From Azolla caroliniana (Eukaryota; Plantae; Polypodiophyta), in contig JBHGNT010000011.1 of assembly GCA_043228905.1 (NCBI GenBank), positions 992,001 through 1,056,000 of the forward strand: 64,000 nt of DNA, written 5' to 3'. Below the pieces are notes generated by a model. The model ran no database searches, was not told the origin of the DNA, and saw only the letters and a program-made list of their open reading frames with translations. Positions within the stretch are counted from its first letter, which is position 1. Every line of letters starts with the position of its first letter. The translations under genes and the position numbers were made by a program. This document shows, piece by piece, positions 1 to 64,000 of the stretch.

Positions 1-1114
1 TAGCTTTGTATCTCGGGGGGTTGCCGGCATCTCCCGGTTTCAACTTGTACACCCACTTGTTTCGGAGTGCCCGCTTTCCTTTCGGCCACTCCACCAATTT
101 GTACGTATGGTTCTCATGCAAGGAATCCATCTCATCTTGCATGGCACTTAACCATTTGTGGCTATGGGCGTTACTTTTAGCTTCCTCGAAGCTTTCTAGC
201 TCCCCCTCATCGGTTAGTAGCACGTGCTCTGGATCCGGAAATCTCCGGGGGGCCCTTCTCTCTCTAAGAGGATATCTGCGTCCTTGGGCTTCGGTAACCG
301 ACTCCTCCATTTGCTCTTCATCCGAATCCGACTTGGGGTTTTGTCCGGTTTCGGTCTCACCTATTCCTTCTTCTTCTTCGGCTGGTTTTGTCTCCTCACC
401 GTCACCGGTCGGTTCATCGAGTGCTAGTCGGCTTCTTGCCAGTTGGAACTGCATTTCATCAAATCGAAATTTTTCCTTACCGGTCGACTCGAAGTTCATT
501 ATCTTCTTCTCCGACTCTCAATCGGAGAGCATCTTGTCCTCCATGAAGATAATATCTCGACTTTGGAATACTTTCTGGTCAACCGGATCCCACACTCGGT
601 AGCCGAACTCTTCGTCGTCGTAACCGAGGAATATGGATGGGCGGGTCTTTGGATCTAACTTTCCTCTCCGGTCCTTAGCTACATGCACGTATGCAAGACA
701 CCCGAATACCTTCAGATGCCGGTAGGACACTTCCTTATCGGTCTAGACTCTCTGTGGCATGTCTCCGTCCAAGGGTACTGAGGGTGATCTGTTTATCACA
801 TATGTCGCCGTCGACAGTGCCTCAACCCAAAACTTCTTGGGTAATTTTGCATGTGCCAGCATACTCCGAACCCTCTCCATTATGGTTCAGTTCATCCTCT
901 CGGCCAACCCGTTTAGTTCCGGCGTCTTCAGCATGGTAAATTTGAGCCAGATTCCCATCGAGCGACAATACTCCTCGAACTGCCCTCGGTATTCACCTCC
1001 GTTATCTGTTCAAACTGCCTTCAGCTTCCGGCCGGTTTCTCTTTCCACTCTTGCGTGGAGCTCTTTGAAGACGGATAACACCTGATCCTTCGTCTTCAAC
1101 GGTGTGGCCCACAG
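1..1114 (-). pseudogene. copia integrase core to RT start (degenerate)
   Basis: ORF 518-730 YRHLKVFGCLAYVHVAKDRRGKLDPK, closely matching 46260-46480. The rest aligns with 45900-46970 on the opposite strand. Confidence 0.9.
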
Positions 1115-1533
1115 TGTTGTTCTTTGACCGGACAAGGCCTAACACAAGGTGTCACAGAGACACTTCACCAAAGGGTGATTACGGCATAGGATTATGACTC
1201 AACGATTACACCGACTTAAGTAGGTTACACGATTAGAGCGCTTTTGTTAATTACACGCGTAAGATATAACAGTAATTACAGAACGGAAATCAACACAGAA
1301 GTATAAACACCATACGCTCTATTAATTATCCGCTGCGATTACAATGGGGTCCGGGCCTTTAAATAGGTTTCCGGCCCGTAGTACAAGACGGTGCCTATCG
1401 CACCTCTTCGGGATCCGTCCGGATCTGGAACGGCATACCGTTTCTAGTCCGTCCGTCCACACTATGCTTATTTACAACCATACTTAATTAATTCCTTCAC
1501 TCCGTATTTTGGACTCCTTGCCGGCCGGTAACA
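1115..1533 (-). repeat. 3' LTR of the Athila/Tat-like element
   Basis: Direct repeat of 10614-11032. Confidence 0.95.
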
Positions 1534-1585
1534 CATGGCACGCCCGTGGGACAGTACCTTGTACGTCGAACCCTTCTCGGCCCCT

Positions 1586-4426
1586 TCATTGTTCACCCAA
1601 ATTGTCCAAAATACTTTGTTCCAGAGTTTCCAATTGTTCTTCCGGTTGTGGTTGTTGCGGCTGTGCTTGCTGCTGCTGCTGTGGTTGCGGTTGGGACTGA
1701 GACTGCTCCGGCTGCTCTATAGGCGACTGCTCCGTTTGTTTCTCTGACTCCGGCATCTCCGTTTGACTGTTTCCGGTCCGGTCTCCTTCCAGTAACAGTT
1801 CCTCATCACTGAGGTTGACCGTAAACGGTTCTCGTTCTTTCTCTTCCCGGATCCGGGACCTCTCGTAGCTTTCAAACTGGATCTGCGCCTCCAGCCTGTC
1901 GTCATCCAGCTGAGCTACAAGTTGCCGGACTTGCCCTAGTTGGTCCTCTGCCAGGGCTTGAAAGTCTTCGGCCAGCTCATCTCTTATGCCGGTGAAGTCT
2001 TCGGAAGTCGGCATATAGCAATCATCCCCCTCCTTCTGCCGGTTCTCTACGTCGGCCCGGAGCAATTGGAGTTCCGCCGCGTTCTGGGCCCACTTGGTCC
2101 ACCATTTGACGGAACCATTGTCAATCAAGCTCTTGGTCTGGTTCAACCAGGCCCGCATGATATCCTGGATGCGACTTGCTCCCATTTGCGCTCTACTTTC
2201 CACAACTTGTCGTTCCTCCTTCAACTGCTTGATGAGATTAGCCGTATCCTCCGCCTGCTCTTTGTAGTGCGTCAGCTGCCCTTGATATGTTGTTTGCAGC
2301 TTCTGCAGTACCGCCGCCGCTCTTTCTCTTTCCGCCTGCTGTTGCCTGAGGAGCTCCGTCCGAACCTTCTCTGCCTCTTCCAACCGTCTTCTGGTTTCCG
2401 CTTGTTCATTAGCGTATGCCGTTGCGGTCCGATCAACTGCTTGCCGGAGCTCATCCGTCCGTTCCTTGTGCTCCGTTTGCATCCGTTTATACTCCCGGTG
2501 CAAGTGCTCAAACTCCTCCGTTTTTTGTTTGAGCTTGCCATTGATCTGGCGATGGTTCCGGTCCTCCCGGTCCTTTTGCTGCCGGAGTTCCTCTTTCAGG
2601 CGCTCTACTTCTGTTTCGGCGTTCCTCCGGAGCCTGTCCTTCTCTTGCAGCATTTTCTTCTTCTCCTCCTTGAGCCGGTCGTACGCTTGGTGGCCTTTTC
2701 GTAAGCTCTCCTCGGCCCGGCATAGATTCTCAACAGTCTTTTTGAGTTCTGCCTCCGCTGCCGTCTTCAACTCTCTTTCGCGGCTCCTCAGTGCTTCTTG
2801 GGCAGCTAGCTCATCCTTTAAGTCCGCAAGCTCTTGGGCTTGTGCCGCATTTCTCTCCGGAACGGTTTCCGTTGCCGGGGTCTTATTGCTATGTACAGGT
2901 TGATCTGACGCTTTATTCTGTACAGTGCCCGGAGTCACCGGTGCTTGGACTTGTGTTGTCAAAGCCAATTGAGCCATTTCCCTTGTGACCCTGTCCAAGT
3001 CTTGTTCAAGGCTCTGGATTCTGGACCGGGCCGTCTCTAGATCTACGGTTGTGACGAGCAACCGTTCGTGGTGCGCTCTCTCCTCCGCCTCTATGTACTC
3101 GACCGCTCCGGCGATCTGCTCGCCTACCCACCGTAGCCACATGCTACTGGTGCCTTGCTGCTGTGCTGGTCGGGTCGGCTCGTTCACTGTGGAATTGTCT
3201 GGCCTGAGTGCCTGTATCTGCCGTTCTGGTTCTACTCCTTGGCCGCTGTGTGTGCTGGCTGGGCTCGCCGGCTGTTGAGTTCCGGTTCTCGCCGTCTCCG
3301 GAGCCGTTGGAATGACTTCTTGTATAGAAGCCGACAAGGCCGGTTCTATACGGACCGGTTCCGGTTCCTCCCTTGTGGTTTGCTCAGGTTGAGTTGGGGG
3401 CGTTTCTTCCTTTTGCGGGTCCGAACGCTCCCCCGCTGTCCCGGCGGTCCTACTGCTTGACCGTTGTTGGAGGTGCTCTACTGGCTCCTCCGTTTCCTCT
3501 TCCTGGGTAACGGCATGTATCTGTGCCGTCAAGGGTTCCGGTTCCTTCTGTCCCGATCTCCGTATGGTTATCTTAACGGGTCGGACCGGTGACACCTCCT
3601 CCGGTTCCGGGAGCCGTTTCTTCCCTTTCGTCGCCTTCGACGCCAGCAGCTGTTGTCGTTTGGACGCGGGCTTCGAGGTGCTTCCTTCCGATAATCTTGG
3701 CCGCTTCTTTGGCTGAACGGTCTCGACCGGCGGCGCGAGCAATGTTTTCCACTGAGCTACGGCATGCCACAGCTTCCGGCCCTCCTTGCCGTCCTTTCCT
3801 CGTACCGTGTCGATTGCCGCGCACAAACCGTCTGCAATCAACACCGGCCAATCCACCTTGATCCCTTCATAGGTGGCTATGATCATCCCTGCCCGATTTT
3901 TTGGCATGACAGGGGTTCGGGGGTACACGTGGCCGTACTCATGGAGCACTCGAGCTATCTCCCTGAATAGCGGATCTTCGCCGCCCTGCGTTCGATAGCC
4001 TTTGCTGGCTAGAGAGTACTCACCGAAATATCGGATGAGTTGCTCCGAGGTTGGGTTATCAATCTGAAAAATACCTCCCTCCGGAAGGCCTGTTAGCGCA
4101 CGGATCGCTTCCTCGGTGATGACTTCTGTGTCGAGCTCCTTGATGACCCTGTCGGCTTCTTTGTGCGGTGGTGCCTCCATGATGGTCAAGAACCCATCCA
4201 GTCCGTGTTGCCTGAGCCATTTCCTGGCCACTTCCGACAGCGTTTGTGGGTCCATGTCTGCTTCGAGGTCGAGGAAAGATGGCGAGGTAGAGTGGTGATG
4301 AGAGTGAGAGCGAGAGAGAGAGAGTTCAGAACGTGGGGGTTCTCTGAGTGCAGGTTCGCGTCTGATAAGCTTCAACCGCCTTGGTGCTTCTGTGCTTCTT
4401 GGCTCGCGAAATGAAAAGGTCTCCAT
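1586..4426 (-). CDS. intact 946-aa extra ORF in the env position: plant-mobile-domain/transposon-protein-like N-terminus, basic NLS-like patches, long coiled coil
   Basis: Uninterrupted ORF, first ATG at 4426, between pol and the 3' LTR. VITEEAIRALTGLPEGG and IKVDWPVLIADGL resemble PMD/plant transposon protein motifs. PKKRPR and KGKKR patches, E/K/Q/R heptad-rich C-terminal half, no evident transmembrane segment. Confidence 0.75.
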   Translation of the reverse strand: METFSFREPRSTEAPRRLKLIRREPALREPPRSELSLSRSHSHHHSTSPSFLDLEADMDPQTLSEVARKWLRQHGLDGFLTIMEAPPHKEADRVIKELDTEVITEEAIRALTGLPEGGIFQIDNPTSEQLIRYFGEYSLASKGYRTQGGEDPLFREIARVLHEYGHVYPRTPVMPKNRAGMIIATYEGIKVDWPVLIADGLCAAIDTVRGKDGKEGRKLWHAVAQWKTLLAPPVETVQPKKRPRLSEGSTSKPASKRQQLLASKATKGKKRLPEPEEVSPVRPVKITIRRSGQKEPEPLTAQIHAVTQEEETEEPVEHLQQRSSSRTAGTAGERSDPQKEETPPTQPEQTTREEPEPVRIEPALSASIQEVIPTAPETARTGTQQPASPASTHSGQGVEPERQIQALRPDNSTVNEPTRPAQQQGTSSMWLRWVGEQIAGAVEYIEAEERAHHERLLVTTVDLETARSRIQSLEQDLDRVTREMAQLALTTQVQAPVTPGTVQNKASDQPVHSNKTPATETVPERNAAQAQELADLKDELAAQEALRSRERELKTAAEAELKKTVENLCRAEESLRKGHQAYDRLKEEKKKMLQEKDRLRRNAETEVERLKEELRQQKDREDRNHRQINGKLKQKTEEFEHLHREYKRMQTEHKERTDELRQAVDRTATAYANEQAETRRRLEEAEKVRTELLRQQQAERERAAAVLQKLQTTYQGQLTHYKEQAEDTANLIKQLKEERQVVESRAQMGASRIQDIMRAWLNQTKSLIDNGSVKWWTKWAQNAAELQLLRADVENRQKEGDDCYMPTSEDFTGIRDELAEDFQALAEDQLGQVRQLVAQLDDDRLEAQIQFESYERSRIREEKEREPFTVNLSDEELLLEGDRTGNSQTEMPESEKQTEQSPIEQPEQSQSQPQPQQQQQAQPQQPQPEEQLETLEQSILDNLGEQ

Positions 4427-4653
4427 ACGTTCTGCTTTTTCTCTGTGCGTCTTGGCGCCTTTTTCGAGCGTGCGCACGTCGTGTACCAATTTAGTATTAA
4501 GTCATGTGGCGGCTCTTAAATGCCCACTACGTACCTTTTCGCTCCTTGATTTCACGTCCGTTCATACCTCGATTTTTAATGATTTCTTTTTTTTTTCGCT
4601 CGATTTTTTATTTTATTATTATTATTTTTTTTTTTAAATGACGGTATGTGATC

Positions 4654-7600
4654 TTACACATCCATAGGTCCCTTCGGACCCTTACCGTTTTCCTTACGGG
4701 TTGCCGTGTCTTCCTTCGCCTCTGCTACGGGTTCCCCGTCGTCTTTTTCTTCCATCCGTACCGTTCCCGGACAGGTTTCCGGTATAGTGCCGGTGGGCTG
4801 CATAAACGGGTTACTTGGCATCGGTCCTTGATAGGGCTTTAGTCTAAATCCGTTGACCCACTTGCCTAGCACTTCACCGGCAAGTGTCCCTAACTGATAG
4901 GACCCGTTGTATTCCCGTGTCAGCCAATACGGGCCTGTCCATCTAAACCGGAGTTTACCCGGCATCTTACCCATCCTCGTTTGGAATACTAGCACCGGCT
5001 TTCCGATTTCGAACATCTTTTCATTACCTTTCCGGTGACGGTCAACAAACGCTTTCCGTCGTCGTTGCTCCAGTTCCATGTGTAGGATGCTGGCAAGCCG
5101 TTGCTCCTCCAATTCGCATAGTGCTGCTAGCCGCATTTCCTCCGACTCCTTTTCATTCAGCCGTTCCCGTAGTTGGATCCGTAAGCTTGGTACCTGAAAT
5201 TCCACCGGCATGACCGCCTCTAAGCCGAACGCTAACCGGAACGGCGTTGTCCGGATACTTGTTTTGTATGCCGTTCGGTACGCCCATAGCGTGCTATGGA
5301 GCTTTGTATCCCAGTCCGTCCGGTTTTCATTGACGATTTTGCGGAGAATGTTCTGGAGCGTTTTGTTGGTTGACTCTGCTAACCCGTTTGCTTGTGGGTA
5401 GTACGGTGTGCTCCGTTTATGGACCACGGCATAGAACGTTGTTAAGCTTTCAACTACCTGGCCGAGAAAGTGCCCTCCTTGGTCGCTGATTAATTCAATC
5501 GGACATCCATATCGGCACCAAATGTTCTCGTACAGGAATTTTGCTGTGGATGACGCGGTGTTGTCTCTCAAGGCCTTAGCCTCCACCCATTTAGTGCAAT
5601 AATCTGTTGCCACGATGACATAACGATTACCCGTTCTCATTGTCGGTGGCTTGAACGGTCCGACAAAATCCAACCCCCACTTCTGGAATGGCTCTAGTGG
5701 AAGTACCGGTTGGTGTGGCATCCGTGCTTGCTCCGTAGGCTGGCCCATTCGTTGGCATAGGTCACATTCCTTAGCATACTTGACGGCGTCTTTTAACGTC
5801 GTGGGCCACCATAAGCCGCTCTGCCATACTTTCCTTGCCGTTGCTTCCCCGGCATAGTGTCCTCCGGCAACCCCACAGTGTGCTTCCCGTAAGATTACTT
5901 GTTTCTCGTCACTACGGACTGCCCGTCTCCATATTCCATCTGCTCCCTTGTGCTAGAGAGTGTCCCGTAACAGACAGAAATTGCGGCTCTGCACCGCCAG
6001 TCGTTTCCTCTCGTCCCGGTTCATTTCCTCCGGTGGCAGGCCCGTGCTTAGGAACTGGTGCATGTTTGTCAGCCACCTATCTTCTGATGCCACCGTGTCG
6101 TCCGCTGCCGTTTCCGGGGTGATACGGAATAACTCTGCGTCCGGGAATTCATCCGATACTCCGTCGCCTGATTCTCCGGACTCTAACCGGCTCAGGTAGT
6201 CTGCTACGGCATGCTGGATACCGGGTCGGTGGAAGATCTCGAATTCGAACTCCTGCAACAGCAAGGTCCAACGGGCCAACTTACCGGTCAGGGACGCCTT
6301 GGACACTAAGTACAGGAGCGCCGAGTGATCCACATGAAAGGAGAACTTCCTTCCCAATAGGTAATGACGAAACTTTGTGACACTGTAGATCATGCCCAGG
6401 GCCTCCCGTTCCGTAGTCGAATAGTTCTTCTCCGCTTGGGACAGCTTCCGGCTGGCGTAATATACCGGCCGGTACCATTTGGGCTCCGTAAGTTGCATTA
6501 AGGCGCTGCCGATAGCGATGTCGGAAGCGTCAACGAACACATGAAATTCCTTGCTCCAATCCGGAGGCTGCACGACGGGTGCTTGCGACAAAAGTACCTT
6601 CAGGGCGTTGTATGCCTTATCCTCCGTATTCGTCCATTGGAACGGTGTCCGATGTACCGCGGTGTGTAATGGTGTAGCCAAGTCAGCCAAGTGACGGAGC
6701 ATCCGGCTGTGCCACTGGATCTGTCCTAAGAATCGGGTTAGTGCTTTGGCTGTTTTCGGCGCCGGTGCCCCTAGTATCGCGTTTACTTTGTCCGGGTCGA
6801 CCACAATGCCCTCCTTACTTACAATGTGTCCCAGTAAGATTCCACTTGAAACCCCAAAGATGCATTTCGCTGGGTTTAAGCTTAGCCGGTATAACCTACA
6901 CTTTTCAAGGCATAACCGTAGGTGCTGCAAATGGTCTTTTTCCCGGCTATAGACTGCAAAGTCATCCAGGAAAACCTGCATGAAGGCTGGAATGTATTCG
7001 CCGAAGATCTCCATGATGATTCGCTGGAAAGTTGCTGGTGCCGTTTTTAGTCCGAACATCATTACTACGGCAACAAACACCCCCCATTCGGTGACGAACG
7101 CTGTCTTCTCCTGGTCGTCAGGGTGCATCCGGATTTGATTGTATCCGCTGAACCCGTCTAAAAAGCTATAAACTTCATGGCCGGCGACGGCATCCAGTAC
7201 TCCATCCGTGAACGGAAGAGGGAATGCATCCGTAATTGTGGCTGCATTTAGTTTCTTGTAATCTACACATACGCGGATTTTACCGTTCTTCTTTGGGACG
7301 ACGACGATGGGGCTCAGCCACGTCGCTTTCTTTACCGGCTGGATGAAGCCCACTCTTAGGAGTTTGTCGATTTCCTCCTTCAGTTTGGCGGCGTAGTTGG
7401 GGTTCATTCGGTAATGTCTTTGCGCCACTGGTTTCGCGTCCTTGCCTAAGTGGATCTGATGCTGATATAATTGAGGGTCCAGCCCTCGCATGTCTTCGTA
7501 TGACCAGGCGAATACGTCGCGAAACTCCGTGAGAAGTTTGATCATCCCCGCTTTATCTTCCGGCTTCATCTCTTTGGCGATGTGTACCGGCTTTGATTCG

Positions 7601-10560
7601 TCCTTGCTTCCTAGGTTCACTTCGTCGAGCTGGGATGTTTTTACCCGTTGGGAAACGGCCATTTCCCGTTCCAACGCTTCCTGTGCTTGCCGTAATTCCC
7701 GAATCGAATCTTTGTCTGGTTCGGCTTCGGTGTCGTCCCGCTGTGGCAAGTATGGTGCTACGGCTTCAGCCACGTCAATCTCGAAGAGTGGTACGATCTT
7801 CGGGTGTTCCTCCAAGTACTGGGCTTCTTCGTCGTCTGCTAACCCTTCAAGCATGTTCACGCATTCCGCATACAGCGGTGTGCATTCCTTACCGTTGCTC
7901 ATCCGTGGTTGTGTCGGTACCCGGACCTTGGCTTTTCCGCGCCGGAAGGTAATCATATTTTTCCGCCAATTTTGCTTGATGTGTGCTGTTTTCAACCATG
8001 GTCTGCCCAGCAACAGTGGGTACGCGCCTTGCGCCTGTAGCTGCAGCACGACAGCCGAGATGTGAAATGTGTGACCTCCTATGGTGACTTCCAATTTCCG
8101 TATTAAGCCCGTTGGCCGTACAGAGCTCGTATCCGCCATCCGTAGCCAGAACGGACATGGCTCCCATTCATGTATACCCAAGGCATCACACGTGTAGAGG
8201 CTTATTACGTTCACCCCGGAACCTCCATCGATTACTGTGCCGGGAAGTTCGTGCCCTTTGACAATAGCTGTAATCACCGGACTACTAGTGTCCACCACCG
8301 TCGGTCCCTCCTCCGGATTCGAGAAGAGGACTGGTGCCGGTGGGGCTACACCATCTGTCATGACCGTTTTTAGTCCTTCCGTAAATCGCGGCACAAGCTG
8401 CAAGAGTCTTCCTAATGGCAACGTGATCAGACATTCTTGCAGTGCTTGCCATGTCTCGTTTTCTACGTGGCTACCGCCGGCACTCCCTATGGTATTCGCC
8501 TTTTGCCGTTCTGCGTCCGCGACGTTCCTTTCATTGGCTTCCTTCACCCATTCCGTCGCCTGTTTTCGTATGGCCTCTTGTGTTTCCCACTCTTTGGCCA
8601 TGCCTTTCGACCGTGTGGTTACTTGCTGTAAATCCGCCACTTCCGGAACCACCATATTAACTGCTGGTCGTTTATCGTAGCTCTTTGCCGGGCACTGGTT
8701 ACTGTAGTGGCCTTCCTGCCTGCAGTAGTAGCAGTACTCTTTACGGGTATTGCTGGATTCAGCATTGCTGGTAGCCGGAGTCGGTCCCGTAGTGAGTGGT
8801 GCATTCTGTGCCGGTTGGCTCCTTGGGGTTCCATGTTCCGGGTCCCTAGGGTGACCACCTTTCTTGAAATTACATTTCTTATTATTCTTATTTTTATTTC
8901 GGTAGTCCTGTCGTGGTGGATCGTAAAATCGGCCGTAGTCCTCCTGGTGCCTTCGGTAACCAGGGGAATGGTCTCTGTCGTATTGCTCGTGTCGTCTGTT
9001 GGACTCCCGATAACGGTCCGATCGCTCATACCGGTCGTAGTTATCATGCCGATCCCCGTACCGGCCATCATTCTCTTGTCTGTCTCCGTACCGGACATCC
9101 TGTGCCGGTCGGTACCGGTTCATTCTTTGCCAACGATCTTCATCTTCGTCTCGGCTGCTTCTTGGCTCGATCCGTCGGACGGGTGGTGCTTGTCGGTCTA
9201 GCAGGTTATACTCGCACCGGTCCGTTGTATGACTCTTGGATTGACAAATCACACACTGGGTTCGCATGGTGCACTCCACTGCCGAGTGTCCGGCATTCAA
9301 GCAGATTGTGCATTGAATTGCCTGCCGGAACCGGAGATCTTCATCGGTGGGTAACGCCCGTTGCAGTGCTCCCAGTGTAAGCCATGAGCTTGACTTTTCC
9401 ATTTCTCTGACCCGGTCAATGACCTGGTCAATGGTGCTTCCTCGAAAGTCGATCACCGTACACACCGTGCGTAACGGTTCCCGGAGTGCGTTTAAAAATA
9501 TCGTCCGTAATTCCTCCTCCGGGGGTGCACGGGCAAGCTGGCTATGCATTCGTTGGAAACGGATGACGAATTGGGGAATGCTTTCCCCTGCCTCCTATCG
9601 GATCGTATAAAACAGGCCCACCATTATCGTCTGGTCGACCTCCTTGTGGAAAAAATGCAAGAATTTTGCTTTTAATTCTGCAAAGGTTGTGATGGTCGCC
9701 GGGTCCTGCGTCCGCCGCCATCGTGCCGCTGGTCCTTCCAACGTGACCCCGAATTCCTCTATCTTCGAGCGTTCTTCTTCCTCCGGTGTCAATCGCTGGG
9801 ACGCGTGATTTGCTTCCCATGTCTGCTCGAAGGCATGAACATGCGCTTCCGCGTCCGGATCATCGCGATACTTTGAGTATTGGAACGGCATGTCGTCGTC
9901 CAGTATTAGGCCGCGGTTTAGTGGCGTTTGTTGATATCTTTCTGGTTTTCTCTCCGGTTCCACTTCCGGTTCTTTATCCGGTTCTTTTTCCGGTTCTTCT
10001 TCCGGTTCTTTTTCCGGTTCTTTCACCGGCTCTTCTTCCGGTTCCTTCACCGGCTCTTCTTCCGGTACCTTCGCCGGCTCTTTCGTTGGTGTCGGTGGCT
10101 TTGCTTCTTCCACTTCCGGTGTTGGTGGGTTGACGGCTTCCGTTTGCGGTTCCGGATAGCCCTGGTCGAACGGTTCCGGTTCTGGAGTCGGCACGGTATC
10201 CGACCTGTCGTCCTCCGGGCCGCCGGGGGTATCGTTGCTGCTCCGGTAGTTCGTGTGCACGCTGTATCCCCCTTCGGAATCCGATTCGTAGGCTGAAAAG
10301 GCTTCTGCCTCGTTTTCTCCGCTTGCCAGCGCCTCGAGGAGGCGTTCGGTTTCCCGGAGACTACTTAGACTGCTTCCGTCGTCCTGGTCGCGAGTTTGCT
10401 GTAACCGAAGAGATTCCTCCGCGACTCTCCGGATCACGTTGGAGAACGAACGATCCGAGAGAATTTCGTGCGCTGCTTGCTGGAAAGTCTCACGCCGTCT
10501 TTGCCGTTCGGCGAGGCGTCGAGCTCGGTCTGTAACCAGGTCGTGCGTTGGTCTAGTCAT
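4654..10560 (-). pseudogene. single-frame gag-pol polyprotein with two in-frame TAG stops (9595-9597 and 5953-5955)
   Basis: ORFs 9595-10560, 5953-9549 and 4654-5748 share one frame and the gaps read through (EAGESIPQFVIRFQR; HKGADGIWRR...HCGVAGGHYAG). Motifs: Zn knuckles CTICLNAGH and CYYCRQEGHYSNQC, protease VIDGGSGVN, RT LDGFSGYNQI...FLDD, RNase H VDASDIAIG...TTEREALG, integrase. Confidence 0.92.
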
Positions 10561-10597
10561 CCATTAAGCCGCCGTTCGCTGCGAGAAAGCAGGAATC

Positions 10598-10607
10598 GTG
10601 GTCGCCA
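10598..10607 (-). promoter_or_regulatory. primer-binding site, probably tRNA-Arg
   Basis: TGGCGACCAC on minus is complementary to a tRNA 3' end ...GTGGTCGCCA, as recalled for plant tRNA-Arg(UCG). It lies 6 nt from the LTR. Confidence 0.65.
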
Positions 10608-10613
10608 AAACTG

Positions 10614-11032
10614 TGTTGTTCTTTGACTGGACAAGGCCTAACACAAGGTGTCACGGAGACACTTCACCAAAGGGTGATTACGGCATAGGATTATGACTCA
10701 ACGATTACACCGACTTAAGTAGGTTACACGATTAGAGCGCTTTTGTTAATTACACGCGTAAGATATAACAGTAATTACAGAACGGAAATCAACACAGAAG
10801 TATAAACACCATACGCTCTATTAATTATCCGCTGCGATTACAATGGGGTTCAGGCCTTTAAATAGGTTTCCGGCCCGTAGTACAAGACGGTGCCTATCGC
10901 ACCTCTTCGGGATCCGTCCGGATCTGGAACGGCTTACCGTTTCCAGTCCGTCCGTCCACACTATGCTTATTTACAACCATACTTAATTAATTCCTTCACT
11001 CCGTATTTTGGACTCCTTGCCGGCCGGTAACA
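10614..11032 (-). repeat. 5' LTR of the Athila/Tat-like element
   Basis: Direct repeat of 1115-1533, followed on minus by the PBS. Confidence 0.95.
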
Positions 11033-12585
11033 CACAGCTTCCGGTTGTGGTCATCTATGAACGTCATGAAGTATTGCGATCCGGCATGTGACTTCGTGTC
11101 CACTTGACACACATCAGTATGCACCAACTCCAGTGGTGCATTACGTCTCATCGGTGGCCTTGAGTGGAAGGAGGTCCGGTTTTGTTTACCAGCCAGACAA
11201 TCAATGCACTTCTCCAAGTGCGCGTTCTTCACAGGGATGAGGTTGTCATCTGCAAGCCTCTTCATCCCCTTCTCACTCATGTGACACAGCCTCTTGTGCC
11301 ACAACTCACCGACAGTGTCGGAAGCCACGTTCACTTCTTCGGGGCATAACTGGGAATTCATCAGGTACAACGTGTTGACCTTCCGGGCCCGAGCCACTAT
11401 CATGACTCCGTTCCGGATGCTACCCGTGTAGCCTTCATCATCTAGCCGACCGACTGATAATAGGTTCAGTCGAACCTTCGGAACGTGTTGGACATCCTTC
11501 AACAACAGCCTCCATCTGGTTGGTGTTGTCAACCACACATGTCCTATGCCAACAATTCGGCATGTACCTTCATTCCCCATCCGGACATAGCCATGATCAC
11601 CGGTTTTGTAGGATGAGAAGCATTTCCGGTCCGGGGTAAGGTGGAATGACGCTCCGGAATTGACAACCCATGTTGTCTCATCGCCGGCAAGGTTCAACTC
11701 ACTCTCCTTGGTGATGAGCATCAACTCTTCTTCACTTGACGCGATTGCCGTCATTCCCTTCCAGTCCGCCCCCCTCCGGTCTTTATCGTTCCGGTCCAGT
11801 GTTCGCTTCGAATCGGTACCATCAGTTTCCTTGTCTTTTCGGAAATGCCGACAGTTCTTCTGGAAGTGTCCCGGCTTGCCACAATAGAAGCAAGTAGGCC
11901 TCCCCCTTGACTTTGACCGTGTCCCCGACTTTTCCCGGTTCTGGGAACTACGGTTCCTTTGCCTTCCGTGTTCCGATTCTGTAAGGAGCGCTTTGGAGTC
12001 GGAGCTCGTATCCTTATCTTTCCGACACGCCTCCTCATCTAGCAAGCTCGACTTCACTCTTGCTAGGGATAACTGTTTCCCTTCTGGCCCGACGTTGCCC
12101 AAAGTGACGACCAACGTCTCCTAGCTATCTGGAAGGGAACCGAGCAGGAGTAGTGCTAGTACCTCATCGGCGAGAGGTACTTCTAATGATGTTGCCTGGT
12201 GTATCAGTCCCTGGAAGGCATTCATGTGCTCCACCATGCTGGAGCCATCTTGGTACCGGAGTCTTACTAACTTCCGAAATACCGAAACTTGATTAACAAC
12301 ATTTTTGTTCTGAAACATGATGCTGATCTTCTCCCAGAGCTCATGAGCCTTGCTCTCTTCATTGAAGTTGTTGTATAGACTCATGTCGATGAAGCACCGT
12401 ATGGACGCCGTTGTCTTCATGTGCATCACCTCCCATATTGTGGCATCGATCTTGTCCGGAATCTTGTCCCCGAACTGAACTGGCAACCAAAGATCTTTAA
12501 CCATGAGCATGTCCCTCATCTTTGACTTCCACACTAAATAGTTGGAGCCGGTGAGCTTGAACATGCCTCCCAACGAATCGTCCAT
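11033..12585 (-). pseudogene. copia gag-protease-GAG_pre-integrase-integrase N-terminus (premature TAG at 12121)
   Basis: ORFs 12121-12585 (MDDSLGGMFKLTGSNYLVWKSKMRDML) and 10996-12114 (CFYCGKPGHFQKNC, WVVNSGASFH, LWHKRLCHMSEKG, LELVHTDVC). Confidence 0.9.
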
Positions 12586-12601
12586 TTTTCTGTGTCGTTT
12601 C

Positions 12602-12613
12602 GCTCTGATACCA
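12602..12613 (-). promoter_or_regulatory. primer-binding site, initiator tRNA-Met
   Basis: GCTCTGATACCA on plus is TGGTATCAGAGC on minus, 3 nt from the LTR end. Confidence 0.9.
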
Positions 12614-14982
12614 GTTTGTAGTTAAAATCGTTGCCGGCTACAACCGGTTTGCATGTGCGGAATAATAGTCAATCTAATGGAGAGGAAAATCAGAATACAA
12701 AAACTGAGAATGACACAAGTTTTAACGTGGAAACCTGAATTGGGAAAAAAACCACATGGAGTCCACAAACTCCGAAACAGAACACTATGAGAGAAAGAAA
12801 TACAATCAGAGATCTCAGAGGCAATGGTTCTTCTTACTTCCCATCCGGAGGGACCTGCTTGCTAACAGAAGGTTACTTGGAGCATGCGCATTTTATCATA
12901 TCTGGATTCCGCACTACGCTCATGTCGCCGAACCGTTATATGGATTACTAAAGAAAAGAATGAAGTTCGAATGGCGAGACGAGCACAGAAATGCGATGCG
13001 AAGATTGAAGAAACTACTTCTTGAAGCTCCGACACTAAGGAAGGCCGACTATGCCGAAGGGAAGCTAATTTACGTGACCGTAGATACGAGCCCAACTGGA
13101 ATCGGGTGGGTCATCAATCAAGAAGGAGAAGATAATGCGCGATATGCCGTCCGGTTCGGAGCAAAGATTCTCAGCGAACAACAACAAAGATATGCCCATG
13201 TCAAGCGGGAACTTTGGGGTATTGTGTCGGTAGTGAAGATGGACAAAGATTACCTGATCGGGTCAGAAGTGATAATAGAGACAGATTGTCTCCCAATTCT
13301 TGGAATTGTCTCGGGATGTGCGACCCTAGATCTTGCTATGCTAAGGTGGATCGCCTACATCAAGTCTTTAAACCCAGAGATCCACCACATTGCAAGGAAG
13401 AAAAACGCCATGGATGACATGCTGTCGATGGTAGGATTTGAAAATGGAAGTGACATGGTTTTGGACGATGAAGATGTTGCCCTCGACTTCTTCAAGATGG
13501 CTCGATTATCGGCGGAAGACTAGGACACGCAAGCTCTCCACGCCTTCAACGAAAACAAGTATGAAGGAGAGTGGTTACTAATCGGTAGATTCCTAAGAAC
13601 ATTGACGGCAGATGCTTCGTTGACAAAGGAGGAGGCCCTACGAATCCGGAACAAAGCTTACTGATACTTCTTGAAGGGAGGATTCCTTTGGCGACATCCA
13701 AAAAGAAGGACAGGAATACCACATCGAGTGGTGGTGAAGAAAGAAGAGCAAGAGACGCTGATGACCGAATTCCACGAGAGTGCTTGGGCAGGTCATAGAG
13801 GAAGATGGGCGATGTTCGAAAAGTTGAAGGAGGAGTACTGGTGGTCAAGCATGTACAAAAGATGTACTCCATTTCGTGTCCACATGCGAAACTTGCCAAA
13901 TATATTCAAATATACGTCATCGTGATGAGTTACAGTCGACATACCCACTCACCATACACTTCAAATGGATGGTGGATCTGGTCTCGATGCCAATGGGAGT
14001 GGGACAAATGTAGTACTTAGTGCTGGCAAGGGAAGACTTGACAAATCAAGTGGAAGGACGAGCCTTCACAAATAAGAAGACTTCAGCCATTTGCAAATTT
14101 CTACTTGAAGAGGTTGTTTGCCGATACGGATGTGTGGGGAAGATAGTGGCCGACCGAGGGGAGTTGGATGCGCACAAAGCAACGAAGCTCTTTGAACGAC
14201 TAGGCGTGAAGCTCTCCCTCACGGCTGCCTACAATCCGGAAGTGAATGGGAAGATCGAGCGAGGGCATGGACCTATCGTCCAAGCCATCGTACGGGCATG
14301 CGACGGTCGAGTTGGGAATTGGCCATGACTATTACCCTATACCTTGTGGGCCGACAGAACGACACACAACTCGGTGATAGGGTATATGCCGACGGAGCTT
14401 ATGTATGGACAAAAGCCGGTAATGCCCATCGAAAGGACGATCACCTCATGGGTAGCGATACCATGGGAGAACGAGATGAGCCGAGAAGAGTTATTAGCGG
14501 CGCGGATAAGGCAACTTGAAAGAAGACTTGAAGATCTAGAAAAAGTGTGAAAGATGATGGAGGCAGCCCGAGTAAATAACAAAGTTTGGTTCGACAACAC
14601 GCATCGACTTCGTCCCAAGAAGATTGAAGAAGGAGATTGGGTTTTGGTTTACGACAACAACCTTGATAATCAACACAGTACAACAAGAAAGTTTGCAAGA
14701 AGATGGTTCGGGCCGTATGTGGTGACAAGTGCCAACGATAATGCCACATACCACCTTGCGGAGCTAGACGGATCAAGGTTGGCCGTACCCATTGGGAGAA
14801 AAAGAGTAAAGATTTTCAAGAAAAGACAAGACGAGGATCCTGACCTTGATCACCTCGATGATGAACATAATGGGGCGGATGTAAATGAAGACATAGAGAA
14901 ATCTGATTGATCATCTTAGCCGAAATCTCACTTTCTCTCTTCTTGGCATGTACCGGAGGACGTGTGGTTTGGTGGGGGTGGA

Positions 14983-16070
14983 TGTCGTGAAGATTTTCGG
15001 CAATGGTGTGAAAATCACATAAAACGTACAAAATTGAGTATGAACCACATAAAACAATAATAGTGAAGATAACATTTTAAATAAGTTTAATATCTAAGTA
15101 CAAAATGATGGAGGTCTTCGAGAGCTTTCGAATGCACTTTATTACACGAGAAACGAACAACTAGATGTCAAGATATGAGGGTATAATGTTTGTGAAAGGA
15201 AAAGAGAAAACTGTGGGATATCCCACATAGGCACGACAAATACGACTCTCATCATATATAAGGTAGAGCAAATGCTATTAACTTTGTGTCTATGTGTGGA
15301 GTGGAGGTGGCCTAACCACTTGTAATGGTTTTGGCCGACCAAAACCGGACCGACGATGGAGCCGGTGATCCGGCGGAACCGACATCCGACGGAGCCGGCG
15401 AGCCGGTGGAACCGACATCTGGCGGCGCACCGGCATCCGGCGCCGGCAGCCATTGGTAACCGGCAGCATCCGGCGAATCGGCCAAAAACCGGCATTCGAC
15501 GAACCGACGACTAGATAAATAAATATATAAATGTATATACATATACAAGGAGGACAAGTAAGGATTCAAACCTTGCACCTCCAAGTTAGGAGTCAATTGG
15601 CTTACCACTAAGCCAAAATATTTAGCTGAAATTATATTTCTATCATCATACTTTTACATATAAATTCTTATGCATGAGGGCTAAAATGAGTGACATGGTT
15701 ATCATGCACCACATATAATACACGAGCGCCAAATGGCAAACATGCATCATATGCATGGGGGCATCTATAAAAGGATGGATGACAATGTATTATGGATCCA
15801 TGTATGAACGAAGAAATTAATGAGAAGAAAATTCATTGATGATATATCCTGTTTCTTAAATCAAGAGTTAAAATCTTAATCTCAATATCTCTCTCTTGGC
15901 CATATCAATCTTTCTCAATCTAAGTCAAGCGTTTAATCTTAATCTCTTTCTCTCTCTCAATCTATCCTAAATACTTTCTCGCTAAGGTTGGTGCGAACTT
16001 TGATCCTTCCGGTCCAAAACCCCGGCGGTTCCGCCTCGCGATCCGCACCTAGTGACGGATCTTCACGACA
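14983..16070 (+). repeat. 3' LTR (1088 bp) with 12-bp terminal inverted repeat TGTCGTGAAGAT...ATCTTCACGACA
   Basis: Follows the PPT. Reverse-complement homologue of the solo LTR at 34101-35216. Confidence 0.9.
15551..15620 (-). ncRNA. tRNA-like Pol III cassette inside the LTR, antisense to the element
   Basis: Minus strand TGGCTTAGTGGTAAGCCA (A box, D-arm hairpin) ...GGAGGTGCAAGGTTTGAATCCTTAC (B box, T-arm). No acceptor stem. Confidence 0.6.
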
Positions 16071-19000
16071 ACGCTCGTTGGGACTATATCCTAGCCAATC
16101 GAGTAAATAATAGAGCTTGTTGCGAACAATCTTGGAATAGAGGATGGTGGCAACCTCGTACTCAGGTCCATCTTCAAGTTCGATCGGGGGTGGAAGTTGT
16201 GGAATACATCCTGGGATGGTGCTATCTTGATAGGGTTCGAGGAGAGAACTATGAAACACCGGATATATGTGAAGTTGCGGGGGTAGATCAAGACAAAAAG
16301 AGACATCATTAATCTTTCTGATAATATGGAAAGGACCTAATTTCCGATAATCCAACTTCTTGCATGGGCGAGTAATCTTGATGTGTCGTCGTAGTAGCCA
16401 TACCCGATCTCCAATGTTAAAACTGGATGGAAGCCGATGACGATCCACGTAAACCTTGTGTGTTTGTTGAGCTTGTTGTAGATGAGTAGATCAATCTACT
16501 TGTATCTTGCGTAATCGCTCCAAACGATCCTCTACGCAAGGATTTGTGGGTAACTCTAGGGTTTCAAATACACACCACCGGGGGTGACAACCCGTATAAG
16601 CATAAAATGGCGTAACTTTAGTCGATGAGTGGACAGAGTTATTATAGGCAAATTTGGCGTAGTGGAGAATATCCGCCCAGTCATCCTGATGATAGCTTAG
16701 AAAGCACCGAAGATATTGCTCCAGCGTTTGATTTGTTCGTTATGCTTGGCCGTCGGTTTGCAGGTGGTAGCCGGAGGAGAGGTTATACGTGACCTTGAGC
16801 ATTTTAAAAAGGTGCTTCCAGAATTTCGAGACGAACTGGGGTCCACGGTCGCTGATGATATTATCGGGAAGGCCATGATGCCGACATACTTCACGCATGA
16901 CAGTTTCAACAATTTCTTCACTAGAGATTTCCTTAGTACATGGCAAGAAATGAGCCATCTTCATATATCGATCTACTACTGTTAAAATCACATTGAATCC
17001 CTTAGAGACTGGAAGATCTGTGATGAAATGTAGAGCAATGGATTGCCACGGCTTGCTTGGAATTGGTAATGGTTCTAATAAACCATATGGATGATGCCTT
17101 GGCATTTTTTCTCTGCAACATGTATCACAAGTCCGAACAAAATCTTCTACAAATTGTCGCATACAGGGCCACCAGAATGATCGTTGTACTAAATCTAATG
17201 TCTTAGTACTACCAAAATGCGCAGTTGTATATGTGTCATGACAGTTTTGGACTACTCGAAGGCGGTAAGAACCATTAGGAACATACAAGAGTTTCTTAAA
17301 GAATAGTAATCCATCATGACATTTGAATTGTCGATAGTTCGTACCTGGTTGTTGCGACTGTGAACAAGATGCCCGAGAGGGATCAATTTGTGCAAGAATG
17401 TCTTGGGCGAAAGCATCTGTCTTCAAGTTCTCACGTATGGTATTGATAACGTGGGAATCCAAGGGCATGCCGAAGACCTGTGTTGCTTGAAGCAAGATTA
17501 CTTGCTTTTGGTTATCGAAAGCTGGCTCGTCGGGATGCGGTGCTAGATACGAACGCCATGATAATGTTGTTGGGAGACAGGTCCCTCCGGATGGGAAGGG
17601 AGAAGAACAGTGCCGAAACGGTATGAGGAGTACCCGGCTACGGAGAGCCGGATGATACAGGCCCGGTGTGAACCGGATGAGTAGTACCCGACTACGGAGA
17701 GCCGGATGATACAGGCCCGGTGTGAACCGGATGAGGAGTACCCGGCTACGGAGAGCCGGATGGTGCAGAACCGGAGGAAGAGACATATTCGTAAATATGT
17801 TTAGAGCCCATCGAGGCTATATTTGTAAATAGCCGAAAAGTCATATTAGTATAAATATGACTTAGGGCAAACTTTTAGTTGTTGTTGTCATTCTTTTTGT
17901 TGGTGCAAGAAGAAGGGAGAGTATATAACTATACAGAGAGAGAGAGAGAGTACGAGGTCGTTGCCTCTATTGTAACCGCCGCCTGTGGCGAAGATCGTGA
18001 GTCCGAGGTCGTTGCCTCCGTGAACTCACTGTTTTGTACATTCTTACATAGTGACAGTTTGTAGCCTGTGGGCTGCCGTGGTTTTTCCCCTAGTTTGGGG
18101 TTTTCCACGTAAACCTCCTGTGTATTTGTCTTCCTCTTTGTGTCGTGTTCTATTTCCCATTTTTTGTGTATAAAAATAATCTCGGTTGTGGCCGAGCGTA
18201 GTGCATAAGGAACGTCCAGTTCCCGTCAAATGCATCTGCCTTCCCTTGGTGCTTCCCCGGACGATATGTAATTTTGAAGTCAAAATGCGTGAGGAATTGG
18301 GCCCACCGAGCTTGAAATCAATTTAGCACACGAGCACTCTGAAAGTAGGCAAGGTTTTTGTGATCACTAAATACGGTGACTTGATGAGAGGATCCATCTA
18401 GAAAATGCCTCCATTGCATAAAAGAGTCCACTATTGCTAATAGCTCCTTATCATGAATTTCATAGTTGATTTCGGCAGCGTCAAACTTGTGTGAGTGGAA
18501 AGCCATAGGATGTAGCTTTTCATCATTACCTTGTTGTGACAGAATGCTACCCAATGCGAAATCCAATGTGTTCGCTTCCATGATGAATGGTTTTTCCGGA
18601 TCAATGTGAGCTAGAATAGGAGCCGATGTAAATGTCTTCTTAAGATTCTCAAAAGCCATGTCTGCTTCTTCAGACCAAACGAACAATTGTCCCTTCTTAG
18701 TAAGTTGTGTGAGAGGCAGAACAAGCTTTGAGTAATCCTATATAAACTTGCGATAAAAATTGGTAACGCCTAAAAAGCATTGCACATCTCGCAACGAACG
18801 TGGAGTTTGCCACTCCACCATTTTGACCTTAGCTGGATCAATGGAGATGCCTTCCAAGGAGATGACATAGCCTAAAAATTCCACCTGGTTGCACCCGAAA
18901 CTACATTTTTCCAGCTTTGCATAAGACCATGTTCTCGAAGTCATTTTAGTACTAACAGTACATGAGAATCATGCTCTTCTCGGGTCTTCGAATAAACCAA

Positions 19001-20330
19001 TAGATCATCCAAATAGATGATCAAACAAACATCCAAGAGATCTCAGAATATATCATTTGTCATGTGCTAGAAGACTAATGGTGCATTAGTGAGGCCGAAC
19101 AGCATGACCGTATACTCAAAGTGCCCATATCTGGTGTGAAAGGCGGTCTTCCATTCATCTCCTGTTTTGATCCGTACAAGGTTATATGCTCCCCTCCCCG
19201 TAAGTCGATCTTCATGAAGAACCTTGCACCATTGATCCGTTCTAAAAGACTTGAGATAAGGAGAAGTGCATACCTATTTCTAATGGTGACCTTATTCAAG
19301 ACACAATAATCTACAATGAGATGAAGTGATCCATCCTTTTTCTTGACGAAGAAAATGGGTGCGCTGGCTGGAGATTTCGAATGCCGAATGAAACCATTTT
19401 CCAAATTCTCCTCTATACAGGCTCGAAGGACTTCTAGCTCAGTTGGTGACAAATTGTAGATCGGTCCCGATGGTGGCTCTTTTCCCGGTTGTAAATCGAT
19501 GGGGCAATCATACGGTCAATGGTGAGGAAGCGTATTGGCTTGTACTTTATCGAACACATCGGCATAATGATGATACTTCTTTAGAAGTTGAACAGTGGAC
19601 TCCTCTTTAGTGGTGTCGGAGGGTTTTACTGATATTGCAAAGAGAAACATTTCTTCCTTCTGTCCTTCTTCCCGTAACTGATGTAGCGAAATGGTTGCAA
19701 TCTTATGAGTAGATTCTCGGGCTTGTCGATACTGGATTTCTCTTGTTCTCCGATCTATGTCCGGGTTACGTAATTCGAACCATGGTAATCCTAAAACAAT
19801 GGGATGTTCTAGGATACTAATTATATTAAATGATACTACAAACGCTAGATTATCTAGGACAATATTAACGGGCTCTAACTCTTCTATGATATTTTCGAAA
19901 GCAATGGGACGACCATCAATGACTACTACAGAGGCTGGACACGGGAGTTTTCTGAGAGATATCTAATGAGTTTGGGGAAAATTCCTATCCATGAAGCAAG
20001 AATTAGCTCCGGAATCTAGAAGTGCTAAGACATGTACTAGAGGGGTACTTTTAGTACTAACTATTACTTGGGCTACGAACACATTACTAACTTGCTTAGA
20101 GGGAATGGAACCACTAATGGGTTGCACAGATCTAGGGTTGTCCAACTAAATGGCTCCAATTTTGGCTAGACTTAGTCATTTAACTCTTCTTCTAACTGAC
20201 TAAGGAAATCAAATTTGTTCGCTAGATTTGGGCTATTAGTACTATTAGGACTATCAAATATTCCTACTGAAATAGACTCGGGTTTAGTACAATTAGAACT
20301 AGCAACTATTTGGTTTAACTATCTTCTTGG
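16071..20330 (-). mobile_element. degenerate chromovirus (Ty3/gypsy, Tcn1/Galadriel-like) pol: PR-RT-RH-INT-chromodomain; no LTR visible
   Basis: ALLDSGANSCFMD (protease), IRHSKSPASAPIFFVKKKDGSL (RT), NYEIHDKELLAIV (RNase H), PWQSIALHFITDLPVS and IISDRGPQFVS (integrase), KLGPF (GPY/F), PEYEVATIL...YYLLDWLGY (chromodomain). Many stops and frameshifts. Confidence 0.9.
17568..18228 (+). mobile_element. solo LTR of copia family A inserted in the chromovirus RNase H/integrase junction
   Basis: TGTTGGGAGACAGGTCCCTCCGGATGGGA...CA, homologous to LTR 43588-44243. TSD AATGT/AATGC. Removing it restores KADALSWRSY. Contains about 3 copies of a 54-bp repeat. Confidence 0.85.
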
Positions 20331-21706
20331 CCTATGGCACTCGGATGGTTGGAACAACAAATGGGTGCTCATGTAGATTCAACATATGGTACCGCAATAA
20401 GTGTGAAAATGAAAAGACAATGGAAAGATGCCATGATATGGAGCTCGGGCAAGGTGAATGAGCAAGGCATATGCTATATAAATGTGAAATTTAGGAAGCT
20501 ACCTCGAATGATCATGGAATTCATGGTATACCACCTTGAAATGGTGACACTAGAAGAGGATAATCTCCAAGATATGATCTTAGCAAACCTAGTGGAAGCC
20601 GAAAATGCATTGGTTGGGCCACTAAAGAGGCATGGTATATGCTGAAATGAATCTTAGCTTTGCTAACATGGAATATACAAGGAATTGGTGGCAACCAATT
20701 CCACATGAGGAAGAATGTATTAGCTGCTGAAATTCAGCGATGCACTGAGGCAATAGTGCCTGATGTTATCATGGTGCAAGAGCATCATCTAGATAGGGAT
20801 AAGATCAACAAAATTGGAAACATCTGCCCTGGGAGTTGGACCAATACATGGTCGGTAGCTACGGGGGACAGACAAATTCATGGGGAAGTACTCATAGCAA
20901 TGAAATCTAAATATAATGCAACATTCACAGGCAAAGGATGTTTAGTAGAGGGTCGGGTTGTCTATATAAGGATAAAACACAAATATGGGCACTTGGGCAT
21001 ACTAAACATATATGCCCCAAATTTTGATATTGAAAGGAAGGAATTCCGGTTGCAACTAGTGGACAAGAAACTGGTTGTAGATTTGTGGATCATTGGAGGA
21101 GATTTTAATATGGTGGAGCAACAAGAAGATAGAAGCGGAAATGCAAATGGCACAGTGCAAGGGGCGGAAAAAGATGCATGGGATAAGTTTTGTTTAGCAT
21201 ATAATGTGATAGACTGTTGGAATGCATCTAAGTTTTAGATGCAAAAAGAAAAATCTCTTCTATACTCTAGAGTAGGAGGAAGCGTTCATTGGAGGACAAT
21301 GTCCAAGTTGGATAGGTGGTATTTGGACCCTCGGCTCATAGATAAGAAAGGCAAATGCATAATTTGTCTTGGAACGATGTAGATGTTCTCAGACCATGCA
21401 CTAGTCCTGTTACATATAAAAGAAAGCAGTCGATGCAATCCACATAATGTGAAGGTGAGCAAGGAGTTGGTCATGGACAATAAATGGACTAATGATATAA
21501 GAAGACTTTGGTCTAATGTCAAATGGATGTATCATGATCCCGGTCATAGGCTGGCTAGGAAAATTGAGGAATGTGCATGTTTCTTTTAGAAGAAAGCAAC
21601 TGAAATCAGAAAAGAGATGAAGGAGAAACTACAAAGAATGCAATGGACACTTGCTTCTATGCAACAACTAAGAGATTAATACCCGAATAATGTATGGATT
21701 GAGACC

Positions 21707-24700
21707 TGTTGAGAATCGAACTCAACTTCCCATATATGGGTTTCACACTAGCTCATGGACATTCCAGGCTAGTTTTGTAAATAGTAGAAAGGGCACTTGC
21801 CCTAGCTTAGTTGGTGTATAAACCAACTCATTGTAACTTAGTTGTTGTTTGATGTATTTACACATACACACACCTACGTTCACCTTCCGTTGCATTGCAA
21901 TCACCACAAACTCCATTTCCTAACATGGTATCAAAGTGTGTGGTTGCCTAATCAAGCATTTTCGACTGTGTTGTGCTACACGCCGATGATCAATAGAATC
22001 GGCCCATCGACAGAGAAGAAATCACCATGAATACTCAAATGGGAAGCACTCTTCCTACCGAGAAGCTCGACAGAATGAACTCCGCATCTTTGGAACACAA
22101 GATGCATCAATATCTTGTCGGGCAAGGCTACTGGAGCTACATCGAAGGAGCTCATGAATCACACCCCAACCCAACACACGCCGACTATCCCGCTTGGGAG
22201 CAGGCTGTAAGCCGTGTGTTGTATTGTCTAGCATCATGTGTTCATGATCATATGCTTGGCTACATTCGAGAGGCAAAAATGCCAAAGTAGGCGTGGGAGA
22301 ATCTCAAAAAGATTTTCGCAGCCAACACAACCGCACGCAAGCTCCAGCTTCATCAGGAGCTAAATAGCATCCAACAGAGGGACATGTCAATCTCAAGCTA
22401 TACCTTGAAGATCAAGGAGCTATGTGACGCCCTTGGATCGATCAACGTTGTCATTGATGATGATGAATTGGTGCAGATATGCCCCGGAGGCTTAGCACCA
22501 CGTTTCGGCGCGATTAGATCAACCATTCTTGCAAGGGAGAACCCTCCCTCCTTCTTCAACCTTCAATCGATATTGTTGGTCAAAGAGAATCACGCCCGAT
22601 AGAGGAGCAATGCATCAGATGGTCATCTGCTCTACTCCTAGTCGGATAATAGAAGAGATTTTGGCCGTGGAAATAGAGGTCGTTTCGGACAAGGCCATAA
22701 TGATCGGCGGAATCAAGGGCATAACTCCCACCAGTGGCAAGCGGACAAGAATGGGCCCAGAGAGCTTGGCAGAAGGGGGAGTCATAACGCCGGACCAAGA
22801 AATTGCCGAAACCTAGTCGAGTGCGGGTACTGCGGAAAACCCGACCACTACAAAGAAGAGTGCCAGAAGAAGAAATATGAGGCAGGCCAACAACTCACGA
22901 ACTACGCCACGAACTCCGACTACGGAAACCGTGGCGGAATGTTCATAATGAAGCACGAAGCACACTCGATGTCTGCATTTGCAACAACCAGCGCCTTCAC
23001 TCCTAATAATGTATGGTTTGTCGATTTAGGAGCTTCCAATCACATGACTTCCCATGAAGATTGGTTCCGGGAATTACGGAAGCCTGAACATCCCGGATAT
23101 GTCGAAATAGGTGATGATACGACTCATCTGATACAACATATCGGGAATGTCCCATTCAGAAACGACGACGAACAGACCTACCTCAAGAATGTACTGCATG
23201 TTCCCACCATCACGAAAAATTTGGTCTCGGTCGGCCAGATTGTAGAACAAGGAATGAAGGTACACTTCAACAACGATGGGTGCTTCATTGAAAAAGGCGA
23301 TCAAATCGTAGCTCATGGCAGACGAGAAGGCCATATGTTCATCCTCGAGTCAAGCTAAGTAAAGTCAGCTATGTACGCAAAAGGCCAAAAAGTTGAAACC
23401 GACTTAAAATTGTGGCACAAGAGAATCAGCCACATCAATCTCCAGAAGCTTCAGAACATGCAGACAAAAGGATTCGTAATTAGACTCCCGAACTTTACGG
23501 CAAAGGAGATCACGGGCGTGTGCAAAGCATGGCAATTCGGAAAACAACGTCGTCACCCATTCCCTAAGGAGCGGAATGTGAGCAAAGGAATCCTGGATGT
23601 CGTACATTTAGATGTGTGGGGACTAGCTTAGACAACAACATTTGGCAGACACCGATACTATGTCACGTTCATCGACGACTTCTCCAGGAACACCTGGATC
23701 TATCCGATGAAGCAGAAGAGTGAAGTGTTCAAGCACTTCCAGACATTCAAAGCCAAAGTCGAAAAAACTACGGGACGACATGTATGTTGTCTTTGATCAG
23801 ATGGAGGCAAAGAATATTTTTCAGATGAGTTCTCGACGTATCTCCGCAAGGAAGGAATCCGATCAAAGTTCTCGTGTCGACATACACCTCAGCAAAACAA
23901 CGTAGCTGAGAGTAAAAACCGCCACATAGTAGAAGTCGCACAAGCCATGATGAATGAGAAGAACCTGCCGAAATCATACTGGGCAGAAGCGGTGAATACG
24001 GCCGTATATCTCATGAATAGGTGCACAACCTCGGGAGTACACGATATAACTCCGGATGAGAAGTTCTTCGGAAAGAAGCCGGACTTGTCACATGTCCGCA
24101 TTTTCGGTTCTATCGCCTACGTACATATTCCCGACGATACACGGCAAAAGCTTGACCCAAAGTCGGAGAAATGTATCCTCGTAGGATACTCACTTGAACA
24201 TAAGGGGTACAAATGCTACAACCCATCTACCCGTAAGGTTCGAACAAGTCGAGACGTAGTCTTCGACGAATACGCATCCTGGTACGCACCAGAGAACACT
24301 ACGACTCCAACCCTGCTTGACGCAAATGACACTGAAATAGAAATAGAAGCTGAGGATTGGCTCACACAGATGTTAGAAGACATCCCAATTATGACATGAC
24401 TGAGTGGGCTATCAAAGCCGCCGAGCGATGAAAGCACATCTAGGTCGAGTCCGAAGCTGGAAAAAGGCAAGGCAAAAATGCAGGAGTATGAAGATCATTT
24501 CGATCTTGACAGTGAGTTCGATGGCCTTGATATCCACACAGATGGTGTGAAGAAACCCCTAGAATCTGCAAATGACAAGCCACGCCGATCCACACGCGAG
24601 AAGAACCTCGTAAATCGCTACGGCTACGACAAGTACATGGCGTATCATTACACATTCATGATGAAGGTAGCATCAGTACGGGAACCGGAAATGCGTTCCG

Positions 24701-26537
24701 AAGCCGCAAAGGATCCACGATGGGTCAACGCAATGGATGAGGAGATGGAAGCGTTATGCAAAAACGAGACATGGGATCTCGTTCCTCGCCCCCCAAACAA
24801 GAAACCAATTAGTTGCAGGTGGATTTATAAGGTGAAGCACAATGTTGATGGTTCCGTAAATCGCTTCAAAGCACGGCTCGTTGCAAAAAGCCACGCACAG
24901 ACACACGGCGTAGACTACAAAGAAACCTTTGCCCCGGTGGCAAAGATGACGACAGTACGGACCGTAATCGTGCTAGCAGTAGCAAAAGGGTGGCACCTCC
25001 ATCAGATGGACGTGAAAAATGCTTTCCTCCAAGGAGAGCTAGAAGAAGAGGTGTATATGTCACAACCACCCGGATTCGAATCATGTAATCATCCGCATGC
25101 CGTATGCCGACTCAAGAAGCCACTCTACGGCCTCAAACAAGCACCACGTGCTTGGCACTCGAAGATCATGCAATATCTTCACCAAATTGGATTTCGGATG
25201 TCAAAATCCGATACATCTCTATACATCCGGAATGAGTCGGATAGCCCGATAGTCATCATTCTATATGTGGATGACTTAGTTATTGGAGGAAAGAATCTCA
25301 CCGAAATTAACGAAGTTAAATCACTTCTTTCCGGCAGATTCGAAATGAAGGACCTGCACGAACTTCATTACTTTCTAGGTATTGAAGTAATTCGGATACC
25401 AGTCAGGATCATGATCTCACAACGGCACTACATTCTCAACTTACTCTACAAGTTCGGCATGACAGAGTGCAAACTTGTGACTACCCCTCTTGAACGTAAT
25501 CTCAAGATCGATGCTAGCTCTAGCACGGCCGCGAGCAAGTCGACTCAGTATCGTCAATTGATCGACAGTCTAATCTACCTAACCATTATGCGACCCGAGC
25601 TCAGTTATTCGGTCGGCCTACTTAGCCAATTCATGCAGAATCCAAGAAACCTTCACCTCGATTGCGCTAAGAGGATACTACAGTATGTCAGCACAACAGT
25701 GGATTATGGCATCTTGTATAAGTTGAATACGACCATTCGACTTGAAGGGTACACAGACGCGGAGTGGGCAGGATACAAAGCGGATAGACGATCCACATCT
25801 GGATTCGTCTTCTCCCTCTACAGTGGAGCGATCTCCTGGAGCAACAAGAAACAGCCGACAGTTGCACTATTGAGCACGGAAGCCGAATACAAGGGCGTGG
25901 CAGTCGCCACATGCAAAGCTATATGGCTTAAGCATATACTAAAAGATCTGGGCGTACCCATCAAAGATCCAATATGCTTGTACTGCGACAACATGAGTAG
26001 TATCTACCTCGCACGTAACCCCATATTTCATACACAGACTAAACACATCGAAGTGCACTACCACTTCATCTGCGAGCGCGTTTAGGCCAGAGAAATTGAC
26101 CTCCAACACATCAACACGCACCTACAAGTCACTGATATCTTTACAAAGGCCTTAGGAATCGACAAGCTCGGGCAATTTGCATCCGATCTTGGTCTCACAT
26201 CGTCCACATTGCCGAGCTTGAGAGGGAGTACGCAGACGCATCACGGATAGGCTACGCAATACACAACACAGCCGACTAGAAAAGTCGAAGTATGAACCGA
26301 ACGACTTTCCGACAAATGGAAGTTGTGTTCGAAGGGGCGTGTTGAGAATCAAACTCAACTTCCCATAGATAGGTTTCACACTAGCTCATGGACATTCCAG
26401 GCTAGTTTTGTAAATAGTAGAAAGGGCGCTTGCCCTAGCTTAGTTGGTATATAAACCAACTCATTGTAACTTAGTTGTTGTTGGATGTATTTTGTTTTGT
26501 TAATATAATATACGCTTTTGTCTATCTCTGTCTCTTG

Positions 26538-26605
<68 letters not shown>

Positions 26606-26675
26606 TGTTACACATACACACACCTACGTTCACCTTCCGTTGCATTGCAATCACCACAAACTCCATTTCCTAACA
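21707..26675 (+). mobile_element. Ty1/copia element family B, copy 1 (degenerate)
   Basis: LTRs 21707-21925 and 26340-26675, TSD AGACC (21702-21706 / 26676-26680), PBS TGGTATCAAAG at 21926. Gag MNTQMGSTLPTEKLDR, RT ORF 24478-26085 (QMDVKNAFLQG, LYVDD). Confidence 0.95.
24478..26085 (+). pseudogene. copia RT-RNase H fragment
   Basis: WIYKVKHNVDGSVNRFKARLVAK, LYGLKQAPRAW, YVDD, RRSTSG, TEAEY, KHIEVHYHF. Confidence 0.9.
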
Positions 26676-29600
26676 AGACCTGACTAGAGGAGGCAAAATG
26701 CAAATTGGATATGTATAAGAAACTAAGGACTACTAATGCCTATCGTAGTAAAGCAATAAGTTGGATGAGGGTAGGAGACCGTGTTACGAAAGGTTTTTTT
26801 GAAGCTGTAAAATGTAAAGGCGTTGGGACCCAACCTTCATGTTTGAAAAAGACAGATGGCACAATGACCACGTGCACGGAGGAAATGCTTGAAATGGCCA
26901 CGAGCTATTATATGCAATTACTAAATGTATGTAACGAGGAACATATTGAGAAGGATGCTTTTAGAAATATAATAAACAGGATACCGAAGAGAGTTTCGGC
27001 TCAGATGATGAACCGTCTAAATACCCCTATTTGTATATAGGAATTGTGGGATGCAAATTCAGATATGAACAAACAAAGTTGTGCAAGCATTGATGGACTC
27101 CCTATATATTTTTACATCAAATATTGGGATCTAATTAAGGATGACATGTTGGAAGGGATGCAATACATTATGGCTGAAGGTTTAATGCCTCCAACAATGT
27201 GTAGAGGAATAATTTATTTAATTCCCAAGGATGGGAAAGATCTAACTATGCTTGATAATTGGCGACCATTGATGATTCTCACTAATGCCTATAAGATCAT
27301 GGCTAAAGTTGTAAGTAGTCAATTGAAAACGGACCTAGGGGACATATTACATACAATGCAAACTGGTTTCCTCGAAAACCGGAGCATTGTTGACAATGTG
27401 ATAACTTCATGGGAGTATTCAGCATGGGTGGAGGAGCAAGGAGTGGACCTAGCAATAATGTTACTCGATTTCGAAAAAGCATATGACAGGATCTCATGGG
27501 AATTCCTAGAAGTAGTGATGGATGCCCTAGGCTTCGAGCAGCAATGGATCCTTGGATTGGCTGCCTTTTATAGGGATGCTTCCAGCCAAGTTTTAATGGC
27601 TGGAAGCTTGGAGAAGAGCTTTAAGATGACACGATTGGTACGCCAAGGATGCCCATTGGCCCCGTACCTATTCATTATTGCAGCAAAAGCTTTGCATTAT
27701 CAGATTGGTGATAGTTATTGGCAAATACAAGGCCTTCGCCTACCCGAGGATGCAGAAATGATGCTTGATACAGAATATGTTGATGATACAACAACCTATG
27801 TTAAGGGCAATGCAAACAACTTGGACAGACAACAAAGTGCAATAAATGAGTTTTGTAGGGGATCAGGTGCAAAAATAAACTGGAATAAGTCAGTGGGCAT
27901 TTGGATTAGCAATAAGCCTGTGGTAAATCGGGCTCCAGACCCTAATTTCAGATGGTTGAGGAGGAGAAGCTACTAGATACTTGGGTTTCAAAATCGGGAT
28001 GGACATTGATCGCTCAGAACACTACAATCTACTTGTGGACAAAATAAAAGCGAAGTTAATATGGTGGAATGCAAGAAAACTATCCTTTGCAGCCAAGATT
28101 GTGATTGCAAATCAAGTTCTAATGGCCACAATATGGCATACTGCGGCATGTTGGATAATCGCACCCAAGTCGATGAAAGTGATAAAAAGGTTGATCAAAA
28201 ATTTCTTATGGGGGGGCATAGGGGAAAAACATGCTTGTGCAAAGGTTGCATGGACTACACTCATAAAAGATAAAAGTGAAGGTGGGGTGGGACTAATAGA
28301 TTGTGTGATGCAAACAAAGGCCTTGCTAGGAAAATTGGTGGTCAGGAGCTTGCAACCACCTGAAGCACCTTGGAAAATTCTTTGGCAACGCAAATGGAAG
28401 ATGTGGTTGCCAAGACATGGTGGAAGTTGCACAAGTAGCGCTTTTTGGGGGTTTGTGCAAGAAATGTGACCCAAATACCGTGAATGTACACAGAGCATAT
28501 GTGTTGTTGGAATTATGAAAGCATGGCAAGGAATAAGAAAGGGAATCGTTTGTAGGTGGAGAAATGATGCATATGCTCGAATGTACATGCCTATTGTTTG
28601 GAACCCACTAATTAGAGATGTGGATGGGCTGATGATAGGACAAAAAGCAGGCCTCAAATGGGCCAATTTAATCAATGCCCAAGGGAATACATTCGCATAT
28701 TGGAAGAGATTTCTTGTAATGATGTGGGCACTCAAAAGGCTAGTAGAATATGGAGGATAAACAGGGGTAAATGCATGCTAATGAGGATTACAAATGCCTT
28801 TGCACGCAGTGGGAAAATCTTGGAAGATGCAGCCATAAGTCCCTCTGAAATGGAATGGACAAGACTTATCGATGTTGAAAATTATCTAATTGGAATTAAG
28901 GGAATGAAAGCCAGATCTAATGAGGCATGCTACTACAAAATAGAGCATAGAATGGTAATATGTGAGAAACCAGCCTATCAAACTAAAAGGCCGATTAGGT
29001 TGCTAGCAAAAAATGGAAAGGATATGATAGTTGACCCCGAGCCGAGTGAGCTCAAACCAACGACAATGTGTTGGCTGATAGAAGGGCATTCAAATAAGCT
29101 ATCATGGGACCCCGCCATGTATTTCTGGAGAACTCAAGGTCAAAGTGATGGTGCCAAGTTGGTGCAATTTTTCAGGTACAACACGAAAATCGGGAGGCAA
29201 ATTATACTAAAACAAGAACACAAAGATATTGCAGCTCCTAAATTTTGGATACAAGAGGGCATTAGTGAAAGGAGATTAGCTAAATTCTGGAAAATGATAT
29301 GGCATGACAGCGGTGACTGCAAGATAATGATGTGCTTATGGCTTATTGTGCATAGAGCCTTGCCAGTAGGGGTGTGGGCTAAAGGCCCCAATGTAGACCC
29401 TAAATGTAGTGCCTGTGGACAACTATAAAGCATTTCCCATTGTCTTTGGGAATGTCATGAGGCTACAGTTGTATGGAGAAGGGCATTACGATTGCTTTGC
29501 CATGCCTCTAGCTCATTTACCCTCAATTGGGAACATGATTGTTGAAATTGTCTTGATGATGACGTAGAGAAATTTGATAGCACATGTACAACTATGTATA

Positions 29601-32600
29601 GAGGGGAGAATGGAACAATTCGATTGATCACTGGTAACAGTGCACCTAGACGTAATGCCCAGAAGCAGAAATTTGAAGATCTATGGATGTTGCTAGCACC
29701 CATTATCATATGGAACATTTGGACCGGAAGATGTACCAGGGTATTTTCAGCAAACAAACAGCCTCTAGTAGAATCTATTAAGCTAATATTGCACACATCA
29801 ATAACTACATTGAGGGCCCAATATGAGCAGATTGATGGAATAGATGATGCTTTAGAATTAATGAGGCTGAATTTCAGAAAACGATGGTGTACTACACCGA
29901 TGGCTGCAGAAATTGGAGTGGATATACGATGGCAATACGTAGTGCTGAGATGGATGTTCCCCCCTCCCATTAGATGATAGAGGGGCGTGAATGACATGAG
30001 AAACATGGAGAACAAACATGCGGGCTATTTAGTGTAAGATAAATAAGTGATGTAGCCCATATGGAAGTAGGTAATGTCTAAAGTTGTGTATTGTATGTCA
30101 TTTTAACTAATGGAGTATATTCTTCTTTGGAAGAAAAAAAAAGTACCAAACACATGAAATTTTAGAGCTCTTGGAGCAAATGCAATTGGATGCTCATAGA
30201 CCCTTACAAATTCATAATATAATTGTACATGTATTAGTGGTTACAAATTACAATTCATAGGCTATAGCATATAGTATAGGCTATCGCCACATCCCAAGAA
30301 TTATGTGATTTCGGTGTGCTACTAAAGGTGCCTAAGCAACATGATTATATATCTTATACTAGTAGATATGGAGGATATAAATTTTTGGTTGCCTTTGGGA
30401 AATATCTTCTAGAAATTCAAAGGTCAAACCTAATACTGACAATGAAAGTATTGACAATGGATTAGAGTTGCACCTAATTTTTGATGTTAGATGAAAGTAC
30501 TGACAATGGATTAGAGTCGCACCTCATTGTGTATATTACATATTTGCAATGTGGTGGTTGTGGGCCTAAGGAATTTGAATATATGGGTTTGTTGAAAATT
30601 CCCAATGGTAAAGGTAGAACTATATATGAAGTTTGAACATATATTAACCATATTAGGTGATCGATGCCTCAACATGAACAAGTTGATTAGATTAGCCACT
30701 GATGGTGCGTCATCAACAATTGATAGTGAAATTGGAACCGTAACATTAATGAAAAATGATATCCCAAATTTGGTTGGTGTACATTGTATTGCTCATAGAG
30801 AAGCATTGGTTATTTTCGATGTATCTAGAGATATCCGTGAGCTCATTCTTGTAGAAAAAATTGCAAATAAGGTATAAGCATGGGCTAACAATAGTACCAA
30901 ACACATGAAATTTTAGAGATCTTGGAGCAAATGCAATTGGATGCTCATAGACCCTTAAAAATTCATAATATTCGTTGGTTGTCATGTGGTCAAGTCATGG
31001 AAACACTAGTGAGTATAATGCATGCAATACTTACTATTTGGAAGAAAGAGAACTTAAAAGAGTGGTATAATAAACCTTGTATCCATAATGTACAATTTTA
31101 CTTTTGTATGATGGCTGAAACTTCAAAAAGAAAATTTGGATGTAACTTCAATTGGTGCAGAAATTGATATTACTATTTCTATTTTGCGGAGGTCTTTCTT
31201 GAGAAATGACACATTTGCTGATGGAGCAATGTATTTATCCAAATTCTTAAGATGTTCTTGTAAAGAATCGGATATGATTCTTGTGAAGCGGAAGAGATGT
31301 GAGTTATGTGTGTGTATGAGAGAGAGAGAGAGAGTGAGTGAGTGAGAGATACAAGGAATAATACACAAAGGATACGCAAGGTAAGAGTATATTAACAAAG
31401 GAAAAAGACTCAACTAAATACAAGGTGGGAGGAGGGTGCTTTATATAGTCACCCTCTCTCTTCATTAACTACAAGACTCATGGAGCATGGGGAATGTGAA
31501 AGCTCATATGTTCTGTGTCATAGAATATGATTCTATGACTCATACTAAATGCTAGAATAAAAAGAGGTGACCTAATGGTGACTCTTCACCGTTGGAGTGT
31601 CTATTTACTCTCAAGGTGAGTTCACACACTCGACCAAGTTGAGCTTGATTCTCAACACGCCCCCTCAAGCTCAAGTCGGGTTGGTTTCAGACGGTATCCG
31701 AAATCCGCTTCGACTCACGTTTCAGAGTCCTCGTCACTCGCATTTATGCGGAGTTGCGGAATCCGTGCTCCAACTTGCGTTGTGCGTAGTTGCGAAGTCT
31801 GTGCTTCGGCTTGCGTCTTTCTTCGCGGCTTTGCGCGGTAGATCGGCTCTTCGCGGCTTCGTTGCGCGGTTGCGTATTCCACGCGTTAATGCGTAGTGTC
31901 GCGGTTTGCGGAATCTACGCGTTATTGCGTAGCGTCTTCAGTACTCCCCCTCAAGCTTGGCAAGTCTGGGATCATCAATCCGAGATAAGTCATGAATTGC
32001 CATAGCTTGTCGGCTCCTAAGGCTTTTAGTGAAGATGTCGGCCGTTTGAAGACTGGTGCAAATGTGTTGTAGGTCGACATCGCCAGCTAGAACGTGCTCT
32101 CGGATAAAGTGATAGTGCACTTTGATGTGCTTTGTCCACACGTGGAACACCGGGTTCTGAGCCAGATAGATACTACTCATGTTGTCGCAGTAAAGGGAAG
32201 TCAGATCCTTGATGGGTATGCCCAGATCCTTCAAAATCCTCTTGAGCCATACGGCTTCACGCGCAGCTACGGCTACACCCCTGTATTCTGCCTCCGTACT
32301 CGAAAGAGCGAGGGTAGGCTACTTTGTAGCCAGCCAAATCGGCGTGTGTGTACCCCTCAAGTCCTATTGGCATCGCGGTCTTGTAGAGAATACCGCAATC
32401 CATTGTGCCGCTCACATATCGTAGAACTCGCTTAGTGCAATCCAAGTGAGTATCACGCAGTGTTTGCATGAATTGGCTGAGGAGACCGACCGGATAACTA
32501 ATATCGGGTCGTGTGATCGTGAGGTAGATGAGACTCCCGATGAGTTGCCAATACTGGGTCGACTCACATGCTTTGGTGCCGGAGTTCGCATCAAGTTTGA

Positions 32601-34100
32601 GATTGCGATCGAGTGGGGTTGCCACGGATTTGCACTAAGCCATCCCGAACTTGTATAACAAGTTGAGGATGTAGTGTCGTTGAGAGATCATGATTCTGGC
32701 CGGAGTCCGAATTACCTCGATGCCGAGGAAGTAGTGAAGCTCCTTCATGTCCGTCATCTCGAACTTGTTAGAAAGGAGGGATTTGACCTTATTGATTTTG
32801 ACGAGATGCTCACCTCCAATGACTAGGTCATCCACATATAAGATAATGACGATCGGACTTGCGGAATCGCTTCGCATGTAGAGGGAGTTGTTCAACTTTG
32901 ACATACGGAAGCCGATTTGATGAAGATATTGCGCTATCTTCGAATGCCAAGCACGCGGTGCTTTCTTGAGGCCGTAGAGTGGCTTCTTGAGTCGGCAAAC
33001 AGCTTTCGAATGAGTGCTCGAGTTGAAGCCGGGTGGTTGGATCATGTACACCTCCTCTTCTAATTCGCCTTGTAGAAAGGCGTTCTTGACGTCCATTTGA
33101 TGGAGGTGCCACCCTTTCACCACGGCAAGCGCAATTACAGTTCGTACCATCGTCATCTTTGCCACCGGGGCAAAGGTCTCCTCATAGTCAACTCCGTGCA
33201 TTTGGGCGTAGCCTTTCGCTACGAGTCACGCTTTGTAGCGGTTGACGGAATCGTCGGCGTTGTACTTCACTTTGTAAATCCATCTACATCCGATCGCCTT
33301 TTTGTGTGGTGAGGCGGGAACAAGATCCCACGTCTCATTCTTGTGGAGTGCCTGCATCTCCTCGTTCATGGCTTCGATCCATCGCAGATCCTTAGCTGCT
33401 TCGGAGAAAGTTTCCAGCTCGCATACTGTCGCCACCTTCATCATAAAGGCATAGTGATATGCCATGTAGTCATTGTAGCCGAATCGGCTAACTGGATTCT
33501 TTTCACGGGTGGAGTGGCGGAGCTTTTCATTTGCAGAGAGGAGGGCTTCCTAGCTCCGATTCGTACATCGAAGCCGTCGAACTCACTATCGAGTGAGTAA
33601 GTCGACGCATCATCGGCGAAGCGATCGTCTTCATATTCCGACATTTTCACCTTGCCTTTGTCCATCTTTAGGCTAGGCCGTGATGTGATTTGATCGCTTA
33701 AAGTCTCTTGTGGTCCGCTCAGTCGGGTCGTGAACAGACTTTCTTTGAACATGCGCGTAAGGCGATCTTCATCCTCTATCTCTTGTTCGGCGGATTCCGG
33801 GTGGAGCGGAGTTGGAGTCGAAGTTGTCTCTGGTGCGTACCAGGACGCGGACTCGTAAAAAACGACGTCTCGACTTGAGATTTTCGGGTTGAGGGGTTGT
33901 AGCACTTGTACCCCTTTTGCTCCAGTGAGTATCCTATGAGGATACATTTCTCCGACCTGGGGTCGAGCTTTTGACGCTTCTCGTCGGGGATGTGCACATA
34001 CGCAATGGAGCCGAATATCCGAACATGTGATAGGTTCGGCTTCTTTTCGAAGAATCTTTCATGCGAAGTGACCTCGTGCACACCGGATGTTGTGCACCGG

Positions 34101-35216
34101 TGTCGTGAAGATCCGTCACTACGCGCGGATCGTGAGGCGGAACCACCGGGGTTCTGGACCGGAAGGATTCAAAGTCGGTACAAGCTTTGGCGCAAGCTTT
34201 AGCGAGAAAGTACTTAAGATAGATCGGGAAAGAGAGAAGTTGAGATTACACAATTGAGAGAGATTGATTGAACTTTTAACTTTAGATTTAAGAAACAAGT
34301 TACACGATCAATTTGATAACGAATTTCTTCCTCTTAATTTTCATAAAAAAAAACCCTCCTTTTTCTCCTCCCCCTTCCTTCTTTTATAGATGCTCTCATG
34401 CATATGATGCATGTGAGGGTACTACAAGACATGCATAAATTGCATGTTTGCCATTTGGCGCTTATGTATTACATGTGGTGCATGATAACTATGTCACTCA
34501 TTTTAGCTCTCATGTATGAGAATTTACATGTAAAACTACAATGATAGAAATATAATTTCAACTAAATAGCATGGCTTAATGGTAAGCCAATTGACTCCTA
34601 ACTTGGAGGTGCAAGGTTTGAATCCTTACATACCCTCCTTATATATGTAAATATGTATATATATTTATATATTAATTTATCTAGTCGCTGGACGCCGGTT
34701 CGTCCGATGCCGTCGTGCGTCGGTTGCCACCGGATACCCGTGTCGTCGGTTACTGGTGCCTCGCCGGATACCGTCGTCTCACCGGCGCCGGCGCCGGATG
34801 TCGTCGTCTCACCGACTCCATCGCCGGTCCGGTTTTGGTTGGCCAAAACCCTTTACGAGTAGCTAGCCCACCTCCACTCTTAGTTCAAGTTACCTTGAAC
34901 TCTCTATGCTCCACACATAGACACAAAGATAATATCTTTTGCTCTACGTTATATATGATGAGAGTCGTATTTGTCGTGCCTATGTGGGATATCTCACAAT
35001 TTTCTCTTTTCCTTTCACAAACTTTATACCCTCATATCTTGACATTTAGTTCTCCGTTTCTCGTGTAATAAAGTGCATTTGAAACCTCCATCATTTTGTA
35101 CTTAGATATTAAATTTATTTAAAATGTTATCTTCACAATTATTGTATTATGTGATTCATACTCAATTTCGTACGTTTTATGGGATTTTCACACTATTGCC
35201 GAAAATCTTCACGACA
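34101..35216 (-). mobile_element. solo LTR of the TGTCGT-ended Gypsy family
   Basis: Reverse complement of 14983-16070. 4-bp TSD CCGG (34097-34100 / 35217-35220). The empty-site homologue is at 57101-57118 (GTGCATCGGTTCATTAGG). Confidence 0.92.
34572..34629 (+). ncRNA. tRNA-like Pol III cassette in solo LTR
   Basis: TGGCTTAATGGTAAGCCAATTGACTCCTAACTTGGAGGTGCAAGGTTTGAATCCTTAC contains A and B boxes. Confidence 0.6.
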
Positions 35217-38105
35217 CCGGTTCATTAGGTAGAAGGTCGTATTTGCAGCTTCGGCCCAATAAGACTTGGGCATATGCTCCTCATTCATCATTGCCCGCAC
35301 TACTTCGAGGATGTGCCGATTTTTGCGCTCAGCTACACCGTTTTGTTGCGGAGTGTGTCAGCAAGTGATTTCTCGTCGAATTCCTTCCTTTCGGAGATAC
35401 GCCATAAAATCGTCTAAGTACTCCTTGCCGCCATCCGATCGACGACAACGTAAATGTCGGCCAGTGGCTTTCTCAACTTCATTCTTGAATGTTTGGAAGT
35501 GTCCGAACACTACGCTCTTTTGCTGCATCGGGTAGATCCAAGTGTGCATAGAGAAATCGTCAATGAATAGCACGTAATATCGGCACCCGCCGAATGTCGT
35601 CATTTGAGCCGGACCCCATACATCGGAATGAATTACGTCGAGTACGCCTTTGCTCACGTTCCGCTCCTTTGGAAATGGGTGTCGGTGTTGCTTGCCAAAT
35701 TGGCACGCTTCACATACACCCTCAATCTCCTTCTCTTTGAATGTCGAGAGTCCGATGACGACTCCTTTCGATTTCATTGCTTTGAGTTTGTTGAGATTGA
35801 TGTGGCCGATTCGCTTATGCCATAGCTCTATGTCGGACTCAGCATTCATGCTTTTCGCGAACATGGCGGATTTCATCTCGTGTGAATCGAGAATGAACAT
35901 CCGGCCCTCTCTTCTTCCGCACGCAATGATTCGGCCCTCTTTTTCGATGAAACACCCTTCTTGGTCGAATTGTACTTACATCCCTTGCCCAACCATTTGG
36001 CCGACCGAGACCAAGTTCTTCGTGATGGTGGGAACATGCAAGACATTTTTAATGTATGTTTGCTAACCTCTTTCGCCGAATGGAACATTGCCGATGTGCC
36101 GAATCAGGTGCGTAGTGTCATCTCCGGTTTCGACATAACCGAGTCACTCCGGCTCTCGACGTTCGAGAAACCATTCTTTATGGGATGTCATTTGGTTTGA
36201 GGCTACAGAGTCAACAAACCATACGTCCCCCGGATTGAGGGCACTAGTTGAGGTAGAGGCCTACATAGAGTTTGCTCTATGTTTCATCATGAACATTCCG
36301 CCATGGTCGGAGTTGCATGCATACATTCCGCCACGATCTTCGTAGTCGGAGTTGTTCCCGTACATTCCGCTATACTCTTCATAGTCAAAATTGTGCGCGT
36401 AATTCGTGAGTTGTCGGCTTGTGGAAGCCGATTCACGTTTCGACACTCTTCTTCGTGGTGGACGAGCTTTCCGCAATATCCGCATTCGGTTGTGTTTTGA
36501 CGGCTCGGGCCGGAGTGGAAGCTCCCCCTTCTTGCGAAGGTTCCTCGTTGGCTTCCGTTTTGCGGCCAAAATTGGGAGTTGTTATCGTAGGCCGAACCTC
36601 GTCCGCCTTGTCCTTGGCCGAATCAGCCTCTCGACCATTCATGTCCTCTTCCTCCGTTCGAGTGCGTGTAAAGCATGTGGCCTTCCGACTCATTGCTCCT
36701 TGTACGCAAGTGGTTTTCTTCGACCAATAGCATTGATTGGAGCTCGAAGAAGGAGGGAGATTTCTCCCCTTCTAGAACGACGGTTCGCATCGCGCCGAAC
36801 CATGGTGCGAGGCCGCCAAGGCATATTTGAACCATCTTATCATCATCGATATTTACGCTTATTGAGCAGAGCCAATCGCGAAGCTCCTTGATCTTCGAGG
36901 TGTATGTCGTAATGGACATGTCCCTTTGTTGAATGTTGTTCAACTCTTGGCGGAGTTGAAGCCTTCTTGCGGTTGTGTTCGCCGCGAAAATCTTTCGTAG
37001 ATTTTCCCATGCCTCCTTCGGCGTCTTGGCTTCGCGAATGTAGCCGAGCATGTGATCGTGAACACATGTCGCCAAGCAATACATCACGCGGCTTGCGGCT
37101 TGCTCCCATGTCGCGTATCCGGGAGCCGTTTCAGCGGGTCGGTCTTCATGCGCTCCTTTGATGTAGCTCCAATAGCCTTGTCTGACAAGGTATTGGTGCA
37201 TCTTGTACTCCCAAGATGCGAAGTTGTTTCAATCCAACTTCTCGGTAGGGAGAGCGCTCCCCATTTCAGTATTCATTATGTCGATTCTTCTTCTTCTTCT
37301 TCTTCTCTCTTCGAATGCGAGCCATGTAACGAAGCTACAATAGCGATGAGCCGGTTCTTGGTCGTCGGCGTGGAGCACAACACACGATCACGATGAGGCG
37401 AATGGGCTAGATCGAGCTACCAAATCACTCTGATACCATGTAAAGAATCGGATATGATTCTTATGAAGCGGAAGAGATGTGAGTTATGTGTGTGTATGAG
37501 AGAGAGAGAGAGAGTGAGAGAGAGAGAGACAAGGAATAATACACAGAGGATACGCAAGGTAAGAGTATATTAACAAAGGAAAAAGACTCAACATTATACA
37601 AGGTGGGAGGAGGGTGCTTTATATAGTCACCCTCTCTCTTCATTAACTACAAGACTCACGGAGCATGGGGAATGTGAAAGCTCATAAGTTATGTGTCATA
37701 GAATATGATTCTATGACTCATACTAAATGCTAGAATAAAAAGAGGTGACATAATGGTGACTCTTGACCGTTGGAATGTCTATTCACTCTCAAGGTGAGTT
37801 CTCACACTAGACCAAGTTGAGCTTGATTCTCAACAGTTCTAAAGTTGGGTTTTTGGAAATAGAAGATAAAGATGGCATTACATATAGACATGAACTATAC
37901 TTCAAACAAATTCCCATGGATAAAGCAAGTCACAATGATAAGAATCTCAATATTGAAAAATCTAAGGGAATGACACCATTTATAGATGGATCACTTGAAA
38001 GTTGTATTAAACTATCTCAAAATTATGTGCAAAAGATTATTGATGGACTAAATGCAATCGATTAAGGTATACTATGTGTGAAGCTTGGCATATGTTTTGC
38101 AAAAT

Positions 38106-38516
38106 TGTAAACGTAAGTGTTTGCAAAAGCGTAAAACAGAGAACAACACAGAGAGAGAGAGAGAGAGAGCGAGAGAGACAGAGAGAGCAGAACCCAATTT
38201 CAAAATTATATCAAGACTCTATATACACACTGTGCTAAGTAGCACTATTTATACAAGTCCTTTTGGGACTGACAGAAGTACCATGTACTTCAATGCTCAC
38301 ACGAGCATCTGACACTTACTACGAGACTATAGCTACCTAGTAGTCTATCCTATACTAGGCTTCCGATTGGACTTCCGGTTACGGATTGCACCCGGCCTCC
38401 ACTCCTTGCCGGTTCGGTTGTTCACCGTCATACCGATCCGTTTCGCCCGATCCGTCTCGCTTACCGGCTCCGGCTTATTCAGCCGATCCGGCTCCGGTTG
38501 AGCTTGCCGCTCAACA
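38106..38516. mobile_element. solo LTR (411 bp) of a family not otherwise present in the window
   Basis: TGTAAACG...CTCAACA ends, TSD AAAAT (38101-38105 / 38517-38521). Removing it restores the hAT reading frame. Contains a (GA)n tract. Confidence 0.8.
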
Positions 38517-38690
38517 AAAATGAAGGATTGGCAAGATAGTTTCCCTCATTTGATGAAATTATGGCACACTACTTTGGTTTCTAAGCAAAATCTCATGAAA
38601 GAGATGAAAAGAAATCAATTGAATACTTTGAGATAATGTTAGCCGCCTTGAAGCAGGAGATGGAAATAGAACTCTCATGATCATGTTAGC

Positions 38691-38990
38691 CGCCTTGTTG
38701 AAGCAAGAGATGTGTTCCACAGGCTTCTAACTACATATGTGGTTTTATGGAATGCAATGATGGTAGGGCATATAGGACATGGATGTTGGTTGATATGAGT
38801 TTGATGTGGGGGGGGGGGGGCGAAATGAACCATGCCTATAACAGGTAGGGCACCATTGAATGCATTGATTACATGCTATGCAAACAGTGGTAATAGTTTT
38901 GTGCCTTGAAGTTTTGGCAAAATGTTGGGTGAGAAGGTGGAATTAATCTTAGACTGTATTATTTGTGGTTTTCATAGGTCGTCATGGCTA
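38691..38990 (+). pseudogene. PLS-class pentatricopeptide repeat gene remnant
   Basis: Manual translation gives RLVEARDVFHRLLTTYVVLWNAMMVGHIGHG (38691-38783) and LNALITCYANSG (~38857), typical PPR motifs. Stops and a G13 run interrupt them. Confidence 0.7.
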
Positions 38991-39480
38991 GAGCCATAGA
39001 ATGAACCATACGTATCATACGTGCATTCGCATTCGAGAATGATTCAATCAAACGTGGATGGTAAATCATCTCAAAGTTAGATCGGATTGACAAGTTGGAT
39101 TGGATTGACTAGGGTCTATATTATATATTGATTCACTCTCAATCCCAATAAGTGGACTCTAATCCATTGTGAACCACCAACATAAGTATGGTTGCAATAT
39201 TTGCATTGTATCACATGCATACTTTTGGGATGCGAATCAAGACATCTCTATCATCCTCACTTTCGAACTTTACAAAAAAATGAGGATGAACTATAGAGAT
39301 TGAATCAAAATATGTCATTATAAATTATAATCAACCGTTCAAAAATGCATAAAACTTATATTTGAGAATATGAAGGAAACATGACATAGGCAATAGTTGC
39401 ATAACAACTTATCGCTAGGGTGACCTAATTTCTAATAACAAAGAAAGAAAAAAAGAAACGGTCAAAAACTCATAAAACGT

Positions 39481-40295
39481 TGTCGTGCCTTTCGGCTCCG
39501 GATCGTTGCGTGAGTCGGGCGGGAACCACTGAGGTTTTGGACTAGGAGAAAGAAGAATATGAGATAAGGCTAGTAATGAATAGGTAGAACGATAAGTAAG
39601 TTATGAATCTCGTGAATCCCACAATTTTAGTGTATTTCATCAATATTTAGATAGTAAGAGACAATTTTGATCACAAATTCGTGAATCCCATGCATATATT
39701 AATTGGTTGGTGTTTTCGGAAATATATCCAATTTCCAAGTATTTTCACACCCCTATTACATTGTGCTCCCCATCCTTATATAGTGATGAGAGAGTCTTAA
39801 CAATCCATGCTTTTTCTATAAATAGACTGTATGCTTTCTCTAACATGCTTTTTCTAAAGTGATCCTACTTTTTCTAACTTGATGCATTTTTATCGACTAT
39901 GGTGTTCATGCACGTTAAATGTGCATGCGTAGCTTTTTCTTTTATCATGCGTTTTCTTCTAACTAAAGTTTATCCTAGTGTGCACTTACCTTTCTATGTG
40001 GGACGTCTACTTTTTTAACATTAATGGTATGTTAGTGTACTGGTAAGGCTTTACATTATTAACATGGAGGTACAAGGTTTGAATCCTGCCCTATGCATGT
40101 AACAATCTTTTCTTTTATTTACAAATTTGTCTCTTCATCCGGTTCTCACCGGTTTTCTTTATCCGGTTCTTACCGGGTCTTCCTCACCGACTCTCACCGG
40201 CCTTCTTCATCCGGTTCTCACCGGGTACTCTTCATGTCCCATCCGGAGAGACAAAAAATACGTTTTTCACGTAGTGTGCGAATTACACTACGACA
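39481..40295 (-). mobile_element. solo LTR related to the LTRs of 47798-55166
   Basis: Ends are reverse complements of 47798-48625 (TGTCGTGCCTTTCGGCTCCGGATCGTTGCG...ACACTACGACA). 4-bp TSD ACGT/ACAT (39477-39480 / 40296-40299). Confidence 0.9.
40033..40090 (+). ncRNA. tRNA-like Pol III cassette in solo LTR
   Basis: TAGTGTACTGGTAAG-13 nt-AACATGGAGGTACAAGGTTTGAATCCTG, followed by CTTTTCTTTTATTT. Confidence 0.55.
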
Positions 40296-41179
40296 ACATA
40301 CATTCGAGAATATGAAGAAAACATGACATAGGCAGTAGTAGCATAACAACTTACCACTTGGGTGAGCTAATTTCTAATAAGAAAGAAAGAAAGAAAAAGA
40401 AGAAAAAGGAACATGACACTAAAATAAAATTTTGCCATGACACGAACAAAAGGATATGAGAAAGTTGGGAATTGAACCCAAGACACAAGTAATAGTAGCA
40501 CATCAACGTATCACTAGGTTGTGCTTAGTTCTAATAATAAATCAATAAAAGAAAAAAACTATTATAATACTAACATAAAATTTTGCTATGACATGGTACT
40601 CATGAGAGAGAGAGAAAGAGATGAGAAAATTGGGAGTCGATTCCAAGACATAAACAACAATAGCATGACTCCTTACCACTAGGGTCAATTGAATTATATT
40701 AACAATAAATGAAAAAAAAGCAAGACGTATTTTTCCCATTTCAAACGTGTTCATTTCCAAACGTTTGAATGCTTGCACGAACACGAATATTACGATCTAT
40801 GGAGCCTAGAGCCATTGTAATGTTGTTAGCCTATTCAGCTCGTCATGTATGCAGAATTTTACTAATGAAGCATACTTTATTTGAAAAAAAAAAACCTAGA
40901 AGAGGAGAAAGAAGTACCTTGCGGTTAGAGATTTAGAATGCGGTTGAATTAGTGCTTGTTGTGGCATTATGTGCACAAGAAGAAGAAGAAGAGGAAAGAT
41001 AATTTTTTCGAGAAGAAGAAGAAGAGGAAAGACATCTTATTCAAGAAGAAGACGAAGAAGAAGAGTTATGTCTTTTTAAAAGTTAGGTCAAATTTTAGAA
41101 AATGAATAATCAAACTTTCTTAAATGGATAGAATTAACCTTTAAAAAATAAGGTACAAGAAAATATTTTTAAAAGTGTC

Positions 41180-41307
41180 ACCCTAAACCATTAAGCTGTT
41201 TCAAACCATTTAAACCAAAACCGTTAATCGATGAGGGCTCGAACCAAACCAAGCCAAACGGTTTCGTGGTTCGGTTTAGTTCAAACCGAACCATTGTCGA
41301 TTGCTAG
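41180..41307. repeat. AAACC(G) subterminal repeat cluster, probably the end of a non-autonomous DNA transposon
   Basis: Multiple AAACC/GGTTT motifs in both orientations; the partner end was not identified. Confidence 0.35.
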
Positions 41308-44273
41308 TGATAAAGATTAGTTAATTGTCAACGGAACATCCAAACCCCTTCAAACGATCTTCGTATCTCCGATATAACGCCTTGATGGCCTCCAACCATG
41401 TACCTTCAACAGAGCTTGAGAGCAAAGGATTCATGCAAGAAACATCTCAATTTGCTTCATCATGAGAGCCTTCTAGCAGCTTGTCACATTCTCTAAAAAT
41501 CAACTAAGAGGGGTTGTTCTTCCCCATTGGAGCTAACCAACAACTACTTATATAGGTCAAGCAATCCCCTATTTTTGTCCTGAGAGGAGCTTCATATACC
41601 TTCCTCTATTCTTGTCATGGTGTCTCACATATACTTAGCTTTTTCTTTTCTTCTTTACGTATCCAATCCTTACCTTCTTTTGTGCCCATCTCCAAAAGAG
41701 CACCACTCCTAGTTATAAATATGGCCGAAGCCATTCTGCCAATTACTTAAACCCCACACTTCCGCACCTACTGTGTCATTATGTAAAGAATCAAGAGATG
41801 GATTATGTGCAGCGGAATAGATATGACCTATGTGTGTGCATGAGAGAGAGAGTGTGTGTGAGAGACAAGGAGTAAGACACAGAGAATACTCAAGGTAAAG
41901 TATATTAACAAAGGAGAAAGACTCAACATTATACAAGGTGGGAGGAGGGTGTTTTATATAGTCGCCCTCTCTCTTCATTAACTACAAGACTCGTGGAGCA
42001 TGGGGAATGTGAAAGCTCATAACTTATGTGTCATAGAATATGATTCTATGACTCATACTAAATGCTAGAAACAAAGTGGTGACACAATGGTGACTCTTGA
42101 CCGTTGGAGTGTCTATTCACTCTCAAGGTGAGTTCACACACTAGACCAAGTTGAGCTTGACTCTCAACACGCCCCCTCAAGCTTAAGTCGGGTCGGTTTC
42201 AGACAGTATCCGAAATCCGCTTCGACTCGCGTTCTGGAGTCTGTGTCAACTCGCATTTATGCGGAGTTGCGGAATCCGTGCTCCAGCTTGCGTTGTGCGT
42301 AGTAGCGAAGTCTGTGCTTTGGCTTGCGTCTTTCTTTGTGGCTTTGCGCGGTAGATCAGCTCTTCACGGCTTCGTTGCGCATTTGCGGAATCCACACGTT
42401 ATTGCGTAGTGTCTTCAGTACTCCCCCTCAAGCTTGGCAAGTCAGGGATCGTCCATCCGAGATCAGCCATGAATTTCCATAGTTTTTCGGCTCCTAAGGC
42501 TTTAGTGAAGATGTCGGTCGTTTGAAGATTTGTGTTAATGTGTTTTAGGTTGACATCGCCAGCTAGAACGCGCTCTCAGATCAAGTGATAGTGCACTTCG
42601 ATGTGCTTTGTCCGCGCGTGGAACATCGGGTTCTGAGCCAGATAGATACTGGTCATGTTGTCGCAGTAAAGGGAAGTCGGATCCTTGATGGGTATGCTCA
42701 TATCCTTGAGTATCCTTTTGAGCCATACGGCTTCACATGCGGCCACTGCCGCACCCCTATATTCCGCCTCTATGATCGAAAGAGCGACGGTTGGTTGCTT
42801 TTTGCTGCTCCAAGATATTGCTCCACTGCCGAGGCAAAAAACAAATCTGAAGGTTGATCTTCTATCGGCTTTGTAGCTGGCCCAATCGGCGTGCGTGTAC
42901 CCCTCGAGTCGTATTGGCATCGCGGTCTTGTAGAGGATGCCGCAATCCATTGTGTCGCTCACATATCGTAGAACTCGCTTAGCGCAATCCAAGTGAGTAT
43001 CACGCGGTGTTTGCATGAATTGACTAAGGAGACCGACTAGATAACTGAGATGAGGTCGAGTGATCGTGAGGTAGATGAGACCCCCGATGAGTTGCCGATA
43101 CTGAGTCAGCTCACACGCTTTGGTGCCGAAGTTCGCATCTAGTTTGAGATTGCGATGGAGCGGGCTTGCCGCGGATTTGAACTCAGCCATACCGAACTTG
43201 TATAACAAGTTGAGGATATAGTGTCGTTGAGAGATCATGATTATGGCCGGAGTCCGAATTACCTCGATGCCGAGGAAGTAGTGAAGCTCCTTCATGTCCA
43301 TCATCTCAAACTTGTCAGAAAGGAGGGATTTGACCTTATTGATTTTGACGAGATGCTCACCTCCAATGACTAGGTCATCCACATATAAGATAATGACGAT
43401 CGGACTTGCGGAATCGCTTCGCATGTAGAGGGAGTTGTTCAACTTTTACATACGGAAGCCGATTTGATGAAGATATTGCGCTATCTTCGAATGCCAACCA
43501 TCGCGGATCCTTGGCTGCTTCGGAAAATGTTTCCGGCTCGCGTATTGTCGCCACCTTCATCATAAAGGCATAGTGATATGCCATGTATGTTGGGATTTGC
43601 GGTCCCTCCGGATGGGATGTCCGGAGATGAATGACGGCAAGCCTGGTTGCGGTTACGGAGCCGGATGACGAAGACCCGGCTACGGAGCCGGATGACGAAG
43701 ACCCGGCTATGGAACCGGATGACGAAGACCCCGGCTACGGAGCCGGATGATGTATGTACCCGGAGAGAGATCCGGATGCGGGGACATATTTGTGAATATG
43801 TTTGCCAAGGGCCCTCATGGCTATATTTGTAAATAGCCTGAAAGTCATATGTGTATAAATATGACTTAGGGCAAACTGTTTGTGTGCTGCTGTAAGTCTG
43901 TTACTCATTTCCTGTTTTTTCACTTAGAGTGAGCTAAGTGAGCAGCAGAGAGAGAGTGAGAGGGAGAGAGACGAAGAGGTCGTTGCCTCTGTGTAATACC
44001 GCCGCCTGTGGCGAGGATAGCAAGCTCAAGGTCGTCGCCTTGCAGCTCGCCATTGTATATTGCTCTGTGCATAGTTTTGGTTTGGAGTCTTGCACTCCCG
44101 TGGTTTTTCCCGTATAGGGTTTTCCACGTTAATCCCTGTGTTATCGTGTCTTTCTCTGCGTTTCCTATTTTCTGCTGCATTGATTCGCGATTTCTCGGTT
44201 GTGGCCGAACGGTGAAGGTGAATCTGAGCGTTGTTTTACAACAAGTGGTATCAGAGCGACGGAAGTGCAGAAA

Positions 44274-47200
44274 ATGGAAGGCGGCAGCAGCGGGCAGCCG
44301 GGGATGATGGTGCTGAATGCGCAGAACTACGCCGACTGGAAGATAAAGATGGAGGATCTGCTCATTGTTCGGGACCTGTATGAACCGATTGACAGGTCGG
44401 AGATACCCAAGGGGGTACTTGAGACGGAATGGAGGCTTCTGAACCGGAAAGCCGTTGCAACCATTCGGCAATACGTCGACGTGAGCGTTCTACAACATGT
44501 GGCGAACGACACCAACGCATACGAGATGTGGCGGAAGCTGTCGGGCCTCTACGAGAGGAAGAATGCGTTGAACCGGACCTCCCTGATGAGGAAGATAGTG
44601 AACCTCAAGTACCGGGACGGCGAGAGTATGGTGGAACACGTAAGCACGTTCATGGGATTCGTGAACCAGCTTGCGGCGATCAAGTTCCCGCTGGAGGATG
44701 CAATGCAAGCCATCATTCTGATGTGTACGTTGCCGGAAAGCTGGGAGAACCTGGTGGTGACTCTCAGCACCTCCTGCACGGAAGATAACTTGTCCCTACA
44801 AACGGTAAAGACAAGTATTTTGAACGAAGAAGCGCGTCGGAGAGATAAAGAACCGGCCTCCGACTCGAAGGCGCTGCTTACCGAATCGGATCGGGGAAGA
44901 CAATGGAACCGGAGTCCTCAAAGACGGGAGAAGTCGGGGACCCGGTCGCAGTCAAGAGGAAGGCCCACATGCTTCCACTGTGGGAAGCCGGGGCACTTCC
45001 GGAAGAATTGTCGGCATTACCAAAAAGACAACGGAGCCGACGACATCGATTCGAAGAAGTCACCGGAGAGAAACGGTGCATACCGGGGAGCCACGGACCG
45101 GAGAGGTCCGGATCGGCGAGGGCAGGACCGGAAAGGAACGACGGCACTCGCGGCAAGTGAAGAAGAGATAATGCTCATTACCGAAGAGAGGGAGCTGAAC
45201 ATTGCCGGTGAAGAGATGACCTGGGTGGTCGATTCCGGAGCGTCGTTCCACCTGACCCCGGAGAAGAAATACTTCTCATCCTACACAGCCGGTGAGCACG
45301 GCTGTGTCCGGATGGGAAATGAAGGTACATGCCGGATTGCCGGCATAGGAGACGTGTGGCTGATGACATCAACCGGATGCAAGATGCTGTTGAAGGATGT
45401 CCGACACGTTCCGGAGGTTCGATTGAACCTGATTTCGGCCGGGAGGCTAGACGATGAAGGCTACACGGGTAGCATCCGGAACGGTGTCATGAAGTTCAGC
45501 AAGGGGAGCCTGATAGTGGCTCGGGCCCGGAAAGTCAACACACTGTACCTTATGAATGCCCGGTTGTGTCCGGAGGAGCTGAACGTGGCAGCCGACACTG
45601 CCGGTGAGCTGTGGCACAAGAGACTGTGCCACATGAGTGAGAAGGGGATGAAGAGGCTTGCAGAAGACAACCTTATTCCAGTGAAGCATGTGCACCTGGA
45701 GAAGTGCACCGATTGCCTGGCCGGTAAGCAGAACCGAACCTCTTTCCACTCAAGGCCACCGACGAGACGTAGTGTACCATTGGAGTTGGTACACACTGAT
45801 GTGTGTCAGGTAGAAACGAAGTCACATGGCGGAGCCCAGTACTTCGTAACATTCATTGATGATCACAGCCGGAAGCTGTGGACGGCACCGTTGAAGACAA
45901 AGGACCAAGTGTTGTGCGTCTTCAAAGAACTCCACGCGAGAGTGGAAAGGGAATCCGGCAAGAAGCTGAAAGCGATACGAGCGGATAACGGAGGGGAATA
46001 CCGGGGGCAGTTCGCGGAGTACTGTCGCTCGAAGGGAATCCGGCTCGAGTTTACTGTGCCGAAGACGCCGGAACTGAACGGGCTGGCCGAGAGGATGAAC
46101 CGGACCATAATGGAGAGGGTCCGGAGTATGCTGGCGCATGCGGAATTACCCAAGGGGTTTTGGGCTGAGGCAATGTCGACGGCGACATACGTGATAAACA
46201 GATCACCCTCAGTACCTTTGGACGGAGACACGCCGCAGAGAGTGTGGACCGGTAGGGAAGTATCCTACCGGCATCTGAAGGTGTTCGGGTGTCTTGCATA
46301 CGTGCATGTGGCAAAGGACCGGAGAGGAAAGTTAGATCCAAAGACCCGGCCATGCATATTCCTCGGTTACGGCGACGACGAGTTCGGCTACCGAGTATGG
46401 GACCCGGTCGACAAGAAGATATTCAGGAGTCGAGATATCATCTTCATGGAGGACAAGACACTCGCCGACTGGGAGTCGGAGAAGAAGATGAAGAGCTCCA
46501 AGTCGACCGGTGAGAATCAACTCTACGAGGAGCAGTCCCGACCGGCAAGGGACCGGTTAACACTCGAAGATCCGGCCGAAGACGGTGAAGAAACAGAACC
46601 GGCCGAAGAAGATGAAAATGATACCGGAATCGGCCCCGATCCCGAAATGGATTCAGATGAAGAAGAATCGGAAGAACCGGTTACCGAAGCTCCGGAACGG
46701 AGATATCCTCTAAGAGAGAGAAGGGCTCCCCGGAGATTTCCGGAACCAGAGCACGTGCTGCTAACCGACGAGGGGGAGCCGGAGAGCTTTGAAGAAGCGA
46801 AGCTTGACACCCATAGCCGCAGGTGGTTAAGTGCCATGCAGGAGGAAATGGATTCCCTGCATGAGAACCACACATATGAACTTGTGGAGTTGCCGAAAGG
46901 AAAGCGGGCACTTCGAAACAAGTGGGTGTTCAAGCTGAAACCGGGAGATGCCGGAAACCCCCCGAGATACAAAGCCAGGATCGTGGTGAAGGGGTTTCAG
47001 CAGAAGAAGGGCGTCGACTTCGACGAGATATTTGCCCCGGTAGTGAAGATGACCTCCATCCGGACGGTGCTGAGCACAGCGGCAAGCATGGACCTCGAGG
47101 TAGAACAGATGGACGTGAAGACGGCATTTCTTCACGGTGACCTCGAAGAAGAGATCTACATGCAGCAACCGGAAGGATTCGAGAAGAAAGGGAAGGAGCA

Positions 47201-47797
47201 CCTGGTATGCCGGTTGAAGAAGAGCCTTTACGGACTGAAGCAGGCTCCCCGGCAGTGGTACCGGAAGTTCGACTCCTTCATGACCGACGAAGGGTACCAC
47301 AAAACGCAGTCCGATCACTGCGTGTTTGTGAAGAAGTTCGAAGGAGGAGACTTTCTAATACTCCTCCTGTACGTGGACGACATGTTGATCGTCGGACGGG
47401 ACCAGGTCAAGATACGGATGCTGAAGAAGGCTCTTCACCGAACCTTCTCAATGAAGGACCTGGGTCCGGCGAGGCAAATACTAGGGATGCACATCATCCG
47501 GGACCGGAAGAAGAAGCAGTTGTGGTTGTCACAGGAGAAGTACGTGACAAAGGTGCTTCACCGGTTCAACATGTCGGAAGCAAGACCGGTGGGGTCAACA
47601 CTCCCGGCAAACTGCAAGCTGTCCAGCAAGCAAAGCCCCAAGACAAAGGCTGAGAAGGAGGACATGATGAAAGTACCATATGCCTCTGTCGTCGGGAGCT
47701 TGATGTACGCGATGGTGTGTACCCGACCGGACATAGGATATGCAGTCGGAGTGGTGAGCCGGTACATGAGCAATCCCGGCAAAGAGCATTGGAACGT
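44274..47797 (+). CDS. copia polyprotein part 1 (gag-PR-INT-RT), cut by the insertion
   Basis: Open frame from MEGGSSGQPG. Motifs CFHCGKPGHFRKNC, VDSGASFH, HTDVC...DNGGEY...LAERMNR, QMDVKTAFLHG, YVDD. Confidence 0.95.
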
Positions 47798-47987
47798 TGT
47801 CGTAGTGTAGGTTGCACACTATGTGGAAATTATATTTTTGTCCCTCCGGATAGAGAATGGAGTGCTCGGTGAGAACCGGAAGAAAACGGCATACCGACAA
47901 GGAGGAAAACGGCATACCGGCAAGGAGGAAAAACGGCATACCGGCAAGGAAGAAAACGGCATACCGGCAAGGAAGAGACATAAATGT

Positions 47988-48090
47988 AAAAAAAAAAACA
48001 GGAAATACTCACTACTGCGCAGGGCGTGATTCGAACTCTGCACCTCCACGTTGACGAACCCCAACCTTACCATTACATTAACTTATCTTA
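47988..48090 (-). ncRNA. tRNA-like Pol III unit with T11 terminator in the 5' LTR (second copy at 54529-54631)
   Basis: Minus strand TAATGTAATGGTAAG-13 nt-AACGTGGAGGTGCAGAGTTCGAATC...CCTG-T11, with an AT-rich TATATTTAAAA upstream. Confidence 0.6.
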
Positions 48091-48629
48091 AGTGTTTTAA
48101 ATATAGATTTAATACGTATAAGACCTTTATTTATGCATACCTTTATTAAAAGGTAAATCGTGTATTTTTTTTTATATATGAAAAAGAAAAACGCGAGACA
48201 CTAAAAATAACTCATGCACATCTAGCGTGCATGAGCCCTATACTTAGGAAATAAATAAAAAAAAAAGCATCACATGCACATTTAGTGGACATGAACACTT
48301 TTTGTAAAAAGCATGTAGCTATGCTTAGTCTCTCCCATCACTATATAAGGATGGGGAGCACATTGTAGTTGTTGTTGATTATTTGGATTACGTATTAATC
48401 AATACAAAAATTATTCGTGGGATTCACGATTTATACATCTACTTCTCTCTTAACACCCTAAGTACCAATTAATATAGTATACTCGTGTGATTCACGAGTT
48501 TCTTATCTTTCTCTTTGCTATTTACTCATAATTAATCTCTATCTCACGAACTTCTTTCTCCTAGTCCAAGACCTCTGTGGTTCCCACCCGACTCACGCAA
48601 CGATCCGGAGCCGAAAGGCACGACACAGT

Positions 48630-48647
48630 TGGTGAACCCGACGTGAA
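48630..48647 (+). promoter_or_regulatory. primer-binding site, tRNA-Trp
   Basis: TGGTGAACCCGACGTGAA is complementary to the plant tRNA-Trp 3' end as recalled (...TTCACGTCGGGTTCACCA), 4 nt after the LTR. Confidence 0.85.
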
Positions 48648-48663
48648 AGCGGGTGGCAAGGAG

Positions 48664-50703
48664 ATGGAGGCTCAACAAGCTAACAATATGATGGCGATGT
48701 TCGAACGGATGCTTCAAGAACAACGCACGATGTCGGAGATTTCGGCATCAGTAGAGCGGCTCGTGCAACGCAACGGGCAATTTAATGGTAAGGATGTGTC
48801 GCGATATTTGCAGGACTACAAGGCGGAGATGCTCCGGTGCCGGGCTTCGGAAGGACTGCAAGTGACATCCTTTAACCGGGTGGCGACCGACGGGCTTCAA
48901 GGGAGTATCCACGGGTTGCAACAACAAAATCCGACGTGGGAAGCATTCGAAGAGGCGTTAAAGACCACGTTTGCCATTGAGGACTCCTCCAAGGCAACGC
49001 GGAGGGGATTCGAGGATTGGGTGGAAACGTCAGGTAAGGGGCTGAAGGTCCTCGAAGTGTTTTCGACATTCGAAAGTCGGTTCGGGAGGTTGTCCGCGAG
49101 AGATCAAACTATTCTTGCACCGGACAAAGTCATCATGTTTTTGCGAGCTGTAGACGTCCGGGACCGGAAAGATCTCGGAGTGCTTCTTGAGGACACGACC
49201 ACCGAAAGCGGCCTCACCGAAACATGGGAAAGCGTGCGGGATATCGTCGCGCGGTACACGAAGAGGGGGCAATGGCTTGCCAACGAAGAAAAGAGGGTTT
49301 CGGAACCGATTCCGAAACCGAGAACGGGACTGGAAGACCATCAACCGAGGGCTCGGGAGATTACGGCCGAGAAGGGAGTCGACGCGTCTACGGTGGAGCA
49401 GCTGCTGAAGGAGATGGAGAATCTAAAGATTGCGATGGTGAAGAAGTCGGACGACCGCCCCACAAGCTCCAAATATACGGATCGACGGTGCATATGGTGC
49501 GATAGCGCCGAACACGATCGGAGGGATTGCGACGACCATAAGGAGGCGCTACGACGGGATCTCATCTACTACGAGGGAAACCGGATTCATTCGATGGACT
49601 CTCGGAAGCCACTCCGACCGAACTTCCGGAAAGGCGGCATGAAGAAGGTGCTCGAGGAGGAGTTAGCGGCAAGAAGCAACTATGCGACAACCGCGGGAAT
49701 ATGTGTCGGGGAGTCAACGGGAGCGAAGGCGTCTTTCTGGCCGGAGGTGCTAGGAAACACCGAGAAAACCGACTCCAACGATATCCGAAACACCGCGGAA
49801 GGCGTCCGGGAAGCTACGGGATGGGAGTGCCCTGTCGACAAGAATAGCATATACGCCCTGTGTCAATTACATGAGGTGTATGTGGACGAGAAACGACGGC
49901 GCACGGAGGATGCGGCCGGACCATCGAAGATACCGGAAAGCTGGAACTCCGGAGGTAAGGGAAAAGAAAAGGCGACTCCGGCATTCAAGCTCGCCTCGGA
50001 CATAGAACAACAAACCGACTTGAAAAGAGTGTTCGAGGAAAGAATCTTGGATAGCCGGGTAGATTTTTCGCTGCGAGAACTACTCGGAATAGCGAAGAAG
50101 GAGTTTCACGATCTTCTCGTGGATCTCGTGAAAAGAAAGAGACAAAGTACGGAGGAAAATGCTCCAAGGGTGAATGCAAATACCGTTTCAATGAACGACA
50201 CCGAAGTGGAAGGCGAAATCCCGAACTCCCACTATACAAGGCCACACTGGGCACGTGCGACTACGGAGACTCCGGTCCGAATCGGCAACATCAAAGAACC
50301 CGTGCTAGCATTGATTGATCACGGATCGGAGATCAACTTGATGTCCAAGGAGTTCTACCGAAAGGGGAAGTGGCCTATAAACACCAACCATGGATGGAAG
50401 ATTCGGGCAGCCACGAAAACGACAGAAGACCTATTTGCGGCTTGTCCGGATGTGACGGTAAAGATCGGGGATGTCGAAATTGACCAAAATTTCTTTGTGC
50501 AGGATGAGGTTTCACATTCTGTCATCCTCGGCCAACCCTTTATCACGGCTTCACGGATGGAGACGAAGGTGCTCGATAGTGGTGCGGCTTTTGCGCGAAT
50601 TCGGAGCCAAAACGGAGGGAAATCCGTCCAATTCCTAACGGTGCCGGCAAATCACGAAAGGAACAAGAGGGAACTCTTGTCCCAAGTGAGAATGGATTTT
50701 TAA
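48664..50703 (+). CDS. gag-protease (679 aa)
   Basis: FNGKDVSRYL gag start, CIWCDSAEHDRRDC knuckle, a DUF4100-like segment (FKLASDIE...SLRELLGIA), and aspartic protease LIDHGSEINLM...VILGQPF. Confidence 0.9.
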   Translation: MEAQQANNMMAMFERMLQEQRTMSEISASVERLVQRNGQFNGKDVSRYLQDYKAEMLRCRASEGLQVTSFNRVATDGLQGSIHGLQQQNPTWEAFEEALKTTFAIEDSSKATRRGFEDWVETSGKGLKVLEVFSTFESRFGRLSARDQTILAPDKVIMFLRAVDVRDRKDLGVLLEDTTTESGLTETWESVRDIVARYTKRGQWLANEEKRVSEPIPKPRTGLEDHQPRAREITAEKGVDASTVEQLLKEMENLKIAMVKKSDDRPTSSKYTDRRCIWCDSAEHDRRDCDDHKEALRRDLIYYEGNRIHSMDSRKPLRPNFRKGGMKKVLEEELAARSNYATTAGICVGESTGAKASFWPEVLGNTEKTDSNDIRNTAEGVREATGWECPVDKNSIYALCQLHEVYVDEKRRRTEDAAGPSKIPESWNSGGKGKEKATPAFKLASDIEQQTDLKRVFEERILDSRVDFSLRELLGIAKKEFHDLLVDLVKRKRQSTEENAPRVNANTVSMNDTEVEGEIPNSHYTRPHWARATTETPVRIGNIKEPVLALIDHGSEINLMSKEFYRKGKWPINTNHGWKIRAATKTTEDLFAACPDVTVKIGDVEIDQNFFVQDEVSHSVILGQPFITASRMETKVLDSGAAFARIRSQNGGKSVQFLTVPANHERNKRELLSQVRMDF

Positions 50704-50757
50704 AGCGGACTGTTGCGGAGTGGGGAAGTGATAGTCCGAGAAGCCCTGATACCCCAC
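50694..50757 (+). promoter_or_regulatory. -1 programmed ribosomal frameshift signal (G GAU UUU plus H-type pseudoknot)
   Basis: Slippery GGATTTT at 50694-50700, 5-nt spacer, stem 1 50706-50716/50728-50738, stem 2 GTGGGG 50720-50725 / CCCCAC 50752-50757. Confidence 0.8.
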
Positions 50758-53700
50758 ACAGGAAGAAAACTCTCGGAGCAAAACAAGTACGAATCGGCCC
50801 GGATGGGGCATCTACGTACACGGCCGTAACCGGAGGAATGAAGAAACAATACCGACAAGTGGAGGATAAGTTACGGTCGGCATCAATAATAAAAGAGGAC
50901 GAAGAAATCGTGGGAGTGATCGAGGAAGTGTTCTATGGGAATACACTACAACGGCTTGAAGAGCTTGCGGAAGATAAAAGCCAAGGGAACCGGGTAGTCC
51001 CGGTGGAATCGGTCGAGATGTACGAGATCGTTGCGAAAATGGGGCCGGATGCGCTCCACAAAGAAGAAGCAATGGTAAGTACGAAATACAAGACCGTGGA
51101 GAAGAAGGTGAAACCGGCCGCGGGACCACTACCCGCCGATAGCGAACAAAAGAAGAAAGAAGTCTCGGGAGATCCGACACTTCGGAAGTCCGTGGATATC
51201 GGACATGCCTTCACGGATGAGACCCGGAAGAAACTTCGGATCGGTGGAGGTGGGTTCCTATTACAGAAAGAAGAAGAACGGTTTCGCGAGATGTTGGAGC
51301 AACACGGCAAAGCGTTTGCATTTACATCAAGGGAGATAGGGTGCGTCGATCCGAGAATAGTGGAGCCAATGGTGATCTTTACGATTGACCATGTACCGTG
51401 GAATCTGAAGCCGATTCCGGTGCCACGGGCGCATATTCCGAAAGTCATCGACTTGCTCAAGGAGAAGGTGGCGATGGGGATTCTAGAGCCATCAAGTGCT
51501 CCGTACTCAAATCGATGGTTTACGGTTCCGAAGAAGAATGGGTCACTCCGATTCATCCAAGACTTGCAACCGGTGAACAAGGTCACGATCCGGAACTCGG
51601 GAGTCGGTCCGATAGTGGACGAATTCGCGGAAGCTTTTGCCGGACGTGCGATATACTCCATCGGGGACCTATACTCGGGGTATGACCAATTCCAACTAGC
51701 CGTGGAGAGCCGAGACATCACTACCATGCGGACACCGATAGGACTAGTTCGAATGTGCACACTACCACAAGGAGCGACAAACTCGGTTGCACATATGATG
51801 AACGCGATGAACAAGGTGCTTCGAGATTGCATCCCGGAGATAACGATGCCGTTTCTAGATGACATTCCGATGAAAGGATGCGCGGTGGAAGAAAAAGATG
51901 AGACTACGGATGATCGGGGATGCCGAAAGTTCGTGGTCGACCATATTCATGATTGCGAGAAAGTGTTGCGAAAGCTAGAAGATGTGCACCTAACACTTTC
52001 CGGGGAGAAATCGGCATTCGGGCAAGAAGAAATATTGGTGGTCGGACATCTATGTGGACCCTACGGCCGAAGACCGTCACCAACAAAGATCGATGCGATT
52101 CAAGCTATGAAGGAAGTATGTGAGTCAACATCGGAAGTCCGAAGGTTTCTGGGTGCGTGTGCATTCTATCACATATGGATTCCGCACTATGCACATATAG
52201 CGGACCCGCTCTATCACTTGTTGCGGAAAGGTAAGAAATTCGAGTGGAAACCGGAACACACTAAAGCCATGAGGAAGCTCAAGAAGACACTATGGAGGGC
52301 GGAATCACTTAAGAAGCCAAGCTACGAGCGGCCAATCATAGTAACGGTTGATACAAGTCCAACCGGTATCGGGTGGGTCATCAATCAAGCCGACTCGGAT
52401 GGTTCGCGGTATCCGATCCGATTTGGAGCAAAGGTCCTCAACGAAAGGCAACGCGGATATGCACAAGTCAAAAGAGAATTGTGGGGAGTCGTGTCGGCGA
52501 TAAAATCGGATCGGGATTATTTGATCGGAGCTGAAGTGGTGATCGAGACGGATTGTCTTCCGATACTCGGGATGATGCGGTGTTGTACGATACCGGATGT
52601 GGCTATGCTAAGGTGGATTGCATATGTCAAGTCACTTAATCCGGAGGTTCGACACATCTCGGGGAAGGACAACGCGGTAGCGGACATGTTATCGAGGGCG
52701 CGGTTTGAAGACGACATAACCGAATCAGATAATGAAGAAGTTTCCGAAGACTACTTCACGTCAGAACACATATGCCGAGTGAACGTGATCCGAGAATTCC
52801 GGGAAGAAGAATACGAGGGGGAAACCTTGATGATCGGGAAGATGCTACAAGAGGTCGAGGATTCAACCAATGATAAAGAAAGGAGAGCCGAGATCCGAAG
52901 GAAGAAGAGGCAAGTCCAAAAGTTCTTCTTGGAAAACGGTTTAATATGGAGGACGCCGAAAAGACCGGATGGGATACCACTTCGAGTAGTCGGGACGAAA
53001 GAGCAACGAAACCGGATAATGTCCGAGTTCCACGAATCCGATTGGGCTGGACATCGAGGAACATGGGCAACTTTTGTGAAAATCAAGCAAAGGTATTGGT
53101 GGAAGAACATGTATAAAGATGTCGCGGAGTTCACAGAAAGCTGCGAGAAATGTCAAGTCTACTCCGGGGTCCGACACCGAGATGAGCTGCATCCGACATT
53201 CTCACCGACAATCAACTTCAAGTGGATGGTCGACATTGTAGCTATGCCGACCGGGATTGGACAAAAGAAATACTTGGTGTTAGCTCGAGAAGATCTCACA
53301 AACCAAGTTGAAGGTCGAGCGCTTCGGAGGAAAACGTGTGCCGCGGTGTGCCAATTTCTTTTGGAAGAAGTGTTTTGTAGGTACGGCTGCGTAGGACAAG
53401 TGATTGCGGACCGGGGAGAACTCGACTCGGACAAAGCTAGGGGATTCTTCGCCAAACATGGAGTTCGGTTAACGTTGACAACGGCCTACAATCCGGAGGC
53501 CAACGGGAAGATCGAACGAGGACATAGTCCGATCGTGAAAGCACTTGCGAAGGCATGCGACGGAAGGGTGAAGGATTGGCCACAAATGCTTCCGTATGCA
53601 CTATGGGCGGATCGGACGACGCATAGCTCCGTGACCGGTTACATGCCGGCAGAACTCATGACCGGACAAGCACCGGTAATGCCAACGGAAACCGCAATCG

Positions 53701-54305
53701 CGACATGGACAATACTACCGTGGAAGGAAGAGATGAGCCGGGAAGAACTACTAGCGGTCCGGATACGACAACTGGAGGGAAGACCGAAAGATGTAGCGGA
53801 AGCGTCACGCCGACAACAAGAAGCACGGTTCCGGAACAAAAGCCGGTTCGACACAAAGCACCGACTACGACCGAGGAGGATTGAAGAAGGAGATTGGGTG
53901 ATCGTCTATGATAGTAGCTTGGACCATCAACATACAACGATGCGGAAATTCGCGAAAAGGTGGTTCGGGCCGTACGAGGTTCGGAAGGTCTTCGACAACG
54001 GGACGTACCGACTGTCCGAGTTGGATGGAACAATACTACGAGTGCCTATAGCCGGGAAGCGGGTGAAGATTTTCAAGAAGCGGACCGACGACAAACCTTA
54101 TGTGATCCAAGTCGAGGCCGACAACGAGGAGCAATCGGACGAAGACCACAATGATGCGGGAAGCGAAGAAAGTGGATTACAACTCATAGTCGACATAAGG
54201 GGAGAATCGGAGGAAGCTTCGGATGAAGACGGATACGAAGAAACAAGAACTTCGGCACATACCGGAGGATGTGCGGGTTTGGAGGGGGCGAGTGTCGTAG
54301 TGTAG
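50700..54305 (+). CDS. RT-RNase H-integrase, expressed in the -1 frame
   Basis: Frame is open from the slippery site to TAG at 54303. Motifs DLYSGYDQF, LPQGATNSVA, FLDD, VDTSPTGIG, HRG...CEKC zinc finger, D-D-E core, WFGPY. Confidence 0.92.
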   Translation, partial: LKRTVAEWGSDSPRSPDTPHRKKTLGAKQVRIGPDGASTYTAVTGGMKKQYRQVEDKLRSASIIKEDEEIVGVIEEVFYGNTLQRLEELAEDKSQGNRVVPVESVEMYEIVAKMGPDALHKEEAMVSTKYKTVEKKVKPAAGPLPADSEQKKKEVSGDPTLRKSVDIGHAFTDETRKKLRIGGGGFLLQKEEERFREMLEQHGKAFAFTSREIGCVDPRIVEPMVIFTIDHVPWNLKPIPVPRAHIPKVIDLLKEKVAMGILEPSSAPYSNRWFTVPKKNGSLRFIQDLQPVNKVTIRNSGVGPIVDEFAEAFAGRAIYSIGDLYSGYDQFQLAVESRDITTMRTPIGLVRMCTLPQGATNSVAHMMNAMNKVLRDCIPEITMPFLDDIPMKGCAVEEKDETTDDRGCRKFVVDHIHDCEKVLRKLEDVHLTLSGEKSAFGQEEILVVGHLCGPYGRRPSPTKIDAIQAMKEVCESTSEVRRFLGACAFYHIWIPHYAHIADPLYHLLRKGKKFEWKPEHTKAMRKLKKTLWRAESLKKPSYERPIIVTVDTSPTGIGWVINQADSDGSRYPIRFGAKVLNERQRGYAQVKRELWGVVSAIKSDRDYLIGAEVVIETDCLPILGMMRCCTIPDVAMLRWIAYVKSLNPEVRHISGKDNAVADMLSRARFEDDITESDNEEVSEDYFTSEHICRVNVIREFREEEYEGETLMIGKMLQEVEDSTNDKERRAEIRRKKRQVQKFFLENGLIWRTPKRPDGIPLRVVGTKEQRNRIMSEFHESDWAGHRGTWATFVKIKQRYWWKNMYKDVAEFTESCEKCQVYSGVRHRDELHPTFSPTINFKWMVDIVAMPTGIGQKKYLVLAREDLTNQVEGRALRRKTCAAVCQFLLEEVFCRYGCVGQVIADRGELDSDKARGFFAKHGVRLTLTTAYNPEANGKIERGHSPIVKALAKACDGRVKDWPQMLPYALWADRTTHSSVTGYMPAELMTGQAPVMPTETAIATWTILPWKEEMSREELLAVRIRQLEGRPKDVAEASRRQQEARFRNKSRFDTKHRLRPRRIEEGDWVIVYDSSLDHQHTTMRKFAKRWFGPYEVRKVFDNGTYRLSELDGTILRVPIAGKRVKIFKKRTDDKPYVIQVEADNEEQSDEDHNDAGSEESGLQLIVDIRGESEEASDEDGYEETRTSAHTGGCAGLEGASVVV

Positions 54306-54377
54306 GTTGCACACTATGTGGAAATTATATTTTTGTCCCTCCGGATAGAGAATGGAGTGCTCGGTGAGAACCGGAAG

Positions 54378-54516
54378 AAAACGGCATACCGACAAGGAGG
54401 AAAACGGCATACCGGCAAGGAAGAAAACGGCATACCGACAAGGAGGAAAACGGCATACCGGCAAGGAGGAAAAACGGCATACCGGCAAGGAAGAAAACGG
54501 CATACCGGCAAGGAAG
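54378..54516 (+). repeat. 23-bp tandem repeat in the Gypsy LTR U3 (6 units; 4 units in the 5' LTR at ~47883-47975)
   Basis: AAAACGGCATACCG(A/G)CAAGGA(G/A)G repeated. Confidence 0.95.
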
Positions 54517-55166
54517 AGACATAAATGTAAAAAAAAAAACAGGAAATACTCACTACTGCGCAGGGCGTGATTCGAACTCTGCACCTCCACGTTGACGAAC
54601 CCCAACCTTACCATTACATTAACTTATCTTAAGTGTTTTAAATATAGATTTAATACGTATAAGACCTTTATTTATGCATACCTTTATTAAAAGGTAAATC
54701 GTGTATTTTTTTTTATATATGAAAAAGAAAAACGCGAGACACTAAAAATAACTCATGCACATCTAGCGTGCATGAGCCCTATACTTAGGAAATAAAAAAA
54801 AAAAAAAGCATCACATGCACATTTAGTGGACATGAACACTTTTTGTAAAAAACATGTAGCTATGCTTAGTCTCTCCCATCACTATATAAGGATGGGGAGC
54901 ACATTGTAGTTGTTGTTGATTATTTGGATTACGTATTAATCAATACAAAAATTATTCGTGGGATTCACGATTTATACATCTACTTCTCTCTTAACACCCT
55001 AAGTACCAATTAATATAGTATACTCGTGTGATTCACGAGTTTCTTATCTTTCTCTTTGCTATTTACTCATAATTAATCTCTATCTCACGAACTTCTTTCT
55101 CCTAGTCCAAGACCTCTGTGGTTCCCACCCGACTCACGCAACGATCCGGAGCCGAAAGGCACGACA

Positions 55167-55720
55167 ACGCGGTCAAATGGATACTCCGATACTTGAAGGG
55201 CACGGCAAACATGTGCCTCCGATTCGGCTCCGGTAAGCCCGAACTCGATGGATTTACCGATTCGGATATGTCGGCTGATGCAGATACCAGCCGGTCCACA
55301 TCAGGGTATGTGATGACGTATGCAGGGGGAGCTATTTCATGGCAGTCGAGGCTGCAGAAGACGGTTGCACTGTCAACCACGGAGGCGGAGTACATGGCGG
55401 CTGTTGAAGCCGGCAAGGAAATAATATGGATGAAGGACTTCATTAGAGAGCTCGGTATCCGGCAGGAGGAGTACCGACTCTACTGCGACAGTCAGAGTGC
55501 CATCCACCTTGCGAAGAATGCGGCCTATCACTCCCGGACGAAGCACATCCAGCGTAGATACCACTGGATCCGGGAAAGGATAGAAGACAAGGAGTTCGTG
55601 CTGACGAAGATCCACACGGACGAGAACGGGTCGGATATGCTGACTAAGGTACTTACACCCGACAAGCTGGAAGCATGCCGGAAGAGGATCGGATTGGAGA
55701 GACATCCCATGCCGAAGTGA
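55167..55720 (+). CDS. copia polyprotein part 2 (RNase H)
   Basis: Rejoins in frame as HW-NAVKWILRYLKG...FTDSD...STTEAEY...KHIQRRYHWIRE, giving a reconstructed 1357-aa polyprotein. Confidence 0.95.
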
Positions 55721-55796
55721 AGGGGGAGTTTGTTGGGATTTGCGGTCCCTCCGGATGGGATGTCCGGAGATGAATGACGGCAAGCCTGGTTGCGGT

Positions 55797-55975
55797 TACG
55801 GAGCCGGATGACGAAGACCCGGCTACGGAGCCGGATGATGAAGACCCGGCTACGGAGCCGGATGACGAAGACCCGGCTACGGAGCCGGATGACGAAGACC
55901 CGGCTACGGAGCCGGATGACGAAGACCCGGCTACGGAACCGGATGACGAAGACCCCGGCTACGGAGCCGGATGAT
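55797..55975 (+). repeat. 27-bp tandem repeat in the copia LTR U3 (6 units; 3 units in the 5' LTR at ~43655-43750)
   Basis: ACGGAGCCGGATGACGAAGACCCGGCT repeated head to tail. Confidence 0.95.
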
Positions 55976-58900
55976 GTATGTACCCGGAGAGAGATCCGGA
56001 TGCGGGGACATATTTGTGAATATGTTTGCCAAGGGCCCTCATGGCTATATTTGTAAATAGCCTGAAAGTCATATGTGTATAAATATGACTTAGGGCAAAC
56101 TGTTTGTGTGCTGCTGTAAGTCTGTTACTCATTTCCTGTTTTTTCACTTAGAGTGAGCTAAGTGAGCAGCAGAGAGAGAGTGAGAGGGAGAGAGACGAAG
56201 AGGTCGTTGCCTCTGTGTAATACCGCCGCCTGTGGCGAGGATAGCAAGCTCAAGGTCGTCGCCTTGCAGCTCGCCATTGTATATTGCTCTGTGCATAGTT
56301 TTGGTTTGGAGTCTTGCACTCCCGTGGTTTTTCCCGTATAGGGTTTTCCACGTTAATCCCTGTGTTATCGTGTCTTTCTCTGCGTTTCCTATTTTCTGCT
56401 GCATTGATTCGCGATTTCTCGGTTGTGGCCGAACGGTGAAGGTGAATCTGAGCGTTGTTTTACAACAATGTAGTCGTTATAGCCGAATCGGCTGACCGGA
56501 TTCTTTTCACAGGTGGAGCGACGGAGCTTTTCATTTGCAGAGATGAGGGCATTCGTAGCTCCGATTGGTACATCGAAGCTGCCGAACTCATTGTCAAGTG
56601 AGTGAGTCAACTCATCGTCGTCGAAGCGATCGTCTTCATATTCTGACATTTTCGCCTTGCCTTTGTCCATCTTTGGGCTAGGCCGTGATGTGCTTTGATC
56701 GCTCAAAGGCTCTTGTGGTCCGCTCAATCAGGTCGTGATCGGACTTTCTTCGAACATGCGTGTAAGACGATATTCATCCTCTATCTCTTGTTCGGCGGAT
56801 TCCGAGTCGAGCGGAGTCGGAGTCGAAGTTGTCTCTGGTGCGTACCAAGATACGGACTCGTCAAAAACGACGTCTCAACTTACTCGAGATTTTCGAGTTG
56901 AGGGGTTGTAGCACTTGTACCACTTTTGCTCCAGTGAGTATCCTATGAGGATACATTTCTCCAACTTTGGGTCAAGCTTTTGACGCTTCTCGTCGGGGAT
57001 GTGCACGTATGCAATCGTGCCGAATATTTGGGTGTGCGATAAGTCCGACTTCTTTCGGAAGTATTTTTCGTGCGGAATGGCCTCATGCACTCCGGATGTT
57101 GTGCATCGGTTCATTAGGTAGATGGCCGTATTTGCAACTGCGGCCCAATATGACTTGAGCATATGCTTCTTGTTCATCATGGCCCGCGCTACTTCGAGGA
57201 TGTGCCGATTTTTACACTCAGCTACTCCGTTTTGTTGTGGAGTGTGTCAGCAAGGGAATTCTCGCCGAATTCCTTCCTTTCGGAGATACGCCGTGAAATC
57301 GTCCGAGAAGTACTCCTTGCCGAGATCCGATCGAAGGCATCATACATGACGACCAGTGGCTTTTTCAACTTCGTTTTTAAACCTTTGGAAGTGTCCGAAC
57401 ACTTCGCTCTTTTCCCGCATCAGGTAGATCCAAGTGTGCATAGAGAAATCGTCAATGAATAGCACGCAATATCTGCATCAGCCGAATGTAGTTGTCTGTG
57501 CCGGTCCCCTTATGTTGGAATGGACTACGTCGAGTAGACCTTTGCTCACGTTCCGCTCTTTCGGGAATGGGTGTTGGTGTTGCTTGCCGAATTAGCACGC
57601 TTCGCATACACCTTCAATCTCCTTCTCTTTGAATGTTGGGAGTCCAATGACGACTCCTTTCGATTTCATTGCTTTGAGTTTGTTGAGATTGATGTGGCCG
57701 ATTCGCTTATGCCATAGCTGTATGTCGGAGTCGGCTTTCGTTCTTTTTGCGAACATGCGGATTTCATCTCGTGTGAATCGAGAATGAACATCCGACCCTC
57801 TCTTCTTCCGCGCGCGATGATTCGGCCCTCTTTTTCGATGAAACACCCTTCTTGGTCGAATCGTACTTACGTCCCTTGCTCAATCATTTGGCCGACCGAG
57901 ACCAAGTTCTTCCTGATGGTGGGAACATGCAAGACATTTTTAATGTATGTTTGCTTACCTCTTTCACCGAACGGAAAATTGCCGATGTGCCGAATCGGGT
58001 GCGTAGTGTCATCTTCGGTTTCGACATAACTGGGTCGCTCCGGCTCTCGAAGTTCTAGAAACCATTCTTTATGAGATGTCATATGGTTTGAGGCTCCAGA
58101 GTCAACAAACCATACGTCCTCCAGATTGAGGGCACTAGTTGAGGTAGAGGCCGACATAGAGTTTGCTCTATGTTTCATCATGAACATTCCGCCACGGTCG
58201 GAGTTGTGTGCATACATTCCGCCACGATCTTCGTAGTCAGAGTTGTGCCCATACATTCCGCTATACTCTTCGTAGTCAAAATTGTGCGCGTAATTCGTGA
58301 GTTGTCGGCTTGTGGAAGCCGATTCGCGCATCTTCTTTCGTCACTCTTCTTCGTGGTGGCCGAGCTTTCCGCAATATCCGCATTTGGTTGTGTTTTGACA
58401 ACTCTGGCCGGAGTGGAAGCTCCCCCTTCTTGCAAAGGTTCCTCGTTGGCTTCCGTTTTGCGGTCGAAATTGGGAGTTGTTGTCATAGGTCGGACCTCGT
58501 CCGCCTTGTCCTTGGCTAAATCAGCCTCTCGCTCATCCACGTCCTCTTCATCCGTTCAGGTGCATCTAGAGCATGTGGCCTTCCAACTCATTCCTCCTTG
58601 TATGTACGTGGTTTTCTTCGACCAAGAGCATTGATTGGAGCTCGAAGAAGGAGGGAGATTTTTCCCTTGCTAGAACGACGGTTCGCATCGCGCCGAATCG
58701 TGGTGGGAGGCCGTTGAGGCATATTTGCACCATCTCATCATCATCGATATTTACGCTTATCGAGCCAAGCGAGTCGCAAAGCTCCTTGATCTTCAAGGTG
58801 TATGTCGTGATGGACATGTCCCTTTGTTGAATGTTGTTCAACACTTGGTGGAGTTGAAGCCTCTTGCGGTTGTGTTCGCCGCGAAAATCTTTCGTAGATT

Positions 58901-59407
58901 TTCCCATGCCTCCTTCGACATCTTGGCTTCACGAATGTAGCCGAGCATGTGATCGTGAACACATGTCGTCAAGCAATACATCACACGGCTTGCGGCTTGA
59001 TCCCATGTCACGTATCCGGGAGCCGTGTCGACAGGTCGGTCTTCGTGCGCTCCTTTGATGTAGCTCCAATAGCCTTGTCTGACAAGGTATTGGTGCATCT
59101 TGTACTCCCAAGATGCGAAGTTGTTTCGATCCAACTTCTCGGTAGGGAGAGCGCTCCCTATTTGAGTATTCATTATGTCGATTATTCTTCTTCTTCTTCT
59201 TCTCTCTTTGAATGCGAGCTATGTAGCGAAGCTACGATAGCGATGAGCCGGTTCTTGGTCGTCAGCATAGGACACAACGCACGCGGATGGGCTAGATCGA
59301 GCTACCAAGTTGCTCTGATACCATGTAAAGAATCAAGAGATGGATTCTGTGCAACAGAATAGATATGACCTGTGTGTGTGTATGAGAGAGAGAGAGAGAG
59401 AGAGAGA

Positions 59408-59451
<44 letters not shown>

Positions 59452-59762
59452 AAGAGACAAGGAGTAAGACACAGAGAATACGCAAGGTAAAGTATATTTA
59501 CAAAGGAGAAAGACTCGACATTATACAAGGTGGGAGGAGGGTGCTTTATATTGTCACCCTCTCTCTTCATTAACTACAAGACTCATTGAGCATGGGGAAT
59601 GTGAAAGCTCATAAGTTATGTGTCATAGAATATGATTCTATGACTCATGCTAAATGCTAGAATACAAAGTGGTGACACAATGGTGACTCTTGACCATTGG
59701 AGTGTCTATTCACTCTCAAGGTGAGTTCACACACTAGACCAAGTTGAGCTTGATTCTCAACA

Positions 59763-60058
59763 CATTATTTTAAAAACAAAAAACGACACACATGTGAACG
59801 TTCTTTGTAGCTTTGCCAACTCTAAAGGTGAGAATTCCCATTTTTCTTTTTCTTCTTTATGTATCCAATCCTTACCTTCTTTTGTGCCCATCTCCAAAAG
59901 AGCACAACTCCTAGTTATAAATATGGCCTAAGCCATTATGCCAATTACTTAAACCCCACACTTCCACACCTACTGTGTCATTATTTTAAAAACAAAAAAC
60001 GACACACATGTGAACGTTCTTTGTATCTTTGCTAACTTTGAAGGTGAGAATTCCCATT
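59763..60058. repeat. about 220-bp tandem duplication whose first unit is split by the 18-kb nest (left half at ~41640-41781)
   Basis: ATCCAATCCTTACCTTCTTTTGTGCCCATC...CTGTGTCATTA occurs at ~41660-41781 and ~59863-59983. The second unit is uninterrupted. Confidence 0.9.
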
Positions 60059-61625
60059 GTTTTGAAGTTGAAGGTGCTCCTTTACATTCTTTTCCATGGT
60101 CTCAATACTAATGAATCTCACTTGAAATGGATGTTTAGTAGGAGTTCTAATTGACCAATGATTTCTTAGTGAAAGAACTCACACCTAAGGTGAACACGTT
60201 GTAATCTACATACCGAAAGAGAGGTTTCATTTATGCGCAATTATTGTTCTAAGTAGTGATCAGATGGCGTGGACTCCATTGTTCATCCTAAAGGTGTAGA
60301 GCACAGATTTGCTACTAGCATTGTGGAAGTAGACTAGGACCAAATTCCATGTGATTTATTGAACAAAGTGGATACTTTACATAAAAGTCACACCTCCCGT
60401 TTTAAACCAATGTTAATTATCTTTAATTTATAGTTGATTAGTCGAGTTATCACTTGTCTAATATATTCTAATAACACTGTATAGTTGATTTCTAACTTTA
60501 TCATTGTACAATCATCTACCACTTGCCTAACATATTGTCTCTGGTAAACCTTGTGCCTTTTCCATCTCTCTCTCATCTCACACACATATTACACATACAT
60601 TTTCGTTTGCTTTATACTTAGTCCTTGTATAATTATATCTTAACTCTTCATAATTGATCTAGCAAGCAACATTATGCAAAGATGCAACCATGGTAGAAAG
60701 GGTAGTTCACATTCTAAGTTACAATTTCTAAAAAGGATATTTTAGGTAGTGTTGATTTGAACTTTAGAGCTAAATCAAAATAGGAATGGACTTCAATTGT
60801 TTTTGTTGCATACTTTGATTCAAAGAAAGCTTATTGTTTTTGTTGCATGCTTTGATTTAAAGAAAGTTGACACCGTCACATGTCATCTAATTGCCAATCA
60901 AATTTGAGATTACTCTTTTCATATTTGATCGCATTTGTCGTGTTGTTATTTGACAATAAGATAGTGAGTACATTTTTTATATAGACAAGTGGAGTTAAGG
61001 CATACCTACAAAAGTTGGGGTTTTGATATGGTAATTTTGTTTATTAGAGCAAGAGGAGATTCTATGAAGAGTAAGTTCGTCCAACTCATGCTTATTCTTT
61101 AAATAAGATAGTAGTAACATATATCAATTAGTGCAAAAACCATCCTCGAACAAAACACAAGGGGTCAATCTGATTTTTTAGGCTTAACATCCATCAAGCA
61201 ATTCTAAAGAAAATTGGTCAATATTTCTCCTCATTTATCAATATAAGGACATCTACAAGGATTTTCCATCCAAGCGTGGCTGATTTCCATTCAATGAACC
61301 TTTTCCCAAATAATGCAACAATAGCATATTACCCTGTTGTTCAATAACCAGCTATTTGATGCACAAAAGAATGCCCTGTGTTTCTCGTTGAGGAAACAAA
61401 ATCTTAATGAAATGGAATATCAAAGAAACACTACACTGCATTCCAACAAAAATTCCAAAAATTTGCATTTAGTGGAATTAAAATTCAAGGTGTGATTATT
61501 GAAAAGATAGGTCTGTTATAACAATGAATACATATCCATTTCAGTAAAACAGCAAGTTTAGCACAAACAACCCTTCTTGACGATGAAAACCTCTAGTTTC
61601 CTACAAAAGGTCTTTGCCGACATGA

Positions 61626-61683
61626 CTACCTTTTACCAGTTGATTTGAGGGCAATTGCAATCATGTCAGAAAATCTCTCTTGC
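61626..61683 (-). CDS. AP3S: AP-3 sigma subunit, last coding exon
   Basis: tttacag| acceptor, phase-compatible with the previous exon across a 193-bp GT-AG intron; reads (K)QERFSDMIAIALKSTGKR*. Confidence 0.75.
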
Positions 61684-61876
61684 CTGTAAAACAGCATAAA
61701 TGCCATATTCTAAGATATTTAAAAAGCAAATTTTGCAATATTCGAGAATACAAGTCAGGGCTATTCTTGCAGGGTTAACAACCCTTGATTCATTTTGTTC
61801 ACTTGTTCTTTCTCATCAAAATCGCTAAAAAATGAACAATCAACAAAATTGTGAAAAACTAGGAGGGTAGTATTAC

Positions 61877-61968
61877 TTAAAAACTTCTTCTGCTGCCTTG
61901 ATGACTTCGATGGGATTGGTTTCCACTACTTGACCTCCAACAATGATCTCATCTAAAATAGTATGCAC
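61877..61968 (-). CDS. AP3S: AP-3 adaptor complex sigma subunit, penultimate coding exon
   Basis: Manual translation VHTILDEIIVGGQVVETNPIEVIKAAEEVF(K) matches the plant AP-3 sigma C-terminal motif (LDEIVFGGQVLET...V.KAVEEI). Flanked by ag| and |gtaata. Confidence 0.85.
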
Positions 61969-62699
61969 CTCCAAAATACACATGACATTGAAAAACTAAT
62001 CAGCTTGAGGCCAAAATACTCATTTACATGCAAAAAAACAACAAAACTGAAAAGAGAACGTAAACATACACAATGGAGCATATCAAACTTTTTATTGAGA
62101 CACTAACTTCTCGCCATTTTAGTGACATTCGCAATACTACAATGTTTAGCTTTGTTCATTTTCACATGCTCTTTATAAGCTCTTTCATTCATTTTTCACT
62201 TGTCTTTTCTCATCCAATGATTGAATGGTAGTACATAACGGCATATATCAACCTTATTTGAGGATATACTAGCTTTTCATAATTTTAGTGATATCCAAGA
62301 TATTATATTTTCTATTGGTTTTGCTCATTTTTACATGGCTTTTATAAGCCCTCTCATGCATTTTTTACTAGTCTCTATTCATCTAATTATTCAATGGTTT
62401 TGTGGGTTTTGGAAGATTGTATTCTTTTTTATTAAAGGACGGCTAATCATAATTCATATAGTTGGGAGGAGGATCATGTTCTAGTCATTCTTTACGTTAA
62501 ATCTGAACAATGTCCCTTTCCATACTATGCTGAACAGAAGAAAAGAAAGTCTATTCTGCTCCACCCCATAGAATCAGGATACAAAGTTCTGCTCCACCCA
62601 TAGCATACATATGCATCATATGCATATGTATGCATAGGTCTCATCAGCTAAAAAAGTAGCACATAAAATGTCCTCAACATCTAACAGCTCCTCTACGAT

Positions 62700-63770
62700 T
62701 ACATTAGAGGCCAAATTGGCCTTCTCTTTGTCCTTTTGGCTGTCATGTGCATCAATCTTGTCCTTTTTCTTATCTCTAGAATTCTTCTTTCTTTCGAGTT
62801 CTACTTTGTAATAGTGGCAATCAAGTTTCTTGTGGCCTTTCCTGCAACATTGATAATGTTACATCATTGCTTTTACCTTTGCTGCTATTTCCCCTTTCCT
62901 TGCGTCTACTTTTGTTCCTGTATACATAGTTACTTCTCTTATCTGTCCTACCTCTAACCATGTTGGCTGAGCTACCACCTTCTCCACTTACTTTTCTCTT
63001 GATCTCTTCATTGCGTATGGAAACCCTAACACCATCAAAGGTCAAGTTGGAGTCATAATATCTCCCATGAGTCGAGTAGTGTCATAAGCAAGAAAATGGC
63101 TCTGAGCTTGTCATCAAAAGGAGCCATTCTTGAGACTCATCCAGTTGCAAGCCAACAAGCTTTCGCATCAAATGTACTTGATGAACATGCGTAGTGTTTT
63201 CATATGTAGCCTTCAGCTTAGCAAATAGTTCAGAAGTAGATACCAAGCCTTTGAGATCCACCAAATCTCATCGGAAATAGCCATCTTAATATATGTGATG
63301 TTGGGAATAAAGGGCCATTGTGCACGAGTGTGAACGTACTCGTAGCACATTTTTGACTTGTATATACATAATATCTAAAAACCAAAAAAGTGGTACACTC
63401 TTCGTACCCAAGACAGCGTGCATCCCTCTCTCTCTCTCTCTCTCTCTCTCTCAGACTCTCTCCATCTCTGGTTGACCTAAACCCTAATCCTCGTGCTGCC
63501 CCTTCATGTGACAGCCTTTTTGTTCAAAATTCGCCATACATCTTCCTACATGTTCTCTGGTTTTTCTGCATCCAATGCCCTGTCACAATCCTTCAAAAAG
63601 AGAACTCCTGGGCTCCAAAACATCACAAGAGAAATTCTGGGGAAAAATAAGTAATTTTGGGCACAAAAACAGATCTCTAAATTTTCTGCCCAAAGAATTT
63701 CAGAACCTTAATCTTTACTGTACAACAACCTGTGCAGCAGTTCTGAAACCCTAAATCTGCTCTGATACCA
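62700..63770 (-). mobile_element. old copia 5' remnant (PBS plus gag) within the presumed AP3S intron
   Basis: GCTCTGATACCA at 63759-63770. Gag-like LFAKLKATYEN...HLMRKLVGLQLDES and LTFDGVRVSIRNEEIKRK. Confidence 0.7.
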
Positions 63771-63829
63771 GTTGAAAGGGTCAGAAATTGTCAATAAGGC
63801 TGAGAAACACTCAGGGTTTTAGGTGTAGC

Positions 63830-63961
63830 AATAGAGTGATGGCTGGCAAGAACATTGAGCTTGTCAAAGTACATACAAATAATAATCCTGCAAATCTTCT
63901 CAAGAAGGGTCTTCCCACTGAGCGATTTGCTCATTTCCGATAGATGATGGGAGTTGGATAG
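63830..63961 (+). pseudogene. copia RNase H C-terminal remnant
   Basis: IELVKVHTNNNPANLLKKGLPTERFAHFR*MMGVG resembles the copia pol end (KVHT..NPAD.LTK.LP...F). Confidence 0.65.
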
Positions 63962-64000
63962 ATGTATGTAGTTCAGCTTTGTACATACTTGGACTTAGCT

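Follow-up and report, generated by a model that had tools for sequence, protein, structure and literature searches.

A tRNA-like A/B box unit in antisense orientation in the LTRs of two Gypsy lineages of Azolla caroliniana

Five LTRs in a 64,000-nucleotide stretch of the Azolla caroliniana genome (contig JBHGNT010000011.1, positions 992,001 to 1,056,000; here called the window) contain, antisense to the element, a motif resembling the A and B boxes of a tRNA gene. Why should a protein-coding Gypsy retrotransposon hold in its LTR what looks like an internal Pol III promoter pointing backwards? In the answer that we favour, judged from sequence and given a probability of about one half, the unit would derive from a tRNA gene and be under selection as a Pol III internal promoter, useful to the element because TFIIIC and Pol III sit on the DNA and aid an open Pol II promoter.

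The unit in the window and the element that carries it

The motif copies lie at 15563-15607 (-), 34580-34624 (+), 40041-40085 (+), 48028-48072 (-) and 54569-54613 (-), every one inside an LTR and on the strand opposite to it (5/5), as the original prediction had described. With their boxes in full, the units cover 48027..48080 (-) in the 5' LTR of an intact element (A box 48080-48069, variable-loop AGGT, B box 48037-48027) and 54568..54621 (-) in its 3' LTR. The others are found at 15562..15615 (-) in the 1.1-kb 3' LTR of a truncated element (14983-16070, +), at 34572..34625 (+) in a 1.1-kb solo LTR (34101-35216, -) with the flanks CCGG/CCGG, and at 40033..40086 (+) in a 0.8-kb solo LTR (39481-40295, -). 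In all five units the A box of 12 nt and the B box of 11 nt are separated by a spacer of 31 nt, and the three unlike 13-nt middles are as had been stated. The heptamer TGGTAAG, formerly taken for the A box, is not that box; the A box is the 12-mer ending in its TGGT, with an A as third base in the family of the element at 47798 and usually a G elsewhere. With an A and a B box at tRNA spacing the unit has the layout of a type 2 Pol III promoter, the A box being weakened in some families.

A functional tRNA gene was considered and rejected, as the unit has no cloverleaf, no fixed anticodon and no model match; the proposed tRNA-model check, run with ARAGORN and Rfam, returned no tRNA match in the window or on single units. 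The window unit folds more poorly than 196 of 200 shuffles. A T11 run at 47988..47998 (-), 28 nt beyond the B box, is a possible Pol III terminator in the window's family only, and the first run of at least four Ts after the B box comes at 21, 28, 28, 73 and 207 nt in the five window units.

The intact Ty3/gypsy element (47798-55166, 7.4 kb) sits in a Copia coding region. Its 5' LTR of 828 bp (47798..48625, +; left flank ACGT) and its 3' LTR of 874 bp (54293..55166, +; right flank ACGC) differ by 2 mismatches over 828 aligned bases. The Pol II promoter is predicted at a TATA-like box (48341..48348, +) that lies 261 bp from the A box, and the primer-binding site at 48630..48647 (+) pairs with the 3' end of the tRNA-Trp(CCA) encoded in this genome. 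An ORF of the gag region (48565..50703, +; 712 aa stop to stop) is overlapped in a different frame by the Pol ORF (50580..54305, +; 1241 aa) for RT, RNase H and integrase, in which no chromodomain was found, and a polypurine tract is located at 54279..54292 (+). Matching 4-bp NCGN duplications are present in 30 of 33 pairs of young copies of this family. By the order RT-RH-INT, the absence of a chromodomain, the tRNA-Trp primer site and the NCGN duplication the element is a Phygy-type Gypsy element, placed by features; most of its named RT relatives, at about 70%, belong to the liverwort Riccia. The accessible part of Neumann 2019 (PMC6317226) gives the Phygy clade a tRNA-Trp primer site, a 4-bp NCGN duplication, a compact internal region, no chromodomain and a length of 7.7-10.0 kb, and our element agrees in all of these but the length.

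Two further observations were made in these LTRs. A tandem repeat of 23-24 nt in U3 (window 47878-47975) has an unequal copy number in the two LTRs belonging to one element. Ten CpGs at 48416-48606, on the downstream side of the TATA-like box, are free of LTR-LTR differences in 33 young pairs, in contrast to CpGs upstream, which suggests that the R-U5 region is unmethylated.

Distribution and conservation of the unit

In the 523-Mb genome, 2,216 matches were obtained with the exact pattern stripped of its B box and 5,187 with a generic A/B pattern; the reversed-pattern control in the first case and the control in the second gave 0 matches. Of the first 30 generic matches, 27 lie in LTRs. The original prediction was confirmed here but was too narrow, since many generic matches belong to a second Gypsy lineage, with a Pol identity of 27% to that of the window's lineage. 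Its elements have a chromodomain, 5-bp duplications, a self-priming site complementary to their own LTR and a length of about 5.7 kb; these features, and not a tree, place the lineage as a Tcn1 chromovirus, in line with the accessible part of PMC6317226. The chromovirus unit is likewise antisense. Its distance to the LTR edge is 12-75 nt, and it precedes a TATA-like box by about 110 bp; no T-run belongs to it. A TGAAAATA-like word about 30 nt upstream of the A box is common to one chromovirus LTR (L162:2013-2450) and some Phygy units.

To avoid circularity, LTRs were also sampled through their primer sites alone, by taking the first 30 matches of three sets (847, 558 and 1,678 in the genome). 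The unit was present in 29/30, 22/30 and 29/30 of these LTRs and was antisense in all 80 that carry it, with a weakened A box in several young families. On a quick RT tree, made from 102 of 117 Phygy rows from this genome and metagenome contigs with rows below 300 aa omitted, units are spread over several separate Phygy clades. Forty of the 102 rows were scored as unit-free, in a scoring for which 41 Phygy rows had too little LTR and after which a profile search recovered weak units in rows scored negative or unknown (L247, L198-L200). Many Phygy families without the unit, likewise missed before, exist, and they include very young and abundant ones with GC-rich LTRs of 99-100% identity; the unit is therefore dispensable for the Phygy lineage. 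The median GC is 0.37 in 13 unit-bearing LTRs versus 0.49 in 19 related unit-free LTRs. The stretch from the unit to the TATA-like box contains clusters of CATGCA, which we take to be RY-like motifs, in the window at 48200-48325 and in related LTRs, with a median of 3 per LTR with the unit and 0 per LTR without it. Two LTRs of the 1.1-kb type (L313, L317) have a unit deletion in common, with the same junction in the A box.

Other layouts were also found. Three Phygy rows from metagenome contigs, the clade of L209, L210 and L215, have a single unit in U3 and have it in sense. Other Phygy families (L043, L167, L168, L087, L226, L234, L245) combine a tandem pair of antisense units, placed upstream of the TATA-like box, with a single sense unit on its downstream side. 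Both orientations thus point away from the promoter, and the duplicated units retain both box sets. The unit is also retained in short, internally deleted derivatives with a repeat unit of 2.5-2.9 kb (L102, L103, L173, L370, L376), which have near-identical LTRs and in some cases form tandem arrays.

The boxes had been expected to be more conserved than their flanks, and this was found for the 0.8-kb Phygy and the chromovirus LTRs but not for the 1.1-kb set. In the 0.8-kb type the identity between subfamilies is 0.95 for the A core, 0.91 for the B core and 1.00 for AGGT, compared with 0.54 for the middle and 0.55 for the whole LTR; 22/470 and 27/466 other U3 windows are equally conserved. For the chromovirus type the values are 0.90 (A core) and 1.00 (B core) against 0.62 for the whole LTR. 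In the 1.1-kb set the boxes do not exceed the LTR average (0.61/0.74 vs 0.66), and one of five clusters has no unit. When 0.8-kb and 1.1-kb LTRs are compared, nothing aligns except 25 nt spanning the B box, and 0.8-kb Phygy and chromovirus LTRs likewise align in the B-box stretch only. That boxes and spacing stay fixed while the LTR types barely align is thereby upheld. Across about 40 variants the spacer is 29-33 nt, mostly 31, within a range imposed by the scan, and in the scan-derived sets the scan itself accounts for part of the conservation of the boxes across families. Several tRNA positions outside the scoring matrix of the scan are kept as well in 25 variants, namely A44 (24/25), G45 (24/25), G46 (25/25) and the pyrimidine at 33 (25/25), and this retention supports tRNA ancestry. 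Both the tRNA origin and the selective retention of boxes and spacing across diverged LTR families, as proposed, are supported, and purifying selection very probably acts on the unit.

Little else of a tRNA gene is left. Pairing in the acceptor, D and anticodon stems is at shuffle level, the anticodon position is filled by 12 different triplets, and T-stem pairing is slightly above shuffles (Watson-Crick 0.54 vs 0.44), which leaves room for a constraint at the RNA level. The units fold with a median z of -0.65 relative to shuffles, 8/40 lying below -2; chromovirus units form a strong hairpin (z -5.3 and -4.3), and in the L162 variant (z -5.3) it is a long one in which the middle pairs with the B-box region. 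A T4 within 45 nt after the B box is seen in 21/38 variants versus 19.7 in shuffles. The T11 run of the original prediction is therefore present in the intact copy but not general. The TATA-like tract proposed upstream of the unit found no support, as no fixed position rises above the AT-rich background in 25 variants.

Among six tRNA types of this genome, an incomplete set, Arg(TCT) is the best complement in 10/11 units and tRNA-Trp in none. The unit probably derives from a tRNA-Arg-like gene, probably by way of a SINE head. A sporadic tRNA-derived SINE was rejected, in agreement with the earlier view, because the LTR units have no SINE body, no A-rich tail and no duplication of their own and 27/30 matches are in LTRs. 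The genome does contain a free SINE-like family in at least 40 places, about 320 bp long, with a tRNA-type A/B head and a long hairpin (z -5.1); copies are found at L164:4732-5049 (-), with an A-rich tail and a flanking direct repeat, and at L165, and some copies have internal tandem repeats. Its sequence does not match the LTR units. The presence of such a family, the many families without the unit and the conservation partly built in by the scan would fit an old SINE insertion that persists in the LTR as an inert, hitchhiking relic. This reading is largely refuted by the conservation of the boxes over middle and flanks in the samples chosen blind to the unit, and the spacer length, within its scan-imposed range, the retention of both box sets in duplicated units and the unlikeness of the free family also speak against it; we regard it as highly improbable.

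Differences between LTR pairs after insertion

An element inserts with two identical LTRs, and any differences between them therefore date from that event or later. Forty independent, RT-anchored young copies of the window's family were used, which gave 39 usable pairs. In these pairs the unit region has 27 LTR-LTR differences where 7.7 are expected from sequence context (3.5-fold, p 5.5e-8). On the unit strand C is mutated at 19/460 positions and G at 8/1072 (p 1.5e-5), while elsewhere the two are symmetric (p 0.86). The zone of excess mutation, C-biased on the unit strand, corresponds to 48007..48092 (-) and holds 29 of 58 events in the 40 young LTR pairs, 12 in 5' LTRs and 17 in 3' LTRs, from 17 elements.

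The test further covered a second Phygy set and the chromovirus, the 1.1-kb family being left out. In 24 other Phygy pairs, a set partly chosen to match over the middle of the unit, the C bias recurs (16/365 vs 4/478, p 0.001) with no overall excess (21 vs 19.5). The chromovirus pairs (11 usable of 23) show neither a mutation excess (9 vs 12.1 expected) nor a strand bias.

Transcribed tRNA genes have an excess of C-to-T changes on the non-template strand, according to the accessible part of 10.1101/229906. The C-biased excess is what antisense transcription would give and argues indirectly for activity in the window's family. Strand-specific methylation, or repair blocked under a bound factor, could also produce the bias; since events occur in both LTRs and only over the unit, it is less likely to stem from deamination of the reverse-transcription intermediate.

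A B-box CpG shielded from mutation, as an unmethylated site might be, was rejected: it differs in 5/25 pairs of the first set, compared with 85/1163 for all CpGs. C56 is mutable, with TG in 12/76 single copies and C56T in both LTRs of 3/40 young elements, and new insertions can thus inherit the mutation. In none of 10 multi-copy subfamilies, however, is TG the prevailing state at C56.

Possible roles of the unit and comparison with known systems

The analysis established the tRNA-like anatomy of the unit, its position and orientation, its occurrence in two distant Gypsy lineages, the keeping of the boxes over spacer and fold and, in one young family, a strand-biased excess of mutations. Real binding or transcription by the Pol III machinery at the unit is likely, and that the unit is of benefit as a barrier or promoter aid has an even chance. 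Several findings run counter to the promoter reading, namely the missing mutation signal in the chromovirus, the lack of an overall excess in the second Phygy set, the unremarkable boxes of the 1.1-kb set, the equally conserved other U3 windows of the 0.8-kb set, the young families without the unit, the deletion common to two 1.1-kb LTRs, C56T in both LTRs of some young elements, the weakened A boxes, the unshielded B-box CpG and the sense copies.

A short antisense Pol III RNA might itself be the selected product, for instance by feeding small-RNA silencing that limits the element or by pairing with U3 of the genomic RNA, which we consider unlikely. The mostly antisense orientation, the T11 at 28 nt in the window's family and a mutation bias consistent with transcription are in its favour, as are the T-rich unit strand after the B box (T4 in 21/38, A4 in 6/38), the chromovirus hairpins and the weak T-stem signal. 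Against these stand the lack of a common fold or middle sequence, a terminator distance that varies from 0 nt to none within 300 nt, and a chromovirus transcript that would run past the LTR into any flank. The conserved RNA of about 100 nt ending in U that had been proposed is weakened by the unconserved terminator and fold and by the chromovirus unit, which has only about 15 nt to the LTR edge and no T-run.

The unit could also act in the genomic RNA, whose U3 would hold a tRNA copy in antisense that anneals to the primer tRNA and aids priming or minus-strand transfer. In HIV-1, U3-R reportedly contains a tRNA-Lys3-like sequence tied to the primer tRNA, and Ty3 has a bipartite primer site. 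Like HIV-1, the LTRs described here show an antisense tRNA likeness in U3, which is the orientation that such annealing needs, and the conserved positions are also loop bases common to most tRNAs. Unlike in HIV-1, the unit does not match the primer. Arg(TCT) forms the strongest duplex with 10/11 units among the six types and the primer tRNA-Trp is never the best partner, its duplex at the unit (-37.7) being no better than elsewhere in the LTR (-40.1). In addition, the self-priming chromovirus, which has no tRNA primer site, keeps the unit in 29/30 LTRs, and sense-only families exist. A role in primer annealing is thus most improbable.

Boxes kept for a different role on the DNA, whether to bind a Pol II activator or to dock TFIIIC/TFIIIB and so steer integration, would agree with the fixed place upstream of the TATA-like box and with the company of the unit, which goes with AT-rich, CATGCA-rich LTRs while unit-free families are GC-rich. 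TFIIIC/TFIIIB guides the integration of yeast Ty3. The conservation of both boxes at tRNA spacing is, however, more than one factor site requires, and Phygy insertions obey the NCGN rule in the 30/33 pairs mentioned above, with no targeting of units noticed in an unsystematic look. We judge such a role decidedly unlikely.

This leads back to the Pol III promoter with an effect on the DNA. A tRNA-gene remnant, apparently pared down to A box, B box and tRNA spacing, would lie antisense in the U3 of Gypsy elements that code for proteins, with 110-260 bp between it and the TATA-like box downstream. TFIIIC would bind the B box and Pol III would transcribe in the direction that leads away from the Pol II promoter; a site occupied between the TATA-like box and the flank would help to keep that promoter open and perhaps to evade silencing, and any short antisense RNA would be a by-product. 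The selected effect is placed on the DNA because a backward promoter cannot yield genomic RNA and because the chromovirus transcript would exit the LTR at once. TFIIIC sites, tRNA genes and B boxes act as chromatin barriers in yeast and animals. The unit is like these barriers in having A/B boxes of the kind that recruits TFIIIC beside a Pol II promoter, and differs in that they are host loci and not borne by a retrotransposon; no plant demonstration of tRNA or B-box barriers was found in the literature searched. Only tentatively do we extend the proposal to a portable TFIIIC/Pol III barrier, kept by each of the two Gypsy lineages, that would shield the Pol II promoter in methylated transposon nests, with the unit-free sisters using a GC-rich LTR instead. 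If true, this would be a protein-free, transposon-borne anti-silencing element in thousands of LTRs, and the unit LTRs would be the most numerous Pol III-type sites of the genome.

The closest precedent, overlooked in the original prediction, is the Helenus group of TRIMs with TRIMp3. In the accessible part of Kojima 2024 (PMC10886601) these are non-coding elements of 311-1263 bp with a tRNA-derived sequence in both LTRs, in which boxes A and B are conserved but no functional tRNA is left; capture of a SINE head is proposed, the sole plant case is from Selaginella, the LTR units are in sense in the supplement, and Pol III is proposed to make the element RNA. The same source argues that the autonomous partners must use Pol II and states that "not a few" Repbase LTRs resemble tRNA, in an analysis limited to those below 1 kb. 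It also describes the Cassandra TRIM, a non-autonomous element whose LTR contains a 5S-derived type 1 promoter that drives the element transcript. Our unit shares with Helenus the tRNA-derived A/B boxes in the LTR, and with Cassandra the Pol III promoter of a small-RNA gene retained in a plant LTR, which is 5S-derived and in a non-autonomous element only in Cassandra. Its carriers differ from Helenus, as far as the latter is described there, in being protein-coding, 5-8 kb long (7.4 kb with ORFs of 712 and 1241 aa in the window) and equipped with a TATA-like box, and the unit is antisense in 80/80 primer-anchored carriers where that of Helenus is in sense. As both non-autonomy and orientation differ, the unit is not a member of Helenus and at most works like the promoter of Helenus or Cassandra.

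The accessible parts of PMC6317226 describe no tRNA-like LTR unit for Phygy or Tcn1, and those of the Physcomitrium transposon paper (PMC7466625) make no mention of tRNA, SINE or Pol III. In the accessible part of a 2026 sugar-beet paper (PMC13570524), Cassandra and Helenus/Ajax are the sole such systems cited. The novelty suspected earlier holds insofar as no description of a tRNA-like unit in autonomous plant Gypsy LTRs was found, in a literature coverage that was partial, with most subscription journals and Repbase outside it.

The earlier LTR Pol III promoters belong to short, non-autonomous TRIMs and drive the element RNA. Since a backward promoter cannot do this, its retention in two distant autonomous lineages suggests a different role. 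More than 5,000 intact-looking box pairs, together with natural unit-free sisters, make tRNA-type barriers in plants and the use of Pol III against silencing testable. The sense copies and the short deletion derivatives present here also offer a possible route to Helenus-like TRIMs, in which the sense-unit clade of L209, L210 and L215 is a possible step.

Apart from the LTRs, large tandem arrays of tRNA-Trp and tRNA-Lys genes were seen in the genome (G000) at C8:17.80-17.82 Mb, C16:4.99-5.11 Mb and C5:17.99 Mb, and the tRNA-Trp 3' end has 63 exact genome matches.
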